Shown here: in pieces, positions 1 to 64,000 of the stretch | How positions within the stretch are numbered: position 1 is the first letter of the stretch | How the letters are laid out: every line of letters starts with the position of its first letter | Assembly (NCBI RefSeq): GCF_036588685.1 | Contig: NC_086373.1 | Coordinates: 21,204,001 to 21,268,000, forward strand | Length of the DNA stretch: 64,000 bases | From: Mytilus trossulus | Lineage: Eukaryota | Reading direction: 5' to 3' | Translations under genes and position numbers: made by a program | Notes under the pieces: generated by a model | Database searches by the model: none | The model's input: the letters and a program-made list of their open reading frames with translations, nothing else | Told to the model about the DNA's origin: nothing

Positions 1-229
1 AACTACAATGCTAAAAGTAACATACCTGTCAACTCACCCGTTTTTTGCGGGTGACACCCGTTATTTTCACCTCTCACCCGGGAGTTTTTCTTTACCCGGC
101 GGGTCCCGGGAATTTCTAACATTACCCGTTTCACCCGTATTTCTGACCGGAATTGTTTCCGGTATTCAGAAGTAATACGACCTTCGGTTTTATCGGTCTT
201 TTTCATTGTAACCAAAAGTCAAAATGTAG

Positions 230-910
230 GACTTGTTTACCTGAGCTACGTAACGATATTTCACAGGAGGTTGAAATCCTATCAATGAGGGTCTATAAAT
301 ATGTCAACTCGACTATCACAGTAGAGCTTCTCTCGTAGAGAGAAGCGAGAGAAGCTCTACGAGAGAAGCTCTACTGTGATAGTCGAGTTGACATATTTAT
401 AGACCCTCATTGATAGGATTTCAACCTCCTGTGACGAGAGAAGCTCTACTGTGATAGTCGAGTTGACATATTTATAGACCCTCATTGATAGGATTTCAAC
501 CTCCTGTGGATATTTTCAACAAGCTACAAGATGAGTTCAGTGACTATCAGTTGACCCCATTAGATGAACTTCCACTTTGCACTTCCCCTGAAACTGACAT
601 TGGTACATTTTGGGGAGAAATGTCCAAGTTGCATGACATTTTTCTTAACAAGCCAAGATTTTTTGTTTTGTCAAAACTTGCTAAAACATTACTGGTTTTG
701 CCAAACAGCAATGCAGACAGTGAGAGGGCATTTTCTTTAGTAAAGAAAATAGCTACAGAGTTTAGGGCTGATCTTAATAAGGATACACTGTGTGCTCTTC
801 TTTCTTGTAAAATGAATACACATTTGCATTGCTATGAACTGAAACCAAGTGCAGTTCTTTTAAAGAATGCCAAGTCTGCTTCTATGGAATATAACAATAG
901 TCTGAAATAA
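230..910 (+). pseudogene. hAT transposase C-terminal fragment interrupted by a MITE
   Basis: Removing 262-508 plus one GATATTT copy restores TCLPELRNDIFNKLQDEFSDYQL...SERAFS...NSLK*. The N-terminal catalytic part is absent. Confidence 0.8.
262..508. mobile_element. Palindromic MITE, CA...TG ends, 7-bp TSD (P-element-like)
   Basis: A ~74-bp arm (262-335) is inverted relative to two tandem copies (360-433, 435-508). GATATTT flanks both sides (255-261, 509-515). Confidence 0.75.
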
Positions 911-1191
911 ACTTGTATACATGTTCTAACTGTTTTATATACATATTGACTATATAAATTATATGTAAACATATTTTTGTTCTTCAATTGAGCCCGCAAA
1001 TGTCGTACGCGTTATGACCTGAGATTTTTTTTCTCAATGCAGGTCATGACCTGACTTTTCATTTTCAGAGGTTGACAGGTATGAAGTAAGGATTCAGTTT
1101 GTTCAACTACAATACAAATTCAAACTATTATAGACGGTAACATTTTTAATACATATTTTCTAAAACAAAAGCCTAAATATTTTTTACTTAC

Positions 1192-1406
1192 TTTACTTCA
1201 GGTGATTCATCTGTCCCGCCATTATCCCTTGCTCCAAAACTTTTAATGCTACTGGATTTTGATTTTAAAATGGTTACATTTCCCTTCTTGTTAGAAGTTG
1301 TGTCCCCACTTGATGCTGTAGAATGTTGGGTTCCGAGTCTGTGTCTACGATGTCCAGTTGTTCTGCATTTAAGTAAAGGTGCAGATGGCATAATATTAAT
1401 TACAAA
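1192..1406 (-). CDS. Probable exon of a gene that continues beyond the left edge of the window (product unknown)
   Basis: Acceptor TTTTTTTTAG at 1407-1416, open frame MPSAPLLKCRTTG...DESPEV, and donor GTAAGT at 1191-1186. No recognisable domain. Confidence 0.4.
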
Positions 1407-3789
1407 CTAAAAAAATCCTACATGAACTGTTAGAATTCAAAACAACAATCATTTTTAAAGAATTTTAAAATCCAATGTAAAAAGAAATATGCTTTTTACA
1501 ATTTCTTTTGAAACTGTACTAATGAAATTTAGAATTTTATTTGTACATTTAAAAATAGCTGAGATTTGATAGATAACAACCACTAACTTTCTTTTATTGA
1601 TTGAATGTTTTTAGATTTATCAACTTGACAGATATCCTTGTTTGTATGGTATTTTATCATGTACATAGTATTGACAGAAAAGTTTACAAAATATCATTGA
1701 TAATACAATAATAGTATCAAATATCAGATACTTAAATAGTCATCCCGTTTTAAACTACTATGTATCAATGTTAAATAACATTTCAAAGGTTAAAGTTTTT
1801 TGATAGTGTCATGTTTTAATTGTATGTCGGACTCGGTACAGTCTGACATTAACGTTTCAATTTAAATGATTTTCAAATTGTCAAAATTAATGGTGACAAA
1901 AAAGTGCATGCAATCTTGAGTTGCATTTTATTTTGTCTACCTTTTCTAACAGTTTTGTCTATTAATCACTTGAAGCAGACATTTTTGTAGGAGTTTTGAT
2001 TTCCTTTACTATATGGAAAGATTTGTATCAATAAGATTAGAACCCAAACACAGATCATTAATCTTTTTGGAACACTTTTGATCATAAGTTTTGAAGTATG
2101 TATACTCCTTGAATATTATTTTAGGGGGTTTAAGTCGTTCTAATGAAGATTTAACTCCATAATTGAGCTTTGCATTCACAAAATTTATGAAGTTACTTTC
2201 ATCTTTAAAGTTATTAAACTCAAAACAATGATATTCAAATTTATGAAAATAAATTTGACTCTCTTATTCAAATTTTTTCTTAGGAGTTGGGCATTTTTGT
2301 TATTTTACCTTTGAATGACAAAATGAAGGTTTGTTAGTTCTGAGTCAGAATAATACATACTTTCCCACATGAGTATAATATTTGCCACTGGGTGCTAAAC
2401 TTAAAATCTTATTTCTTTATCTTATTCAAACCTCAAGAGGGAGACCTTTTTTAAAAGGATGTTTACTTATTCATCTTTAGTGAAGAATACCATTACAAGT
2501 CATAATATGCATGTAAATTACAAGTTATTCTCTCGATTCTTAAACTGCTGACAAAACATGAATTTAATGATGTGTATGTAAAAAAAGATTTTTGCAATAT
2601 CAAGAGGGGTAATATATTCTATAAACAACGATTAACTTTACAAATGAGAAATAATTTTTAAAGTCATTGTTCTTAGCTATTTGCAGTTGAGTTCAATCAA
2701 AATTCTAACAAGAGAATATAAAAATTTGACAAAATATAATGTCTGATATTTAATTAAAAATAAAAAAAAAATAAAAAAATATAAGATTCCATAGCAAGTT
2801 ATTCCTAAATCAATCCTATGACTAACTCTTACCTCTAATATATTCCAATATTTCTGATGATCATACAATAAATACAATGTCTTCTACCAAGCAAGAAAGA
2901 ATACAAATCTTCTGACAGATGCACAATAATTATAGAGGGTGTCATCTTAACAATAAAGTTGCTCTCTTTATTGGCAATGTTGATGATGAATAGTGGTATT
3001 ACTGACATTCTGTTTATGATAGAATCTGGAGTGGTTCTCTCAGCAAATCTATCTGCAAATGACAAATGGATGCCAACATTGACAAGATGTTAATTTCCTT
3101 GATAAAAATCAATTAATGTTATTGTTTCCATGATTTTGTTACTTCTTTATGATTAGCATTTTCAACCTTCATTGGAAATTTCCCCCTTTTAATTATGAGA
3201 ATGCAATTAAAGTTTGTTAAATATTAAAAACATTGTCAATAGGTCACAATGCCCTTCTTCAAGGTTCTCATAAATCCAACTGATGAACAAAGAAAAATAA
3301 ATATTTTCAAAATGAAAATAGTGGCAAAGTGATTTTTATGTTAATTTTATTGTTTCCATATGTTATGTACAAATAAAACAAGTTTTATAATCTTCTTTTG
3401 ACCATTTATTAAAATATGTGCTTGTACAATGGTGAAAACTTGGGATAACAAATAAAAACCTCTCTTCTTTCAAAATCATTCCACTTTTTTGACAGATGCT
3501 AAGCGGGGAAATAGCATAGTAGTAAAAGCAAATACAATACCTTTAATATAGACAATTCATGATATGATAAGAATAATTTATGGTATCTTATCTATTTGTT
3601 TCCCTAGAAGATTTCCTGTATATTTATATGAGGTTACTTACAGATATGAAATATGAATGCATTTTCTTTGATATTTACAAATCATCATACAAGTCTTAAA
3701 AGCTGGTACAAATGTAGTAATAATATGAGGCTTTTTGTGCATTTCAACCCTGTATGGTGCCAAGTACAACTCAAATTCATATGAGGAAC

Positions 3790-4342
3790 AGAGATTACTA
3801 AAATTGTGAAAAAAATGACTATAAACGGCAATAACTCCTTGTGAGGCCAACTGACCTTTGTTTTGTCGACTTATTTGTAAATCTTACTTTTTTGAAAAAT
3901 TTATTACTGTTCACAGTTTATGTCTTTCAATAATAACATTTAAGATAATAACCAAAAATGGCAAAATTTCTTTAAAAGTACCAATTCAGGGGCAGCAACC
4001 CAACAAACGTTTGTCTGATTTATCTGAAAATTTCAGGGCAGTATTAGATATTGACCTGCTAAACAATGTAATCTCTTTGTCAGATTTGCTCTAAATGCTT
4101 TGTTTTGAGAGATATAAGCCAAAATCTACATTTTACCCCTATGTTCTATTTCTAGCCATGGCAACTTTCTAGGTTGGCTGGCCAGGTCATTGAACACATT
4201 TGTTAAACTAGATACCCAAATAATGATTGTGGCCAAGTTTGGTTAAATTTGGCCAATCAGTTTCAGAGAAGATTTTTGTAAAAGTTTACGGTCGGTCGAT
4301 GGATGCCAAGTGATGAGAAAAGCTCACTTGGCCAGGTGAGCT
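3790..4342 (-). mobile_element. Fragment of the Helentron-associated (HINE-type) element family
   Basis: Reverse-complement match to the 5' end and repeat unit of 22815-24590 (AGCTCACCTGGCC...CTTTTACAAAAATCTTCTC). Left boundary approximate. Confidence 0.7.
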
Positions 4343-7300
4343 AAAAATAAGAAATAAACTGTGTAAACAGCATATTGGCAGTACAATGTAATTCATCAAT
4401 TTTATTAGAGTGGAAAATCCATGACTTAAGCACATTTGTATTTCTGTTCTGAATAATTTCTGAATGCTAGTAAAACTCATAACCAAACAAAAGACTACTA
4501 TAAAACAGGATATAAACTATGATGCTCAGATACATAATTGAGAAAATGTAGGTCACTGTGATACACATTTGGAAATACATAATGAGAAACTGTAGTAGTT
4601 CTACATCATTATCAAATTACAAAGTTTTAAGCAAAGAAATATTAAAAGCAAGAAGTTCTAATTAAAAATGAAAGACCTCCTTATATTCTTACCAACATCA
4701 TTTTCTTATTTAAGATCAATTTTATTTACAATTCACTTACTGGTACAAGTTCTTATGTTCACTAATCTCACTCTCGACTGAACTGCTGTACTGAACTCGA
4801 ATCAATATAGTCTTGTTTTTAAATGATCTGTGCCTTAAATCAAAATAACTCAGATCACTTATTTGAAACATTGCAGTACCATTATCAGGCTAACTAATTC
4901 TTTGTTTCAGCACTGAGATTAGCATGTTTTGAACATATGCTCCTAGATGTCAACATCTATTGGTGCTGAAAGATTAAGAAATATTTTAGCATACAATGTG
5001 CTTGCCTTTATATGTTTTGCCAGATTGTAGACATTTGCAGTTTATCAAGCTAGAAGATATATATTTTAGCATACCAACATCATGTTTTGACCTACAAAAT
5101 GTAGTTGTAATCTATCCTTAATTTTTTTAATTTTTTACTTTGGCTCAACAATTTTAAAGTCAATTTATAAAAAAACTCAAGATATACATCATTTAACCCT
5201 ACCTTGAGTTGTCATTTTTAAGCAGGTTTTGCAATTATATTTGTTTCATAGGGTGGAGATGGCATAGGTGATTGATATTCAGAGAATCATCTCTAGGATT
5301 TCAAATGTTCACAATCTTCAAGGTAAACATAAAGAACAAGAGAACATTGGTAATGGTCAAATGTTTAGGTTTTTTTTGGCCTATAGTCATTGTGAGCTAA
5401 ACTTTATCATACTTTCCAATATTTTCATGAACTATTCTTTTCTTTTCTTCATATTTGATGGTGAAAATGGACAGCTGGACATACTGTAGCATTCACCCCG
5501 ATACAGCAACCATTGGAAAACATCATGCATCACCAATAACCTTCTGTTCTTTCATTATATAAATTATCTTGCCTCATCACTTGTTTCTCCTCTGGAGCAC
5601 TGGATATCACTCCCAGTTTTGGGTGGGGTTTGTGTTGCTCAGTCTAGTTTACTATGTTATGTTTGGTGAACTATTGTTTGTCCTTTTCTCTTTTATTTTT
5701 TTAACCATGGCATTTTCAGTTTATTTTTTACTTAAGAGTTTGAATTTCCCTTTGGTATCTTTATAACAAAAAACCATGGTAATAAAGATAAAATTGAGAA
5801 TGGAAATGGGGAATGTGTCAAAGAGACAACAACCTGACCATAGAACAGACAACAGCAGAGCTGCATGTGTTGTCATATATATATATATATATAGCCTAGG
5901 ATACCCCAATTTGTAATACAAAGTATAGAAAAACAGGAAGTGAGTGTCTGACAGATTTGAAAAAAGTATTCACACACAACTCATCACAGTATCATGCTGC
6001 TGACCAAATATGAAGATTTATGAAAATAAAAATCCTTTAGTTCAGTAGTACCAGAGGGGATATAATAAATATCTCATGACTAAATATTCTGTTTAAGAAT
6101 GTGATTACAATATTCACAAGGATAATTCTAAAATCTTTCAATCTGGTTAAAATCTTAAATAATAGAGAGAAAAAAAATCTTTCACATATTCACAACACCA
6201 ATTGGTCTCCCTTAAAAACTAATTGCTGATGAAAAGTTGGTATAATTTTTATTCACTTTTAATTTCTACTTAATTTATCTTGTGAAATGCACTATGAATG
6301 TTGATATAATTGTTTGAATTATACGATGTAGTGATGCAGTGCCGAGACAAATGGTCCGTTGTCTGCATTCATAAAGTTATTTCCTGGTCATTTCATTTTT
6401 TAATTCAAATTTTCAATTGAAAAATTCTGACAAATGTGCAGAGAAATCTTAATTTCATATAATTTTGAATTCAATTTAATATTCAATAGCAAGATATAAT
6501 TATTGAGTGCATAATTGGGATAAAATGGAAAGTTTAACTGTCATTTCTAAATATTGGATACCAAATTTATTCTGTTTAATAAAAGTACAAAAGGATATCT
6601 GATTTGAGATGTATTTTTTTTAATCAAAGGGGAACAATCATAAATACCAGAAACTATAGGCTGAGCTTGGAATTCTGATAAAAAGTGTGGACACAAAGAT
6701 GTGACTCACATTTGATATAAGTGGCTGCTTTATATTCAGTGGCAACTATAACATGAATTTTCAGGTAAAGGTATGTTAGTGTAAAATGAAGATGCCTTGC
6801 TTTGTATTAGATAGATGCTGATAAGATATTTGACATGTTTGCTTACAAGAAATGTTAAAGAGCTTGACTGTCGGACTCTGGAGCTGACTAATATATGCTC
6901 TTTCTTCTAAATACTGTACTTGACAATGAAACAGTAAAAATGCAATATTAAAATTAGTACAACCTGGCTATGGTTTGAAACCCAAGACATGACAAGCTTC
7001 CATTTTGGTCAATGTTTACAACATAATTCATAAATTCAATAAGGTAACTACATATTGCTCATTTGGATCATTATCCTATTATGTGAAAATTATATTTTCA
7101 ACCCCTTTAGACTATTTTCTAATAACGTTTAGTTTTATCAAGTAACCCCAAGTTTTAGAAAAGTGTTCATTTTAGCTAAATGAAAGGAAATACCTTGGAT
7201 GTTCACCAGATTCAATGCTGGTATCAATAATTGAAAAAACTGGAGAATTTTCATTAACCAATTGAACATTTAATGTGTATGAATCCAATATGGACGTAAA

Positions 7301-8135
7301 TATAAATTATACATTTCCCTTCAAAATCACATGATCAAACACATACTTCATGTGTATACACAACTTCCCAACAAAAAGTAAGTATCTATAGTACATTTGC
7401 TAAATGATGAACTCATAAAAAGGTAAAAAATAAGACTGTTATAAATTAGTAGTGAAAAAGTTACTAATCAAATATCAATAGGATAGTCTCTCCAAAATGC
7501 TTTTTTGGTGTGAAAAAATGGTCTTCATTTGAAACTTTTCCTAGCTTCTATATCAAGTCTATCCTATAGTTTTGCCACTAACTGTGTTCATGTTAAAACA
7601 GTTTATGTACAATTGAATTGTTAATCGTTTTGACATTAATTTTCTTCACTCTACATTGTGAGGTGTTCTTAAATTACATAAACTGTTGTTTAAATCAAAT
7701 TACTTTAACCCTTGCTGAAAAATTATCTTGACACCAGACAGATGAAAGATTGAATACTTTCACTATGAAATAAAGTCATTACAAAATGTTAAGGTCAAGA
7801 AAGTTGCTAATCATTTTAACCAACAAAACTGTAAAAAAATATTTAAAAAATTACATGATTTAAATGTCCTAATGAACGCTACATTATGTTCTTAATTTTC
7901 TTCACATAATAAGACAAGTGTACAAATATATATATCATTTATGTCAAAACTCTGATTAATGAAATTTAATGTAATTAAAACCAATTTTGCCTATTGAGTA
8001 ATAATATGACTTTAATTTCATGTATGCATACACTAATATACTCAAAGCACAAATTCTGTTCACAACATTGCAGCATAATATACTGAAAGCACAAATTCTG
8101 TTCCTTGTATGCAACATAAAACCCAAAGTTTAGAA

Positions 8136-12340
<4,205 letters not shown>

Positions 12341-12344
12341 TTTC

Positions 12345-12460
12345 TCTGTAAATTAACACCTCTGTCTGCTGTCAATGAGCCGTTGAGAGTACGTCTCTGT
12401 AATCAGAGCGGGAAAGTGTTGTGAAGATACCGGAAATGGGAGGAGTCAACGGCGTGACTG
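12345..12460 (-). promoter_or_regulatory. Candidate 5'UTR/proximal promoter of alpha-tubulin
   Basis: CpG-containing patch directly upstream of the ATG exon, with GCGGGAAA (12408-12415, E2F-like) and CCGGAAAT (12430-12437, ETS-like). Motif matches only. Confidence 0.35.
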
Positions 12461-12461
12461 T

Positions 12462-12650
12462 AGTGGCTAACCAAGATCAACCAACATAATCAAAAGATAG
12501 ATGGTTTTAACCAGCACCTGTACATAAATTATGAGCTCAATTTGGAACTTTTTATATTAAATGTTATTTACAAAGTTTTGTCATGTTCAAACGTCATTTA
12601 AATTTTATACTTGAGTGATGGGTCGAAGTACCCCTTTCGAGTGACGACAT
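12462..12650 (+). mobile_element. 3'UTR fragment of a non-LTR retrotransposon (same family as 31540-32125), split by later insertions
   Basis: Aligns by eye with 31931-32123 (TAGTGGCTAA...GCACCTGTA.ATAAATTAT...TATACTTGAGT.ATGGGTCGAAGTA). It continues at 14190-14221 into a (GATGTA)n tail. Confidence 0.7.
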
Positions 12651-14189
12651 AGGCCGTGTTCACACCAAACGCTGTGTAGAGTAAACATGTTTACAATTAG
12701 TTTAGTGTAGTCAGAGACATATAATATATGTCTCTGGTGTAGTGTACACTGGTTTCACATTACATTTGTTCACATCTATACACCTTGTTTAGCTACCTTT
12801 ACATAAGATTTGTTCCCACTTGTAAACTATATGTCATTTAAATGTTAATTACGTAGAACTTTTTTGGAAAATTTTTCTAGCGGTAAGGGAACAATCATTT
12901 GACTTCAAAAGGGGGGTGGGGGATGGGAATGGAAATATTCCGATCCCCAATTTGATAAGAAAAAAAAGAAAAAAGGTCATACAGATGATAAAAAAAATTA
13001 TTCTGAACCAAGAGTTTCCCCATACATTATAGTGTTAAATATTGAAAAAAAGTATTTGATCACCAGCATCGAAAAAAAGGAATAAAAGGACAAAAATCGG
13101 ACTCAGATAAAAAAAATAACACTCCCCCTTTTTTTAAGTTAAGTGGTTGCTACTTTATGAAAGCCATTTTTATAATTTGCAGTAGTTTGCATATACTAGA
13201 GATGTCTCGATAACGCATTAGAAAACGTTAGCTGCAACAGCGTGCTAACAGCCGGAAAAAAAAGGATTGAGATATTAGGGATCACTACATTTTTATCTTT
13301 TCTGCTCGTTTCAAATGGTATTTCTTCTACAAGGAGTATTTGGTAAAGGAATAGGGTAACGTTTTCTTTTATCTATTTTACGTGTTATTTAACGGATCTG
13401 AGATACTAGACAAACATATCATTTACCTCACACTTTTTTTAGTCCTGCATTTATGCGTGAATCGTTTTTCGAGTAAAGACCAGTGGCGAATATTTCTGTG
13501 TACGTCAAGTCGATTCGGGAAGACCTTTTCAAATGAATTAGGCAGCAATTATTTACTTCATTTTTTTGTGGAGAGGGAGGGGAGCTTGAGCTATTGATTT
13601 TTTTTCAGGACAAATTTTGGTGACAAGTCGAAATCTATTTTAGCATTATATTTAGTGGCAGCTGAGGGTGAAACAAACAAAAAAAAATTTCAGGGCCAAA
13701 AACTGGAAACATTTTTTGTTTCCAAAACTAAATCCATAGCTCACCACCACCACCCCCTTGCCTTTATGTTTTATACTACACTATAATAGCCCCCCCCCCC
13801 CCCCCCGAAAATCAATTGGTTGCTGCCTTATGGGTTCGGCAATGATGCTGCTTTGAGTCTTGATTGGGGTTTAATAAAGTACGTTAATTTTTTTTAACAA
13901 AAAAAACCCTGTAAAATTTAGAGAACTAATAATTATCAAAAATATCAATTTTACTCAAAAATAGTTTCCTCCTTAAATATAGACACGATAAAACTAATGT
14001 CCTAAATGCCTAGTTTTGTGTACACTTAACCTACACAAGGCCTACACTGACTATCGACTGTGTGTAGGTAAAACATGATTTAAACTACATGTAAACATTG
14101 AGTTTTATCAATGGGAACGCAATTCTGTTTAGTTTACGTGTGAGTTACACTAACACAACACCGAATTTAGGTCAATGTGAACACGGCCT
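12651..14189. mobile_element. Non-autonomous DNA transposon, TIR AGGCCGTGTTCACA, AT TSD (ISL2EU/Harbinger-like), containing nested MITEs
   Basis: TIRs at 12651-12664 and 14176-14189. The paralogous empty site GACATGAT at 32116-32123 shows an AT duplication. Extra right ends at 16228, 18258 and 20287. Confidence 0.75.
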
Positions 14190-17100
14190 ATGATGTCGAT
14201 CCTAGTCGTAGATGTAGATGTCACTGGTATTAAAGAGATAATGGTAACTGCAATTACGATTATCCCAATATGGCGACGGTAGATATAGGTAAAATCTTTA
14301 CACTCATTTTTCTTACATGTAGCATGCTTTTGTCAATAGTTACTCAGCTGCAAGGTTTATCTATACCATTACATCATATTTGAATCGTTACGGTGCACTG
14401 GAATTGTCTAAGCGCTGTGAAAATAGCCGTTGAAAAATTCGGGATGATAATCGTAACTCTATGGTATTTTTCTTCTTTGATAATCGTAATTTTCTTAATC
14501 GGATAATAGTAACTGAAACATAATAAATGTGTCTTTCAGCATTTCAATGGTATTTTGTGCGTTAAAATGTAATTTAATAGAAAAGTACGGATTATATGGC
14601 AAGCATGCAAATACAAAAATGTTCCTTGTTTAGTACCTTCAATATTTTTCTCTACAATATCTTCCATGCATATGTATAAAGCATATTTTTCATATACCGA
14701 GTATTTATGAATTTTTAATAAGTTTGTTTCTTATTTTGCGGAATATGGGTTATTCAATTATTCTCAATTTTGCAGTCATTCTTTGAACATTACATTTGTT
14801 CACATCTATACACCTTGTTTAGCTACCTTTACATAAGATTTGTTCCCACTTGTAAACTATATGTCATTTAAATGTTAATTACGTAGAACTTTTTTGGAAA
14901 ATTTTTCTAGCGGTAAGGGAACAATCATTTGACTTCAAAAGGGGGGTGGGGGATGGGAATGGAAATATTCCGATCCCCAATTTGATAAAAAAAAAAAAAA
15001 AAAAAAGGTCATACAGATGATAAAAAAAATTATTCTGAACCAAGAGTTTCCCCATACATTATAGTGTTAAATATTGAAAAAAAGTATTTGATCACCAGCA
15101 TCGAAAAAAAGGAATAAAAGGACAAAAATCGGACTCAGATAAAAAAAATAACACTCCCCCTTTTTTTAAGTTAAGTGGTTGCTACTTTATGAAAGCCATT
15201 TTTATAATTTGCAGTAGTTTGCATATACTAGAGATGTCTCGATAACGCATTAGAAAACGTTAGCTGCAACAGCGTGCTAACAGCCGAAAAAAAAAGGATT
15301 GAGATATTAGGGATCACTACATTTTTATCTTTTCTGCTCGTTTCAAATGGTATTTCTTCTCCAAGGAGTATTTGGTAAAGGAATAGGGTAACGTTTTCTT
15401 TTATCTATTTTACGTGTTATTTAACGGATCTGAGATACTAGACAAACATATATCATTTACCTCACACTTTTTTTAGTCCTGCATTTATGCGTGAATCGTT
15501 TTTCGAGTAAAGACCAGTGGCGAATATTTCTGTGTACGTCAAGTCGATTCGGGAAGACCTTTTCAAATGAATTAGGCAGCAATTATTTACTTCATTTTTT
15601 TGTGGAGAGGGAGGGGAGCTTGAGCTATTGATTTTTTTTCAGGACAAATTTTGGTGACAAGTCGAAATCTATTTTAGCATTATATTTAGTGGCAGCTGAG
15701 GGTGAAACAAACAAAAAAAAAATTCAGGGCCAAAAACTGGAAACATTTTTTGTTTCCAAAACTAAATCCATAGCTCACCACCACCACCCCCTTGCCTTTA
15801 TGTTTTATACTACACTATAATAGCCCCCCCCCCCCCCCCCCCCCCGAAAATCAATTGGTTGCTGCCTTATGGGTTCGGCAATGATGCTGCTTTGAGTCTT
15901 GATTGGGGTTTAATAAAGTACGTTAATTTTTTTTAACAAAAAAAACCCTGTAAAATTTAGAGAACTAATAATTATCAAAAATATCAATTTTACTCAAAAA
16001 TAGTTTCCTCCTTAAATATAGACACGATAAAACTAATGTCCTAAATGCCTAGTTTTGTGTACACTTAACCTACACAAGGCCTACACTGACTATCGACTGT
16101 GTGTAGGTAAAACATGATTTAAACTACATGTAAACATTGAGTTTTATCAATGGGAACGCAATTCTGTTTAGTTTACGTGTGAGTTACACTAACACAACAC
16201 CGAATTTAGGTCAATGTGAACACGGCCTATGATGTCGATCCTAGTCGTAGATGTAGATGTCACTGGTATTAAAGAGATAATGGTAACTGCAATTACGATT
16301 ATCCCAATATGGCGACGGTAGATATAGGTAAAATCTTTACACTCATTTTTCTTACATGTAGCATGCTTTTGTCAATAGTTACTCAGCTGCAAGGTTTATC
16401 TATACCATTACATCATATTTGAATCGTTACGGTGCACTGGAATTGTCTAAGCGCTGTGAAAATAGCCGTTGAAAAATTCGGGATGATAATCGTAACTCTA
16501 TGGTATTTTTCTTCTTTGATAATCGTAATTTTCTTAATCGGATAATAGTAACTGAAACATAATAAATGTGTCTTTCAGCATTTCAATGGTATTTTGTGCG
16601 TTAAAATGTAATTTAATAGAAAAGTACGGATTATATGGCAAGCATGCAAATACAAAAATGTTCCTTGTTTAGTACCTTCAATATTTTTCTCTACAATATC
16701 TTCCATGCATATGTATAAAGCATATTTTTCATATACCGAGTATTTATGAATTTTTAATAAGTTTGTTTCTTATTTTGCGGAATATGGGTTATTCAATTAT
16801 TCTCAATTTTGCAGTCATTCTTTGAACATTACATTTGTTCACATCTATACACCTTGTTTAGCTACCTTTACATAAGATTTGTTCCCACTTGTAAACTATA
16901 TGTCATTTAAATGTTAATTACGTAGAACTTTTTTGGAAAATTTTTCTAGCGGTAAGGGAACAATCATTTGACTTCAAAAGGGGGGTGGGGGATGGGAATG
17001 GAAATATTCCGATCCCCAATTTGATAAAAAAAAAAAAAAAAAAAAAGGTCATACAGATGATAAAAAAAATTATTCTGAACCAAGAGTTTCCCCATACATT

Positions 17101-20100
17101 ATAGTGTTAAATATTGAAAAAAAGTATTTGATCACCAGCATCGAAAAAAAGGAATAAAAGGACAAAAATCGGACTCAGATAAAAAAAATAACACTCCCCC
17201 TTTTTTTAAGTTAAGTGGTTGCTACTTTATGAAAGCCATTTTTATAATTTGCAGTAGTTTGCATATACTAGAGATGTCTCGATAACGCATTAGAAAACGT
17301 TAGCTGCAACAGCGTGCTAACAGCCGAAAAAAAAAGGATTGAGATATTAGGGATCACTACATTTTTATCTTTTCTGCTCGTTTCAAATGGTATTTCTTCT
17401 CCAAGGAGTATTTGGTAAAGGAATAGGGTAACGTTTTCTTTTATCTATTTTACGTGTTATTTAACGGATCTGAGATACTAGACAAACATATATCATTTAC
17501 CTCACACTTTTTTTAGTCCTGCATTTATGCGTGAATCGTTTTTCGAGTAAAGACCAGTGGCGAATATTTCTGTGTACGTCAAGTCGATTCGGGAAGACCT
17601 TTTCAAATGAATTAGGCAGCAATTATTTACTTCATTTTTTTGTGGAGAGGGAGGGGAGCTTGAGCTATTGATTTTTTTTCAGGACAAATTTTGGTGACAA
17701 GTCGAAATCTATTTTAGCATTATATTTAGTGGCAGCTGAGGGTGAAACAAACAAAAAAAAAATTCAGGGCCAAAAACTGGAAACATTTTTTGTTTCCAAA
17801 ACTAAATCCATAGCTCACCACCACCACCCCCTTGCCTTTATGTTTTATACTACACTATAATAGCCCCCCCCCCCCGAAAATCAATTGGTTGCTGCCTTAT
17901 GGGTTCGGCAATGATGCTGCTTTGAGTCTTGATTGGGGTTTAATAAAGTACGTTAATTTTTTTTAACAAAAAAAACCCTGTAAAATTTAGAGAACTAATA
18001 ATTATCAAAAATATCAATTTTACTCAAAAATAGTTTCCTCCTTAAATATAGACACGATAAAACTAATGTCCTAAATGCCTAGTTTTGTGTACACTTAACC
18101 TACACAAGGCCTACACTGACTATCGACTGTGTGTAGGTAAAACATGATTTAAACTACATGTAAACATTGAGTTTTATCAATGGGAACGCAATTCTGTTTA
18201 GTTTACGTGTGAGTTACACTAACACAACACCGAATTTAGGTCAATGTGAACACGGCCTATGATGTCGATCCTAGTCGTAGATGTAGATGTCACTGGTATT
18301 AAAGAGATAATGGTAACTGCAATTACGATTATCCCAATATGGCGACGGTAGATATAGGTAAAATCTTTACACTCATTTTTCTTACATGTAGCATGCTTTT
18401 GTCAATAGTTACTCAGCTGCAAGGTTTATCTATACCATTACATCATATTTGAATCGTTACGGTGCACTGGAATTGTCTAAGCGCTGTGAAAATAGCCGTT
18501 GAAAAATTCGGGATGATAATCGTAACTCTATGGTATTTTTCTTCTTTGATAATCGTAATTTTCTTAATCGGATAATAGTAACTGAAACATAATAAATGTG
18601 TCTTTCAGCATTTCAATGGTATTTTGTGCGTTAAAATGTAATTTAATAGAAAAGTACGGATTATATGGCAAGCATGCAAATACAAAAATGTTCCTTGTTT
18701 AGTACCTTCAATATTTTTCTCTACAATATCTTCCATGCATATGTATAAAGCATATTTTTCATATACCGAGTATTTATGAATTTTTAATAAGTTTGTTTCT
18801 TATTTTGCGGAATATGGGTTATTCAATTATTCTCAATTTTGCAGTCATTCTTTGAACATTACATTTGTTCACATCTATACACCTTGTTTAGCTACCTTTA
18901 CATAAGATTTGTTCCCACTTGTAAACTATATGTCATTTAAATGTTAATTACGTAGAACTTTTTTGGAAAATTTTTCTAGCGGTAAGGGAACAATCATTTG
19001 ACTTCAAAAGGGGGGTGGGGGATGGGAATGGAAATATTCCGATCCCCAATTTGATAAAAAAAAAAAAAAAAAAAAAGGTCATACAGATGATAAAAAAAAT
19101 TATTCTGAACCAAGAGTTTCCCCATACATTATAGTGTTAAATATTGAAAAAAAGTATTTGATCACCAGCATCGAAAAAAAGGAATAAAAGGACAAAAATC
19201 GGACTCAGATAAAAAAAATAACACTCCCCCTTTTTTTAAGTTAAGTGGTTGCTACTTTATGAAAGCCATTTTTATAATTTGCAGTAGTTTGCATATACTA
19301 GAGATGTCTCGATAACGCATTAGAAAACGTTAGCTGCAACAGCGTGCTAACAGCCGAAAAAAAAAGGATTGAGATATTAGGGATCACTACATTTTTATCT
19401 TTTCTGCTCGTTTCAAATGGTATTTCTTCTCCAAGGAGTATTTGGTAAAGGAATAGGGTAACGTTTTCTTTTATCTATTTTACGTGTTATTTAACGGATC
19501 TGAGATACTAGACAAACATATATCATTTACCTCACACTTTTTTTAGTCCTGCATTTATGCGTGAATCGTTTTTCGAGTAAAGACCAGTGGCGAATATTTC
19601 TGTGTACGTCAAGTCGATTCGGGAAGACCTTTTCAAATGAATTAGGCAGCAATTATTTACTTCATTTTTTTGTGGAGAGGGAGGGGAGCTTGAGCTATTG
19701 ATTTTTTTTCAGGACAAATTTTGGTGACAAGTCGAAATCTATTTTAGCATTATATTTAGTGGCAGCTGAGGGTGAAACAAACAAAAAAAAAATTCAGGGC
19801 CAAAAACTGGAAACATTTTTTGTTTCCAAAACTAAATCCATAGCTCACCACCACCACCCCCTTGCCTTTATGTTTTATACTACACTATAATAGCCCCCCC
19901 CCCCCGAAAATCAATTGGTTGCTGCCTTATGGGTTCGGCAATGATGCTGCTTTGAGTCTTGATTGGGGTTTAATAAAGTACGTTAATTTTTTTTAACAAA
20001 AAAAAACCTGTAAAATTTAGAGAACTAATAATTATCAAAAATATCAATTTTACTCAAAAATAGTTTCCTCCTTAAATATAGACACGATAAAACTAATGTC

Positions 20101-20885
20101 CTAAATGCCTATTTTGTGTACACTTAACCTACACAAGGCCTACACTGACTATCGACTGTGTGTAGGTAAAACATGATTTAAACTACATGTAAACATTGAG
20201 TTTTATCAATGGGAACGCAATTGTGTTTAGTTTACGTGTGAGTTACACTAACACAACACCGAATTTAGGTCAATGTGAACACGGCCTATGATGTCGATCC
20301 TAGTCGTAGATGTAGATGTCACTGGTATTAAAGAGATAATGGTAACTGCAATTACGATTATCCCAATATGGCGACGGTAGATATAGGTAAAATCTTTACA
20401 CTCATTTTTCTTACATGTAGCATGCTTTTGTCAATAGTTACTCAGCTGCAAGGTTTATCTATACCATTACATCATATTTGAATCGTTACGGTGCACTGGA
20501 ATTGTCTAAGCGCTGTGAAAATAGCCGTTGAAAAATTCGGGATGATAATCGTAACTCTATGGTATTTTTCTTCTTTGATAATCGTAATTTTCTTAATCGG
20601 ATAATAGTAACTGAAACATAATAAATGTGTCTTTCAGCATTTCAATGGTATTTTGTGCGTTAAAATGTAATTTAATAGAAAAGTACGGATTATATGGCAA
20701 GCATGCAAATACAAAAATGTTCCTTGTTTAGTACCTTCAATATTTTTCTCTACAATATCTTCCATGCATATGTATGCAGCATATTTTTCATATACCGAGT
20801 ATTTATGAATTTTTAATAAGTTTGTTTCTTATTTTGCGGAATATGGGTTATTCAATTATTCTCAATTTTGCAGTCAATCTTTGAA
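12758..20885. repeat. Tandem array of 4 near-identical ~2.03-kb units
   Basis: Units start at 12758, 14788, 16827 and 18857 (2030, 2039, 2030, 2029 bp). They differ mainly in homopolymer length plus a few substitutions in units 1 and 4. Confidence 0.97.
13541..13827. mobile_element. PIF/Harbinger-type MITE (one copy per tandem unit)
   Basis: TIR GGCAGCAA.../...TTGCTGCC flanked by TTA on both sides. Confidence 0.7.
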
Positions 20886-22641
20886 TAAGTTTTTCTTGTA
20901 AGAAAATTCAAAGCCACATCAATTTTATTTCTTGATTTTCGGGCTTTTGGCCAAACTATAAAAGAACACAATCCATGTTTGTCAATGAACTCCACGTTAC
21001 TTAATTTCATAATACACAAAGAATCCAATGTAGGGCCAATCTTTCTCTAATCTTTTTTAAGAATTGAATGCTTCTTTTTGTAAATTTATTGGGGTGTAAA
21101 AGCGTTGACCGAAGTACATTTTGTATGAAGCGCGGAAGCGCTTCATTCTAAAAATGTACGCACGGTCAACGCTTTTACAACCCTATAAAGTTACAAAAAG
21201 AAGCATTCAATACTTATAATTACATTTTTTAGCTAGGATTATAAAAACACGATTTTCATGAAGTTAAATTTTTAAATTCACCTGTGCACTTTATTGTGGG
21301 ATCTCGTGTCATCATGAATGAAATGTTATTGTCTCATGCAACTGCTTACGGAATAACATGTGATGTGCAATTAGCCAATCAGAATAACGTATTATAATGA
21401 AACATACATCTAATGTAATTATATAGCATTAAATGTTTTAAGGATGTCATATTATCATAATTCAAAATTAAATTTGATTTTTTCATAGTTTATATCTGAG
21501 ATACTGAAATTTCAGTGACAGTCATGAAGTAGCCAATATAAATAAGAAGATGTGGTATGTTTGCCAATGAGACAACTTTCCACAAGAGACTGACAGGACT
21601 CATCATTAACAAATATAGGTCACCGTACGGTCTTCAACAATGAACAAAGCCCATACCGCATAGTCAGCTATAAAAGACTCCGAAATGACCCTGTAAAACA
21701 CTTTTCAAAGTTTTCCCTTGTTCATCATAGCTTTTAAGTTATGATATCATCCATGAAAAATGATCGAAGTGACATGAAAACTGTAGCCACTAATTTCTCG
21801 TCAAACGGTTTTTGACGAATACTAAATGTCTTTCCTACTTCGTTATGGCATAATAGGGTATGTTCTAGAATTAAATCACCGGGGGGGGGGGGGGGGGGGG
21901 GGCAGAAATAGAACATATAACCACCTGCAATAAATGAATTTAAACAATATTAACTATATTTACTATTTACTTCAGAAAATATTTTTTTTTTACTGTCTTA
22001 ATCAGAAATCTGATATAAGGTGACATATGCGTGTCGCCTGACAATTATTATCATGTGTCATAATTTCCATCGCTCATTCACATATTTTGTGGCTTACCTA
22101 GTGTTTGGAAATTTCTGTAAATTAACAAAGTTCGTGTTTTCCCATTTCCAAATTTCTTGAAGCTTGTTCACCCTTCCAATTGTATGATATACTAGTATGT
22201 AGCTGTTTTCATTAGAACTATTAATTATATATGCATAAAAAGAAATGTCATAAGATGTTGGAACGTTTCGTAAATAATTCATCGCCATAATTTCATAATA
22301 TGCTATCAGATTTACGTTTTTAGTGTCAATATTAATAAAACAGTTTCCAGTTACGATTATCTTTTTTATTTTAGATACATAATTACGATTATCTTTTTTT
22401 TCCGAGTTACGATTATCATCCCGAATTTTTCAACGGCTATTTTCACAGCGCTTAGACAATTCCAGTGCACCGTTACGATTCAAATATGATGAAATGGTGT
22501 AGATAAACCTTGCAGCTGAGTAACTATTGACAAATACATGCTACATTTAAGAAAAACGAGTGTAAAGATTTTACCTATATCTACCGTCGCCATATTGGGA
22601 TAATCGTAATTGCAGTTACTATTATCTCTTTAATACCAGTG
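20320..22641. mobile_element. Non-autonomous Transib-like DNA transposon with ~238-bp TIRs and 5-bp TSD
   Basis: CACTGGTATTAAAGAG... at 20320 is inverted at 22404-22641 (...CTCTTTAATACCAGTG). GATGT flanks both sides. Repeated GATAATCGTAA subterminal motifs. Extra left ends at 14222, 16261 and 18291. Confidence 0.75.
21056..21420 (+). repeat. Interspersed repeat with a ~150-bp internal hairpin (second copy 53216-53548)
   Basis: Arms ATTGAATGCTTCTTTTTGTAA.../...TTACAAAAAGAAGCATTCAAT (21063-21211). A homologous copy with a deletion lies at 53.2 kb. Confidence 0.75.
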
Positions 22642-22814
22642 GATGTAGAGCACTACAATATCGTATCAACTGCAAGGGAGATATAAACTATATAGACAGG
22701 TATTGATGAATAGTTAAACAGTGAATTAAAAGTTATATATTCAGACAATTGTATGCATCTATACTAGTATTTGCCGTGATAATGAGTTCACAACAGACCC
22801 TTAGTGTATTTTTT

Positions 22815-24590
22815 AGCTCACCTGGCCCGAAGGCCCAAGTGAGCCTTTCCCATCACTTTGCGTCCGGCGTCTGTCGTCGTCCGGCGTCCGTCGTCGTTAA
22901 CTTTTACAAAAATCTTCTCCTCTGAAATTACTGGGCAAAATTAAACCAAACTTGGCCACAATCATCATTGGGGTATCTAGTTTAAAAAATGTGTCCGATG
23001 ACCCGGCCAACCAACCAAGATGGCTGCCATGGCTAAAAATAGAACATATGGGTAAAATGCAGTTTTTGGCTTATAACTCAAAAAAATAAAGCATTTAAGG
23101 CAAATCTGATAGTGTTTAAATTGTTAATCAGATCAAGTTCTATGTGCCCTGAAATTTTCAGATGAATCAGACAACCCGTTGTTGGATTGATGCCCCTGAA
23201 TTGGTAATTTTAAGGAAATTTTGCTGTTTTTGGTTACTATCTTGAATATTATTATAGATAGAGATAAATTGTAAAGCAATAATGTTCAGCAAAGTAAGAT
23301 CTACAAATAAGTCAACATGACCGAAATGGTCAGTTGACCCCTTTAGAAGTTATTGCCCTTTATAGTCAATTTTTAACCATTTTTCGTAAATCTTAGTAAT
23401 CTTTTACAAAATCTTCTCCTCTGAAACTACAGGGCCAAATTAAACCAAACTAGGCCACAATCATCATTGGGGTATCTAGTTTTAAAAATGTGTGGCGTGA
23501 CCCGGCCAACCAACCAAGATGGCCGCCACAGCTAAAATAGAAGATGGTTGGGGGGGGGGGGGGCATTTAGAGCAAATCTGACATGTGAAGTAAAATTGAT
23601 TATCAGGTCAAGATCTATCTGCCCTGAAATTGTCAGATGAATCGGACAATCTGTTGTTGGGTTGCTGCCCCTAATTGGTAATTTTAAGGAAATTTTGCTG
23701 TTTTGGGTTATTATCTTGAATATTATTATAGATAGAGATAAACTGTAAACAGCAATAATGTTCAGCAAAGTAAGATCTACAAATAAGTCAACATGACCGA
23801 AATTGTCAGTTGACCCCTTTAGGAGTTATTGCCCTTTATAGTCAATTTTAAACCATTTTTCGTAAATCTTGGTAATCTTTTACAAAAATCTTCTCCTCTG
23901 AAACTACTGGGCCAAATTACACCAAACTTGGCCACAATCATCATTGGGGTATCTTGTTTAAAAATGTGTGGTGTGACCCGGCTAACTAACCAAGATGGAT
24001 GACACGGCTAAAAATAGAACATAGAGGTAAAATTCAGTTTTTGGCTTATAACTCAAAAACCAAAGCATTTAAGGCAAATCTGTCAGGGTAAAATTGTTTA
24101 TCAGGTCAAGATTTATCTGCCCTGAAATTTTCAGATGAATCGGACAACCTGTTGTTGAGTTGCTGCTGCTGAATTGGTAATTTTAAAGAAATTTGCTGGT
24201 TTTTTTGTTATGATCTTGAATATTATTATAGATAGAGATAAACTGTAAAAAGCAATAATTGTCGGCAAACTAAGATCTACAAATACGTCAACATGACCGA
24301 AATTATTAGTTGCCCCCTTTGGGGGTTATTGCCCTTTGTAGTCCATTTTTAACCATATTTTTTTTTCGTATATCTTAGTAATCTTTTACAAAAATCTTCT
24401 CCTCTGAAACTACTGGGCCAAGTTCATTATAGATAAAGATAATTGTAAGCAGCAAGAATGTTCAGTAAAGTAAGATTTACAAACACATCACCATCATTAA
24501 AACACAATTTTGTCATGAATCCATCTGCGTCCTTTGTTTAATATTCAAATAGACCAAGGTGAGCGACACAGGCTCTTAGAGCCTCTAGTT
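22815..24590 (+). mobile_element. Helentron-associated non-autonomous element (HINE/pearl-like) with ~500-bp internal tandem repeats
   Basis: Subterminal IR AGCTCACCTGG / CCAAGGTGAGCG and a (CGT/CGTC)n microsatellite at 22861-22896. Units start at 22901, 23401, 23877 and 24383. 3' hairpin AGGCTC-TTA-GAGCCT; inserted in a T-run. Confidence 0.8.
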
Positions 24591-25749
24591 TTTAGATGCA
24601 AGTCAAATACATAAAGGAAACCTTATATCTGTGGTAACATTTATTTGAAGTACAATGAGATGGATGAGATAAACAAAGCAAAAATTTCAGCGAAAGAGAT
24701 AGTTTCGTTCTATTCTAGTTGTAAATCTCCAAATGGTACATGTTTCATGTGTACGAAATAAAGTTAGTTATCATGGGGATGCTGACTATCGAAGCAAAAT
24801 AAAACCTTGTAGGATTTGGGTTTTCTAATATGTTGGTCCTCTGCTTTTGAAATTTTATAGTTCAATATTTTGGTTTCAGCAAAGTTGGTCAGTGTTTCTA
24901 TAGTAGCCTTTAGGTATTTCACATCGTACTTTGAAATAGATATTTCTGAAATATTCAACTAACGCAATGTTTTAGGTAGTTAACCAGATAACTAATACAG
25001 GTGTGACAAAGCTAGTTTTGACGTCATTTTTGTGTTGATTGCTTGAGCAATATTACAAATAATTAGCTTCGAGCAACATTGACGACAATTCAGTCTCATA
25101 TGTTCCACGGTTGCATCAAATAAGCCGAGGTTCTTTTAATGTGGTATCATAACACAGAAGTTGTAAAGCTACAAGCTATGATAGGAAGCTTTAGCTTTAA
25201 AGTATGTCTTATGTTTGATGCTGTAAACCACAGGTCTATGGTTACAAACATAACAACCTGATCAAATTTTATTTTTTAAAATGAAACTGATTTATTGAAT
25301 TTTTAATTGTACGATTATCATGTGAGATATTTTCTGCTAAAGAGAGCTTCGTCAGCTCAAAATTTGAGATTACCTTTGAGGAGCTGTTAGTCATTTCAGA
25401 ATAAATTTTTGTAGTTTATAACATGTAATCTAATAGCAGTTAGCCGGCGAAATAAGAAATCACTTGCTGAGAACCAATTAATTGGGTAACAATCACCTTT
25501 GACCTTAAACCATCTGAGCTCCTTATGCGAATGCATTTGTAAACGATAAGAAATACGAAATTCAGTGTTAAACTGGTATAAATACATATTTGTTTGCAAC
25601 ACTATCACGTAAAATATATTGATCATTAATAATATTTCGTGTTATTTTCTCAAAACGAATTCACAATACCACAAAACAGGAAGAACCAAATATATCGGAC
25701 TGTAAAACATCCTTAAGTATCCGGCTCCTCCATACAAAAATAGACACAT

Positions 25750-26040
25750 TAAAACGTTTAAACCCGCTGCATTTGTTTGCACCTGTCTTAAGTCGGGAAC
25801 CTGTTGTTCAGTGGTTTTCGTTTGTTGGTGTGGTTCATACGTATTTATCGTTTTTCGTATATATTAGACCAATGGCTTTCTTGTTTGTATGGTTTAACAC
25901 TAGTGATCTTGGGGAACTCTATAGGTGTGAATCAAGGCTCCGTGTTGAAGGCTTGATTTGACCTGTAATGATTTACTCAAGTTTTAACAAATTGTGACTT
26001 GGGTGGAGAGTTGTCTCATTGCTCTCATACCATATTTTCT
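25750..26040 (+). mobile_element. SINE-like repeat with a Nin/Deu-like domain; related copies at 21545-21700, 27125-27355, 29330-29430, 33800-34010, 41895-42120, 50690-50810, 62110-62240, 62460-62640
   Basis: TTTAAACCCGCTGCATTT...GCACCTGTC..AAGTC.GGA.CCT segment, plus a shared tail GTTGAAGGCCGTACGG...GTTGTCTCATTGGCAATCATACCACATCTTCTT seen in both orientations. The family name is from recall. Confidence 0.6.
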
Positions 26041-26243
26041 CACATCTCTGACATAAACAAAAACAAAAGAGCAAATATCACATGACCAAGATCGACTGAC
26101 TTGGTACAAACGCACACTGTGATACACTGGTGACACTAAATGTTACACAAAATAAAGCATCTTTTTATTTTTTATTATTTCTGAACATGTTTAATAAATA
26201 TTGACCGATAGTTTTGCTTTTTTTATACTCGTTTCAACTACAT

Positions 26244-28420
26244 TTATCTCATCCTGTTTCTTCGCTGTTGTGCACTTTCTGCATACAGTATAATAAAGAA
26301 CAAGAAGCTATATAAAACCATATAAGGAAAAAATCCGTTTGCTATTATCATTATGGAAAAAGTATATCCGCACCAGATTAATGCCATTACAGACCGACTC
26401 CGGCATTCAAATATTCCCAACAGAGTTTCCTGGATTTCATAGATCCAATTTCGGAAAATTTCTACAAATCCAACAAACATCGGTCTGCGCTGCTGTCGAT
26501 TCCAGACAACTAGGCGATCTAAGTTGTCCATCAGATCGCTGTTTGAAGAAGTATCCGAAAAAGAGTCTGATTGCTCTGAAAAATCATCACCATTAATTCT
26601 TCCATTGAGAGATTCTTCACTTCCATCGAACTTAGGAAATGAAATGGCGTCGATCCGACAAGGCAGTCGACTATCTTCCTCGACAGAAACATCCAGATCT
26701 ACTTCAGAAACTTCCCTGTCGCTTACTTGTTCCGATATTGAGTCATCGCTTTGTGTAGCAATAGACCGAACAGCTACGTAAGCTTCATCCTGAAACTAAA
26801 CAAAATAAAACTTTTATTAATTGTCATTAAACTAACATCCTTTCCTGACCCAATAATTCGGTAAATATTGATTTATGGAATTGTAGCTATTTCTATGAAT
26901 TCATCTTTGGTAAGAAATTCATACACGATTTCATAAAAAAAACTATTATTATTTTGGGATCAACAAACTTTTCTCAAATCTAATTTTCTCTAATTTATTT
27001 ACCAAGAAGCAGAAGCAGTGGAAAAACCAGAAAGGAAGGAGGTTCCGGGGAGTTAAAACCTATTTTACAATCAATGCTGTTGAATAGGGACACATGGTAG
27101 GAACACATATCACCGTCATTTTTAATTCGTTCATTTTTTTGTACATAAATTAGGCCGTTAGTCATCTCGTTTGAATTGTTTTACATTTGTTATTTCGGGA
27201 CGGTCATTTCGGGGCCCTTATTTAGCTTACTAAGCGGTATGGGCTTTGTCCATTGTTGAAGACCGTACGGTGATCTATAGTTGTTGAATTATGTGTCATT
27301 TGGTCTCTTGTAGTGAGTTGTCTCATTGGCAATCATACCAAATCTTCTTTTTTATATTTATGATGGGTCGGTAACTCCCTTTTAAAAAAGGTTGATCTGC
27401 CCCTGAGAAGCGGATTTAAGTCGGATGGGGAAGGCAGGGGGACACACGCTCTTATGGAGATACATAACTGGTTAATGAATATACCTTATTTATGTCCCAC
27501 TCAAAACGTTAAATAGTCCCCCTTGTAGACAATGCATTTTGACGATATCTTAAAAGTGCATTCTATATATTAAATGATTTATATATACTAGTAGATATCT
27601 AGTTCACAAGGTTATAAGTTATTGTGTCTTCAGGAGTATACATGTTACGTACATCATTCTTTGATATTCAGAGGTAATTTATCGAGATCTAAATGCATAT
27701 GACATTTCATAAAAATCTGATAATGATTTAATAATTTGAATATTAAATTATAGAGAGAAAAAAATCTTTTTTTTTTAAACATTTATACATTCATTTATTT
27801 CTGACCCTTCCATGGATATGACCATTTCTGATCTCCAATAGATTTGTTTTTATTCCTTGTGACGCCTTTTACTTTATTTGCTGTAGATGTGTCTTACCTT
27901 TTTATCTTGTTCACGCCAGTTGTCAACAAAATCTTGAATAGAATAATTGACGTACAATCGCCTGTTCAAAACTGATGAAACTAGTGTCCTTTTTCGACAT
28001 GTCGGACAAGAGAACTTCAATCTTGGGAATGGACATTGAGGAAGTTGTTCTTTTGTCAGTCTGGCAAGATTTTTTAGGCAGCTAAAATTGAGAAAGACAA
28101 TTTGTTTTTAAACATATTGAAGGGAATAAAATATTTCTTTTTTTCATAGAGACAATCCGAACTTGACAAGCAAACATATTGGTGACTGTTAGTGCTTGTG
28201 GGGTTACAAATTCTATATTTTCGTTTCATATACTAGTATTTGTTATAATGAGCATTTATCGGTTTGAAAAGTCTTGTAATATATTGTGCTGTTCTTACCT
28301 TGTGCAAAAACTGTGTCCACATTGTAGTGTATGGGGTCGTCGATAAACACCAAGACAGATACTGCATCGAAGAAGCTTACTCCAAGACGTAAAGGAACTA
28401 TTTGCTTCTACGATTTCCAT
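26244..28420 (-). CDS. RING-HC (C3HC4) finger protein with acidic linker and C-terminal hydrophobic/transmembrane segments, 283 aa; exons 28299-28420, 27898-28081, 26244-26789
   Basis: Spliced translation MEIVEAN...LRCSICLGVYRRPHTLQCGHSFCTS|CLKNL...FSCPTCRK...VNYSIQDFVD...KK|DEAYVAVRSIATQSDD...MALIWCGYTFSIMIIANGFFPYMVLYSFLFFIILYAESAQQRRNRMR*. GT-AG introns, phases 2 and 0. Confidence 0.88.
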
Positions 28421-28632
28421 AATGCATGAGTGAAAATCAAGCTATATATTATGCCTTTACTTGACAAGTTTAGTGAAGTCTTGACCGGCGCCATGGCAAA
28501 AGCACAACTATTAGTGACGTCTTTGTGCTTTTTGGAATTGTGACGCTGTACATAGTTGCTGTTTTCTCCTTTTCCCGCAACAACAGAATAATTTCCAGTT
28601 GCTGGTGGATGTAGAAAAGAAAAGAGTAAACG

Positions 28633-29001
28633 ATGGGAAGCAGGAGCCCAAGTCCAAAGAAAGTGACATTCGCTGATGAACATCATAGACACAGTCATTC
28701 TGCTATTCCTGTAATACGCGACAACATGTCGTTCCTTCATAAGAGATTGGTCGAAATGATGGAGGAAGCTAGACAGCTCCGTGATGAAACTTCGTCGTTG
28801 GTGGGTGACTATTTAGATTTGGAGAAAAAATTTAGGGATCTTAGAGTTGTGACTAAAGAAACTATGAAAGAGGTAGAACAGCACAATCAGAACCTTGACG
28901 AAGTGATTTACCTCAACAAAGTCATTCGCCATTTAAAAGATGCTGACAATAACATGCAATATGTGCCTTGTGTAGTGTATAAGAATGATACATCTCGATA
29001 G
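28633..29001 (+). CDS. Intronless 122-aa predicted coiled-coil protein with an RVxF-like motif (KKVTFAD)
   Basis: ATG-started ORF with protein-like composition in AT-rich DNA, heptad pattern (LHKRLVEMMEEARQLRDE...LEKKFRDL...VEQHNQNL), and a divergent position 212 bp from the RING gene ATG. Confidence 0.65.
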   Translation: MGSRSPSPKKVTFADEHHRHSHSAIPVIRDNMSFLHKRLVEMMEEARQLRDETSSLVGDYLDLEKKFRDLRVVTKETMKEVEQHNQNLDEVIYLNKVIRHLKDADNNMQYVPCVVYKNDTSR

Positions 29002-29685
29002 AGCTTAACATAAAGCCATATGCAATCAACAAAGAGTACCTCTATGGGACATTATTTCATATAAAGTAACCATGCGGGTTAAAAGTGTTGGCAAAACAAT
29101 CAGTGCAATTTAGATGAGGAGTTTGCGACTGGTGAGAAATATGAAAGTGATTTATTGTTATCTAATCACTAACTAATAATTATCATTTTGCCTTTTCTTT
29201 TAATTATCTTATTTCAAAATCTATAGTTTATATTATATTTTGTATTTTCAATGCATATTCAATGCATATTCAATGTATTAAATCGATGTAAAGTGTTAGT
29301 CTCTTGGTTTTTAATCAATTGATTCTACATAGCTGACTATGCGTAAGGGGTTTTGTTTATTGTTGAAGGCTGTACGGTCATTTCTGTGTCATTTGGTTTC
29401 TTGAGGAGTTATGTCATTAGCAATCATACAACATCTTAATTTTTTTTGTTTTTATATCATATGAAATTTTATTTAAGCAAGTTAAGGGTCGTAAGTTCGT
29501 AACCCATGTAGAGCTAAACTATATTAAGCATAACCGTAACCATGCTAACTCCGAACCCTACATCACAAGAAATTAAAAACTGTCCATGCGATCAGCACAC
29601 GTCGTATTTCATTTTTACCGATTCGTATGCGTATTTGATATAATTTCCTGGATTTATAACTCATTTTCAATACTCATCTAAATAC

Positions 29686-31229
29686 TACGGAAGCGTATTA
29701 GGGACATAGAAAAAATAAAATTGGCAGTGAACTTTTTTTTCAAAGTCGGAAATTTTGACTTTTCAAATCTCGAAATTTTGACTTTAACTTGAAATTTTGA
29801 CTTTTCAATTCCCGAAATTTTGACTTAAACTTGAAATTTTGACCTTCTTGAATCTTGAACTTATAAAAAGTCGAAATTTCCACTTCAAACGCGAAATTTC
29901 GACTTTTTTAAAACTCGAAATTTCAACTTATTTTAAACTCAAAATTTCGACTTTTTTTAAACTCGAAATTCCGACTTATTTTTAAATCGAAATTTCAACT
30001 TATTTCAAACTAAAAATTTCGACTTTTTTAAAACTCGAAATTTCGACTTATTTAAACCTCGAAATTTCAACTTATTTTAAACACAAAATTTCGACTTTTT
30101 GTAAACGCAAAATTTTGATTTTTTTTTAAATCGAAATTTAACTGTTGAAATCTCGAAACTTCGACTTTTTCTAAGTTCTTTTAAAACTTTGATGTTAGTA
30201 TTGAAACACAGTTATTACAATTTTAGAAGGAGAAGACATGGACGCAATTTTTATTAAAGCGTCATCCACACATTTTGGCAATTTGTATTTAGAGTTCTTA
30301 AATAAAGATATGGATTAGCACTAAATATTGAAGAAATCATAAGTAAAGAAAATGCATGGTGACATAATCCCCCCATATTTTATGTTTTAGTTTCCGCGAC
30401 ACTGTATTAGGATCGTCAGATTTGAGGACATTTAGCATCACAGTTTCAAAGGCCTGTTTGGTATCCCAATAGCAAGTCACTGGCTTTGCCTTGTTTAAAC
30501 AATGGTAAATCAAGTAGCCAAAAATGTCATGCGTATTCAGAACGACCAATGAGTTGCTCAGACAGTTTTCTTGTTTTTGAAGTTTGTATTCTTATTATAA
30601 CACAACTATTAACCCTTGTCTTTATATATTAGACTGTTGAATAAAAGCATGTCGTAATATAGGTGTGTCGGAATAGCGGGGTTGTCTTGATACACATATC
30701 TGAAGTCCAGACTTGAAATATATATTTAAGCGTGAAACATATTTTATTTATTCTTCGGCAAAAACAAGATTTTCTATCTAAAATAACCTCTTTAAAATGG
30801 TTACTATACTATATTTTAGTTCATTAAAATATGCTTATGAAGTTTATGATGTGTATGGCTCTCCGACTGGCTTACATAAATGACTGTGAATGTGGTAATC
30901 GCAAACGTATAAATACTGAGGAAATTCGAAATATTAAGTTTAAAAAAAGTTGAAATTTTGAGTTTAAATGAAGTCAAAATTTCGAGTTTAAATGAAGTCG
31001 AAATTTTGAGTTTAAAACAAGTCGATATTTCGAGTTTACAAAAAGTCGAAGTTTTGAGTTTAAAACAAGTCGAAATTTCAAGATTTTAGAAAGTCAAAAT
31101 TTCAAGATAGGAAAAGTCAAAATTTCGAGTTAAAGTTGAAATTTTGGGATTTGAAATGTCAAAATTTCTACTTAAAAAAAAAGGTCACTGCCACTTTTAT
31201 TTTTTCTATGTCCCTAATACGCTTCCGTA
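29686..31229. mobile_element. Non-autonomous IS3EU-like DNA transposon with subterminal ~22-bp minisatellites
   Basis: TIR TACGGAAGCGTATTAGGGACATAGAAAAAA at both ends, 6-bp TSD AAATAC (29680-29685, 31230-31235), and mirrored arrays of CGAAATTTCGACTT units (29745-30170, 30940-31170). Confidence 0.8.
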
Positions 31230-31539
31230 AAATACGCTTCTATAATTATGACAAATTGAACGCAAAGATTCAATGGCCAATTTTCGCTTCATCATTTCAA
31301 AAGCAGGAGCCAACAAATGGAAGTTTTTACCGACCTTGACTGGCTATAAAGCCCTTGCCCTTGCAGGAGTCTACGAATTATGGTTCAATTGCCAAATTTC
31401 TAAACTATTGTCTCGCTTATAGTTTTTTTTAAATTACAGTTAGTCAAACACTAAAAGGGAAATTTTTCTCGTCAAAAAAAGACGAGAGGACATTCGATTG
31501 CCAACCTCTTCAATTGGAAAAGTTTGTACACATCTTGTA

Positions 31540-32125
31540 CACCTACAAAAACATATATACCAAATTGATATGGTCCAACGCCGTGCAGCACGCTTTAACA
31601 AAAGCAACTACTCAAGAGAGTCTGGAACAGTAACAACTCTTCTAGAAGAATTAAAACTAACACCACTATAGAAACTAGTTGAATAAAAGCATTTTAACGC
31701 TCTTTTATAAAACTTTCCATGAAAGAGTTGCTATACCTATTCCAACGCACATTATAAAACCAAGAAGAACTTCGACACTCCATCAACCGAACACTAAAAG
31801 ATATGTACAAATCAGGCCAAACAAAGATATCTACAAATACAGGACCATCAGAGACTGGAATGAACTACCAGATGAACTATTAGAGATTGAGAGCAGTGAG
31901 GAATTCAAGACCAAACTCACTAAGCTCCTCTAGTGGCTAAGCAACACAAACAATAGATACTAGTAGAAAATGTTTTTAACCTGCACCTGTATATAAATTA
32001 TTAGCACAATTTTGGAACTATTGGTTGTAAATATAGAAAGTTTATTGTCATGTTGGAAGACGTCAAAAGTTAAACTATACTTGAGTTATGGGTCGAAGTA
32101 TCCTTTTCGAGTAAGGACATGATAG
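31540..32125 (+). mobile_element. 5'-truncated non-LTR retrotransposon (LINE, RTEX/L2-like) ORF2 C-terminus and 3'UTR
   Basis: QIDMVQRRAARF.KSNYSRESGTVTTLLEELKL and TIRDWNELP...EEFKTKL motifs, with frameshift/stop. Confidence 0.8.
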
Positions 32126-33134
32126 CATAATACTAAAATAATTACAAGTGTTATCTATTAGAGAACCGATATAATGAAGTTCAATATCTGCGATATATTT
32201 CAAAACAGAAATAAGATTGCAATATCATTTTATGAAAGAAGGTGTATTTTTTACAAATTTGAAATTTGCTGTTAACCAAACTAAAAAAGAGGTTTGACAA
32301 CAGAGCCTTATAGGTTTTCGTCAAGGAAAACATGGTTTAGTTATTTGTGCAAATTGGGCTTTTAATTAGCATTAATTACAGGCGGATACTTCTATAGATT
32401 GGTAATTTGCAGTTTTTGTCCTTTTGTTAGCTCACCTGGCCCATATCTATGGGCATTACTTCTATGAATAGAGTGAAAGGATTTTCCTGTACTGATTTGC
32501 CTCTATAACATATCCATTTTTACAATGGAGGAAACTTTTGTGACCTAAAACACTAGTCTTGTCCGCATTGATTTATATGTTCATCCCAAGTAAGGAAGTC
32601 CATCAGTTGTGGTCTAAGTCAAACTAGTATTTCAACATTTTGTTATTTGGAAAACATAGTGTCGATGTGATGGTAATTTGATTTACTTGTTATTTATTCA
32701 TTACTCAAATATAAAATTTAAATATTCTTCCATCATATAATTTGGCTAATAGGACTAGTAGCACAATGGTTCAGCGAAACACTAATTAGGAAAGAATAAA
32801 TAGAATTGCACTTGTATGCAAACAAGACGAAATCACAGGAACGTCACATCATGTACTCGAACGGTCCACAATTTGTTGGTTTAGGATTTTAAACAAATAT
32901 TTTACGAAAAGATTTTCTCAGTTTTAATTTCAAAATCATTGAAACACAAACGTTTATTCTTAGGTGTAAAATGTCAATTTATATTTTGACATACTTCTAC
33001 AGAAGGAATGGCTAATGTCCCATCAGTTTATTCAAGGATTTGTATTTGGATTACTATTCAAATCCTTGGTTTATTTAGAAAACTGCAATTTGGATATCAT
33101 AAAAGTGCACTTAAAAGACTGAAAACTGTTTTGA

Positions 33135-33370
33135 ATTGTCATTGATATGGTTATATTTATAAATTTACTGTTTACAAATCTTTGAATTTTTTTAAATACT
33201 AAGGCTTTTCTACCTCAGGCATGGATAACCTTAGCTGTATTTGGCAAAACTTTTAGGAATTTTGGTCCTCAGTGCTCTTCAACTTCGTAATTTATTTGGC
33301 CTTTTTAACTTTTTTTGGATTCGAGCGTCACTGGTGAGTCTTTAGTAGACGAAACGCGCGTCTGACGTAT
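33135..33370 (+). mobile_element. Non-LTR retrozyme-like repeat fragment; related pieces at 54360-54522 (-) and probably 36245-36450
   Basis: Ends in a hammerhead motif. The CCTTAGC.GTATTTGGCA.AACTTTT.GGAATTTTG segment recurs inverted at 54460-54500. Confidence 0.7.
33326..33367 (+). ncRNA. Minimal type I hammerhead ribozyme motif with a mutated core (CUGGUGA)
   Basis: Stem I CGTCA/TGACG, core CTGGTGA, stem II GTC-7nt-GAC, GAAA, stem III C-GCGC-G, and GTC cleavage triplet. Confidence 0.75.
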
Positions 33371-34495
33371 AGTTTATTGAATTTGTGTACATCGATTAAA
33401 TAAAAATGTTATTCAACGTTGCATATAGCTACTAAAGACAATTTGAATACAATATAGAAAAAAAGACTAAGTACAGTTTTACTTTCAATTATGGAATGTT
33501 TGGTTTTTGTTAAAAATGTCTCCTTTGTATATTGTTTTATAAATCCTCAAAATTTGACAAAATCTACCACAATTGCTGCTACGTTCTGTATCTGGCTGTG
33601 AACATTTATCAAATGGTGATATTGTTGAAAATATGCTTCAAAGAATCTCACGTTGCACAAATGAAACTTCAGAAATTGGATGTATCTATATGTTGAAAAA
33701 GGAAAGTTTAAGTGAAGCGTATATCATTGCAGTAATTCTAAAAAAAATAGCGGTTCCATCATATTCTGTTGTATTTTGCCTTGTAAATATACAAAAGAAA
33801 TTGTGGTATGATTACCAATGAGACAACTATCCGCAAAAGACCAAAATGACACAGACATTAACAACTATAGGTCACCGTACGGCCTTCAACAATGAACAAA
33901 ACCCATACCGCATAGTCGGCTTTAAAAGGCCCCGTTAAAGACAATGTAAAACAATTCAAACGAGAAAACTAACGGCCTTATTTATGTAAAAAAAAACGAA
34001 AAACAAATATGAAAAAAGAAAATTTGAACATTTGTAAATGTTATCAATGTAGGAAACCAATATTAGCCGTACTTCAAAATATATTTTGATTTTCTGGTCT
34101 GTTGACATTGAAAAAAAAACTGTTTCGCACTATTGCACCTTTTACCATTAATTTTTATAAATGGATATGTGAATATTTTTCTATTACCCCTTAATTCCTT
34201 TCCCTCGATTAAGGGGTTTAAAAATCCACGATCAGATACTGTCTCTTCCTGTAGTGTTTTCAGTAATCTCTATAAGAAAAACATTCTCGAGTCGGAAGTC
34301 CCCGATTCAAGCAGCACCGTCTTCGGCATAACATGCCATAGTTACTATACTGTGTATTTAAAACTTGTGACAAGATATGTAAACATTTACTATATGAAAG
34401 TTTGTCCAATCAACAGTAGCTCTTAGTTGAAGTTTAGTATAAATAAAATAATTATACTATTTTCTACAAAGTGTGCGGTCCTACAGAAGACAACT

Positions 34496-37400
34496 ATGAA
34501 AGTTTTACTTAGTTTGTGTCTGTTAGTGGTTCTTATACAATATGTTCACGGGTAAGTCACAACATATATTTCTAGTGTATTGGAGGCCACATAATTTAAC
34601 AGTGGCAGAATCTGCGGCAAGTGACAAGTGTTTGTGTGTTTTGGCGGGTTTAAAATTGCTATTTTGAATATACAAATCTTTGTTTTGTAACGCAGGCATA
34701 TACCAAACATGACAACTGTTTTATCTATGACAATATGGAGTGAAGAACCTGGAAATAATCGTAATAGATTCTTGATTATAGTCAATCTTGGTAGCGAAGT
34801 AGTTATTTTTCAAAGAAAGTTCTGACGAATTTCTTTCACAATTCTTGTTGTTATTTATAGTCAAAGCATATCTTATGCAAGTTTTTAAATTGCTGAATGA
34901 TTCTATATTTCGTATTTAAATTGACTACAACAACGCAATTACCATAAATACTATTTAATATGGACAATATACAATGACGGATCTAGAATTTTTCGTAAGT
35001 GGGGGACTCTAATTTCCTTACAGAGGGCCCGCTCCGGTCATACTTCAGTGATTCCCTATATAATCAAGATTTTTTTTCCCAAGAAAAGGGGGCTCTGGTC
35101 CCTCTAAATCCGACTCTGATAATTTCAATTTCTGTTGTAGTTTGAATTGTGTAGTTACCAATAAGAGTCCTACATTTTGGCAATTTTGGGGACAGGTTGG
35201 CATTATAACGTGTCTGTTTTTAAATTTATAACACTACGTGATTGTACAATGGAAAAGTTTAGTTTACTAGTAACTTTTAAGTCATTATCAAAACTTAGTA
35301 ACTTTTTATCACGACTAAGTTAATAACAATTAAGTTAGCTAAGTCGAAAATAAAACTTCACCTTGATATTAACCGGATTCCGTATGATTGTCTGAAATCC
35401 TTTAATATCTAGGTAATTGAACTATTACAATGGAATAATATTGTAGTTTAACGATGACAATGTAGTAATACGGTAATACAACGATAGCAATGTTGTAATG
35501 TAACTTTCACAAGGAAGCTATTAAACCAAGAGTTCCAAATGGTGAAGTTGAAATCATCCCTTCGTAAATTTTACGGACGCCATCACGAGTTGGTTGACCG
35601 TTATGGAATAACCGTTTCACAAATAATATCGGATATGTTCCTTTCGTCGTAACTACAATCCCCTTCCCTTTCATGAATTTGACCTACCGAATTAGACAAT
35701 TTACCGGATTTGTAATCACATAAGCAACACGTCGGGTGCCGCATGTGGAGCAGGATCTGCTTACTCTTCCGGAGCACCTGAGATCACCCCTAGTTTTTGG
35801 TGGGGTTCGTGTTGTTTATTCTTTAGTTTTCTATGTTGTGTCATGTGTACTATTGTTTTTCTGTTTGTCTTTTTCATTTTTAGCCATGGCGTTGTCAGTT
35901 TGTTTTAGATTTACGAGTTTGACTGTCCCTTTGGTATCTTTCGTCCCTCTTTCACAATGTTGTAATGCAGTAATATAACTATTACAATGTAGTAATGTAG
36001 TAATATAACTATTACATTGAAGTAATGTAGTAATATAACAATTACAATGTAGTAATGCAGTAATTATAATTGTCAAAATGTAGTAATACAGAACATTTTG
36101 CCTATATGCCATACATAATTGTATTATTGATGATTTTCCAGAGGATGTCAGACGTGTTACACGACAGAAGAATACTTGTCAAAATATTACTCAAGCTGTG
36201 GTATGTTTGGGTGGAGTAGATGTACCAAAACAAGGTTAGTCCCTGATTAAGATCATAACACAATGTTGACCGCTGTATTTTTACATTTTTATCTATTATG
36301 TCTGGTTTTTTTGTTGTTTATGCATCGTTGTCAAAATAATTTGTTATCCATTCGTTTGATGTGTTTGAGCTTGTGATTTTGTCATTTGATTAGGGACTTT
36401 CCGTTTTGAATTTCCCTGGGAGTTCAGTATTTTTGTGATTTCACTTTTTCCATGATGTTTGGATGGAGAAGATGTGCTCGTACTAGGTAAATTCCTTCGT
36501 GTTTGAATTGAGAAGATGAAAATACAAGGTAAAATCCTTGCCTTCTATCATGCAAAATTAACAAATAGAATCATTTTCATAAAAGCGTGGGCAACCGCAA
36601 TACTTATGTAAGTAGTAAACTCAGTCTGTCCAAGGAGGTTATATGAGACCTTCAATCGGGGATTTGAATAGAATAAAAGAGTAAAGTACATGCAGGTGCC
36701 CGAGAAGAAACAACACGTACGATATGACAACTGTGCGTTACAGACGAACGTTCACCTAATCTGACCCAGTCAATTGATAACCTGAGCGCGCCAAAAAATG
36801 GTCATGTCCCGTCTGTTATGAAAAGGATTCTATTAAAAAGGCAATTAGGAATCAATAAAAACACATTTTTTTTTAATTTTTTATTTTCAGAACTTCAACC
36901 AGACAAAAATCATATTCATGCAAGTGTTCAGGTAAGTACTATGAAGTGTTGAAAATGTTTCCTAAATAAAGTTCAATCCATATATGTGACCAGCCACGAC
37001 ATATCCAGGCTTATGGAGGTAAAACGTCATTGTGAGAATATCGCCGTTAACTATATGTGACTAGCCATTTCCTGGCTTAGTTGGGTACATTGTCTAAAAT
37101 TTGATTTTTTTTATATTTATCTAAAATATTCCGAAACAAAACTCTCTGTCATGTTATTATGACATATTTGTTGTAATAGCAATGAAACGAGTCATTTCGA
37201 ATACCGGTATGAAAATGAGACTGTTCTATGACGACTTTTATTTATTGAAGCCACTAATTTATAAAACACAAAATTATTGTATTTATCGGCTTTTAGTGAT
37301 GTTGAATAGCGTATTTGAATAAAATTTCAAAGACTTAAATTTACTGCAATGCAAACAATTCTTAGCTCTATTTTAGAACATGTAATTTAAACTTGTTGAA

Positions 37401-40400
37401 ATGAAGTTAGTTTGAAATTTGTCAAAGTAAGCTTTAAGAATTCCTTTTTTTTTAATTTAGATTTATTATGCATGTCTCTATACATAGTGAGCGACGCGTA
37501 ACAGTTTATAAGTAGGTGTTATCATATATTAATTTGATACGGTGCATTTATTATGCTTCATTTATGAAAGAAACACTTTAGAGCAGAGCAGTATTTGTTT
37601 GTTTGTAGCTCTATTTTAGAACATTTAATTTAAACTTGTTGAAATGAAGTTAGTTTAAAATTTATCAAAGTAAGCTTTAAGAATTCCTTTTTTTAATTTA
37701 GATTTATTATGCATGTCTCTATACATAGTAAGCGACGCGTAACAGTTTATAAGTATGTGTTCTCTTATATGCATTTGATACGGTGCATTTATTATGGATA
37801 TATTTCAGACTTCATTTATGAAAGGAAATCTATAAAGCAGAAATTAGATTTTTTTTGTATCAATTTAAAATGTAGATTCAAATATTTTTCACTTCACACG
37901 ATAAAGTAAAACTTCTTCAAAACTTATATATGATGTATAGTTCGGCGTCCGCAAAAAAGAAGCCAACGAAAGTGTTTATCTTTTCTTCACACATACGTAT
38001 TTCATTGAATCTCGATATTTATCATGTTTATAATTTTTCTAACAATGACGTTCTACCTCCATAAGCCTGCAAATGTCATGGCGGGTCACATATATATAAC
38101 ATACATTGTACTATAGTATAATCACTATATACATATATAGAAGAAAAAAACCAGATGAAGAAATTGAAAATGAACGACTGAAACGACTCCAAAAAAACAC
38201 ATTCGAAGCTAACAAGCTGTTATTCACGGTTGACATTTGTTTTTGAATAGACCAATGAAATATTGAAGACTTGATTACTTTGATATGCCACTAGTCTAAA
38301 TGCCATGCAATCTCTCACCTGGTATGGTCTTTTCGGACCCCCATAAAAACCGTATTAGATGACTAGCACACTGTGTAACTTAATATTATTAATATTGTAT
38401 ACGCGTATATCATTATTGAATTGTGCATATACCGAGTAGTGCATATATAACCGGAAGAAAAGTGACAATGGGATCTTTTACTATAATTTGCAAAGTGCTT
38501 TTCAGGAACTCTCGTTTTGAATTGAATATGTATATGAACTCTCGTCTTGAATAGTTATATGAACTCTCGTTTTGAATATTTATATAAGTTTTCGTTTTAA
38601 ATGTTTCTTTATTCTGAAATATAATGTTTCTTATTTCAAATATCCAAAGAGATTATAGATTTACTATTTTACAACTTAATCCGATGGCTGTCAAAAGTGC
38701 TAAACTTACACTCAACTTTAAAAGAAGCAATTATCGCTATTTTATAAAGTTAAGCCGGAGGACAATGATCAGCTTATTATTACATAAGATTGGACAATTA
38801 TATTTATATTTTATGAGAACCTTTTATAATGTTTTAATACCCTTATCTTTGACTTAATTTATGTTTTGTAAACTGTTGCTGGGGCAGTCTTCCCCTAGCT
38901 TTCGAACTGTAAACTTGTGTGAATAAATTTGTATATATTTTTATACGGTCTTGCGTTTAAAGCAGCCATAGTGTCGATTATAGACCTACAGACTTTAATG
39001 TAACCCGTGCCGAACTTCACGGACTCATGCCGCAAGTTCACGGGGCTATAATTGGGAAGGACTCATCGATTACCGTAACCTTAAGCAGCCAAGCGAGTGT
39101 TTTACTACTGAACTAGTTCCAGTATACGAAATTTAAAAATGGAATGGAATTACTGAAAATGGAACATTTTAAAGCATTCAAAACCGAAAATGCAGACTGT
39201 GTTTTCTAGTTGTAACAACGGCAATGATGGAGCGGTTTACATATCGTGGACTTAGACCAGAGTATGTTGCTCCATGTGCTTTGCTAGCAGACATTACCAT
39301 TCAGATAAGATCGGAGCCAAAACCAGTCAAAATCAACAGTGCTATCAAGAAAACCCTAAACCACAAACACAACCCAGAAGTGATGGTAAGTGTGGTAAAT
39401 GCTGTCATATTTACGAACATTTTGAGAATGCACATTTTTACATTACCCCTATTATTTTAATATCTTTAATCTAGAACCGCCCCTAAATATATAACATTTG
39501 AATAGAAAATCCATGTTTTATCATAGTAGTGCTGAGTTCCACAAGTCATGCATATACATAAACCAAAGACAGGTTATGAAGTCTAGAAAAAGTTTCCCAA
39601 TCCAAATATTTTTAATCTGTTTGCAATTACAAACTGTTCAAGGGCCGATTGTTCAATAAATGTAAAAATAGGTTCTGTTTTCGATTTTCATTTTTACATT
39701 TAGAATTTATTAAGAACCAATTTCATTATTCTAAGATGAATCACCACTTTTTTTTTGGAGATATTTGCCACTGGTAGTAAGAACACCTCCATAAATCAAG
39801 CTAAAGTCTGTGTATCTTTGTTGTATCATAGAACCTAGTGTTTTACACAAGTGAAGGTTGTAACTTTGAACAAGGATCACTGACTTTAGTATACTGAAAT
39901 AACCACAATTATTGTTTTAGTTGTCGTTATTGTATCATTTAATACAACATGCTATAAGTAGGTAAATTTACACGTTTGAGCTTGTTCATCAATGGAATAT
40001 CGGTGGTGTAACAAAATCATTTTATAATACAATTTTGGTGCGAAACAAGAATGCAAGATGGACTCGTCATTTGTCTTGTGGTCTTGTTTCCGTTGGGTGT
40101 ACAGGAGTGACGACCTGTATACTACATGTCAGAAAATGCATTACTAAATATTTTGTTTGATCCAAACCTGCTTACAAGGTACAAATATAGCCACTGATAA
40201 TCTAATAATCCGTTTGAATTCTTGATAGTGTTTTCGAAAACCTTCCAGTATAGTGTAGTTTTGTTGGAATCATAAACGGGCCAATGCTAATTATTGCCAA
40301 CTCCTTTTTATTTTCCTCCAATTCTTTGAATATTTAGTCCTACTTTTATGATTATAGTAAAAGCAGCCGCAATTTGTTTTATAGATCTATACATATAATG

Positions 40401-43400
40401 GAGTCATGCTCTTTTGAGTTGTTAAGTTGAAATAGACATTTTAGTATATGTATGTCAGGAGTCCCCCTATACTCAGAGTGTTTTAGTATATTTAGATCAG
40501 GAGTCCCGCTCCTCAAAGCGTTAGTTTACTTATGTCAGTACTTCCCCTCCTCAGAGTATAGTATACTTATGTCAGAAGTCCCCCTCCTCAGAGTAGAATA
40601 TACTTATGTCAGAAGTCCCCCTATTCAGAGTACAGTAAACTTATGTCAGTAGTCCCCCTCCTCAGAGTTAGTATACTTATATCAGGAGTCCCGCTCCTCA
40701 GAGCGTTATTATATTTATGTCAGGAGTCCCCATGATACTCAGAGTGTTTTAGTATATTTATATCAGAAGTCCCGCACATCAGAGCGTTATGTCAGTAGTT
40801 CCCCCTCCCCAGAATATTAGTATATTTATGTCAGTAGTCACTCTCCTCAGAGTATTTAAGTAATGTGATGTCCCCCTCCTCATAACCCCCTTTGTATATT
40901 ATGAAAAGGTCCAATATATGTGCATTTTCTATGTTCGTGATGTTTTCAGTATGTACACACTTTCAGCAACCAGAAAGAGGAATTACCCATAGACGAATCA
41001 CCCATAGACGAATTACCCAAAGACGAATTACCCATAGATGAATTACCCATAGACGAATTACCCATAGACGAATCACCCATAGACGAATTACCCAAAGACG
41101 AATTACCCAAAAGACGATTTATCCCAAGACGAATTACCCATAGATGAAATAACATTACAAACCCAAATACGAAATGTAGCAATTTGTGCTCGGGACGAGC
41201 ACTTCGGGGAAGTAGTGGAGAATATAACCGGAAGAAAAGTGACAATGGGATCTTTTACTATAATTTGCAAAGTGCTTTTCAGGAACTCTCGTTTTGAATT
41301 GAATATGTATATGAACTCTCGTCTTGAATAGTTATATGAACTCTCGTTTTGAATATTTATATAAGTTTTCGTTTTAAATGTTTCTTTATTCTGAAATATA
41401 ATGTTTCTTATTTCAAATATCCAAAGAGATTATAGATTTACTATTTTACAACTTAATCCGATGGCTGTCAAAAGTGCTAAACTTACACTCAACTTCAAAA
41501 GAAGCAATTATCGCTATTTTATAAAGTTAAGCCGGAGGACAATGATCAGCTTATTATTACATAAGATTGGACAATTATATTTATATTTTATGAGAACCTT
41601 TTATAATGTTTTAATACCCTTATCTTTGACTTAATTTATGTTTTGTAAACTGTTGCTGGGGCAGTCTTCCCCTAGCTTTCGAACTGTAAACTTGTGTGAA
41701 TAAATTTGTATATATTTTTATACGGTCTTGCGTTTAAAGCAGCCATAGTGTCGATTATAGACCTACAGACTTTAATGTAACCCGTGCCGAACTTCACGGA
41801 CTCATGCCGCAAGTTCACGGGGTTATACATACCATTATTGAGTAATCTGTTATTGAGAAGTGTATGGAATATCCTTATTGAGTAAGTTTGGTTGCCGTTT
41901 GTATTTGTTTTTCGTTTATTTTTTTTACATAAATAAGGCCGTTAGTTTTCTCGTTTGAATTGTTTTACATTGTCTTATCTTATAGCTGACTATACGGTAT
42001 GGGCTTTGCTCATTGTTGAAGGCCGTACGGTGACCGATAGTTGTTAATGTCTGTGTCATTTTAGTCTTTTGTGGATAGTTGTCTCATTGGCAATCATACC
42101 ACATCTTCTTTTTTTTTTATATAATGCATATATCATTACTTAACGACAGTTATGTATGTCTTTAATGAATAATGTGTAGACCGTTATTCAGTAGAATATT
42201 TAACTGACCAATTCAATTGCAGTAAATGGAGGATGGAGTGGCTGGTCAACGAAAATCACATGGCGTAATGATTGTTCAACAACATGTGGATCAGGAATAG
42301 AAACAGGATACAAAACCAGAACTTGTACAAATCCAGCTCCTCAATACGGCGGCAGCAGTTGCTCTGGTTCTAGTACACAAACACAGCATCGATCATGTAA
42401 AATCATAGAATGTCCAAGTAAGCTATAAAGTTTACATTTGTACAAATTCTGGAGGGAATAAAGTCCCTTTTATTTTTGCATTTGTGATGGTTCGATTTGT
42501 GTTTCTTTATCATTTACTCGTTGTTTCTAATTTATTTGATTATTTTATTCTGATTCTCATATATATATTACTCATTTCAAACGTGTTGTTTTCCCCTTCA
42601 AATTGCGTATTAACTGAACCTGACTTCAGGAGCTCACGTTGTATGTTTAATCCAGTGTACTAGTTTTAGAAGTTTATTCTAAAACTGGGTGGTACATACA
42701 GTTCTTAAATCTTGTCAACATAACATACACTCTGTTTTTATACTTAAACCTGGTTTATGAAGTACATTATTTGTTTCATTCAAAAACATTGCCGATGAGC
42801 ATGCTTGTTTTTCACTCAATCCACCACATTTACTTCAAAAACATTGTATATGAACTGTTTTATCATTACTTTTATTTTTTAAAAACATCACATACGATAG
42901 CAATTAAGAAAATATATATTTTAGTTAATGGTGGATGGACATCTTTCTCTAAATATATATGGAACAACGATTGTTCAGCAGCATGTGGTGTAGGTGTAGA
43001 ATCGGGATATAGAACGAGATCATGTTCCAATCCTACCCCAGCATATGGAGGAAAAACCTGTTCTGGTGCAGCAACAGAAAAAGCAACTCGTAGTTGTAAG
43101 ATAAAGGAATGCCCAAGTAAGTCTTCCTTCGTTTTTCTTGCCATTTTTTCCTCTGTTAAGAATTTCCTCCACTTTTGTTTACGTAGTATTTTGTAATTTA
43201 AAATATAAGGTCATTTATAAAAAGCTTTTCTTAGAAAAATTGTAAAATGTGTTTCGATCCATAATTCAATTGGTTTTATTATTTTATCGTTATTTGCTTT
43301 GATCTCTCTATCACTATAACTTTTAACAAATTATAAACTGATTCAAACCAGAAAGTCTTTCAAGAAATGTTTTCAGCAGTTTTTAATTTCTGTTAAGGTG

Positions 43401-46400
43401 GTTTTGTTTTTTCATTTGTTTCACACGTTTAGTATAATTTCGCCTTCCGTAGATTTTCTTTGTTTTTTTTCTTTCAATCCTGTGCTTTTAATTTATAATC
43501 CACACAATATTTATAACAGTTGATGGACAATGGAGCGATTATTCTACAGTATCATGGAAAAATGACTGTTCAACAACTTGTGGCGTTGGAGTAGAAACAG
43601 GAATAAAAACAAGAACCTGTTCTAATCCGACACCAGCTTATGGTGGCAACCCATGTAAAGGAGATTCCTCATCTACGGAAAAACGGCAGTGTCAACTTAA
43701 AGAATGTCCCAGTAAGAATTAAACATGATTTTCTTATTTAACTTCGAATAACAACCGTTATCTTAACACAAGTTCTTTAATTTCTATTTTTACCAGTTAA
43801 AGCATGTCGAAACTTCTTTGTTTTCCTTACACTCAGAAAATTACTGTTATTTTATGTTTTAGAATTATCGTTTTATTTATATTTTTCGTAGTAATTTTTC
43901 CAAACTCTTTTCAAGGAATGTAAAATTTCTGATTTTGACGCATGAAGCAAACTTATCAAAATGAAATATATACATGTATATACTTGCTTTGATGAAATTA
44001 TATAGAAAATATAATTGAGAATTGAATAACATTGTTATGCCTTCACATATATAGTTTGTATTTTAATCTGTAAATACAATTTCTATTCAGACAATAAGTG
44101 AAACCCAATATTTGTCTTCCTTGAGAATTGTCTGAATTATTACAGAGATCAATAGGTACTTTTTTTGTTAAAATCCTTTAGAATATTTTGAATATCAAAG
44201 TACATGTATATTAATTTTAGTTGCTGGAGGTTGGACTGATTACTCAGTAGTCACGTGGAGTGGTAAATGTTCTACGACTTGTGACTTCGGAACAGAATCA
44301 GGAGTAAAAACCAGAACATGCACAAAGCCAGAGCCAGCTTTTGGTGGTAAACCATGTGTCGGAGAGTCTACGGCTACAGAGAATCGACAGTGCAAAGCTA
44401 AGGAATGTCCAAGTGAGCTATTCCTTCAACACTTAAAATTTAGATTGAAACTTCGGAAAAATAGAACGAGACCCCAGCACGCGTCTCATTTAAGGCGTGC
44501 ATTCACGAAGAGTGTATATAAAATATTTGATTGTTTTAAATTCATGTAGATAGAAATTAAGCAATTTCCAAGACAGAAAAAAAAACAATCTCATTCATAT
44601 CTAGGAGGTGTTTCTCCTTCAAATAGTAAGATGACACACAAAGAAGCTTGATGTACACATAGAACGAGACGCGTGCTGGCTACACTAATTAATTTGTATA
44701 GATTACTATATATAAATAGATAGAAAACTAGTGCAATTGGACTTCTTGGGGTCTGGGTGTATTGAATCAGTTAACCAAATGATTTACATTTGTTTCACTT
44801 TCATTGTCGACATTGTTTTCCTTTTAATAACTGAACACGCATAATTCATGCATACTACATCTCTAGCCCAGGGGTTAGATTGAAGTTCACATAATTACGA
44901 TTCAATGTAGTCCTATTATTCACTTGCAAGTGAATTATTTGACATCATCGATGTTTCTGAGCTTATTTTGACAAAATTGAACAACACTGGCTGCTAAAAG
45001 CGAATTATTATTTCACTATTTTACTTTCATCAATGATAGAACAGAAAAGGAAATCGCAAACATTTTAACATATACATATTGTTATATGTTATATCTTATT
45101 CATTCGCTGTTTTTATGACAATTCATATTTAATTAAGCAGCGTATTTTTATATGTTGAAGTTGATGGCGGATGGACTGAATACTCTCCTGTCACATGGAA
45201 AGGTGAATGTTCAACTACTTGTGACTTTGGAACAGAATCAGGTGTAAAAACAAGAACATGCACCAACCCATCACCAGCATATGATGGTAAAGATTGTGAC
45301 GGAGAGTTATCTGCTACAGAAAGTCGACAGTGTAAACTGAGAGAATGTCCAGGTAAGCTGGTTTTTAGAGTTAACCAAAAACATGCATTTTAAAATATAT
45401 ATCCCCTGCCTTAAACTTTGCTACTTTTGGAGTTTTTTTTGCATTTTTATTTTCTATTTAAGTTGATGGCAGCTGGAGTGAATACTCTCCTATCACATGG
45501 GGCGGTGAATGTTCAACTACTTGTGACTTTGGAACAGAATCAGGAGTAAAAACAAGAACATGCACCAACCCATCACCAGCATATGATGGTAAAGATTGTG
45601 ACGGAGAGTTAGCCGCAACAGAAAGTCGACAGTGTAAACTGAGGGAATGTCCAAGTAAGGTTTATGTCTTAATATATTTCAAAATTTGTTTTAGCAAAAC
45701 AGCACCACACCTTTTCCCCAAAGAAAATTTGAATAAGATGAACCAGAATTTTGTCAAATAAATACAAAAAAATGTTGTAGTAAGCGTCAATCATATATTA
45801 CTATTGCACATTCCAACTCTTTTTCTTTCTTCTTTAGTTGACGGTGGATGGTCCGACTATGGACCTTTCACAGAATGGAGTTCATGTTCTGTAACATGTG
45901 GCATGGGAATACAGACGAAGTCACATGACCGAACATGTACCAATCCGGAACCTCAGTATGGTGGGAAAGTATGTGAAGGAGAAAAAACCGAGACTGTGAG
46001 CAAAGACTGTGACATGGACAAATGTCCAGGTAAAAACTTAATGGAATTATTAATATTTTGCTGTATGAGAGTTTGAAAATCACTTTTAACATATATTTTC
46101 CAAGGCATGATCTGAAACATTATTTCGAAAGAAATTGATGGAAATTTGATAGAAAAAGAAAATACGGTAACAAATGCTTCGTTGATAACATTAGCACATA
46201 TTTCAATCTTTTGTTTATTTTTCAGAAACTATTTGTTCTGAACTGGGACAAGGACACACTTTCACTGCCCATTTACAGCAGTGCACAAAGTATTTGAACT
46301 GCTTAAATGGAGTAGTAACTGTGGCGAGTTGTAGTGATGGTACAGAATGGAACAATGACCAGAAGACATGCGCATTTCCTACAGCAGGTAGCACATGTCT

Positions 46401-47928
46401 GGCAACAGAACCAAATGGTACTATATAAAATACTTTATAAAACATATGTTTGAAAACCCGAAGCATAGCCAAATCCAGACTAAGTAAAATCTTTCCTTGA
46501 TTTAAAATAATTTACAAAACTTTTAAAAAGCCTATGTCAATCAAACGATAATCATTTTTTTATGCTAGTAACGAAATACTGACTTCATTGCTGGTGATGT
46601 CCTCGGAACATGTCATATTTCTTTACAGAATCCGTTTATTTCCGTTGAAATGAGAAAATGTCATCATGAAGTTTGATGATTTATCATTATTCACGGGTAC
46701 TTGCATTACTTACAGGATCTGCTTGTCATTCCAAAGCACTTGAAATCCCCTAAAGTTTTGATATCAAGGGTTCGTGTTGCTTAGTCATTAATTTTCAATG
46801 TTGTGTTTTGTGTACTGTTGTTTGTCTGTCTTTTTCTATTTTAGCCACGGCGTTGTCAGTTTATTTTCGATTTATGTCCCTCTGGTACCATTTGCCCCTC
46901 TTTTAAGTAATTATGTTTCATTTAAGATGAAGGAGTATCGTGTCAATTTCACGGACAACATCTTTCACATCCAACTGATTGTCACAAGTTTTATCAGTGT
47001 GTTGGCACTACACCAAACGAGATGTCGTGCAGTAATGGTTTAGCTTGGAATGAAGTAATTGGAAACTGTGACCATGCAGTAAATGTAGAACTTTGTAATG
47101 TAAATAATCCAGATGATGGCGCTGCTGATGCGGAAGATGATACAAATGAGTCAGTGATAGGTAATACATATGTATGGATATATTTTCTGTATTAGATTTT
47201 GGAACATTCAAATGCAATAAAGAAAATTAATTTTGGTCAGATAACAACTTAATTTTCAAACAGCTACCTTCTTTGCTTAAATTTCAAACAGTTGCCTGCC
47301 GACTCCGCATTTTTAAAACCAGAAATATGAGAACAGATTTATTGATATTCATTTGCATACTGTCGATTTATGTTTTGTTTGATTTTCATGGAACGACAAT
47401 AGGAAAGGACCAAACTACATTCTGGCAAGAATCTACCAGAGAATTCAATTTAACTGACAAACAATTCAAAAACTTAGGGCTCTTTTACATTTCAAACATG
47501 TCCTTTACAGCCAAAATGAAAAATGTTCATAAAAAAGAAACAAATTTCAATTTTTTTTCAATTTTTTTTTTAAATCTTCCACATATAAAGTTTATCTCAG
47601 TCAATCTAAAGTTTATAGTTCTGTATTATTTTAGACTAAATCAATTATCAGTTATGAATCATTTCACAAACAGAAACTTTTAACAAATCCAAAAAATCCT
47701 GAATTTCAGTCAGGTAGACAGCATGAGCAATCAGCATTATATAACTGAATTTTGATACATATTTTCCCATCCACAGAGGAGTTTGTCTGTGGAGGACATA
47801 CCGGTTACTTTGCTGATCCTAAAGAGTGCACCAAATACTACTGGTGTGTAGCTGGACAGAAATACCACATGCCGTGTGCTGCAGGAACTCATTTTGAAAA
47901 TGGAGGGTGTGTCGCAGGAACATGCTAA
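34496..47928 (+). CDS. Secreted protein: signal peptide + Cys-rich module + 7 thrombospondin type-1 repeats + 3 CBM14 (peritrophin-A) chitin-binding domains, 704 aa
   Basis: Exons 34496-34551, 36142-36234, 36891-36931, 42223-42417, 42925-43116, 43520-43711, 44221-44412, 45161-45352, 45463-45654, 45838-46029, 46226-46417, 46927-47160, 47777-47928; all GT-AG; 2115 nt in frame. [19 protein letters not shown] signal; seven GxW...CSxTCxxG...TRTCTNPxP.YGG..C.G repeats; three 6-Cys modules such as [12 protein letters not shown]...[10 protein letters not shown]...CD..C. Confidence 0.9.
35513..35948 (+). mobile_element. 5'-truncated Penelope-like retroelement fragment with TSD; shorter related copies near 5570-5765, 46715-46905, 52475-52645, 56950-57015
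   Basis: Encodes [37 protein letters not shown], is flanked by CTTTCACAA (35504-35512, 35949-35957), and interrupts a ~30-bp GTAAT/ATTACAAT minisatellite. Confidence 0.65.
36985..38090. mobile_element. Non-autonomous DNA transposon, TGT...ACA ends at a TATA site (Ginger-like), with an internal ~240-bp duplication
   Basis: Imperfect ~50-bp TIR TGTGACCAGCCACGACAT..CAGGCTTATGGAGGTA.AACGTCATTGT, TATA on both sides, and a direct repeat at 37363-37570 / 37606-37820. Confidence 0.65.
40440..40885. repeat. ~32-bp minisatellite inside the LTR element
   Basis: Repeats of TAGTATACTTATGTCAGGAGTCCCCTCCTCAGAG-like units. Confidence 0.85.
40978..41145. repeat. 15-bp minisatellite (GACGAATTACCCATA)n
   Basis: About 11 tandem units; explains the NSSMG repeat in ORF 40946-41245. 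Confidence 0.9.
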
Positions 47929-48514
47929 TGAGTTTAGTATAGTTACATTTATTATTTTTGTGTAGTTTAAACACCATAATTCAAATATTCTGTATGAAGA
48001 CATTAGAATTTTTTTAAGGAAGTCTTTTTTTATACATGGATACCACAAAAATAAATTCCAAACAGGGAAGTCAATAAAACCTGACAAAGAGAAACGCTCG
48101 AATACATCAGCAAACGGAAACCTTGTAAAACAACTGTTATATTCATTACTTGGTAAAATAATTTCTGATGAAAAGAGATAGCTAGCTGGTAATGTAAGCG
48201 CATATTAACAAACAATATTTACAATGATTTTTGAATACTAAACGAAGGCTTTGATTAGATTCGGTAGCATGTTTGAGGACAATAAAATATGATGACTTTT
48301 ACTTTTCAGGTCAGATAAAACAACGACAAGATATTGTGTAGGAGGATACGAACAGGACGATGCATCTGTTTTATGACTATTCTATTGTTAATTATTTATT
48401 TTTTATTTTATATTTTTGTATTATAATTATCTTCTTCAATATTATAATCATTAAATAAGTACTTGCAATTTGTTGATCAAATAGTCTTGTCATTTAAAAC
48501 TGTATTTTTTTAAC

Positions 48515-48827
48515 AAATATCGTAACACACTATCAGTAGAAGCCATAATAAAACAACTGAAGTAACAACAATTAGAAGAGAGAAGATCCAAAGCAAGGAT
48601 GTGTATGATGTACAAAATCACCAATGGTCTAGTCAACATAGATAATAAGATGCAACATCTAGGCTAATTCCAATTAACAGAGCATCAAGAACAACTCGTA
48701 CTGGATGTTACCAGGTTCCTCTTTGTAGAACAGACATAAAGAAAATGTCATCCTACATCAAATCAACTACTAGACTGAAAGTTTTGGCCAAAAATGCAAC
48801 AACAAAAAAAAAAAAAAAAAAAAAAAA
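48515..48827 (+). mobile_element. Decayed LINE ORF2 3' fragment followed by a poly(A) run
   Basis: Translates to ...LEERRSKARMCMMYKITNGLVNI...YQVPLCRTDIKKMS with stops; A-run at 48804-48827. Confidence 0.6.
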
Positions 48828-48936
48828 CTGTTATTGTTCCATGTTCTTTTCGTCCAACCTTTGATGAATAGTTTCATTGGCAATCATACTTTATACAGAC
48901 ATCGTTGTTATTTGTTTCATTGACAATGATACCAAA

Positions 48937-49368
48937 TAGAATCATATTCAAAACAGTGTGGTCCTGGCCATTGATTGACGACCTAAATTATCCCATTGAC
49001 TGGGACAGATTATGTGAACGTTTGTCGGTAACAATCACGGCTCACTGTACTTGTTAAAGACACTGAATCTGTGGGGTCACCAAAGGTTCTCAACACCTAA
49101 AAATAGCAATTCGAAAAACGAATCCGGAATAATACGATGTGTTGATTTATATCAATGATATAAATCAGTTATTCCTGAATAGTTTTCGAATTATTATATT
49201 ATTAAAGGCGTTAAGAACCTTTGGTGACCCCACAGTTTAAATCCTATAATAAGTAAGAAGTGAGCAATGGTCGTTACAGACAAAGGTTCACCTAATATGT
49301 CCCAGTCAATGGAATAATTCAGGTCGTCAATCAATGGCCAGGACCACACTGTTTTGAATATGATTCTA
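48937..49368. mobile_element. Foldback MITE with ~180-bp inverted arms
   Basis: TAGAATCATATTCAAAACAGTGTGGTCCTGGCCATTGATTGACGACCT is perfectly inverted at the right end; the inner arms are imperfect. Confidence 0.85.
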
Positions 49369-49684
49369 TATGTTGTTTGCTTGAACTTTGTCCGCTATCA
49401 AGAAACTTTTCATTTGTATCTTGTTTTTGAAGATATTTTCGATCTCAACACGAATCATTTTATGTATTGTGTGTCATATTAGATTGTAAAATTAAAGTAA
49501 AACTGATCATTCTTCGATGATCATCGATCAAATTGTGTTGCAGTACTTTGAGACTGCAAAAAAAAAAGGTCAACTTTATAGCAATAAAATATTTAATAAA
49601 TCTTCGTCGGTATAATAAATGTAGATAAACAAAAAAGTCTTTTCTAAATATCGTCGGTAAATGTTTATAAAAACGTAAATCTCT

Positions 49685-52600
49685 CTACAGCATCGATAAC
49701 GGGTAAAAATGGCCATTCATCGAATGATCGGTCCTTGTCGTTCTCACGGATAAAATCGCTGGGTCTATATCGGTTAAATCGCTCGCGTAATTTGGTGGGT
49801 AATTGTTCACGTTGTCTTGCGTCGGATACCCCACAGGAAGGAAAAGACGCGAAGCCCACGTTGTCTGCATACTATTATCGGAAACTGTATTCCTGTTGGG
49901 ATCTACATTGTTCTGGTTACCAGCATTTTGTCTCTTTGTTGCTGCTGCCGTTGCTGCTGCCGTTGCTGCTCTGCTTATCGCTTTACATCGTAGTTCATCG
50001 ATTTGTGTTCGTGCATCATTCACGACCGACTTCCGTTTATCTACTGCTGTGAAAATTCCATCCAAATTTTTCTGTATTTCGTTTATTCTGTTTTCAAAAC
50101 ATGCTTCGGAATCTGTATTAGTTGCTGCATCAACCTGGCATGATAATGTTTAAAAAATAATTAACTGTTAAATCCATGTTAATAACGTCGCGTTAACACA
50201 AAAGGATATAGCAAGACAATCATAATATATATTGAATTTTGTGTATTTTTGAGTGCGATTTTCTAAAAATAAGTTATATTGAATACCGTCAATTTGCCTC
50301 ATTTCAGCGTGTGTTTAGGATTTTAACACTGTAGTGAGATCTTTAAATATGATTTAATCGGTATCAGCATTAATATTGTTTTGATAAATTAAAACATAAA
50401 TAAATATTTATGGTCCTACATCCAGTGGATATGATGTACTTATAGTTTGACATAGTCAGGCTGTTTCTGACGTCCTAGCAATAAATCCTTTGGATGTGTA
50501 CCAATTAATGCTTAGTCTAGGAGAATATGATCTATGTGTTTATTGGTATTGATTTTGGACTAGTTTTCAGTAACTGCACGTACTCTTATGTCGATACTTT
50601 GTGTGTTTTGAATTTATATAAGTTGTTTCGTGCCAATCTTATGGTTTAAGCATTTTTTTGGTGGAAGTATCAAGTGCTCACACACATCTTTAACCCTACC
50701 ACATCTGTATGTGCCTGACCCCAGTTTGGAGCTTGCAATGCAATAGTTGTCGTTTTTTGTTGTATGTTTTTCGTTTATTGTTTTGTTGTAAATCAGGTCG
50801 TTGTTTTGCATTTCAAATGTTTCAAATGCTTTTAATACCGTGATTCGTCAAAATATCCCTACCGTAATTCGGCATAAGTCTCAAATAATTATCGTAAGCG
50901 TTATTTTGGGGGAAAAAATAACTGTGATTTGTCAAGATTTTATCCCCTACAAAAAAGGATACATTTTATAGTCATGCACCAAAATTTAACGTCATTTTGC
51001 CATTTCTGTACCCCCATTGCGACCCTCAGTCGTGGAGTACTGCGTGTAATTTCTTGTGCTTAGATGGTAAAGGTGCACAACGAAATAAACGCGTTATTTC
51101 ATGACGGTATCTCAACTTGAAGCCGGATTGATGATATTCGATTGTTTTAGGTAAAGGAAAAGACTGATGATCAATTACCTTAAACGATGTCTTTAACTGC
51201 AATATGGTCTCAACAATGGACGACAAAACATAATTCACGTGTACTCCATTCTTCATGCGCTGGATGTCTGAAATCGGCACTTTTAGACGACAATTCGGAC
51301 AATCTATAGATAGGTCTACTCCTCCCTTTGTTGTGTTTACATTGTTCACCTTGTGTTTTCCTATTTCCTGGATACATCTGTCAAATTTAGAGAAATGTTA
51401 TACATGCAGACATATTGTGATTGTACAAAAAAATAGCAGCATCATACTAGCTCTTAAAAGCGACATCAGATCAAGTATACTTCCCAAAATGAAAAATGAT
51501 AAAAAAAAAATCATTATTGTTGTTTGGGAGGGGGGAGTGGGTGGTTTCCCTCACAAGGAAATCTCAATTTAACAAACATAAAATTGTATGGCCAATGATA
51601 TTAAAGTACCTCTACATGAATACGTGAGCTATATGAATAAAAGGGGACACATACAAAAAACAAGAGTGCACACGATGAAATGTCTTTAACCGAGAAATCT
51701 AAAAATTGACCACTGAACCATGAAAATTAGGTTAAGGTGAGATGACCCATGTCAGTCACTTATGTACAACTAACAATTCTTCCATACAACAAATATAGTT
51801 GATCTATTGTTTAAAGTTTTGAAATAAAGGACCAAAACACAAAAACTTAACACTGAGCAATGAACCATGAAAATGAGGTCAAGGTCAAATTCAATCTGAG
51901 CGACTGACATATAGATCATAAAATATTTGCATGCACCAAATATAGTTGACTTATTAAATATAGTATAAGATAAAAAGACCTATATGTATGGTGCAAATTT
52001 TTCTCATTGCTAAAACCAGTGGTATCCAAAGTATTAAATCCAGAACAAAGTAAAAAAGACTAACAGTTGAAAAACTATCCAGATGTTGTGAAATTCAATT
52101 AACAAAAATACCATCATTAGCGAATGGCTATCTACATATAATACATTGTAATATTTACAATGAACCAGTTAATAATTAGAAAACAGAACCTACAATGTAC
52201 ATGTATAGCTGCTGATTTTTTTATTTTTTTTTTAAAAATATAATGGATGAATGATTGACTGTTTTACAATAAAACCAAGATAACTCAGTGAAGCTAGTTA
52301 TGAACATTTAAAGAGTTTGTGTTGACTGCAACAAACATCTAGAATAAGGAATAGTAATCTTGCTGCATGTGTCAACATCCATTTAATTAGAAATTGATCC
52401 AAAAGCTAAATGTTTCAGAAAATAGAAGACCTGGATACTACATGTACAAACATTGTTAATACATGTCATTTGTAGAGCAGGATCTGCTTACCCATCCAGA
52501 GCACATGAGATCACTCAGTCTTTAGTTGTCTATGTTGTTTCTAGTGTACTTTTATTTGTCTGCCTGTCTTTTTCAGTTTTAGTCATGGAATTGTAAGTTT

Positions 52601-55600
52601 ATTTTCGATTTATGAGTTTCCTGTTCATCTGGTATCTTAAGCCCCAATATTACAATTTATCTGTTTTAATATGATTATCTTGAACCTCTTTTTTTTTATA
52701 GTGTAGTGAGTAACTATATAGCTACTCGATGAAATGTTTGCTATGTTGATCTTCTATTATAAGTTATATGCTAACGATTTTTGTATGTGTGCAACGATAT
52801 GGACATAATATCAATCTAACAGTTCTCATTTGACCACGTTATCATTGATAATTCACAAAGTTCAGTTTCCTAGATCAAGTCAGTATCTCAGATATGATAG
52901 CAAATTATATTATTTGTGCTATTTGTAAGGTGAACATATCTGTCTGGCAGGTATAATATAAACAAACACCTGTCATTAATCAATAATTCAACATAATTTG
53001 AGGTCCTCTGATGTTCAGTACTTCAGTACTTTGATTTTTGTAACGTGCCCTCCATTTTTGATTTTCGATTAAAACTCAAGTAATAAATTACAAAATTACC
53101 TGTCAGTTCAACGTTATTTGGTTTATACCTGAAGATGTCCATAAATCATTCAGCTATGTCGTATTATGATCTTGACAATTTTATTTCAACAACCAATGAT
53201 AATATATCAGTTTTATTTAAGAATTGAATGCCTCTTTTTGTAAATTTATTGGGGTGTAAGTACATTTCTGCACTTCATTCTAAAAATGAACGCACGGTCA
53301 ACGCTTTCACAATCCTATACAGTTACAAAAAGAAGCATTCAATACTTATAATTACGTTTTTTAGCTAGGATCATGAAAACACGATTTTTATCCAGTTTTA
53401 TTTAATTTACCTGTGCACTTCATTGTGGGACCTCGTGTGATCATGCATGATAAATTTTATTGTCTAATGCAATTGTTTACCGTAAATAACATGTGATGTG
53501 CAGTTAGCCAATCAGAATAACGTATTATAATGAAACTTACATCTAATTAAGAAATAATTCCTTCGTGTCATGCTCTATGCTCATTTTAACATGGGTAGGC
53601 ATTATATTTGACCACATTTTTACACTGAGCGCTATGACACGAAGGAATTATTTCGATTCTAAGGGAGCTACCATTTGATTTTTTATGGAGGGCTAGGATG
53701 AAATTTGAAAAAAATAGGCAGGACAGGAGTTTTGAGTGAAAAAAAAGTCAGGATGAGGCACTTGCAAAAAAAAAGTCAGGATGACAATTTATGTAAAAAA
53801 GTCAGGATAAACTAAAAAAAAAGCAGGACCGGATAGAGTGAAAAATAAAAAGGCAGGACAGAGATTACAACTAAAAAAAGTGCAGGACAACATTTTTCAT
53901 CCTAGCCCCCCATAAAAATCAAATGGTAGCTCCCTAATAGGACAAATACAGTATTTTTATAGGTCGAAGCGTACGAAAATACCGTAAAAATGTTTGGCTT
54001 TTCCCGTATCCTCCCCGAGAAGTCTGTGCATTACATTTCATATTTGATAAGTTTACAAACTACGAGCAGGGTAAATATATGTTGTTTTATAAAAATATAT
54101 AATAAAAGTTTATGCTTGCTGCTTATATGTATAGATTTAAAAGGATAACGATTGAAATAACGTTAATATACACAGTAAGTTTGTGCGCATGTGTCAAACA
54201 TATTTTTTATGCTCATTAGAACACGGCTTTGTTTACAAAGCATAATAAGGACGTCATATTATAATGTAATTATATAGAAATATTGATTTACAATTTGGTT
54301 TGTGTTTCATTTTTTTGCAGATGTAAATTTATTAAGCTTAGAACGGAAAAGATTCAAATAGCTATCAAAGGTACCAGGATTATAATTAAGTACGACAGAC
54401 GCGCGTTTCGTCTACATTAGACTCATCAAAATATTTATAAAGTCAAACAAGAGCATTGAGGATTCAAAATTCCAAAAAGTTGTGCCAAATACGGCTAAAG
54501 TAATCTATGCCTGGGATAAGAAAATTAACTCATAACAATATTTGTAACACTAACTTACAACAACATTTGTAAAACGTGAGACTATAAACACTGTCTTTAA
54601 CCATGGCAGATGGGAGATTTGGGGAATCATCAATGGGTGGGTAAAGAATTGGAGAGTAAAACGTATACATATTTGGCAATTGAGGTTTGAAAGTGACAAT
54701 TTGATTCCGATTTTAAATACTACTACATTGTATTTGTCTTTATAATTGAAAGGTTGATATACAGAAAAAAATATAGATAACATTTTAATTATCCGTGACA
54801 AAACAACATTTGGTTGAAGGAATCGTATGTACAATCAAAGACATATCAAGACATATGTCTTTGATTGTACATACGATTCCTTCAACAAAATGTTGTTTTG
54901 TCACGGATAATTATAATGTTATCCTTATTTGGCATGCATACGGTAGATGTTTTAGAGGTGTCTCGTCTCGTTGGCACTCATAATGTAACAACAAAAATGT
55001 TCCGACGCGACATTTGTTCCGCCGGAACAAATCTCATAGGAAATATGTTCTACCGGAACTTATATCACAGTAAATATGTTCCAGCACTTTAAAATTTGTT
55101 CCGGAGCTATTTTATTAACCAAATGTGATATAAGTTCCGGAATAAAAATCACAGCTCCGTGAGTTTTGTTCCAGTTTTAAATTTAAAAAAAAGTGAAATA
55201 AGTTCCTCTAATATTAGTTTTTAACGGAGGTATTTTATAGAAATCAATGAATATGTTCTGCTCGAACCTATTTTACAGTAAATAAGCACCTTTAACATAT
55301 TGCCCATGGAAATATTTTCTTGTTACACTTAAAAATTATATTGCAAGATGGATGCTGTACTGTGCTTGCATGGGGTACGTTTTCAATAGAAGGCATGACT
55401 CTAGGATGAAGATAAGAAATAAAAGCGATGATAATGTATAATAATTTGTATCATTTATGTGGTATTCAACCTCCTTGTTTCCTGTTGATCTGTCATGTTT
55501 CATACATGTACTTAGCTAAAGCCATGGCACTGTTTTAAAAGAGTGTGCATGTCTTTGGTTTCTTTATGTCTTTTAATATAATTAATTAGTCACTTAGTCC

Positions 55601-56673
55601 TTTTCAAAATAGTACAAATGTTCATCTTTAACTATAATACTTTTTTTTGGAATGACTTTTATTAATATTTCTTATTCTACAAACTAATCCGGCTTTCCTG
55701 GTTCATAAGTGTTATTTTTTAGTATTATTAATTGAGTATTTTATTAAACTTTTGCTTTACTCCACAGCATCCAAATTGGATGTTTACACATTTTATTTAT
55801 TACATCATCAATATAATATATGTTTTTTTTATATAATGACTTTAAAATCACTGATGACAAGTACTCAGTATATAAGATAACTTGTTTAACCAGTGGAATA
55901 TATTTCACAGACGAGGAACTTATTTTACCAGGTGAGGAACACATCTCTCAAATCCAGAACTTATTTCACCAGGTAAGGAACGAATCTCACAAACCCAGAA
56001 CTTTTTTTCACTAGGAAAGGAACAAATTACACCAACCCATTACTTATTTCACTAGGTAAAGTGGTGAACTTCTTTCATAGAGATGGAACAAATTATATAG
56101 AAATTGTCTGTGAAAAAAATTCTCCCCAGGAACATATTTTGGCTCACAATAACACCTCTTCTTATATCTGTTCTGATGATTTTGAGGTATTTGACAACTA
56201 ACTACAACCAGAGAGGTCTGGAGTGAGTATAGTTTCTGATCACATTCTAAATCAAAAATGTTCCTCTACATATGTACTTTTAAATAATGTAACCTATATG
56301 TTCTCAATTTGTTTGCTTGCTATGATTTATGAGATATCATCAAGCATATTGGTTTTTGCATGTTTTATTGTACTTCAACTTAAGGGGATTTAAAAGAAAA
56401 GGTTTAGATTTATTCTTTATTGTTAAAGTGTGATGTTAAAATCTAAATATTTTGCCACACTATCAATACATCCAAACCAACACTTTTGATTCTTAGTAAA
56501 AGGGGAATAATATGTATTTTTGTTATAGTTACTTACTTGAGACAGAATGTATGACCGCAAGGCAAAACTGTCGGTAGGTTGTAATATTCCCAACATATTC
56601 CACATTTCAGCAAATTTACTATATCTTGATTCAGAGTTACCGGAGCTACGTTCGGACGGAGTGAGGGATCCAT
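49685..56673 (-). CDS. RING-HC (C3HC4) finger protein with a helical/low-complexity C-terminus, 261 aa; exons 56537-56673, 51179-51377, 49685-50134
   Basis: MDPSLR...LKCGICWEYYNLPTVLPCGHTFCLK|CIQEIG...IDCPNCRL...VNYVLSSIVE...SFK|VDAATNTDSEACFENRINEIQKNLDG...YPLSML*. GT-AG introns, phases 2 and 0; 786 nt in frame. Confidence 0.85.
51660..51985 (-). mobile_element. Fragment of a second HINE-like/satellite-bearing repeat
   Basis: Two ~148-bp related units containing CCATGAAAATGAGGTCAAGGTCA, with a terminal AACAAGAG motif. Confidence 0.5.
53663..53934. mobile_element. PIF/Harbinger-type MITE nested in another hairpin repeat
   Basis: TIR GGGAGCTACCATTTGATTTTT..., TAA TSD (53660-53662, 53935-53937), and internal CAGGA(C/T) repeats. 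Confidence 0.85.
54391..54428 (-). ncRNA. Degenerate hammerhead ribozyme motif (5' stem I and C3 lost)
   Basis: The minus strand reads TTGATGAGTC-TAATGTA-GACGAAACGCGCGTCTGTCGTA. Confidence 0.6.
54776..54923. repeat. Near-perfect 148-bp palindrome
   Basis: ~70-bp arms with 2 mismatches around the centre CAAAGACATATCAAGACATATGTCTTTG. Confidence 0.9.
55890..56095. repeat. Degenerate ~41-bp tandem repeat
   Basis: ACTTATTTCACCAGGTAAGGAAC-like motif recurring 4-5 times. Confidence 0.6.
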
Positions 56674-57540
56674 TACCGCAATCGAAACAACGCGACTGAA
56701 AAAAAAATGCCGTCCGAACAAAACGTCCTTTGTTATGAGTTGGCAACTATCAGCGTCATAGGAGCTCTAAGCGACGCAACAAACCCGGATGTTATGCAAG
56801 ATACCCAACAAGCAAGCTTACGTTTCTAAAAAAAATGATGGCGAAAACCATTCAAAAACTTTAACTATACATAAAATCAAATTTGAGAATGGAGATTAGT
56901 AATGTGTCAAAGAGACAAAAACCCGACAAAAGAGTAGACAAACCACCATTTTCGTTGTCAGTTATTTTCGAGCTATGAGTTTGAATGTCACTCTGCTATC
57001 TTTCAAGCCTCTTTTAAACTATGTGCAGATAAGTAGAAAAAAAATTTACGAGCCTGCAATTCATAATTTGAGGATACTATACAAAGAAGAAATAAAAAGA
57101 AAGGAGATATTCTATTAAATTCAAGTCTTGCTCCTCATCGCGATATAAATAGTTGTGATTTAAAGCATTCATCAATCAATCAATCAATCGATTCCGTATA
57201 GAACCCTTTTTAAGGAATAAATTTACCTCAAAACTATCGGAAATATCAGTGTAATGCCATATCTGACAGAGCATAAATTGAATTTCATTGTCGATTTGTA
57301 CTTGTGTTTGAAATGGATCTAAGACAACTTTAGATTAATAATTTTGTTTTATTAAAACAGTAACTACGTATGCCAGAAAGGTTAAAATTCGGATCAAAAG
57401 TTGTGAAGACATGTATGGTTTCGCAATCAGGTTAATTTATCATAATGTGTGTCATGCGTCAGTGTTACGATAAGGTGCAGATATAGTATACCTGACTTTC
57501 TTTCTCTCGTTACTACAGAAATTTAACTTAGGCTAACACG

Positions 57541-60500
57541 ATGTGTGATATTTTTAAAGCGGAATTTAAGCTTAAAAATTTCAGGTTTCCATGTTCAAAG
57601 CCCGAGGCTTTATATACATGCCAGGTATGTGCTGATTTTTCACTTTTAACTTTTTCTTCCTATTTTGTGAGGTATTATTCACCCACGTAGTAGATATAAT
57701 TGTTGTACGAATTTCGTCATTTTGTCATTGCTTAATATATTTGTGCGGTTTGAAAGATGGAATGGGGACAAAATATGTTTTTAAGAAAAAAAAGTATTAG
57801 TTCGTTGTAGGATTATATGTTGCCAGTTTATTTTCGTTGAGATGTTTTGGTCTTTTGCTTTTTGCTTAACCTTTTCGCCTTTAATATATTTTTTTTTATA
57901 AAATGGTAGTTTTGTAAACACTTGTTTTAAATTGCTTAAAGAAACTCACACAGTTAATATTACAGTGAATATTGATTTAGTATTTTTGTTTGTTTGTGGT
58001 TTCTGCTATTTTGTTTTGTTTTGTTTTGTTTTGCTGTTTTATTGACGTAATCGGGATCAAATCATGGTTTTCCATTTTTAAATCATATAACTGATTTGTG
58101 TGTTTAATTTTAAATTTGTATTTTCATGTATTAGGTTAAAAAAATGCAAACTGAATTCAATCGATTCTGATAGTAATAACAAATATCTTCCGAAAATATA
58201 TTGATTAATACTACACGATAAAGGTTTTGCTTATATGCTGACCTATATATTTTTAAATTGTTTATGTCTTTTCTTTTGGTATTGGGTAATATTTGTCTGA
58301 CTGGCAATAATACTACATATCCTTATTATCAAATTCCTTCACGGGCTGTTGTATTATATATCTGTTTGCTACCATATTATTTTGTTCTACTACTGAATCT
58401 CATTCTTTTAACATTGTGCGGAAACCACATACTTGTGAAACATTTTCTTTTCCGGAAAAGATACTGATGTGTGAGTGTGCAAATAATATAGTGTGAATTA
58501 TCAAAACGAAAACAGTGCTGAAAGTGGTGTAAAACACCAATCAATCAAATCAGAAAGCAAATCGAAAACATTTTCTCTAACTGGCTTTCTCTTGTAGTTG
58601 TGTATTTGTTTTAACAACCGAAATTTTCCACATGTCATGGCATTCCTTAAACGGAACCGCAGCTTTTAGAGCTTTAAATAGACTATGTGGAAGGATTGTC
58701 CGTTCAAGAATGTCATTCATTAATCGTATAGACCAAACCCCTTCTTTCTCATTAAGAAGAGAGTTAAAGCGCAAACCTGGTTCCTCTGTAAACTCTTTTG
58801 CTTAACTAATGGTTAGTCGTGAAAAGGGTTTTATCATTTTTTTTAACTTAGCAAAATATGGCAAATCTTCGTAAGTGAAAGTACGAAAGAAAAACACGGA
58901 AAAAGTGGCGGGAAAAGATGGGGTATGGGGACTGAAAGTTTTTTTGTTTTTGTTGTTGTTGTTTCTGGTGCTTCCTAAACGGGGAACTTAATTCAAATAG
59001 TTTGTCAAATCCTTTTACGAGTCGTTTAATAAAAATTACCTTTTTAATGAACATTGGCTATTTTACCTCTTCAGGAGCAACCGAGTTCAACCTTGGTGGT
59101 CAGTGCTGTGTTGTGGTTGGTTGCACTTTTTAATGACTATTTTTTCACATAGCGATGGTCTTCTGTAGTTATTTTACAGATTTTGAACGCGCCTTTATGT
59201 GTCAGAATTACAATCTATATTTGGGTACGACCAGGATTAATCGTGTTACTATTTGGGTGTAATAGATCACATTATTTATGACCATTTCGATTGTTAAATG
59301 TATATTTAAGGGCTTATGGAAAATTTGGTAGATGAGGTATAGGTAATTGTGTCAATAAACGACATAGATTTTTGTTTTAGTATCTCATAATGAAATAATT
59401 TGTCTGGCATTGAAAACAGCGCTAATATTGCGTTGTGTATATACTCAACATGCAGTACAATGCATTCTTTGAAAAAATGAATTCGACTTGTTACATAATA
59501 ATGTCGAATGTTCTGGTTAGAATACGAGACAGACAATGCTTGAAATATGTCAGTCATACATATTACACTTTGAATAACAAAGAGGTAAACGGGTTTTTAA
59601 AGTACTATTTGCAATTGTCATTAAAAAATGTTATATGATAATAAATCAAAAGCTATATTTATATTTTAAGATATTATTAATTTTGGTAGTTTGTTAAACA
59701 ATACAAAAGCACGAAATTTATTGCATGTTTTTTTTTGTGTTGTACTTCTCATTAGGGTAATATATCATTATTTTATAGATGTAACCTGCCTCTACTTTAG
59801 CATTGTCTCACCTCGAATGAACTGAACTGATTCTTTTAAGAGATATGCACTGGTGTGCTAATGTTCTTTGCATGTTGTAATCAACTTACAAATTGTTTGA
59901 AGAGGTTTAATTCCCTTTAACATTTAAAAGGAATGCAATATGCAAATAAAAAACTCTCTTTTTGTTTAAAAACATACATGTACATGCATATCGTATCTCC
60001 TTAGCCAAACACCATTATTTTAAACTACGTAATATAGATTCTCTTCTTAAAGTGTTTGACACAGTATGATGAATTTGCTTTTTTATGTTAAACTGTGAAG
60101 TATGAGTGTTTGTATAAGAATCTGTTATATCGGTTTTATATTTGCACATCCGTAAAACATTACATCGGTTGAGAATAACAGTATTTGAAGTTGGTTAGTC
60201 TCATTTTTCTACAGGGGAACACCCATAAACAGAATGGCTTTCTTGTGTAACGACATGAGAAAGTACTTTTTATTTTGAGAAAATGAAGTTTGTGTCCTTT
60301 TGATTTAAATATGTTCACTACTTTTAAAATTTACCATTTCTAAGAACAGATTTCCCGTTATAAGCATCTTTTCTGCATAAAAATGGATTCGTTCCTCAAA
60401 TTATTAGCTTTCTTGTCTCATACTATCATGCACAAAACTTAAATGAAATCTGTTTATTTCACCTACCGTTATTTCACCTACTCCCAAAATTTCTTTTGGA

Positions 60501-61543
60501 ATTGACGTTTTTGGAGAAAATAGAGCAATTATCATACCTTTGTGTGATTTTTCAAACGCACTACAGTATTCTAAACTGAAATTAAAATGTTGTATTTTGG
60601 CTATTCTGTTTATATTAATCACTCGTTCTTCAATGCCATTGAAAGTATCAAGACCCAAAACAGCATGTGACTCAAAGCAAATTTCATCACAATTCCATCA
60701 TCTTGAAACATTATCATATGTATTGCTTGGAAAGAATAATAAACGTTTCATACTAATTTTTAATGTTTTATTTTGTAGTGGAAATGGCATCGAGCTATTT
60801 ACTGGACGATTCGTGTTATAATGGCAGCATATGCTCTCGGAGCTGTAATGACAGTCTATGTGATGTCCGTCGGAGAAAAACATGTAGTTCTTGTGTATTT
60901 AACCATTTGGACATTCACATTGCTTACAATACATCTATGGATAGCAACAGTCATAACAATATTCTACAGACCAACTATGAATAAATCTGGTGAGAAAATG
61001 CATGGTGTTACAAATCCTGATTTTCTACCTTCAAGTGTTGAAAGTACTCTGTCACAAACAGCAGACTCGAACAGAAACAACATAGAAGAAGATAAAAGAT
61101 ATATTCCTTGGTTCCTAAAATTGTCATGGTTGCTTGGAGATGTCGTGTTATCGTTTGAAATTGTGGTTTCAATAATTTACTTTGTATTTTTATTTCCGGA
61201 TAAGGAAAACAGGGGTGTGTTAATCAACGACATGAATATGCATGCCATGAATACAGTGTTTGTGTTGATTGATTTTTTTATAAGTGCAAGACCTGTTTAT
61301 TTGCTGCATGTAATTTACCCAATTATATATGGAACTATCTATGCTATATTTAGTGCCATTTACTGGACACAAGACCACGTGAACAATGTACTATATTCTG
61401 TTCTAGACTGGAATAGTCCAGGTAATGCTGTTGGTCTGGTAGTGATTTTAGCTGTTGTCATTCTACCTTTGTTTCAACTTATATTTTTTGGATTGCATCG
61501 TTTGAAGTTGAAAATCTATTATCATTTATATAAGACGACATAG
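57541..61543 (+). CDS. rost: Protein rolling stone-like multi-pass membrane protein (FAR-17a/AIG1-like), 282 aa; exons 57541-57624, 60779-61543
   Basis: MCDIFKAEFKLKNFRFPCSKPEALYTCQ|WKWHRAIYW... followed by YLTIWT, KLSWLL, MHAMNTVF.LIDF, HVIYPIIYG..Y..FS.IYW and LYSVLDW motifs; about 6 hydrophobic segments; phase-0 GT-AG intron. Confidence 0.88.
60404..60720 (-). pseudogene. Possible decayed L1/Tx1-type endonuclease fragment in the rost-like intron
   Basis: WNCDEICFESH...IPKEILGVGEITVGEIN resembles the AP-endonuclease W....SHG and IIVGDFN motifs; stops present. Confidence 0.35.
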
Positions 61544-64000
61544 GTTTAAAACATTTGGTCTGTGAATTCTTTTCGGAGATTAGCCCAACCCTGTCGAATC
61601 TTTTCGAAGACATAATGTCGGTTTTCATTAGTACGAAAATCCGCTCAGTCCCTATTACTTCTTTTCTTCGAAGATCTGCCCTGTCCCTGTCGTTTCCTTG
61701 TTTAAAGAACATTTGCGTAGGTAGTCCCTGAAGGTTCGTTTTGAAGAGACGCCCAGTCCCAGTCGTTTATTTTCCAACATGTTCATAGTCTCCCATTTCT
61801 GTGGCAACTAGGAAACTTGTTTGAAAAAGTCATTTGCCACCACTACCATTTGTTAGTTTATAACATTGTCATCGATGATATGAAGCTTGTTCCTATAGTT
61901 CAATACTATTATACACTTTTGTCATCCCGGTGCCATGCATAGCTTTAGTAGTTTCAGTTTTGCTCATTGTTTCAGCTAATACGATGACATGGAGTTGTTC
62001 ACATACTTGTTTTGTTGTCCTGCGAGGAATGCTGACTGCCAATAAGCCTGGTAACTATCTTTTTAGAACATCAGGACAAGGATTACAACAATTACAGTTC
62101 TCGTTTTAGATATTGTTGTTCGGTGTGAACCAAGGCTCCGTATATAAGGCCGTACTTTGACATATAATGGTTTACCTTTATAAATTGTTATTTGGATGGA
62201 GAGTTGTCTCATTGGCACTCACACCATATCTTCCTATATCTATAAATTGATTATATGCAAAAGCAAAATAAAGCGTAAGCTATTAAAGTATCATCTGATA
62301 TATCGAACTACTTTAAGGTATAGACATATGGCATGTAGTTGTGTTTGTGCTCCGTAACGGTTGATTGAGTTTCGCCATTTGCAACTGTTTTAACAGTTTG
62401 TTCGTGTGCTGTGTTGTTGTGTCGTTGTCAAAGAATCAGAGAGGGTCAAGTGCTGACAGACATGTTTAACTCCGTGGCGCATGTCTTCTCCAAGTCGTGA
62501 GCAATTGGTCCAGTAGTTGTCTTTGGTTCATGTCGGTCATCTTTTATTTCGTAAAGTGTAACACATTTTGTTGTTAGTTTTCTCGTTTTCATGTCGGGGT
62601 TTTGCAGAGCTGACTAGACGACATGATGTATTTCTCATTGTTTTTTGTTTACTGTACAAGTACCATATATAGAATGTAAAGCTATTCGGAGATGGAGACT
62701 GAGGGAACATGGACTTATTGTTAACGATCTAAACAGGGCTTTAAGAATTACTGCACAAAATATACGTTGTCTCGTTTTGATAAGCAGGAAATTCACCAAT
62801 GGTCAATAGCGTACATCATGAAACATTTATTTGGAAAATTATTACACAATATGTACCTAAAAGTCTTTATTCAGCCGGGAATAAAGAAGAAGTTAAAAGT
62901 AAGATACGAATATTTGTTGAACAGTCGAAAGTGAATAGTAACAAGACTTTATAGACGATGGAATAAGGACTTTCATCCTCAACAATGAATATATTGGTAA
63001 CTCTGTTTACCATGCAACATCCGTAGTAAATTGTATAAATTTAGATAAAAATGTCGATATATGAAATCACCTTTACTACCCGCTAAATGGACCATTTTTT
63101 TCATTTTCTCATATTGTAGCATTTGGAGATGAGATACACTTTTTGGTTTATTGTGACATAACAGACCTATTGTAATCGATAAAACCCTTTGTCTACAAAT
63201 TCAGTTATACACGTGTAGATTTGGGAAAATGTAAATGATTGCATACAGTTCGAGGTATCTAATTTGCGTATATCAATATGATGGCAAAATTGCGCTCTGT
63301 ATTATTTACTGAAAAAATGTATGTGCGTAGATCAAATTCAGCAATTTCATGTTTTGCATTATTGTAGTCGATACTATTTAAGTAAACCAGATCATTATAG
63401 TGGTTGTAAATTCGTTTGTTATTCATTTATCGTATTTCTATTTACTCCATACTCAGTTTTGTTGCTTTGAATAATAATAATCAAATTCTTGAATTTTTTT
63501 TTAAATAACATAACTGTGCTATAAATATAATTAAGATTATACCTGGTTCCTAAGACTTCAGCATTAATTTCACCGGTATTTATATTTTCTTTTCTTTTAG
63601 ATTGATTGAAATATGCTCCAGATTTGTATTGAAGCTACTAAGAACAGTCTATAAAATGTATATATAGTGTCCCGTAAGTCAACTTGGCTGGGTATTTGTC
63701 TTATTTATGTTACTGTACAATATATAATGTTTTTTACATAATTGTGCAAAACTTTTTAGACAAATATTTGACACTTTAATAAAAGAATTCATTATCATTG
63801 TTATTATATCTATATGATCATTTTGTTAGGCCAATGAGTGTTAAAAGAGGTCTAAAGTTTTGGACTTGTCCATCCTTCCAATTCCTCGTTTAAATGACTA
63901 TTTGAGTTGACTGTTACATGAAATTTACGTAGTCGTATCTACACACTGTATAACAGTTTTGTGACCCCTTCGTCTCATAACACCCTAAAGAAAATAAATT

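What the first reader, a model, noticed from the sequence alone, without database searches (positions are those of the whole stretch)
34496..47928. Hidden 13-exon secreted protein: unnamed Cys/Trp module + 7 atypical TSP1 + 3 chitin-binding domains
Seen: the ORF track shows only 2 of the 13 exons, but splicing gives a 704-aa frame. The N-terminal module [44 protein letters not shown] (6 Cys) is not a domain I can name. The TSP1 repeats carry short insertions (TWxNDC/TWxGEC, ExGxKTR) and mostly lose the WSxW second Trp. Known: CBM14 binds chitin and TSP1 repeats form extended rods. Inference: a rod-like linker that tethers an N-terminal module to chitin, in shell matrix, gut lining or pathogen recognition.
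Basis: partly seen in the sequence, partly recalled or inferred. Interest (0 to 1): 0.7.

Follow-up and report, generated by a model that had tools for sequence, protein, structure and literature searches.

The report
Mollusc chitin tether with hairpin head
A spliced mussel gene encodes a predicted secreted protein with a small cysteine-rich head, seven thrombospondin repeats and three chitin-binding-type domains, a design shared with oysters and snails, which likely holds an unnamed, mobile, predicted hairpin domain (possibly related to EMI domains) at a distance from chitin.

Summary
The gene is real: 13 exons with GT..AG introns give 704 aa without a stop, and contigs of four runs join 10 of 12 introns, including exons 1-2-3-4. 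It is not hidden: Mytilus databases hold it as 'coadhesin-like', an automatic name. The design (head + TSP1 array + 2-3 CBM14) recurs in six mollusc genera.

The head has no Pfam or PDB match. It is a mobile domain with a C-G-x-x-x-W-x-R-C tip. Its outer cysteines sit at mirror-equal distances from the tip in 13 of 17 members, and AlphaFold models a long two-stranded hairpin. It also heads TSP1-only arrays and EGF proteins in mussel, clam and amphioxus, some closed by the EMI-type CCxGY motif. All 10 mussel copies have a GT at one shared intron position. EMI membership stays unproven: the direct profile score against a MEGF10-like EMI is null.

Likely function: a polar rod tethering a basic, aromatic head to chitin. 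Chitin binding, tissue and ligand are untested, and the nearest solved CBM14 relative (Aplysia EHEP) does not bind chitin.

The parts
34496..34551 (+). Exon 1: predicted signal peptide (aa 1-19)
   Evidence: ATG, hydrophobic stretch (11-aa hydropathy 3.4; no other hydrophobic segment); joint to exon 2 in run X3
36142..36234 (+). Exon 2: first strand and Cys-Gly...Trp-x-Arg-Cys tip of the head module (aa 19-50); ends in a phase-2 intron 11 nt after the second tip Cys
   Evidence: no Pfam hit
36891..36931 (+). Exon 3: return strand of the head module (aa 50-64)
   Evidence: joints in 3 runs (intron 2) and 4 runs (intron 3)
42223..42417 (+). Exon 4: TSP1 repeat 1
   Evidence: Pfam TSP_1 E 6.6e-4, below cut-off; joints
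42925..43116 (+). Exon 5: TSP1 repeat 2
   Evidence: Pfam TSP_1 E 2e-6; joints
43520..43711 (+). Exon 6: TSP1 repeat 3
   Evidence: Pfam TSP_1 E 4.9e-5; joints
44221..44412 (+). Exon 7: TSP1 repeat 4
   Evidence: Pfam TSP_1 E 1.6e-5; joints
45161..45352 (+). Exon 8: TSP1 repeat 5
   Evidence: Pfam TSP_1 E 0.0022, below cut-off; 93% identical in DNA to exon 9
45463..45654 (+). Exon 9: TSP1 repeat 6 (recent duplicate of exon 8)
   Evidence: Pfam TSP_1 E 0.0021, below cut-off; its two joints are not among the rows shown
45838..46029 (+). Exon 10: TSP1 repeat 7, the most canonical
   Evidence: Pfam TSP_1 E 4e-13
46226..46417 (+). Exon 11: CBM14 (peritrophin-A) domain 1
   Evidence: Pfam CBM_14 E 5.8e-10; nearest PDB sequence EHEP
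46927..47160 (+). Exon 12: CBM14 domain 2 and acidic linker
   Evidence: Pfam CBM_14 E 1.3e-12; nearest PDB sequence EHEP
47777..47928 (+). Exon 13: CBM14 domain 3 and stop
   Evidence: Pfam CBM_14 E 6.5e-9; an X3 contig runs through the stop to at least 48000

Best explanation
This spliced mussel gene encodes a predicted secreted protein of one head module, seven TSP1 repeats and three CBM14 domains, which likely acts as a polar tether: the CBM14 end would sit on chitin, and the TSP1 array would hold a predicted disulfide-laddered hairpin head out to bind a protein or polyanion partner. Shown: splicing, domain order, the family in six mollusc genera, the head as a mobile domain, and a basic-to-acidic charge trend from head to tail. 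Predicted: secretion, the hairpin fold, nested disulfides. Inferred and untested: chitin binding, rod shape, the head's partner, and the tissue (shell matrix, periostracum or chitinous gut lining).
For: Spliced, intact gene with a signal-like N-terminus and no membrane segment. Three CBM14 over the Pfam cut-off; a homologue's modelled CBM14s match chitin-binding folds at Z 4.6-6.4. The order head - TSP1 array - CBM14 is kept in Mytilus, Ostrea, Littorina, Patella, Haliotis and Babylonia, while the TSP1 number varies widely, as expected of a spacer. Repeat number also varies among Mytilus models (641-772 aa). The head is the most conserved part among the close Mytilus proteins (98-100% against 84-95% for TSP1). 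Head net +5, last three TSP1 and all CBM14 acidic. First-minus-last TSP1 charge is positive in 13 of 13 family proteins (median 9) against 20 of 24 other arrays (median 3) (relatives are not independent). Mollusc shell proteins that combine TSP1 and chitin-binding domains are known, though with a VWA domain (passages of PMC6003135 and PMC8217771).
Against: The nearest solved relative of CBM14-1 and -2 is Aplysia EHEP (E 7.8e-9 and 8.7e-7; also the top fold hit), and EHEP and Der p 23 do not bind chitin (passage of PMC10619976). No proteome or expression record for this family turned up in the papers searched, so the tissue is unknown. Both models have low pTM (0.20, 0.34), so the rod is not shown. 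The head's pLDDT is only 42-51 in the Mytilus model, against 74-81 in the Patella model. The charge trend is present, more weakly, in unrelated TSP1 arrays. In M. californianus the head (84%) is no more conserved than the other domains.
Confidence: 0.5

Rival explanations
1. A soluble gut or mucus protein whose peritrophin-A domains bind something other than chitin, such as dietary polyphenols, as Aplysia EHEP does; head and TSP1 array would keep it in mucus.
For: EHEP is the best PDB sequence match of two of the CBM14s tested (2 of 2) and the best fold match. EHEP also has three such domains and works in digestive fluid (passages of PMC10619976).
Against: The match may only reflect that EHEP is one of few molluscan CBM14 structures; a squid chitin-binding beak protein ranks second and third. 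EHEP has no TSP1 array or head (229 aa).
Confidence: 0.2
2. A secreted recognition or defence protein: the basic, Trp/Tyr/Arg-rich disulfide hairpin binds microbial surfaces, like cationic hairpin peptides (recalled resemblance, not tested), while CBM14 binds fungal or prey chitin or displays it on the animal's own chitin.
For: Head pI about 9 with 7 aromatic residues in 44. The same head sits on EGF-rich proteins, one with a SEA domain and membrane anchor. EMI-bearing CED-1/Draper/MEGF10 are phagocytic receptors (introduction of PMC11349873). Short family members (260-360 aa) occur as near-identical copies in snails.
Against: The head is 98-100% identical among the closest Mytilus species, with no sign of diversification. 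No cleavage site of the R-x-K/R-R type releases it. No infection data were found.
Confidence: 0.2
3. The head is only a degenerate TSP1 repeat that lost its first strand, so the protein is an ordinary TSP1-CBM14 array.
For: Six Cys with similar spacing; the Atlas's only feature hits are TSP1 clusters, at a chance-level score of 0.76.
Against: A profile of 50 TSP1 repeats scores all 17 modules within their shuffles, and hhalign gives 1.2%. The head has an internal phase-2 intron, whereas each TSP1 is one phase 1-1 exon. The head also occurs on EGF proteins in which Pfam finds no TSP1.
Confidence: 0.05

Closest known systems
RefSeq/GenBank Mytilus 'coadhesin-like' / 'hemicentin-1' models (XP_063419701, XP_071180066, XP_076100380, VDI64388)
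   Same: The same gene or its orthologues: 93-97% identical.
   Different: The names are automatic, from TSP1 similarity; no function is attached. The M. trossulus model lacks aa 1-39 and has another C-end; one M. edulis model fuses an upstream coiled-coil ORF.
EMI domain (Pfam PF07546; MMRN1, EMILIN, EGFL7, MEGF10/CED-1/Draper)
   Same: Single, N-terminal, Cys-rich, two antiparallel strands, three disulfides (section and passages of PMC11990869). Paralogous heads end in CCxG[YF] before EGF repeats. The intron falls at the same offset as in a MEGF10-like mussel gene.
   Different: No Pfam EMI hit; shorter (44 aa against 69 profile positions); this protein lacks CCxGY; direct profile score against the MEGF10-like EMI is null.
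Shell matrix proteins with VWA + TSP1 + chitin-binding domains (Haliotis laevigata idb_25730; Tridacna crocea Tcr_684094)
   Same: Secreted mollusc proteins joining TSP1 and CBM14 (table passages).
   Different: They carry VWA; this family has none, and has the hairpin head and up to ten or more TSP1.
EHEP of Aplysia kurodai (PDB 8in3)
   Same: Three peritrophin-A domains; nearest solved sequence and fold.
   Different: No TSP1 array or head; binds polyphenols, not chitin.
Coadhesin of Acropora (source of the automatic name)
   Same: TSP1 repeats; reported in coral skeletal matrix (passage of PMC9498863).
   Different: Recalled, not tested: a membrane protein with F5/8C and VWA domains and no CBM14.

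Membership tests
EMI domain (PF07546) | Match to the Pfam EMI model | tested here: not met
   No EMI hit for 7 head pieces, for whole proteins with the head, or for 11 paralog exons at E up to 10. HMMER's filters drop weak matches, and the paralogs could be scanned only exon by exon.
EMI domain (PF07546) | Single copy at the mature N-terminus of a secreted or surface protein | tested here: met
   One copy right after the signal peptide in the full-length proteins read. One 1799-aa Littorina model holds three, each after its own signal peptide, so probably three fused genes.
EMI domain (PF07546) | Two antiparallel strands held by three disulfides | tested here: inconclusive
   AlphaFold gives a two-strand hairpin and Cys spacing is mirror-symmetric, but disulfides were not read from the models. 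No solved EMI structure exists to compare (PMC11990869); the fold searches were filled by TSP1 and CBM14.
EMI domain (PF07546) | C-terminal CCxG[YW] closure before EGF repeats (motif name recalled) | tested here: not met
   Absent in this protein; present in 4 of 10 mussel paralogs and in the Mercenaria protein, which score 27-46 bits on the head profile against at most 7 for controls.
EMI domain (PF07546) | Detectable homology to a MEGF10/CED-1-type EMI | tested here: inconclusive
   One mussel MEGF10-like gene tested (its EMI exon: E 0.0024, below cut-off). Direct score -5.9 bits. Via the CCxG-closed set 7.3 bits, above 200 shuffles and 300 decoys, but hhalign aligns only the 9 columns around CCxGY (17%). 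The intron offset matches only if its second of three possible Cys is taken as the tip Cys.
TSP1 repeat (group 1) | Six Cys and Pfam TSP_1 match | tested here: met
   7 of 7 repeats have six Cys and a hit; 4 of 7 over the cut-off; a homologue's repeats match solved TSRs by fold.
TSP1 repeat (group 1) | WxxW Trp ladder in strand A | tested here: not met
   1 of 7 here; 3 of 17 Mytilus and 15 of 44 other family repeats against 228 of 241 control repeats caught by one pattern.
CBM14 / peritrophin-A | Pfam CBM_14 match over the cut-off | tested here: met
   3 of 3.
CBM14 / peritrophin-A | Binds chitin | not testable with these tools
   Some members do not, and binding residues are not conserved across the family (PMC10619976).
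Pif/BMSP-type VWA-chitin-binding shell proteins | VWA domain with the chitin-binding domains | tested here: not met
   No VWA in the whole-protein Pfam scan of the 93% identical P0010.

The most novel reading that the evidence does not exclude
The head is an undescribed mobile domain of molluscs and amphioxus: a length-tunable, disulfide-laddered beta-hairpin (8, 10, 14 or 26 residues per arm) with an invariant Cys-Gly...Trp-x-Arg-Cys tip, derived from or ancestral to the EMI domain. It is shuffled onto TSP1-CBM14 tethers, TSP1 arrays and EGF receptors as a common ligand-binding probe, and in this family is displayed on chitin at a distance set by the number of TSP1 exons.
Probability: 0.35. 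Interest if true: 0.6.

Novelty: new variant of a known kind. Interest (0 to 1): 0.42.

Why it matters
Dozens of mollusc proteins named 'coadhesin-like', 'hemicentin-like' or 'SCO-spondin-like' by automatic annotation are one family with a fixed design and an unnamed head. The head can now be defined as a profile. At about 40 residues it is small enough to make and solve, and EMI domains have no crystal structure according to a 2025 review. If the tether reading holds, it names a candidate link between chitin and the soft matrix of mollusc shell or gut. The parts are otherwise familiar, so the surprise is moderate.

Tried and rejected
No RNA holder was on record as RNA; the spliced contigs are the evidence, not the labels. 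Contig depth differed widely between runs but cannot rank expression, and tissues are not given.

A search with the head region alone found only Mytilus (3 of 3 candidates); a search with the Mercenaria head found only itself. The head profile had no PDB sequence match, nor had the MEGF10-like EMI exon. The Atlas gave chance-level TSP1 hits for the head and nothing for the amphioxus head. A Littorina head found nothing in the own genome.

The DNA pattern for the tip gave 6 matches against 4 in the reversed control; only 3 of the 6 look like real exons. The Pfam EMI search of the own genome gave 2 weak matches, one of them spurious. Fold searches did not test the head, as TSP1 and CBM14 filled the lists. 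The head as a degenerate TSP1 was rejected.

One search used a wrong acceptor for paralog L011; one search repeats the test with it corrected. The rank test holds one mistyped value and treats relatives as independent, so it is not used.

Literature: ten searches found no paper on this family. Supplements: 12 of 27 files of PMC6003135 searched, no TSP1-type term found; the one file of PMC13425148 listed no protein with both TSP1 and CBM14 in the rows shown. Mytilus shell, byssus and haemolymph proteomes outside this library could still hold the protein. Earlier findings of the scan held nothing relevant.
Full report
1. The observation. Reading the window and splicing at GT..AG sites gives 13 exons and a 704-aa frame with no internal stop. 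Contigs of four public runs from four studies were laid on 34200-48200. They skip nine introns exactly at the predicted ends, among them introns 1-3 that tie the signal peptide and head to the TSP1 exons. Intron 12 is joined in all four runs with seven letters between, which fits an allele with one more codon, as in P0010. Introns 8 and 9 are not among the rows shown; exons 8 and 9 are 93% identical. The tool only guesses that these runs are RNA, but exact intron skipping is what spliced RNA gives. Pfam finds TSP_1 in exons 4-10 (4 of 7 over the cut-off) and CBM_14 in exons 11-13 (3 of 3). All repeats keep six Cys, only one keeps WxxW, and six have WxxxC. The N-terminus is hydrophobic and no membrane segment follows.

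2. It is an annotated Mytilus gene. A search with exon 4 returned 140 proteins (120 listed), with Mytilus proteins at 91-95% identity. Their clusters carry RefSeq names 'coadhesin-like' in four Mytilus species. The window protein is identical over aa 40-697 to the M. trossulus model, which lacks the first 39 residues and ends differently, and 93% identical to full-length M. edulis and M. galloprovincialis models. Models of 641 to 772 aa differ mainly by whole TSP1 repeats.

3. It is a mollusc family. Ostrea, Littorina and Patella proteins have the same order: signal peptide, head, TSP1 array, CBM14. A profile of ten heads run over 1.84 billion representatives found 12 proteins at E up to 0.001. 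Three were in the query. Five are new head-TSP1-CBM14 proteins (Haliotis twice, Babylonia, Patella, a Mytilus paralog), two are EGF proteins (Mercenaria, Branchiostoma) and two are unnamed fragments. The full design thus occurs in six genera of bivalves and gastropods. Loss of the second Trp is a family trait: WxxW in 18 of 61 family repeats against 228 of 241 control repeats caught by one pattern.

4. The head is a mobile hairpin domain. The tip C-G...W-x-R-C is invariant in the alignments. The distance from the tip to the next Cys is equal on both sides in 13 of 17 members, at 8, 10 or 14 residues (Spearman 0.92; five near-duplicates and the amphioxus protein were dropped, and the latter shows 26/26; members are related, so the p-value is not meaningful). 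Arms that lengthen together are what an antiparallel hairpin with nested disulfides would show. AlphaFold gives that hairpin: strands 20-36 and 42-58 at pLDDT 74-81 in the Patella protein, and 24-38 and 44-58 at pLDDT 42-51 in the Mytilus protein.

5. Copies in the own genome. Searches found nine more head exons. All ten, the window's included, have a GT 11 bases after the second tip Cys (eight by pattern, two read by eye; RNA confirms only the window's). Three lead into TSP1 exons. Four lead into an exon ending in CCxG[YF]xGxxC, and EGF-like repeats follow in the two examined. For two no next exon was seen, and one of these has a stop. The CCxG-closed forms and the two EGF proteins score 27-46 bits on a profile of the TSP1-linked heads, against at most 5.5 for 300 Cys-rich decoys and 7.0 for 200 shuffles each. 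A TSP1 profile does not recognise the head.

6. Is it an EMI domain? By a review (section 13 and passages of PMC11990869) EMI is single, N-terminal, has three disulfides and two antiparallel strands, mediates protein interactions and has no crystal structure. The head shares position, copy number and predicted shape, and its paralogs have the CCxGY ending. A mussel gene with a weak EMI match (E 0.0024) followed by laminin-type EGF repeats, read as MEGF10/CED-1-like, has a phase-2 intron at the same offset if one of three Cys is taken as the tip. Against membership: no Pfam EMI hit for any head; a null direct score against that gene (-5.9 bits); and a two-step link (7.3 bits) that rests on the nine columns around CCxGY. 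I put common origin with EMI at about 55%, and do not file it as a member.

7. How it likely works. The ends are fixed and the middle varies in length, which suggests a spacer between two binding ends (inference). The head and first two repeats are basic, the last three repeats and all CBM14 acidic. This trend holds in 13 of 13 family proteins (median 9 charges) and more weakly in 20 of 24 other TSP1 arrays (median 3). Seven repeats would span roughly 35 nm (recalled, about 5 nm each; the models, pTM 0.20 and 0.34, do not fix the shape). The best reading is a secreted tether from chitin to a protein or polyanion (0.5). The main caution is that the nearest solved CBM14 relative is Aplysia EHEP, which does not bind chitin (passages of PMC10619976); a gut protein of that kind is the first rival (0.2). 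A defence role for the basic aromatic head is the second (0.2); the head's 98-100% identity among close species does not favour it.

8. Literature. Ten searches found no description of this family or head. I saw passages only of PMC13425148, PMC9498863, PMC10619976, PMC5549309, PMC6003135, PMC12817120 and PMC8217771, the introduction and passages of PMC11349873, and one section and passages of PMC11990869. The nearest described proteins are shell proteins with VWA, TSP1 and chitin-binding domains. Supplements were searched only in part, and subscription papers are not in the library.

9. Verdict. A real, expressed, automatically named gene of an undescribed mollusc family built from known parts plus an unnamed mobile hairpin with EMI-like features. 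New variant of a known kind; interest 0.42.

Noticed in passing
window 28630-28998 (+): A 123-codon coiled-coil-like ORF that one M. edulis model (P0124, CAG2218389) fuses to exon 2 in place of the signal peptide. Run X3 joins exon 1 to exon 2, so the fusion is probably a prediction error; that ORF lay outside the stretch laid.
   Followed up: partly
window 38435-39050 and 41211-41827: A 617-bp segment duplicated at 99.2% within intron 3, with two tandem arrays (about 40440-40850 and 40975-41150) between the copies.
   Followed up: no
window 39210-39385 (+): An exon-like open stretch with AG and GTAAGT ends inside intron 3. Its phases do not fit the gene, it has no Pfam hit, and all four runs skip it.
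   Followed up: partly
window about 48310-48375 (+): A small downstream exon used by the M. trossulus RefSeq model for another C-end that cuts the last two Cys of CBM14-3; not tested with RNA.
   Followed up: no
G000:C1:74.12-74.21 Mb (L011, L012, L030, L019-L025, L037-L040): Three tandem genes with the same head, followed by about 2, 12 and 17 TSP1 exons; two end in an acidic Asp/Glu-rich exon instead of CBM14.
   Followed up: partly
G000:C12:19.96-19.98 Mb (L005-L007): A gene with the CCxG-closed head, several EGF repeats and a 1053-codon exon with coiled-coil-like and Ig-like parts.
   Followed up: no
G000:C5:1.24 Mb and 1.87 Mb (L017, L036): A MEGF10/CED-1-like gene, and a second, 97% identical copy of its EMI exon 0.63 Mb away, listed with a TAA.
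   Followed up: partly
window 8139-11349 (-), 467-907 (+), 60779-61540 (+): Neighbours: a tubulin gene (alpha-type by its sequence, recalled), a hAT transposase fragment and a 'rolling stone' family gene.
   Followed up: no
P0137 (Littorina XP_070175940): A 1799-aa 'SCO-spondin-like' model with three signal peptide + head units, probably three tandem family genes fused by annotation.
   Followed up: no
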